From an uncultured Deinococcales bacterium (GTDB taxonomy: Bacteria; Deinococcota; Deinococci; Deinococcales; JAAFIG01): 11,541 bases of DNA. The notes under the pieces are model-generated. The model searched no databases. It was not told the origin of the DNA and was given only the letters and a program-made list of their open reading frames with translations. The DNA is taken from the NCBI GenBank assembly GCA_964244895.1, contig CAXTKV010000133.1, positions 1-11,541 of the forward strand. The letters run 5' to 3'. Positions 1 to 11,541 of this stretch are shown piece by piece. How positions within the stretch are numbered: the first letter of the stretch is position 1; the number at the start of each line of letters is the position of its first letter. The translations under genes were made by a program, and so were the position numbers.

Positions 1-1458
1 AGCGGTGAGCTGGACGATGTTCGCAGACGGCACGCCGAACACTTTTTGAAGCTCGTTCAAGCGGTCGAAGTCCACAGCACGAAACAGCAGGACAGTTCCG
101 GCGAAGTGCAAAGCCCGTGGTTGGATCGCTTGGACGCGGAACGAGAAAACCTCTGGGCGGCGCTCGGTTGGGCGCGCGATGCGCGAGCCATCGAGATGGG
201 ACTCGACCTTTCCGGGTCGCTCTGGCCATTCTGGATTTATCGGGGGTATTTCAACGAGGGCCGCAAATGGATCAACGAATACCTCGCCGCGCTCGAAGGT
301 TTGAAGGGTACGCCAACGCCCGCCATTCTGGCCAAGGCGCTCAACTCGGCTGGCGTTCTGGCCATGACGCAGGGCGATCTGGCGCAGGCTGAGGCGCAAC
401 TCGAGCGAGCTGCGCAGTTGCGGCGGCAACTGGGTCAACGTCTGGAGCTCGCTAAAACCCTCGGCAGTTTGGCCAACTTGGCCATCAGGAAAAAAGACTG
501 GACGCGAGCCGAAACCCATCTGGACGAAGGCATTGAGCTGACCCGTGGGGTGGGTTCGGATGCCATTCGCTCGAGGTTCCTGCTGTCCGCAGGTGATCTG
601 TACGCCGAGCGCGGTGATCTGGCGCGCGCCGAAGCGATGTACGACGAGAACCTCGCATTTTCGCGTTCGGTCGGCCATCAGATCGGCGTCGCCGATACGC
701 TTTTTCACCTCGGCAATCTGGCGTCTCAGAAGGGACAGCCCGATGCCGCCCGAAGGTTCTTCGAGGAAAGCCTGATCATTTTTCAGCAGTTCGGTAGCCC
801 CAGAGGCCTCGCCCAGACCCATTTCAACCTGGCCGAGATCGCCCGCAAGCAAGGTCGTTTCGAGGATGCGCGCGCCTCGTTCAAGGAGAGCTTGAGCATG
901 ACCTACCGGGCGCGATTTCGCAACGCCGTCATGATCAGTCTCGAGGGTTTCGGATTCGTGGCCTTCGGTGCGGGCGATCTTCGGGCCGCGACTCAATTTT
1001 TTGGGGCGGCGGCTGGTTTTCGAGAAGACTTCGGCGTCCCCATGTCTGCCGTGTACACCGATGAGTACGGAGCGGCCTTGCAGGCGCTCAGTCAAACGCT
1101 GGGCCAATCCCAGTTCGATCATCTCTGGACCTCAGCTCAGGGCTGGTCGCTCGACCAGGCCGTCCAGGAAGCGATCTCGTTCGAGATCGCTTCTGCTCAC
1201 CTGCCATCACCCGAGGTTCAGGGCGCGGTGGAACGAGAAGTCGTTCCGATCCTGAGCGCCCGCGAACTCGAGGTGTTGGGCTGCGTGGCGCGCGGGTTGT
1301 CGAACAAGGCGGTGGCCCGGACGCTCGAGATTTCGGATCACACGGTCAAGTTCCACCTGAACGCGGTCTTTCACAAGCTGCAGTGTCGGACTCGCGCCGA
1401 GGCCGTGCGCATCGGCTTCGATCGGCACCTGATCGCGCCGGATCAGCGCGACGATTGA
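1..1458 (+). CDS. TPR-repeat protein with C-terminal LuxR-type HTH (ATPase-TPR-LuxR regulator), 5'-truncated by the window
   Basis: Frame is open from base 1 (SGELDDVRRRHAEHFLKLV...). It has the WLDRLDAERENLWAAL motif typical of NB-ARC/TPR regulators, several TPR-like repeats (ALNSAGVLA..., TLFHLGNLA..., THFNLAEIA...) and a LuxR HTH LSARELEVLGCVARGLSNKAVARTLEISDHTVKFHLNAVFHKL. Confidence 0.92.
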   Translation, partial: SGELDDVRRRHAEHFLKLVQAVEVHSTKQQDSSGEVQSPWLDRLDAERENLWAALGWARDARAIEMGLDLSGSLWPFWIYRGYFNEGRKWINEYLAALEGLKGTPTPAILAKALNSAGVLAMTQGDLAQAEAQLERAAQLRRQLGQRLELAKTLGSLANLAIRKKDWTRAETHLDEGIELTRGVGSDAIRSRFLLSAGDLYAERGDLARAEAMYDENLAFSRSVGHQIGVADTLFHLGNLASQKGQPDAARRFFEESLIIFQQFGSPRGLAQTHFNLAEIARKQGRFEDARASFKESLSMTYRARFRNAVMISLEGFGFVAFGAGDLRAATQFFGAAAGFREDFGVPMSAVYTDEYGAALQALSQTLGQSQFDHLWTSAQGWSLDQAVQEAISFEIASAHLPSPEVQGAVEREVVPILSARELEVLGCVARGLSNKAVARTLEISDHTVKFHLNAVFHKLQCRTRAEAVRIGFDRHLIAPDQRDD

Positions 1459-1531
1459 ACATCCGGTCTCGAGCGGCTTGTCCTGAACCCTGCCGGTCGC
1501 GTTCGTCTCGGGCCGATGGGCGCTTCGGGAT

Positions 1532-1572
1532 AGAAGACAAGAACACCGTACAGAACGGTGTTCTTGTCTTCT
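1532..1572. terminator. Perfect 18-bp inverted repeat between convergent genes (probable bidirectional terminator) containing a copy of the 23-bp palindrome
   Basis: AGAAGACAAGAACACCGT-ACAGA-ACGGTGTTCTTGTCTTCT, lying between the stop codons at 1458 (+) and 1616 (-). Confidence 0.75.
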
Positions 1573-1615
1573 GCGAATCGTCGTTGGGCGGTGGATCGAA
1601 CAATCCGGATCGAAG

Positions 1616-2176
1616 CTAGTTCGGTTGGGCGGTGAACACGAAATCGGTCGTGCTGGTTTGCGCCCCGACTTGCAGATTGAGAATCAGGTGGATTCTCGTG
1701 GTCGCCCTGATCGGGTACGCGAACATCGGGTCGGAATACACGCCCGAATAGGTGCGCGCACCCATGCTCAACAGCGGAAAGAAATTGTCCACCATGCGAT
1801 CCTTCGCATCTATGACGGTCGGTGCTTGCGGTGGCAATTTGGAAACATAGGTGCGCTGTTCAATCGCGATCTTCGAGCTTCGACCGTCGGGCAGCAGGAT
1901 GCTCGAGTTGTCCCACAAGATCTGCGCGCTCTGCTCGGTTTTGTTGATGACCTCGACGTTGAAGTAACGCCGCGCGACCTTGATCTTGATGTCGTAGGCG
2001 GGCGTCGAGTAGATCCAGGTATCGCCCTGCGCCCCAATCGGTGTCTTGTTGACCTGCAGGTTGAAAACCCGCGCTCCCTCGTCGAAGCCGATGTCCGGAC
2101 CCGTGGTGCTCGTGTTGGCTGGCGCGCAGCCCGCGAGCAACCCCGCGAGCGCAATGCTGGCAATCAGTTTGTTCAT
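1616..2176 (-). CDS. Lipoprotein of unknown function (186 aa)
   Basis: Signal peptide with lipobox MNKLIASIALAGLLAG-C; GAGGAG RBS just upstream on the minus strand; beta-rich mature domain. Confidence 0.85.
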   Translation of the reverse strand: MNKLIASIALAGLLAGCAPANTSTTGPDIGFDEGARVFNLQVNKTPIGAQGDTWIYSTPAYDIKIKVARRYFNVEVINKTEQSAQILWDNSSILLPDGRSSKIAIEQRTYVSKLPPQAPTVIDAKDRMVDNFFPLLSMGARTYSGVYSDPMFAYPIRATTRIHLILNLQVGAQTSTTDFVFTAQPN

Positions 2177-2337
2177 GGCTTCTCCTCGCCGTGCGCGATG
2201 AACCGGTGTGGTCGCGTGTCGTGAATGCCGGTGTCCGCGCTTCCAGCGCTCTCGAACTCTCGCTCATCGTAGTTTTAAGGCAAAAGCTTCGGTATCAAAA
2301 CGCACACTCGAGTTGTTCGCGGCTTGGCCGCGAGGTG

Positions 2338-2352
2338 CACCGTGCTGGACGG
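2338..2352 (-). repeat. Partial palindrome-family copy in inverted core orientation
   Basis: CACCGTGCTGGACGG; its reverse complement CCGTCCAGCACGGTG is identical to part of the 5747 copy. Confidence 0.7.
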
Positions 2353-2370
2353 CAATATTTCCGTGCCCAG

Positions 2371-2393
2371 GAACACCGTCCAGGACGGTGTTC
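2371..2393. repeat. Perfect 23-bp palindrome GAACACCGTCC-A-GGACGGTGTTC
   Basis: Read directly; identical to 9016-9038. Confidence 0.95.
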
Positions 2394-2559
2394 TCGAGAA
2401 GGTGGGTTTTCAGGGCGATGTTCGGCTTCTAAACTCGAGCTGCTCATACCGACGGAGGTTCGAGGTTGCGCAGCGCCAGGAACCCATGTGCGTTATCGCC
2501 GGAGTTTTTTCGAGAACGTGCGAGCAATGAAACGTTGTTACGCCTCAGGGGCAAATTTC

Positions 2560-2766
2560 GTGCATCTACAAACAACTCTGAAGATCTCCCCGACGGAGAT
2601 CAATATGTTATGTAACGCCGTGTGGGAGGCACTCGTGTCTCTCGGGGCCACCCCCCACATGGTGGGTGTGCTTCCCGAAACGCCAAGTACGTTGGAGGTT
2701 CGGTACACCGCTTCTGGTGATGCTGCTGAGCAGTGCGCAGCCTACCTTCAGCGTCTTCGGCGCTAA
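2560..2766 (+). CDS. Small hypothetical protein (68 aa from GTG 2560; alternative starts ATG 2527 or ATG 2605)
   Basis: 3' part of the listed 2191..2766 ORF. GGAG lies 6 nt before ATG 2605, and a strong intrinsic terminator follows the stop directly. Confidence 0.5.
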   Translation: MHLQTTLKISPTEINMLCNAVWEALVSLGATPHMVGVLPETPSTLEVRYTASGDAAEQCAAYLQRLRR

Positions 2767-2775
2767 CGGTAGGTC

Positions 2776-2815
2776 ACAGAAGAGAACGCTTTGCGTCTCT
2801 CTTCTGTTTTTGTTT
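2776..2815 (+). terminator. Rho-independent terminator
   Basis: ACAGAAGAGA-ACGC-TTT-GCGT-C-TCTCTTCTGT followed by TTTTGTTT, 10 nt after the stop at 2766. Confidence 0.75.
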
Positions 2816-2927
2816 CACCCGACCAGGTTCGAAGTGTTTTGCTCAGTCCCGTTGCGCGGTTCGGATGGATTTGGCCTGAGGGTTTGCTGAGGAAAAGCAA
2901 TTCCGAACTCAGGATAATGAGTGAAGA

Positions 2928-2950
2928 AAACGCTGTTCAGGACGGTATTC
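2928..2950. repeat. Degenerate copy of the 23-bp palindrome (18/23)
   Basis: AAACGCTGTTCAGGACGGTATTC; all five differences from the consensus are transitions. Confidence 0.75.
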
Positions 2951-3405
2951 CTGAGCCAATACGCAGGTTTTTGCCGACCTTAATTAAGACGAAACGTCAC
3001 GAAAGGCATCTTTCAGAATCGCAGGATGTGTGTTCTTGACCCTCAGATCTCTCATCCGTGGCACCATGTGCTCATTCGTGTTCGAGTGACACGCATCGCT
3101 TGTGATTCGAAAGCTTCAGCTCGAGCCAGTCGGTTGGGTGAACGTGCCCGACCGACCCCTGGTCATGTGGCTAGGTGGTGCGTGGCTCGCCTGGCCCGAC
3201 CTCTCCATTCGGGCGATGGCAGGCGCGTCATAGATTTGGCACACTCCGGGCAACGATCTTTTTGGCATGCGAAACGCGGACGGCGCTCGTCCGAAATGCG
3301 AAAAGGAACGCCGTTGAAGCTCTGCGGTGCAAAAGTGCAATCAGCCATTGGTGGCTGATCGCCGAAGCAGAGGTTGAGCCCATTCAAATGGAGGAGGTCG
3401 AAATC

Positions 3406-4416
3406 ATGCTCTCGTCACAGGATTCCGCCAACATCCCAAATCCGGCCAGGTCCAGCATCGTGTGCTTGTGCGGCTGCGATCGGTTCAAACAAGCCTTCGA
3501 GGCCACCGCGCGCTGGTTGACACTCGAGGGCATGATCGTCACCAGCGTCATCAACGAAACCGCTGATGATTCGCCCGTCACCCAGATAGACGAGGTGGAT
3601 CTGCAAAAAATAGAGATGTGCGACGAGCTGTTGGTGATGAACGTCAACGGCTACATGGACGCGCTGACCCGCTTGCAGGTCAACCACGCGCAACGCATCG
3701 GAAAGATGATCCGTTTTCTCGAGGCCGCTGACTGGAATCCCTCGTTGCGCGGCGTGCGTCGGGCACCTCACGCCGCTAAACCCCTGGCGCTCGAGGATCA
3801 AAGCTCGCTCGCGCTCGAAGAAGGTACCGTCATCGATCTGACGCGTCCGTTCGTGGTGCAAAGCGGCGCAGTCCTGCTGTACGGCCCCGACCCGACGCGT
3901 CCCGCTTTCACGCTGGTCAGCGATCACGTCTGGCCGGGCGTGCGTTGGGTTCCCGAAGTCTGGTACGCCGAAGCCACCAGCAACACCCGCATCGGTGCGT
4001 TCAGTGCCGACGATGCCGCCCTGCGTCCGCTCGGCGAGATCATCCGTTGGGCAGTCGCGACCAGCGGCCAGATTTCGGAACGGATGTTGTGGGCCTTGTT
4101 CATCATCGGATCGGTCAGCACCCAGGAAGAACTGAGCGCCGTGATCGGTTGCCGCCGCGAATCGGTGACTTCCGCCATGCGCGATTTGCGCAACGATGGG
4201 CTGATCGAGAAAGTTGATGGCCGGATTCTCCTGACCGACAAGGGATTCGCCTGTGCGGCAAAGCTCTGCTCGCTCGAGCGCGATCTGAACGACGACACCG
4301 ATGAGAGCGACGACGCCGAAGATGAATCGGTCGTCTGGAACGAAGCACCAATCGATGCCGCTGAATCGGTGATCAACCTGCGCGGCGAAACTCGACGCTG
4401 GATGGTGGCGCAATGA
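3406..4416 (+). CDS. Crp/Fnr-type HTH regulator with an N-terminal nucleoside 2-deoxyribosyltransferase-like (flavodoxin-fold) domain
   Basis: GGAGGAGG RBS at 3390-3397 favours ATG 3406 over 3175. N-terminal IVCLCGCDRFKQAF...LQKIEMCDELLVMNVNGY...HAQRIGKMIRFLE; middle FVVQSGAVLLY...YAEATSNTRI resembles a reduced cNMP barrel; Crp HTH TQEELSAVIGCRRESVTSAMRDLRNDGLIE; acidic tail. Confidence 0.8.
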   Translation: MLSSQDSANIPNPARSSIVCLCGCDRFKQAFEATARWLTLEGMIVTSVINETADDSPVTQIDEVDLQKIEMCDELLVMNVNGYMDALTRLQVNHAQRIGKMIRFLEAADWNPSLRGVRRAPHAAKPLALEDQSSLALEEGTVIDLTRPFVVQSGAVLLYGPDPTRPAFTLVSDHVWPGVRWVPEVWYAEATSNTRIGAFSADDAALRPLGEIIRWAVATSGQISERMLWALFIIGSVSTQEELSAVIGCRRESVTSAMRDLRNDGLIEKVDGRILLTDKGFACAAKLCSLERDLNDDTDESDDAEDESVVWNEAPIDAAESVINLRGETRRWMVAQ

Positions 4417-4667
4417 TGCGCGCACTCGAAGCCCGCGTGGCCGGACATCTCAAGGCTTCGCGCCGCGCCACCGATCTGGAACAGGTTCGCGCCCTGGTGC
4501 GGCTGGTGGCGCTGACCGAATGCCCCGCGCGCGAGTTGGTGAAGGCGCTGCGGGCGCGACTGGACGGCGGGTTCTCGCTCGAGGCGGCCACGGACAGAAT
4601 CATCGAATGCTGGCAGAACCAGCGCCAGCTGCTCGAGCGCGACGAGTTCGCATCGCCCGGCGTCTGA
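4413..4667 (+). CDS. Small helical hypothetical protein (84 aa)
   Basis: ATGATG overlaps the upstream TGA (translational coupling); fills the gap before parB. Confidence 0.65.
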   Translation: MMRALEARVAGHLKASRRATDLEQVRALVRLVALTECPARELVKALRARLDGGFSLEAATDRIIECWQNQRQLLERDEFASPGV

Positions 4668-4755
4668 ACGCACCTGAAACTCGAGCCTCAACGATGTTCG
4701 CCCGTCGCGTAGGCAGTGCGCCCTTCGCGGTCAGACTGGATGGGCTGGAGGAAAC

Positions 4756-5712
4756 ATGCAAGCGATCACCGATGTGACCCTCAAGGCAGGCGTTCCCGTT
4801 GCGCTCGAGGGCCTCTGGCCTTCAGAAGTCAACCAGATAGAAGTGCTGGCGCTCTCGCAGTTGGTGCTGGGAACCTACCAGCCGCGAAAGCATTTCGATC
4901 CCAAAAAGCTCGATGAACTGACCGCCTCGATCCGCACGCATGGCGTGCTGCAACCCATCGTGGTGCGCCCCGTCGGGGCGGAGCGTTTCGAGATCATCGC
5001 CGGAGAGCGGCGTTACATGGCCTCGCAGCGCGCCGGTCTGCAACGCATTCCCGCCGTGATCAAAAACCTCGATGACCGCGAGGCGCTCGAGGTCGCGCTG
5101 CTGGTCAACCTGCAGCGCCAGGATCTAACCGAGATCGAGGAAACCGAAGGCGTGTTGCACCTGCTCTCGCTCCGGCTCGAGCGAAGCTTGTCGCAAACGG
5201 TGTCCTTTTTGTACCGCATGGACAACGAATCCAAAAGCAAAGTTACCCAATCGGTGTTGGGCAGCCACGACGGTCATGCGGTCGAATCGGTCTTCGCCAA
5301 ACTGGGCAAGATGACCTGGGGCAGTTTCGTCGCGACGCGTTTACCGCTCCTGAAATTGCCTCACGATCTGCTCGAAGCGCTCCGCTGCGGCGAGATCACG
5401 CCGATCAAAGCGCGCACGCTCTCGCGTTTGACGGATCTCACGGAACGCCGCAGGATGCTGACCGATCTTTTGCGCGAAGGCTGGAGCAACCAGGAGCTTC
5501 GCCACCGCATCGGTCTGCTGACCAACGCTCAACAGCCCCGCGATGCGCGCGTCGCGGTTCGGTTGCGCGCTTTTGAAAGCGCCATTCAGCGCGACCACAC
5601 CTGGACTGATGCTGCCCGCCGTCAACGCGCCCAAAGCCTACTGCGCGAACTCGAGCTCCTGCTGACCGAAGAGGGCTTCTCGTTTCAGTCCGCCCCTCGC
5701 CCGACAGCTTGA
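4756..5712 (+). CDS. parB: ParB/RepB/Spo0J family protein (no parA adjacent)
   Basis: GGAGG RBS; QPRKHFDPKKLDELTASIRTHGVLQPIVVRP...FEIIAGERRYMASQRAGLQRIPAVI...NLQRQDL; later LPLLKLPHDLLEALRCGEIT motif. Confidence 0.93.
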   Translation: MQAITDVTLKAGVPVALEGLWPSEVNQIEVLALSQLVLGTYQPRKHFDPKKLDELTASIRTHGVLQPIVVRPVGAERFEIIAGERRYMASQRAGLQRIPAVIKNLDDREALEVALLVNLQRQDLTEIEETEGVLHLLSLRLERSLSQTVSFLYRMDNESKSKVTQSVLGSHDGHAVESVFAKLGKMTWGSFVATRLPLLKLPHDLLEALRCGEITPIKARTLSRLTDLTERRRMLTDLLREGWSNQELRHRIGLLTNAQQPRDARVAVRLRAFESAIQRDHTWTDAARRQRAQSLLRELELLLTEEGFSFQSAPRPTA

Positions 5713-5745
5713 AGATTTCTCTAGATCCGCAACTGAAACTTTTTG

Positions 5746-5773
5746 AGAACACCGTCCAGCACGGTGTTCTTTT
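5746..5773. repeat. Palindrome-family copy AGAACACCGTCCAGCACGGTGTTCT followed by a T run (possible parB terminator)
   Basis: 22/23 identity to the consensus, about 35 nt after the parB stop. Confidence 0.9.
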
Positions 5774-5897
5774 GAATTAAAACACCGCGTTCCAGACGAT
5801 GTCCAAGAAATACCCGCCCGGTTTTTGAACGATTCGTGCGCGCCGTGAGATTTCAACCCGTCCCGGAACGCTGGTCTTTACGCCGGTGGTGCGGCGT

Positions 5898-5924
5898 TCC
5901 GAACGGGGCAGGTGCCCGTTCGGA
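5898..5924. other. 10-bp perfect inverted repeat (hairpin) in intergenic DNA
   Basis: TCCGAACGGG-GCAGGTG-CCCGTTCGGA. Confidence 0.6.
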
Positions 5925-6041
5925 TCAACCCTCACGCGGTTGGGCTGGCGCATCGCGATCGAGGCATTTGGTATTCACCTGCGCGGTCAATCTCGAGCAA
6001 TCGAGAAATGCCAGGCCGAACTTTGATTGAGGAACTTTGAT

Positions 6042-6629
6042 ATGCAACCTACGAAAACGCGGCTGCCGCACACTCTTGAGCTTGAGAGACGCGAGAGCCC
6101 TTTGAATCTCGAGCCCATTGTGGTTGTGAGAGCGCGGCTCGAGACACTGCTCGAGCGCGTTCCGGACATCGAGCCAGGTGTGAAAGAACTCCGCGACATC
6201 GAAGAATTCCTGCTCGAGCCCGAACGCGACGACTCCAGCGCGCCGAGAAAATCGTTCGTCAACCTGGAGAATGACCCTGGGGACAGCGTTCTTATTCTGA
6301 TCAGCCCGGTAAGCATGAACGTTTGCACGAACGAATTGCGCTTCAACAAACCGGAGCGAGAAAACACCCCGAACCAGCCCGAGAGATGGCTAGGCTACGC
6401 GAGAAATGCCTTCGTGTCGCGCTCGAAGCGATGCAGGCAGAACTCAGGAATCCTTGAGGGACGCGACACGAGGCGGAGGAGGAAGGCATGTTCAAGCGAT
6501 GGTTCGGCATCAACGTTTTATTCGCGTTCATCGCGTTCGCGGGTTCGGTTCAGGCGCAGCCGGTCACGTACTACGCCGATCAACTCGAGGCGGGCGCGAA
6601 ACCGATCCTGGTCTCACCGGGATACCTGA
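6042..6629 (+). CDS. Hypothetical ORF; N-terminal half protein-like, C-terminal half doubtful (overlaps the next gene by 142 nt)
   Basis: GAGGA before ATG 6042; in-frame CTCGAG (Leu-Glu) codon pairs as in neighbouring genes; the Arg/Ser-rich tail looks like off-frame read-through. Confidence 0.3.
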   Translation: MQPTKTRLPHTLELERRESPLNLEPIVVVRARLETLLERVPDIEPGVKELRDIEEFLLEPERDDSSAPRKSFVNLENDPGDSVLILISPVSMNVCTNELRFNKPERENTPNQPERWLGYARNAFVSRSKRCRQNSGILEGRDTRRRRKACSSDGSASTFYSRSSRSRVRFRRSRSRTTPINSRRARNRSWSHRDT

Positions 6630-7507
6630 CGCTGATTGATTTCTACCAGGAAGTTGACAAGGTCACGTCCGGACGGCCCGGACTGCTGAAAGTGGATGGT
6701 GGCGGCACCAGAATCTTCGTTTCTTCCCTGGCCAATTCCGGCGCGACCGATCTGATTATCGAGATCGGAACGCGCGTGCTGCTGTTCCGCGTGCAGATCG
6801 CGCAGGGTGAAACGCCCAGACGGTACATCGTCGCGCTCGAGAAACCAGTCGCGCCCAAACCCGTGCAGCAGGCCAGCCCGCCCCCAGCACCCGTCAGGGC
6901 CGTACAACCAGTCGCACCGGCAGCGACCGTGACACGCCCGAGCCAGCCCACGATGACGACCGTGGATACCCCGCCGCCCGCTGTCGCCGCCCAACCAGCC
7001 CAGACCACCGTGCGCGCGATTGCGACCACGGCTCCCGTCAAGACGAAACCAGCCGCGACCACCAAAACCAGCGCCGAGAACTCGAACACGACATCCAGCT
7101 CAACCTCCAGCTCGACTTCTAGCCCAACCTCCAGCTCGACCTCGGCTCGAATGGGAACCGAACGCAACCCAGCCTGGCTCGAGTTCGCGCTCGTCAAGGC
7201 GCGAACGGAAACTGGTCAGCTCACGATTTACTTCACGCTCAAAAATGCGGGCAAGGCGGGCGTGCTGGTCGACACATCGCGGCTGGTGACTTTTCAAGGA
7301 ACCCAACAGCTCGATACCACCATCGCCAGCGACAAAACGGTGCGCCAACTCCAGCCCGGTGAAACCCGTCTGGTCAGAATCATCGTCAAGCTGTCCAAAC
7401 CCGGCCCGGTTCTTCTGAGATGGTCCATGTTCGGCCCCAACCTGCAAGAGTATTCGCTCAACAGGAGGATCGATGTCACAGGTACTCAGAACTTGTCTGG
7501 CAATTAG
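6488..7507 (+). CDS. Secreted protein: N-terminal beta domain reminiscent of VirB9/TraK-type T4SS proteins, Pro/Ala/Thr/Ser linker, C-terminal Ig-like domain
   Basis: GGAGGAGG RBS; signal peptide ending VQA-Q; PILVSPGYLTLIDF...GATDLII pattern resembles VirB9/TraK N-termini (inference); low-complexity linker; C-terminal LTIYFTLKNAG...LQPGETRLVRI typical of Ig-like folds. Confidence 0.75.
   Translation: MFKRWFGINVLFAFIAFAGSVQAQPVTYYADQLEAGAKPILVSPGYLTLIDFYQEVDKVTSGRPGLLKVDGGGTRIFVSSLANSGATDLIIEIGTRVLLFRVQIAQGETPRRYIVALEKPVAPKPVQQASPPPAPVRAVQPVAPAATVTRPSQPTMTTVDTPPPAVAAQPAQTTVRAIATTAPVKTKPAATTKTSAENSNTTSSSTSSSTSSPTSSSTSARMGTERNPAWLEFALVKARTETGQLTIYFTLKNAGKAGVLVDTSRLVTFQGTQQLDTTIASDKTVRQLQPGETRLVRIIVKLSKPGPVLLRWSMFGPNLQEYSLNRRIDVTGTQNLSGN
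7094..7141 (+). repeat. Four tandem 12-bp repeats encoding a Ser/Thr-rich linker
   Basis: TCCAGCTCAACC TCCAGCTCGACT TCTAGCCCAACC TCCAGCTCGACC. Confidence 0.85.
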
Positions 7508-8966
7508 CGCCATTGCCGGATCGGCAGGTCTGGTCGCGCTGGCGGACAATCAGCCGATCATCGGCGCCCTGTCGCTGATCGAGATCGGTGCGCGCCCAGG
7601 CGCGGGAAACGAAGGGCCGGGACGCGGCGTGCTGCCGAACGGCGTCAACAACAGAACTGCCGATGAGCACGCGTTCGTCGAGGTGCTTCAGGTTCCGCGC
7701 CTGCGCGCCTACCAGAGTTGCCGCGCCAGCAAAGGCGCGGACTGCAACACCAACCCGAAGTACGCGCACGAATGGTCGGTGCCTTACATCAACGAGCAGA
7801 ACTCCGAAAAGCTCGAGGAGGGCCTCTCGAGGGCCTGGAACCGCTTCGATGCCAGGACGCTGTGGCGCATGAATTCGTTGATCAACTCGAACCCCGATCC
7901 GGGGCGAGCGCGCTACAGCTACAGCGGCAACTGCAGCGGATCGAAGCACACCGATCCATTCATCGATGCCTGGAACGACGACACCAGCGGCGAAATTGCC
8001 ACCGATGATTTCTGCGATAACTTGCAGCCAGATGGCGCCGAAGCCTACACCTGCAAGGACAACGGCAAGATCAAGGACATCAGGTGGGGTGTGGTGCAGG
8101 CGCGTTTCGACAAGGTCATGAAGTACTCCACCGAGGTCTATTACCCGTACATGCCAGCTTCCAATCCTGCGGATTACTGGAGCGAAGTTTACGCCACGAT
8201 GGATCTCTGGATGCCCGGCGCACTCGACTGGGACGGCGTTTATGACATTGACCGCTACGGCGCTGGCGGCGGAGTGATACCCCAGGGCGGGTACTCGGTC
8301 GGGTCGGCGGGCGGTTCGACCATCTCGCCGGTGTATTCGATCTTGCCCAACACGCCCATGTACGTCAGTCTGGCGGGCAAAGCGCAAGCGATCGATCCGC
8401 GCGGTTACGATTACATCCTGCGGCAGTACAAGGGCCAGGGTGCCAACCGCAAGAACCTCAAAGCCCTTCCCGGAGATTCGTACAGCACGGACGGTTATCC
8501 CGGCTTGCCCAAAATCGAGGCGCTCAAGTACAACCTCTCCGATCCGAACCGCGATATCTTCTACGCCTCGCCGCCCATGAAGTGGTCGGTCGGCGGTCAG
8601 GCCCGACCGACCGGAGCCAAGGGCCTGGGCAGCATGGTCGAGCAGCAGAACGTCGGCCACGCGACCTTCCTGCGCGTCTGGGCGCGCAAGGACAGGGAAT
8701 ACAGCCCCAGAGAAGTCCATTTCATCGTGAAGTGCAAGAAGGAAACCAAGGATTACCTGATTTCCAAAGGCGACAGGCAGGGCACGAACATCGTCGGCGA
8801 CACGAACCTCAAGCCGGGCTGTTGCAGCCCCGTCACGTTCGACAAAACTCGAGCCCACACGGACTGGAAAAGCATTCCCGAGGGTTACCAGATTCCGAAC
8901 GTGGTCGGCATTCCCATCAACCGCGATCCGACCAGAGCCAACGGCTACATTCCACCGATCAGGTGA
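7473..8966 (+). CDS. Secreted Cys-containing protein of unknown function (497 aa), possibly mating-pair stabilisation type
   Basis: AGGAGG RBS inside the upstream gene; hydrophobic signal ending ALA-D; eight Cys in the mature part; strong GC3 bias. The function is inferred from context only. Confidence 0.8.
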   Translation: MSQVLRTCLAISAIAGSAGLVALADNQPIIGALSLIEIGARPGAGNEGPGRGVLPNGVNNRTADEHAFVEVLQVPRLRAYQSCRASKGADCNTNPKYAHEWSVPYINEQNSEKLEEGLSRAWNRFDARTLWRMNSLINSNPDPGRARYSYSGNCSGSKHTDPFIDAWNDDTSGEIATDDFCDNLQPDGAEAYTCKDNGKIKDIRWGVVQARFDKVMKYSTEVYYPYMPASNPADYWSEVYATMDLWMPGALDWDGVYDIDRYGAGGGVIPQGGYSVGSAGGSTISPVYSILPNTPMYVSLAGKAQAIDPRGYDYILRQYKGQGANRKNLKALPGDSYSTDGYPGLPKIEALKYNLSDPNRDIFYASPPMKWSVGGQARPTGAKGLGSMVEQQNVGHATFLRVWARKDREYSPREVHFIVKCKKETKDYLISKGDRQGTNIVGDTNLKPGCCSPVTFDKTRAHTDWKSIPEGYQIPNVVGIPINRDPTRANGYIPPIR

Positions 8967-8980
8967 GCGCAGGCTGATCA

Positions 8981-8997
8981 GAAGACCGTCCAGCACG
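8981..8997 (+). repeat. Partial palindrome-family copy
   Basis: GAAGACCGTCCAGCACG matches the first 17 nt of the 5747 copy at 16/17. Confidence 0.75.
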
Positions 8998-9012
8998 CGA
9001 ATTCTACGCGCG

Positions 9013-9045
9013 AAAGAACACCGTCCAGGACGGTGTTCTTTTTTT
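9013..9045. repeat. Perfect palindrome copy AAAGAACACCGTCCAGGACGGTGTTCTTT plus T run (doubles as an intrinsic terminator)
   Basis: Core 9016-9038 identical to 2371-2393, followed by TTTTTTT, about 50 nt after the 8966 stop. Confidence 0.93.
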
Positions 9046-9238
9046 GGATCGCGCTCTGTTCTCGAGGGTGGGCGTCGTTCGATCTTGGGCACGCGTGCCC
9101 CCGACCCGCGCTCCAGCTTCACACCCGAGCAGAGGCTCGAGATTCGGGCTCGCGCCGCCGCGCGGAATTCGGTCGAGCCCAGGAATTTCAGGTGCGTTCT
9201 TGACGCGCTTGACCGTCGGAGTTGAAGAGAATGCAGTC

Positions 9239-9865
9239 ATGTTTTTCCAACCGCAACACCTGCGTTTCTGGCTGGCTGGCGCGGCCCTGTTTGCGGCGGC
9301 TCTGTGGGGCGTGGTGGTCTTGCTGGCCAACCAAAAAGATGCCGAACAGACCGCCAGGCTCGAGGCGACGCGCGGCACCGTGCTGGTCAGCCGCGCCAAA
9401 GCGCGAGGTGGTTTGAAGTCCGGCATCGGTCTGGAAGTGCGCTACACCAAGCTCGAGCGCACGCACACGCTGGGCGAGGTTCGTTACGTCAGCGCGCCGC
9501 CGGTCGGTGGCCCGCACAGCAGCATCTGGCAGAACTGCGGCGCCTACGATCAGCCCGTCCCCGACCTGACCGCCGTGCATTCACTCGAACACGGCGCGGT
9601 CTGGATTACCTACAAACCGGGCCTCGATGCCGCTGCGGTGGCGCGTCTGCGCGATCTCGCGCGCAAACCCTACGTGCTCGTCTCGCCGTACCCAACGCAA
9701 AGCGCCCCGATCACCGCGACCGCCTGGGGTGCGCAACTGCAACTCGGTCGGGCAGATGAGGCAAAACTCGAGGACTTCGTGGCGCGCTACACCAACCGGC
9801 GTGACGGCCCCGAATACGGCGCTCCGTGCGCGGGCGGCACGGGCATTCCGCTCGGTGCGAGTTGA
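9239..9865 (+). CDS. DUF3105 domain membrane-anchored protein
   Basis: N-terminal TM helix; PPVGGPHSSIWQNCGAYDQPV...VHSLEHGAVWITY...VLVSPYP...ITATAWG...GPEYGAPC motifs. Start moved to ATG 9239 because the listed N-terminus is non-protein-like. Confidence 0.88.
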   Translation: MFFQPQHLRFWLAGAALFAAALWGVVVLLANQKDAEQTARLEATRGTVLVSRAKARGGLKSGIGLEVRYTKLERTHTLGEVRYVSAPPVGGPHSSIWQNCGAYDQPVPDLTAVHSLEHGAVWITYKPGLDAAAVARLRDLARKPYVLVSPYPTQSAPITATAWGAQLQLGRADEAKLEDFVARYTNRRDGPEYGAPCAGGTGIPLGAS

Positions 9866-9897
9866 AACTCGCGCCAGTTCAACCCGGAGGAAAAAAC

Positions 9898-10314
9898 ATG
9901 AACGCGTTGACCCATAACAAACGATTCTCAGGACTTCAGATTGCGCTCTTCGCGGCGCTCTCAATGCTCGGATTATCCGGTTGCAACACGATCGGTGATC
10001 TGCTCGGCGTCAGCCCCGCTCGTGGCACGCTCAACCTGACGATCACGGGGCCGCAGGGCGCGCAGGTCAGCGCGACCGTCACCGGTGCGGACGAAGGCCC
10101 GCAGACCTTGACCGATGATGGTCGCGGCTTCACCAAAGCCTTGTCGCTCAGACCGGGCAACTACCCGATCACGGCCAGCGCCCTGAGCGGTTACGTCGCG
10201 CAGATCGCCGTCAAGCAATCCTCCGGCAACAGCACCAGGGATGGGTCTTACACGGTTCCGGTCGAATCCGGCGGTGTCACCACCGTGTCGGTCACGTACC
10301 GCGTCGGCCCGTGA
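9898..10314 (+). CDS. Lipoprotein with a beta-sandwich (PEGA/Ig-like) domain
   Basis: GGAGG RBS 7 nt before ATG 9898; lipobox LGLSG-C; GTLNLTITG...LRPGNYPITA...VESGGVTTVSVTY. Confidence 0.82.
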   Translation: MNALTHNKRFSGLQIALFAALSMLGLSGCNTIGDLLGVSPARGTLNLTITGPQGAQVSATVTGADEGPQTLTDDGRGFTKALSLRPGNYPITASALSGYVAQIAVKQSSGNSTRDGSYTVPVESGGVTTVSVTYRVGP

Positions 10315-10348
10315 ATCTACGGCGAACCTCGAGAACTCGCGCCACGCC

Positions 10349-10394
10349 ACGCCGTCCAGCACGCAGATTTTTAACGCGTGCCGGACGGCGTTTT
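10349..10394 (+). terminator. 16-bp inverted repeat (one mismatch) built from two palindrome-family cores, followed by Ts
   Basis: ACGCCGTCCAGCACGC-agatttttaac-GCGTGCCGGACGGCGT-TTT, 35 nt after the 10314 stop. Confidence 0.7.
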
Positions 10395-10513
10395 GATCGT
10401 GCTCGAGATCGCGGATCGATGGCCTGCCGCCTCGAAGTCAGCCGGAGTGCGCCTTTTCCAGTTTTCAGCCCAGCGCGGACGTACCCTAAATGCGACCTTC
10501 ATTGGCTGCACGT

Positions 10514-10714
10514 ATGTACGTCTATATTTTTTTCTTGGCATCAGATGATGCCTGCAGGTTTCTCGATCAGATGGGTTACGAGTTCGTTCCTGGAACGATC
10601 GGAAACGAACGCATCGCCGCTCTTTCGATTGTCTCTCAAGGGCTGGCTCAAACGCTTTTCAGCGAGATGAAGAGTCGCAATCTCGCGTCGCGGTGGTTCA
10701 TCGAACTGCGGTGA
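10514..10714 (+). CDS. Small hypothetical protein (66 aa; alternative start 10490)
   Basis: Protein-like composition (MYVYIFFLASDDACRFLDQMGYEF...) and a strong hairpin 10 nt after the stop; no clear RBS. Confidence 0.4.
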   Translation: MYVYIFFLASDDACRFLDQMGYEFVPGTIGNERIAALSIVSQGLAQTLFSEMKSRNLASRWFIELR

Positions 10715-10723
10715 AGCGAGCGC

Positions 10724-10758
10724 ATCGGCAGGAAATCCTTTCGGGGTTTCCTGCCGAT
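10724..10758. terminator. Strong hairpin, probable bidirectional terminator between the small ORF and traX
   Basis: ATCGGCAGGAAATCC-TTTCG-GGGTTTCCTGCCGAT. Confidence 0.75.
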
Positions 10759-10841
10759 TCATAGCCCCAGACTCGCCGATTCTAGGCTCGAGACTCGGCC
10801 CGCGCTTTCTAGAGCGCTCAGTCCCTTGAAACGATGTTCTC

Positions 10842-11541
10842 TCACTTCAGAACATCGCGGATGATCACCAGCGCGAGCAGGTGGCCCGGGTAAAACCCAT
10901 ACGCCAGAAATCGCTCGCGGGCCAGCAAACGCGGACGATCGCGCAGAAGGTGCGCGACCGCAATCACCACCAACGGCACGAACAAAGCCATGAACGATTC
11001 GGGCAGCAGGCTGTTCAGCATCAGCGTCACGAAACCCCACGACAGCCACATCAGCGGGTCGGCGGGCTTGCGCAACAGCGCCGCCCAGATCGGAACCATC
11101 AGGCAACCAAAGAACGCGTATTCCGTCCAGGTGTTGACCGCCACGAACGGAATGGCCGCCAGCCAGACCGCCCAGCCGAACCCGCGCCCCTCCAGGCGGC
11201 GCTGGATGAACCACAACCCGATCCCCAGGATCAGCGTGAAAAAAATGTTGGCGTAGGGCGTGTGAAAGGCGACCACGTACACGGGTTGGCTGACCAGGCC
11301 GCAAATCAGCAACGGCATCACGTAACGGCGCGGGTTGACGCCGCGCACTTGCAGGTTGTATGCGATCAGAAACGCGAACAGCGGGAACGCCATGCGCGCA
11401 ACCCACGAGAGCGCCGGAGCGTTCCCGCCCAGCACGACCTTGTTGGCGTGATCCAGCAGCATCAATCCGAGCGCCGTGAGCTTCAGGGCGTCCTGAGCGC
11501 CACCGGAGAGTCTCGGCCAGGCCAGGGCGGGGAACTGAGCG
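10842..11541 (-). CDS. traX: TraX family (pilin acetylase-like) membrane protein, start outside the window
   Basis: Frame open to the window end (...DALKLTALGLMLLDHANK...); motifs RMAFPLFAFLIAYNL, LVSQPVY, NIFFTL and YGFYPGHLLAL are typical of TraX. Confidence 0.9.
   Translation of the reverse strand, partial: AQFPALAWPRLSGGAQDALKLTALGLMLLDHANKVVLGGNAPALSWVARMAFPLFAFLIAYNLQVRGVNPRRYVMPLLICGLVSQPVYVVAFHTPYANIFFTLILGIGLWFIQRRLEGRGFGWAVWLAAIPFVAVNTWTEYAFFGCLMVPIWAALLRKPADPLMWLSWGFVTLMLNSLLPESFMALFVPLVVIAVAHLLRDRPRLLARERFLAYGFYPGHLLALVIIRDVLK

What the first reader, a model, noticed from the sequence alone, without database searches (positions are those of the whole stretch)
1532..10391. Dispersed 23-bp palindrome marks most boundaries between transcription units
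Seen: GAACACCGTCCAGGACGGTGTTC is perfect at 2371 and 9016, near-perfect at 5747 (22/23) and 1541 (21/23), and degenerate at 2928 (18/23). Partial copies occur at 2338, 8981, 10349 and 10376, with weaker traces at 2409-2423, 5780-5804 and 6268-6292. The strong copies are all intergenic. The sequence is conserved, not only the hairpin, and the 2371 and 2928 copies are not at terminator positions. Inference: this is a protein-binding site family, such as parS-like or KorB O_B-like operators for the local ParB or sites for the Crp fusion, that also serves as terminators; alternatively it is a REP-like element. It is not the canonical 16-bp chromosomal parS or the TGTGA-N6-TCACA Crp site.
Basis: partly seen in the sequence, partly recalled or inferred. 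Interest (0 to 1): 0.82.

Follow-up and report, generated by a model that had tools for sequence, protein, structure and literature searches.

The report
Deinococcota's IHF-like bend site, massively expanded
The 23-base repeat is one of about 5,000 copies in this genome, mostly in pairs 25 or 35 bases apart, of a motif that in related bacteria sits in replication origins and CRISPR leaders at the places where other bacteria bind the DNA-bending protein IHF, so it is likely the binding site of an IHF stand-in, possibly their HU protein.

Summary
The copies are real but not local. The genome holds about 5,150 sites on 315 of 328 contigs; 96-97% of the pairs are intergenic, and this contig is not enriched. 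The unit is a symmetric core CGTSYNRSACG with A/T flanks, mostly paired at 25/26 or 35/36 bp. Pairs are nearly all unique, show little arm covariation, no G-U bias, no U-tail and no target duplication; the genome's RAYT-like gene carries other REPs. In relatives the motif is rare but placed: in the DnaA-box interspace of oriC (top 1% of the locus in 21 of 31) and at -23/-24 of type I-C CRISPR leaders (12 of 14), often again at -117 (7 of 14). In control Pseudomonadota leaders the IHF consensus starts at -23 in 4 of 8 and the motif scores negative in 7 of 8. It is likely the site of an IHF-equivalent bending protein, HU being the best candidate; binding is untested. Another genome (G152) expanded it separately. 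The scan noted this family before on another piece of this genome (e1-2224752) as REP-like.

The parts
1541..1563 (.). single site (centre 1552) inside a perfect 18-bp-stem hairpin 1532-1572 between convergent genes; likely also a terminator
   Evidence: score 21.0; -29.2 kcal/mol, z -9.1
2335..2357 (.). weaker site of a 36-bp pair (centre 2346)
   Evidence: 14.6
2371..2393 (.). consensus site of the 36-bp pair (centre 2382), divergent gap
   Evidence: 27.5
2928..2950 (.). single site (centre 2939), poor hairpin
   Evidence: 20.2; z -1.4
5747..5769 (.). strong site of a 35-bp pair just after parB (centre 5758)
   Evidence: 26.7
5782..5804 (.). weaker site of that pair (centre 5793)
   Evidence: 14.4
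8981..9003 (.). first site of a 35-bp pair (centre 8992)
   Evidence: 24.8
9016..9038 (.). consensus site of that pair (centre 9027), with A-run before and T-run after; likely also a terminator
   Evidence: (27.5)
10347..10369 (.). first site of a 24-bp pair (centre 10358)
   Evidence: 14.1
10371..10393 (.). second site of that pair (centre 10382)
   Evidence: 20.7

Best explanation
The repeat is a symmetric motif (core CGTSYNRSACG, AA/TT about 10 bp from the centre) that stands at IHF's positions in origins and type I-C CRISPR leaders across the order, and is likely the double-stranded binding site of a DNA-bending protein that replaces IHF there, most plausibly the clade's HU. Shown: the motif, its placement in relatives, its ~5,000 copies here and their pairing at 25/26 or 35/36 bp. 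Inferred: a dimer binds each site and kinks it at the two CpG/TpG steps that lie 9 bp apart (the HU/IHF kink spacing, recalled); two sites 2.4 or 3.4 turns apart would put two dimers on opposite faces and give an S-shaped bend in about half of all intergenic gaps, shaping the chromosome and gene ends as IHF does in E. coli BIME-1/RIB elements. Inferred origin: a small repeat carrying a site pair spread (the young state is seen in G152), then linkers drifted while cores and spacing were kept. The spreading enzyme is not identified. Confidence split: bend-protein site about 0.8; reader is HU about 0.6.
For: oriC: the motif scores at a fixed offset (-19/-20 from a DUE-proximal DnaA box, in the ~34-bp interspace) in the top 0.1% of the locus in 12 of 31 and top 1% in 21 of 31 origins; this interspace matches the one bound by IHF in E. 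coli and by HU in T. maritima (PMC10325909, passages). Type I-C leaders: centre at -23/-24 in 12 of 14 usable leaders outside this genome (p<=0.0033), second copy at -116 to -118 in 7 of 14 (p<=0.001), and both in this genome's own leader; most I-C leaders are reported to hold several IHF sites (10.1101/2023.05.26.542337, passages). Control: in 8 clean Pseudomonadota I-C leaders the motif scores negative at -24 to -22 in 7, while the IHF consensus starts at -23 in 4 (two with 0 mismatches); 0 of 15 leaders of this order have an IHF-like match within -45 to -5. Geometry: neighbour spacings 25 (801), 26 (133), 35 (555), 36 (204), with few between apart from 30/31 (52). Not copies: 790 of 791 and 539 of 539 pairs distinct. 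Not RNA-led: G-T 406 vs A-C 436 and 323 vs 408; T-tail 24 vs A-head 20 of 457. Orthologous pairs kept in 3 of 4 intergenic comparisons with relatives at 75-84% identity while linkers changed. For HU: several genomes with the placed motif gave one HU match; all 36 HU rows of the order have arm tip GV[KR]PGT against GRNP[KR]T in 8 outgroup rows; 12 of 19 HU genes of the family have a site upstream against 10 of 80 control windows.
Against: No binding or bending data. HU is generally described as sequence-non-specific (PMC5683647 abstract, PMC10325909, PMC13769266 passages). 10 of 31 origins and 2 of 14 I-C leaders lack the site at the fixed place; 30 type I-E loci show no clear site. The oriC anchor and offset were chosen after seeing hits, and kin are not independent (three origins are nearly identical). 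HU-upstream sites are 3 of 6, 1 of 3 and 0 of 5 in three other families. HU does not differ visibly in this genome, so it does not explain the expansion. 25-bp pairs do show some arm covariation (centre 0.54 vs 0.40), favour convergent gaps and lie near stop codons. 25 bp is shorter than IHF's 30-35 bp footprint.
Confidence: 0.68

Rival explanations
1. An old REP/REPIN-type family that acts as RNA or single-strand hairpins at gene ends, spread by a RAYT and now decaying; the placement in relatives is a separate matter.
For: Intergenic, paired, enriched in convergent gaps (472 of 600) and within 20 nt of stop codons; 25-bp pairs fold well and covary a little; a RAYT-like gene is present; one in-frame pair is an insertion relative to 2 of 4 relatives; REP dimers with variable spacers of similar length are known (PMC3733652, passages).
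Against: No terminal GTAG/CGTC tag; no master sequence; no covariation in 35-bp pairs, inner arms anti-correlated; no G-U or U-tail asymmetry; the RAYT-like gene is not flanked by the motif and carries GTAG-type REPs; conservation is uneven by position (50-98%), unlike decay; does not explain oriC and leader placement.
Confidence: 0.12
2. The motif is a bend-protein site, but the reader is another order-wide DNA-binding protein, not of the HU family.
For: Same placement evidence; GC-rich, strongly base-specific core unlike known HU/IHF sites; HU reported non-specific elsewhere.
Against: No candidate found: the DUF1931 histone fold is in 1 of 5 genomes tested and not in this one; site geometry and sites upstream of HU genes point to HU. 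The proteome was not screened systematically.
Confidence: 0.14
3. A DNA uptake signal (DUS/USS-like) that built up by biased uptake and recombination.
For: Thousands of copies, genus-specific abundance (775 exact vs at most 5 in 300 other genomes); enriched in coding DNA over synonymous shuffles (448 vs 161-201); one coding pair arose with almost no length change.
Against: Strong sites are mostly paired and intergenic, whereas uptake signals are mostly single and often coding (recalled); symmetric core; fixed placement at oriC and leaders in genomes without the expansion.
Confidence: 0.04
4. Operator or parS-like site of the ParB or Crp-like fusion encoded in this window.
For: A pair follows parB; no canonical parS was found in this genome at up to 2 mismatches; four ParB_N genes exist.
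Against: Sites on 315 of 328 contigs, this contig below the median density; placed motif across the order; in one relative a canonical parS lies beside a motif copy as a separate sequence (L039). Presence of this ParB in relatives was not tested.
Confidence: 0.02

Closest known systems
IHF-binding site (WATCAAnnnnTTR) of Proteobacteria at oriC and in type I-C/I-E/I-F CRISPR leaders
   Same: Same positions: DnaA-box interspace next to the unwinding element; about -23 and about -117 in I-C leaders beside the same upstream GGTTCGCG word.
   Different: Unrelated, GC-rich, symmetric sequence; no IHF subunit among this genome's three HU-family genes; not clearly used in I-E leaders.
E. coli BIME-1 / RIB elements (two REPs around an IHF site; PMC2817692, passages)
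   Same: Dispersed intergenic repeat near gene ends that carries a bend-protein site.
   Different: Here the repeat is itself two inferred bend sites at helical phase, about 1,800 pairs, with no REP tag and no conserved linker.
REP/REPIN families with RAYT (PMC3733652, PMC2817692, passages)
   Same: High copy number, intergenic, paired, lineage-specific, rare in-frame copies.
   Different: No tag, no master copy, weak arm complementarity, RAYT-like gene tied to other REPs.
Sequence-specific HU-family homodimers such as Borrelia Hbb (recalled, not from a call)
   Same: An HU-fold protein doing IHF's job in a lineage without IHF.
   Different: Binding is untested here; site is GC-rich and expanded genome-wide.
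Neisseria DUS / Pasteurellaceae USS (recalled)
   Same: Thousands of short conserved words, some in coding DNA.
   Different: Mostly paired, symmetric and intergenic here.

Membership tests
REP/REPIN (RAYT-associated) | high-copy extragenic palindromes, often in dimers | tested here: met
REP/REPIN (RAYT-associated) | terminal GTAG or CGTC tetranucleotide tag | tested here: not met
   CGTC is internal to the core; ends are RAA...TTY (definition PMC3733652)
REP/REPIN (RAYT-associated) | cognate RAYT gene flanked by the repeat | tested here: not met
   RAYT-like gene C12:40619-41188 (NF047646 52 bits, cut-off 80) carries GTAG-type REPs; nearest motif hits about 670 and 490 bp away inside neighbouring genes; assembly is 91% complete
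REP/REPIN (RAYT-associated) | master sequence with identical copies; complementary arms kept | tested here: not met
   790 of 791 and 539 of 539 distinct; covariation absent in 35-bp pairs, weak in 25-bp pairs
MITE | conserved interior and target-site duplication | tested here: not met
   variable linkers; no duplication signal in 1,656 pairs
Intrinsic terminator (as a class) | U-tract after the stem and strand asymmetry with transcription | tested here: not met
   single copies such as 1532-1572 are exceptions
IHF site (membership) | WATCAAnnnnTTR consensus | tested here: not met
IHF site (membership) | IHF alpha/beta encoded in the genome | tested here: not met
   three HU-family genes, all grouping with the order's HU and apart from outgroup IHF-like rows
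IHF-equivalent bend site (works like) | placed in the oriC DnaA-box interspace | tested here: met
   21 of 31 in the top 1% of their locus
IHF-equivalent bend site (works like) | replaces IHF sites in type I-C leaders | tested here: met
   12 of 14 proximal, 7 of 14 distal; outgroup control
IHF-equivalent bend site (works like) | placed in type I-E leaders | tested here: inconclusive
   only a weak half match at -9 in one leader group among 30 loci
IHF-equivalent bend site (works like) | bound and sharply bent by a protein | not testable with these tools
   needs EMSA, footprint, cyclisation or structure
parS / ParB operator | few sites, clustered near origin or on the element | tested here: not met
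DNA uptake sequence | biased uptake | not testable with these tools
   needs competence assay
DNA uptake sequence | mostly single, largely in coding DNA | tested here: not met
   coding excess exists but is the minority

The most novel reading that the evidence does not exclude
Deinococcota HU is a sequence-specific, IHF-like bending protein with a GC-rich symmetric site that drives origin opening and CRISPR adaptation in Thermus and Deinococcus relatives, and this lineage has written about 1,800 helically phased pairs of that site into half of its intergenic gaps as a sequence-encoded scaffold for the nucleoid.
Probability: 0.45. Interest if true: 0.92.

Novelty: new variant of a known kind. 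Interest (0 to 1): 0.82.

Why it matters
HU is taught as sequence-non-specific, and how lineages without IHF bend oriC and CRISPR leaders is open. This gives a concrete site, a candidate protein with a solved relative (5EKA) and point mutations to test in laboratory Thermus and Deinococcus. It also offers a case in which a dispersed bacterial repeat is kept for double-stranded protein binding and helical phase rather than for hairpins, with two separate expansions (this genome and G152) to compare.

Tried and rejected
Rfam: no match in the window. Pfam Y1_Tnp: none in this genome, but tblastn found a RAYT-like gene that it missed; it is tied to other REPs. GTDB-wide exact search of a 21-mer: 2 stretches outside this genome. 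Viral contigs: 0 pairs. Degenerate 25/26-bp pair pattern: 318 sites here, 0 in 300 other genomes. Repeat dialects in 233 kb from 8 family members: only CTCGAG words. Type I-E leaders: no clear site. DUF1931 histone as reader: 1 of 5 genomes. Insertion into CTCGAG with duplication: both flanks 24 vs 49 expected. Target-site duplication: none. Y1 gene of G152: not flanked by its repeat family. Sequencing runs: no RNA holder listed. Six HU rows of family f3 and one outgroup row were not parsed and are missing from the alignment and tree. Literature: nine answered searches on the topic and one on REPs showed no description of the motif in listings; PMC3733652 has no hit for Deinococc, Thermus, Meiothermus or Truepera in its main text (supplements not read). 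Santiago-Frangos et al. 2021 (PMC8552246), the main survey of leader motifs, is not held and may bear on novelty. Two earlier-finding look-ups returned nothing.
Full report
Observation. The five named copies are at the stated places with the stated identities, far above chance (0 of 200 shuffles). The 'partial copies' are second members of pairs with centres 36, 35, 35 and 24 bp apart. Two weak traces (2409-2423, 6268-6292) are not supported. The window encodes a TPR/LuxR regulator, a Crp-HTH fusion, a ParB-family protein, DUF3105 and TraX-like proteins.

Not local. The genome (5.12 Mb, 328 contigs, 91% complete) has 545 sites within 3 mismatches on 217 contigs. A weight matrix gives 6,658 strand hits against 89 in the reversed genome, merging into 5,157 elements on 315 contigs and 3,273 clusters: 1,828 pairs, 1,418 singles, 27 larger. 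This contig has 4.6 strong clusters per 10 kb; the median of 190 contigs is 5.5. With my own gene calls (dicodon model, 79% coding), 908 of 942 short pairs and 751 of 777 long pairs are intergenic; 472 of 600 convergent, 322 of 617 divergent and 1,363 of 2,869 tandem gaps hold a site.

Anatomy. The symmetric profile is R A A n n n C G T S Y N R S A C G n n n T T Y; the core positions are 92-98% conserved, others about 50%. The step at -5/-4 is CG or TG in 7,322 of 7,478 half-sites, and the centre triplet is nearly always Y-N-R. Neighbour spacings are 25 (801), 26 (133), 35 (555), 36 (204), with minor classes at 30/31 (52) and 41/42 (37). Linkers are A/T-rich and variable: 790 of 791 and 539 of 539 pairs are distinct. 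Arms do not covary in 35-bp pairs, covary weakly in 25-bp pairs (centre 0.54 vs 0.40), and inner arms are anti-correlated. In the transcribed direction there is no G-T over A-C excess (406 vs 436; 323 vs 408) and no T-tail (24 vs 20 of 457). There is no target duplication. Coding DNA holds 448 hits against 161-201 in six synonymous shuffles (the shuffle also breaks codon context). One in-frame pair is an insertion against 2 of 4 relatives, in a linker that varies in the other two; another arose with almost no length change.

Distribution. An exact 16-mer occurs 775 times here and at most 5 times in any of 300 other genomes of the order. Five metagenome contigs, four of them 75-84% identical to this genome, hold the same pairs; in 3 of 4 intergenic comparisons the pair is kept at the orthologous place while the linker changes and spacing moves 26/25 or 36/35. 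A run with a relative about 90% alike has a syntenic 8-kb contig with small indels in the linkers. G152, in another family, has its own repeat (136 matches; 0 in 4 other genomes of that family) made of a half-matching site and a full site 36 bp apart in 30 of 32 copies shown, with conserved linker and flanks: a separate, younger expansion.

Where the rare copies sit. The few hits in other genomes lay among DnaA boxes, beside tRNA ends and in iteron-like regions. I then tested fixed positions. One search gave loci for 30 of 39 dnaA matches; with this genome that is 31 origins. The motif lies 19 (or 20) bp before a DUE-proximal DnaA box, within the ~34-bp interspace, in the top 0.1% of the locus in 12 and the top 1% in 21; 10 miss. 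The offset was first noticed, so this is not a blind test, and kin are not independent. In E. coli IHF binds the R1-R5M interspace and in T. maritima HU binds the like interspace (PMC10325909, passages). Of 19 type I-C cas1 loci, one is this genome's, three had no array and one was masked. In the other 14 leaders the motif centre is at -23/-24 in 12 (p<=0.0033; four families) and again at -116 to -118 in 7 (p<=0.001); this genome's leader has both (17.2 and 8.2). Most I-C leaders are reported to hold several IHF sites (10.1101/2023.05.26.542337, passages). Control: of 12 I-C loci from 101 Pseudomonadota genomes, three had no array and one was gapped; in the 8 clean leaders the motif scores negative at -24 to -22 in 7, and the IHF consensus starts at -23 in 4 (two exact; offsets uncertain by 1-3 bp in two). 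No leader of the 15 from this order has an IHF-like match between -45 and -5. Both groups show the upstream word GGTTCGCG (read by eye). So the motif stands in for the IHF site in an otherwise shared leader. Thirty type I-E loci gave no clear site.

This genome has three HU-family genes, all grouping with the order's HU. Several genomes with the placed motif gave a single HU match (G022, G025, G031, G033, G034). All 36 rows from the order have the arm tip GV[KR]PGT, the 8 outgroup rows GRNP[KR]T. Sites lie upstream of 12 of 19 HU genes of this family against 10 of 80 control windows, but of only 4 of 14 in three other families. The two CpG steps enclose 9 bp, the HU/IHF kink spacing (recalled). 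Against this, HU is described as non-specific (PMC5683647 abstract and passages; PMC13769266 passages). The histone fold DUF1931 is in 1 of 5 genomes. HU is therefore a candidate, not a result.

Mechanism. Shown: motif, pairing, placement, substitution for IHF. Inferred: a dimer bends each site; pairs 2.4 or 3.4 turns apart would set two dimers on opposite faces; the family began as a copied repeat, as in G152, and is now held by selection on cores and phase. Some copies double as terminators (1532-1572). The spreading enzyme is unknown: the one RAYT-like gene found carries GTAG-type REPs and is not flanked by the motif, whereas RAYTs are flanked by their REPs (PMC2817692, passages).

Known and new. 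It works like an IHF site, and at genome scale like BIME-1/RIB, but is a member of neither by sequence, and fails the REP tests. Nine topic searches (listings only) showed no description; the 2021 leader-motif survey could not be read and supplements were not read. Verdict: new variant of a known kind, interest 0.82.

Noticed in passing
G000 whole genome; L003-L020: CTCGAG occurs about 21,900 times here and at 4.6-7.2 per kb in all eight family members sampled: a family-wide highly iterated palindrome, while most other 6-bp palindromes are strongly avoided.
   Followed up: partly
G152 (L026-L030, L164-L169): Own repeat family of at least 136 copies: site pair 36 bp apart flanked by 7-mer-like A-rich and T-rich arrays; not found in four other genomes of its family.
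   Followed up: partly
G000:C12:40619-41188: Intact RAYT-like Y1 gene missed by Pfam, with GTAG-type REPs at its 5' end and inside; about ten such REP palindromes counted in the genome.
   Followed up: partly
G000:C99 MetH-like gene; L183, L185: The same linker carries unrelated insertions in three genomes, one of them REP-like by its peptide.
   Followed up: no
L031-L034, L038, L041: The motif sits among iteron-like repeats in apparent mobile elements of relatives, in three loci as two copies 144 bp apart.
   Followed up: no
L001, L040, L044: Motif copies directly 3' of tRNA genes, possibly at integration sites.
   Followed up: no
L121-L136: One group of type I-E leaders has a conserved half match to the motif centred 9 bp before the first repeat.
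   Followed up: partly
G000:C117:13596-13874 and C10:5198-5500: Two divergent HU paralogues forming a well-supported clade with paralogues of the same family; one is found in all 18 family genomes searched, in one of them only as contig-end fragments.
   Followed up: partly
G000 C5, C15, C50, C36, C70: Stretches of 17-55 kb without strong sites, likely recent islands.
   Followed up: no
G000: No canonical parS within 2 mismatches although four ParB_N genes are present; assembly is 91% complete.
   Followed up: no
G000, 41-bp pair class: About 25-29 pairs at 41 bp have a distinct flank (AAGACC outer arm, TTTT at about -26).
   Followed up: no
window 3406-4416, 6488-8966: Crp-HTH fused behind an unassigned N-terminal part; two secreted-looking proteins (339 and 497 aa) without a Pfam family.
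   Followed up: no

Follow-up and report, generated by a model that had tools for sequence, protein, structure and literature searches.

A conserved gene of the Deinococcales joins an NDT-fold domain that lacks the catalytic residue to a shrunken Crp-type protein, and it usually stands at the head of a T4SS gene cluster. We describe it from a single window, 11,541 nucleotides at the start of contig CAXTKV010000133.1 (assembly GCA_964244895.1), whose full length is 15,057 bases, in genome G000 (5.1 Mb, 328 contigs). The gene and its parts are as follows.

3406..4416, + strand: fusion gene, 336 aa; uninterrupted ORF with RBS GGAGGAGG at 3390-3397
3454..3723, + strand: NDT/TIR (DRHyd)-fold domain, residues 23-112, with nucleophile and pocket residues replaced
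3676..3678, + strand: CAG codon, Gln97, where stand-alone relatives carry Glu
3799..4002, + strand: shortened cNMP-type beta barrel, residues 138-205; cAMP-site Gly-Glu and Arg missing
4012..4059, + strand: short C-helix, residues 209-224, core of the predicted dimer interface
4072..4269, + strand: Crp-type winged HTH, residues 229-294; Arg257-Glu258 in 24/24 fusions
4270..4413, + strand: acidic tail of low model confidence and variable length

The joined gene and its two halves

The ATG at 3406, behind the RBS, is the likely start, so that the 336-aa protein spans 3406-4413; residue numbers here follow P0001 (window 3388-4413), that is, the 336-aa protein (P0002) plus 6. GC content by codon position (0.62/0.45/0.76) follows a coding-type pattern. 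A homolog search returned 22 proteins including the query, each covering 80-98% of it at 44-77% identity. All relatives with an assigned taxon are Deinococcales, the named species being Deinococcus koreensis and D. planocerae, with the homologs WP_103313637.1 and WP_102127590.1, and the fusion also occurs in four genome records titled Deinococcales MAGs, one titled chromosome. A representative search added two divergent members, P0024 and P0025, giving an alignment of 25 rows and 24 distinct proteins (two rows are the same protein). Full-length fusions occur in 8 of 364 Deinococcota genomes, and a separate small gene matching the N-domain alone occurs in 48 of the 364 (rows at E<=4.3e-15; G324 enters counts only as part of denominators). 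The search for shorter, Crp-part-only forms (30-187 aa) gave 28 candidates, which reduced to a single 98-aa fragment. With all 22 homologs full-length and no Crp-part-only form, a fusion artefact is ruled out, and the possibility that homologs carry the halves as separate genes is answered in favor of a real joined gene. Viral contigs and JGI metagenome contigs yielded no full-length relative, nor did PLSDB plasmids, where 28 records match the N-domain only. The preliminary description did not recognize this architecture as a described one, and we likewise found no description in the openly readable literature searched; the supplementary tables of the Aravind group DRHyd surveys could list it.

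The N-domain belongs to a large, mostly stand-alone family: 3562 representatives are homologous to it at E<=0.001, and 144 of the best 150 match only residues ~10-130. A model built from an alignment of 72 mostly stand-alone relatives (pLDDT 87.5) depicts a three-layer alpha/beta sandwich with five parallel strands, that of the TIR-DRHyd-SLOG fold class. Compared with solved structures, it scores Z 10.4 against 1t1j, 10.3 and 10.1 against bacterial TIR domains, and 10.0, 9.8, and 9.7 against NDTs, so that TIR and NDT are tied by Z score. The top 16 VIA rows are all NDT, TIR/SEFIR, MilB, or 1t1j, and Foldseek gave just two matches under E 0.001, both NDTs. The NDT-like assignment first made from a sequence pattern is thus upheld at the level of fold class by structure comparison. 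Sequence profiles see less: Pfam PF05014 has no match in 22 fusions and matches 1/73 rows of the stand-alone alignment (E 0.017), a PDB sequence search with that alignment found no NDT, and the parent family weakly matches DUF4406 (21/73 members, best E 0.00063).

The pattern itself fits the stand-alone family, which keeps Ser30, His71, Gly91, Ser93, and Glu97. This Glu-bearing DRHyd parent family (L013-L034; P0026-P0169) reads CGSxRF...DELH.RKID...GYIGESTR.EI and is without a Pfam model. It is chromosomal in many Deinococcota and often viral elsewhere, as it often is in Atlas clusters; it includes tandem copies (P0031, P0038) and copies fused to other domains (P0050, P0072), the partners of which we take by eye to be DUF5664-like and RNase HII-like. 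Its strand-1 loop resembles that of DNPH1, and the stand-alone family is for this reason possibly an NMP N-hydrolase. Separately, PF05014 matches proteins of ~350 aa encoded at L052-L065 (families f2, f3, and f4); in two of these it covers two stretches (tandem NDT domains).

At position 97, Glu is present in 140/144 stand-alone representatives, in 22/22 stand-alone Deinococcota copies fetched, and in 0/24 fusions. The Glu-to-Gln change noted earlier is correct for the window copy (CAG) and fails as a family trait, Gln occupying 13 of the 25 fusion rows, with His in 5, Gly in 3, Ile in 2, and Val in 2. The other pocket positions have gone the same way. Ser30, His71, Gly91, and Ser93 are found in 140, 142, 142, and 139 of the 144 representatives, and parents hold Ser30, Asp68, His71, Gly91, Ser93, and Glu97 at 95-99%; the corresponding counts in fusions are 8, 10, 0, 1, 1, and 0 of 24. 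Positions 30, 68, 71, 93, and 97 are variable among fusions, and an acid stands at 71 in 16/25 rows and is absent in 9/25; the window copy combines Gln97 with Asp71. Fusions retain Gly48, Val51, Lys74, Ile75, Asn85, Gly88, Ala101, and Gly105 (Lys74, Asn85, and Gly88 in 23/24), and have newly conserved Asp91 (21/24) and Gln102 (22/24, at the outer end of the helix). In the model Asp91 lies where helix 92-103 begins, and its role may be no more than capping that helix.

By a weak mapping, in which an hhalign match (probability 3.6%, E 0.012) is chained to PDB alignments, position 97 falls on the Glu that is the nucleophile of Rcl/DNPH1 and L. leichmannii NDT, position 71 on their acid Asp, and position 91 on the Ser/Asp that precedes this Glu by six residues. 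Positions 71 and 91 also align, again weakly, with two sugar-contacting aspartates of CtNDT. In that enzyme the nucleophile is E88; the E88Q variant keeps ~1/50 of the efficiency and still binds a nucleoside analogue, with D62 suggested as the substitute (PMC10913048). The preliminary description called the domain catalytically dead, and here the loss of the nucleophile stands; given what E88Q of CtNDT retains, the window copy, judged by its residues, is likely but not certain to be dead. Across the fusion family as a whole, meaningful catalysis is very probably gone. Inactive TIR/DRHyd/SLOG domains have been described as nucleotide sensors (PMC9503650, in its section 3.3.3).

The N-domain is the fastest-evolving part of the protein, with a mean identity of 41% vs 64-65% for barrel and HTH. 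It is nonetheless under purifying selection, with dN/dS of 0.08, 0.12, 0.19, 0.22, and 0.12 in five genome pairs (three of these are among three close genomes, and one is near saturation). A quick tree of 94 domains, drawn with every third representative, sets the long-branched fusions apart from the rest by a single branch (SH-aLRT 94), as is compatible with a single origin of the fusion.

For the C-terminal half, Pfam PF13545 (HTH_Crp_2) matches the window protein over its cut-off (E 1.5e-8) and 22/22 members (best E 7.8e-9), bearing out the clear Crp HTH seen at the outset; Arg257-Glu258 of its recognition helix is invariant. Foldseek with the full-length model (pLDDT 76.9) places CRP/FNR proteins on top over ~185-220 columns (best E 1.1e-7), with DdrI, TTHA1359/SdrP, and TTHB099 at ranks 2, 3, and 5. 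By sequence alone the barrel is not significant (hhalign E 0.3), and Pfam cNMP_binding matches none of the fusion members; in a forced alignment it pairs strand by strand with the six Crp proteins of G000 itself. The reduced cNMP-like barrel of the preliminary description is thus supported by Foldseek and strand order, and not by the sequence-only test. A VIA second look returned only MarR-type wHTH rows and did not reach the barrel, and Atlas matches for P0014 include Crp clusters at 0.81, a lead only.

The barrel reads HVWPG..WVPEVWYAEA, without FGE and without the Arg, and its phosphate-binding loop is ~8 residues shorter; the C-helix (~10 residues) and the pre-HTH hairpin are also shortened relative to the Crp proteins of G000. 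As read from the alignment, both the Gly-Glu and the Arg-Ser/Thr of the cAMP cassette are missing. The roles of E72 and R82 in the cAMP site, and the binding of DNA by DdrI without cAMP, are described in PMC11253593. In all likelihood the fusion regulator acts independently of cAMP.

The protein is predicted to be a Crp-type homodimer joined through the C-helix. A two-copy prediction scored ipSAE 0.74 vs 0.00 for the best of three controls; the mark is reached by 20/30 solved one-chain pairs and 1/23 single chains, and the score may stem from the predictor's memory of solved Crp dimers. At least 85% of contacts recur between dimer runs (pLDDT >=80), and the predicted interface comprises C-helix 207-226, hairpin 175-181, and HTH 236-254. 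We considered whether the NDT domain substitutes as dimer module for the short C-helix; this is not supported, because every residue named in the predicted contact is numbered 125 or above and its geometry is that of Crp (unnamed residues are uncertain).

No operator emerged. Upstream of the fusion, none of the 8 loci has a Crp box with at least 8/10 matches, a Gibbs sampler reached 19.2 bits against a null of 17.8-19.4, and the spaced-palindrome count is within its null; inverted repeats are present there, with spacing that differs across genomes. Window positions 1400-6600 contain no sigma-70 consensus promoter.

The T4SS cluster and a second private gene

The fusion lies among the following features, the last two entries being outside the window.

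46..1458, + strand: TPR-LuxR regulator, C-terminal part; relatives in 5/7 linked clusters (DNA fetched)
4413..4667, + strand: 84-aa ORF overlapping the fusion stop (ATGA), translationally coupled, with coding-like GC3
4756..5712, + strand: ParB-family gene, directly downstream in 4/8 fusion loci
6488..7507, + strand: 339-aa exported T4SS-cluster protein, no Pfam family; downstream of the fusion in 7/8 loci
7473..8966, + strand: 497-aa Cys-rich exported T4SS-cluster protein, no Pfam family
10842..11465, - strand: TraX pilin acetylase
G000:C113:6587-7666 (L108:6584-7666): pseudo-cyclase/cold-shock domain (CSD) gene
L036:8297-9565, L037:8269-9363, L046:7082-8374, and L049:18156-19268: pseudo-cyclase/CSD gene elsewhere

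The 84-aa ORF has no homolog in any other fetched locus and could be a lineage-specific modulator. Beyond the window, the same contig continues with a TraM/VirB10-like gene and a VirB2 pilin. Short palindromic REP-like repeats, with many copies in the genome, occur in the window at 1538-1564, 2368-2394, 2925-2951, ~5745-5800, and 8980-9060.

In 7/8 loci the fusion comes first in a same-strand run and is followed by (a solo ParB and) the 339-aa and 497-aa genes. All 7 linked clusters encode VirB2, VirB3, VirB4, a VirB6-like protein, VirD4, and a SpoIIIAA-like ATPase, and some add a TraM/VirB10-like gene, a PLD-like protein, a lytic transglycosylase, TraX, or the TPR-LuxR regulator (clade loci: window 4756-11465 plus G000 contigs C113 and C87; L035/L046/L048; L036/L044/L045; the cluster is split over contigs in G000, G051, G137, and G138). 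When the VirB4 of G140 is used as query, 86 genomes match: the seven linked genomes take ranks 1-7 (66-100% identity); G141, the eighth fusion genome, takes rank 8 at 46%, a thin margin; and the remaining 78 are at <=45% identity, none with a full-length fusion. The seven are related genomes with one island inherited in common, and do not count as independent events. We found no description of this T4SS clade of Deinococcales in the literature searched.

The G141 locus (L041:3098-11956) has a divergent fusion copy, P0025 (28%), and no T4SS gene on its 12.9-kb contig; its neighbors are a primase-like gene, a sigma factor, a TPR-GGDEF protein, two S41 peptidases, and ParB. The HTH of P0025 differs (QRES), which suggests that this copy would regulate another target. 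Island cargo (L044:8602-19088; L046:9557-19989; L047:338-2137; L117-L118) is rich in exported lipoproteins that bear carbohydrate-binding modules, along with subtilases, a protein with an eCIS-core domain, and a partial match to thiol-activated cytolysin; these are possible T4SS substrates, or just cargo. TPR-LuxR regulators and sugar-use genes on the islands are possible alternative controllers and targets. G000 also carries two or more additional T4SS gene sets that are more distant (contigs C244, C279, C190, and C32), one of which has a Replic_Relax relaxase behind a TraM-like gene.

A gene for a 350-370 aa pseudo-cyclase/CSD protein, annotated as 'cold shock protein' or not at all, is present in 7/7 linked clusters and adjoins the fusion divergently in G036 and G051; it is absent from the locus of G141 and from five ICE loci fetched. 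Full-length matches came only from fusion genomes (4/291 searched, all 4 of them profile seeds). The N-terminal part resembles class III nucleotidyl cyclases (hhalign 95.7%, E 8.8e-9; PF00211 on the comparison set), both metal-binding Asp residues are missing in 16/16 homologs, and the C-terminal part weakly matches two cold-shock-like folds. The pairing of a dead cyclase with a Crp that lacks the cAMP site hints that an old cNMP module has been put to another purpose.

The cluster descends from a conjugative element: VirB4, coupling protein, and pilin are present in 7/7 linked genomes. The next VirB4 relatives are ICE-like: in 5/5 examined, the TraM-like gene is directly followed by one for a Replic_Relax-type relaxase of 167-195 aa, and 3/5 begin with a putative serine integrase (read by eye); none of these five related clusters has the fusion or its Crp part within ~20 kb on each side of VirB4, and the 339-aa gene does recur in related ICEs. 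ICE-like elements of families f4 and f5 with this very short relaxase are at L097-L106, where the one copy scored against Pfam narrowly passes (29.5 bits, cut-off 25.3). In the DNA fetched for the 7 linked clusters, a six-frame scan found no relaxase of the ICE-relative type (best E 11). A custom profile of that relaxase matches 96/364 Deinococcota genomes and, genome-wide, nothing in G143 (one contig, 94% complete) or in G137, G138, and G140 (79-88% complete); six Pfam relaxase families are blank in G143, G140, G036, and G051. In G000, G036, and G051 the relaxase copies are not on the contigs of the cluster; those of G000 and G051 accompany a second, distant T4SS. G141 has a relaxase, and may show the ancestral mobile state.

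A tRNA-Ala with a broken tyrosine integrase beside it marks where the island of G143 begins, ~25 kb away from the cluster, most other borders being beyond the data. Synonymous divergence of the fusion, virB4, 339-aa, and ATPase genes is 0.34-0.52 among G137, G138, and G140 and 0.42-0.67 between G036 and G051, and for recA and gyrB in the same groups it is 0.41-0.86 and 0.45-0.46; VirB4 identity is 98-99% and 88%, respectively. This match, with two marker genes, argues for vertical inheritance under selection, and the patchy range (2/111 genomes in genus g8) for old transfer or much loss. Taken together, linked clusters without relaxase, housekeeping-like divergence, and a second private gene favor a domesticated ex-ICE over a mobile element, and the T4SS cluster appears to be kept by its host without a relaxase of the types searched. 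The earlier placement on a mobile element therefore survives as ancestry and not as present state.

Proposed function of the fusion regulator

We tentatively read the protein, with slightly less than even confidence in the whole, as a dimeric, cAMP-free regulator of its own T4SS cluster that is switched by a ligand of the dead domain. The fusion would dimerize as Crp does, via hairpin 175-181 and the C-helix, the confident part of the interface leaving out the NDT domains; the dimer would bind promoters of the relaxase-less T4SS cluster that it heads; and the remodelled pocket would hold a small unphosphorylated nucleoside- or sugar-like ligand as the switch. T4SS genes are probably the target, by analogy with Crp activation seems somewhat favored over repression, and an input by ligand rather than by protein contact is an evenly balanced proposition. 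A non-phosphorylated nucleoside or sugar is suggested because the phosphate-side serines, Ser30 and Ser93, are mostly lost, acids occur at both sugar-contact positions, 71 and 91, and the loop after strand 3 is conserved; the variability of the pocket is unlike that of a tight single-ligand sensor and counts against a ligand.

That variability counts in favor of a rival in which the domain is a protein-docking or autoinhibitory module on the same regulator with the same target and no small molecule, a reading that we hold to be unlikely, if well short of negligible. Pocket residues lost or variable while fold residues are kept, an N-domain that is the least conserved of all domains, and the newly conserved Gln102 would suit docking to an anti-activator, to RNA polymerase, or to the co-inherited pseudo-cyclase/cold-shock protein, the last of these supported by its presence in every linked cluster and its place next to the fusion in two genomes, G036 and G051. 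Conservation nonetheless persists in the loop that follows strand 3 (Asn85, Gly88, Asp91), and regulators with an enzyme-derived domain, NrtR for one, usually use it to sense a ligand (PMC2330246). At the other extreme, the N-domain might be a relic passenger, a stabilizer or spacer on a Crp part as constitutively active as DdrI. Long branches after fusion and the heavy erosion of the N-domain in P0024 and P0025 fit such a relic, and its position outside the confident dimer interface is, for the tool used, no evidence either way; a domain never lost in 24 proteins, with no N-domain-less form found and with dN/dS well under 1, makes it very improbable. Residual chemistry, in the form of a slow N-glycosidase that works through Asp71 and, by using up the ligand it senses, acts as a timer that resets itself, draws on the activity left in E88Q of CtNDT with D62 as suggested substitute (PMC10913048) and on Gln97 with Asp71 in the window copy, and has against it the 11 or 12 of 25 rows with His, Gly, Ile, or Val at 97 and the rows lacking an acid at 71, so that we give it hardly any weight.

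The target could also be other than the T4SS. Crp proteins often have carbon use under their control, and sugar ABC transporters, alpha-amylase-family genes, and CBM lipoproteins flank the cluster in G036, G051, G140, G143, and G000, so the fusion might regulate island cargo (sugar uptake, glycan degradation), or act more widely, with its T4SS position an inherited synteny; the G141 copy, which is not beside T4SS genes, agrees with this. The cargo, however, varies between genomes and comes with its own ROK/LacI/DeoR-type regulators, and the order fusion-339-497 is constant in 7 loci, which leaves cargo control quite improbable. Returning to the ligand-switched T4SS regulator, its furthest extension is a long shot: a conjugation machine that Deinococcales have domesticated for secretion or DNA exchange without a relaxase, under the control of a dead-enzyme signalling module (the NDT-fold nucleoside sensor on a cAMP-less mini-Crp together with the dead class III cyclase/cold-shock fusion) and switched on by nucleosides from damaged or lysed neighbors.

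Relation to known systems

By structure the fusion protein belongs to CRP/FNR, and is neither an NDT enzyme nor a retron effector. With DdrI, TTHA1359/SdrP, and TTHB099 it shares barrel, C-helix, and winged HTH, the Arg-Glu recognition motif, and the predicted dimer geometry; it differs in its extra N-terminal NDT-fold domain and acidic tail, in having no hairpin ahead of the HTH, and in being tied to one island rather than global. CRP/FNR proteins thereby gain a type of input domain that has not been described for them, and the fusion would serve as a transcription-factor read-out for a DRHyd-fold pocket. NDTs, DNPH1 (Rcl), and MilB share the fold of the N-domain (Z 9.7-10.4, rmsd 3.2-3.5, 91-100 aligned), whereas the fusion, compared with these and with DUF4406-like proteins, has no nucleophile Glu, a domain of only ~90 residues, and a transcription factor joined to it. 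The parent DRHyd family is phage-rich, with thousands of clusters, and a ligand would inform on both the regulator and that family.

Among regulators, NrtR likewise sets an enzyme-derived, often inactive domain on a DNA-binding domain (PMC2330246), with a Nudix-like sensor fold, another HTH family, ADP-ribose as ligand, and NAD genes as target. Csa3 (CARF + wHTH) joins a Rossmann-like sensor to a wHTH (Z 9.2, rmsd 12.8), but its sensor has the CARF fold, dimerizes, and binds cyclic oligoadenylate, and there is no Crp barrel. The only described NDT-like plus winged HTH architecture that we found is the retron Ec86/Eco1 effector, which, according to 10.1101/2023.08.16.553469, keeps its catalytic E106 and is a toxic defence effector acting with RT and msDNA, without a Crp barrel; no reverse transcriptase was seen in the fusion loci scanned.

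The cluster itself recalls MOBless T4SSs, which have VirB4 and VirD4 without relaxase, are often chromosomal, and are thought to be recruited for other tasks, as set out in PMC3548315, where Deinococcus and Thermus have no mention. Here a relaxase-less, vertically kept T4SS in free-living Deinococcales is marked by its regulator, and since this regulator is present in two cultured species, D. koreensis and D. planocerae, an exapted T4SS function could be tested by switching it on. What sets the Deinococcales clade apart from other MOBless systems is its two private pseudoenzyme genes.
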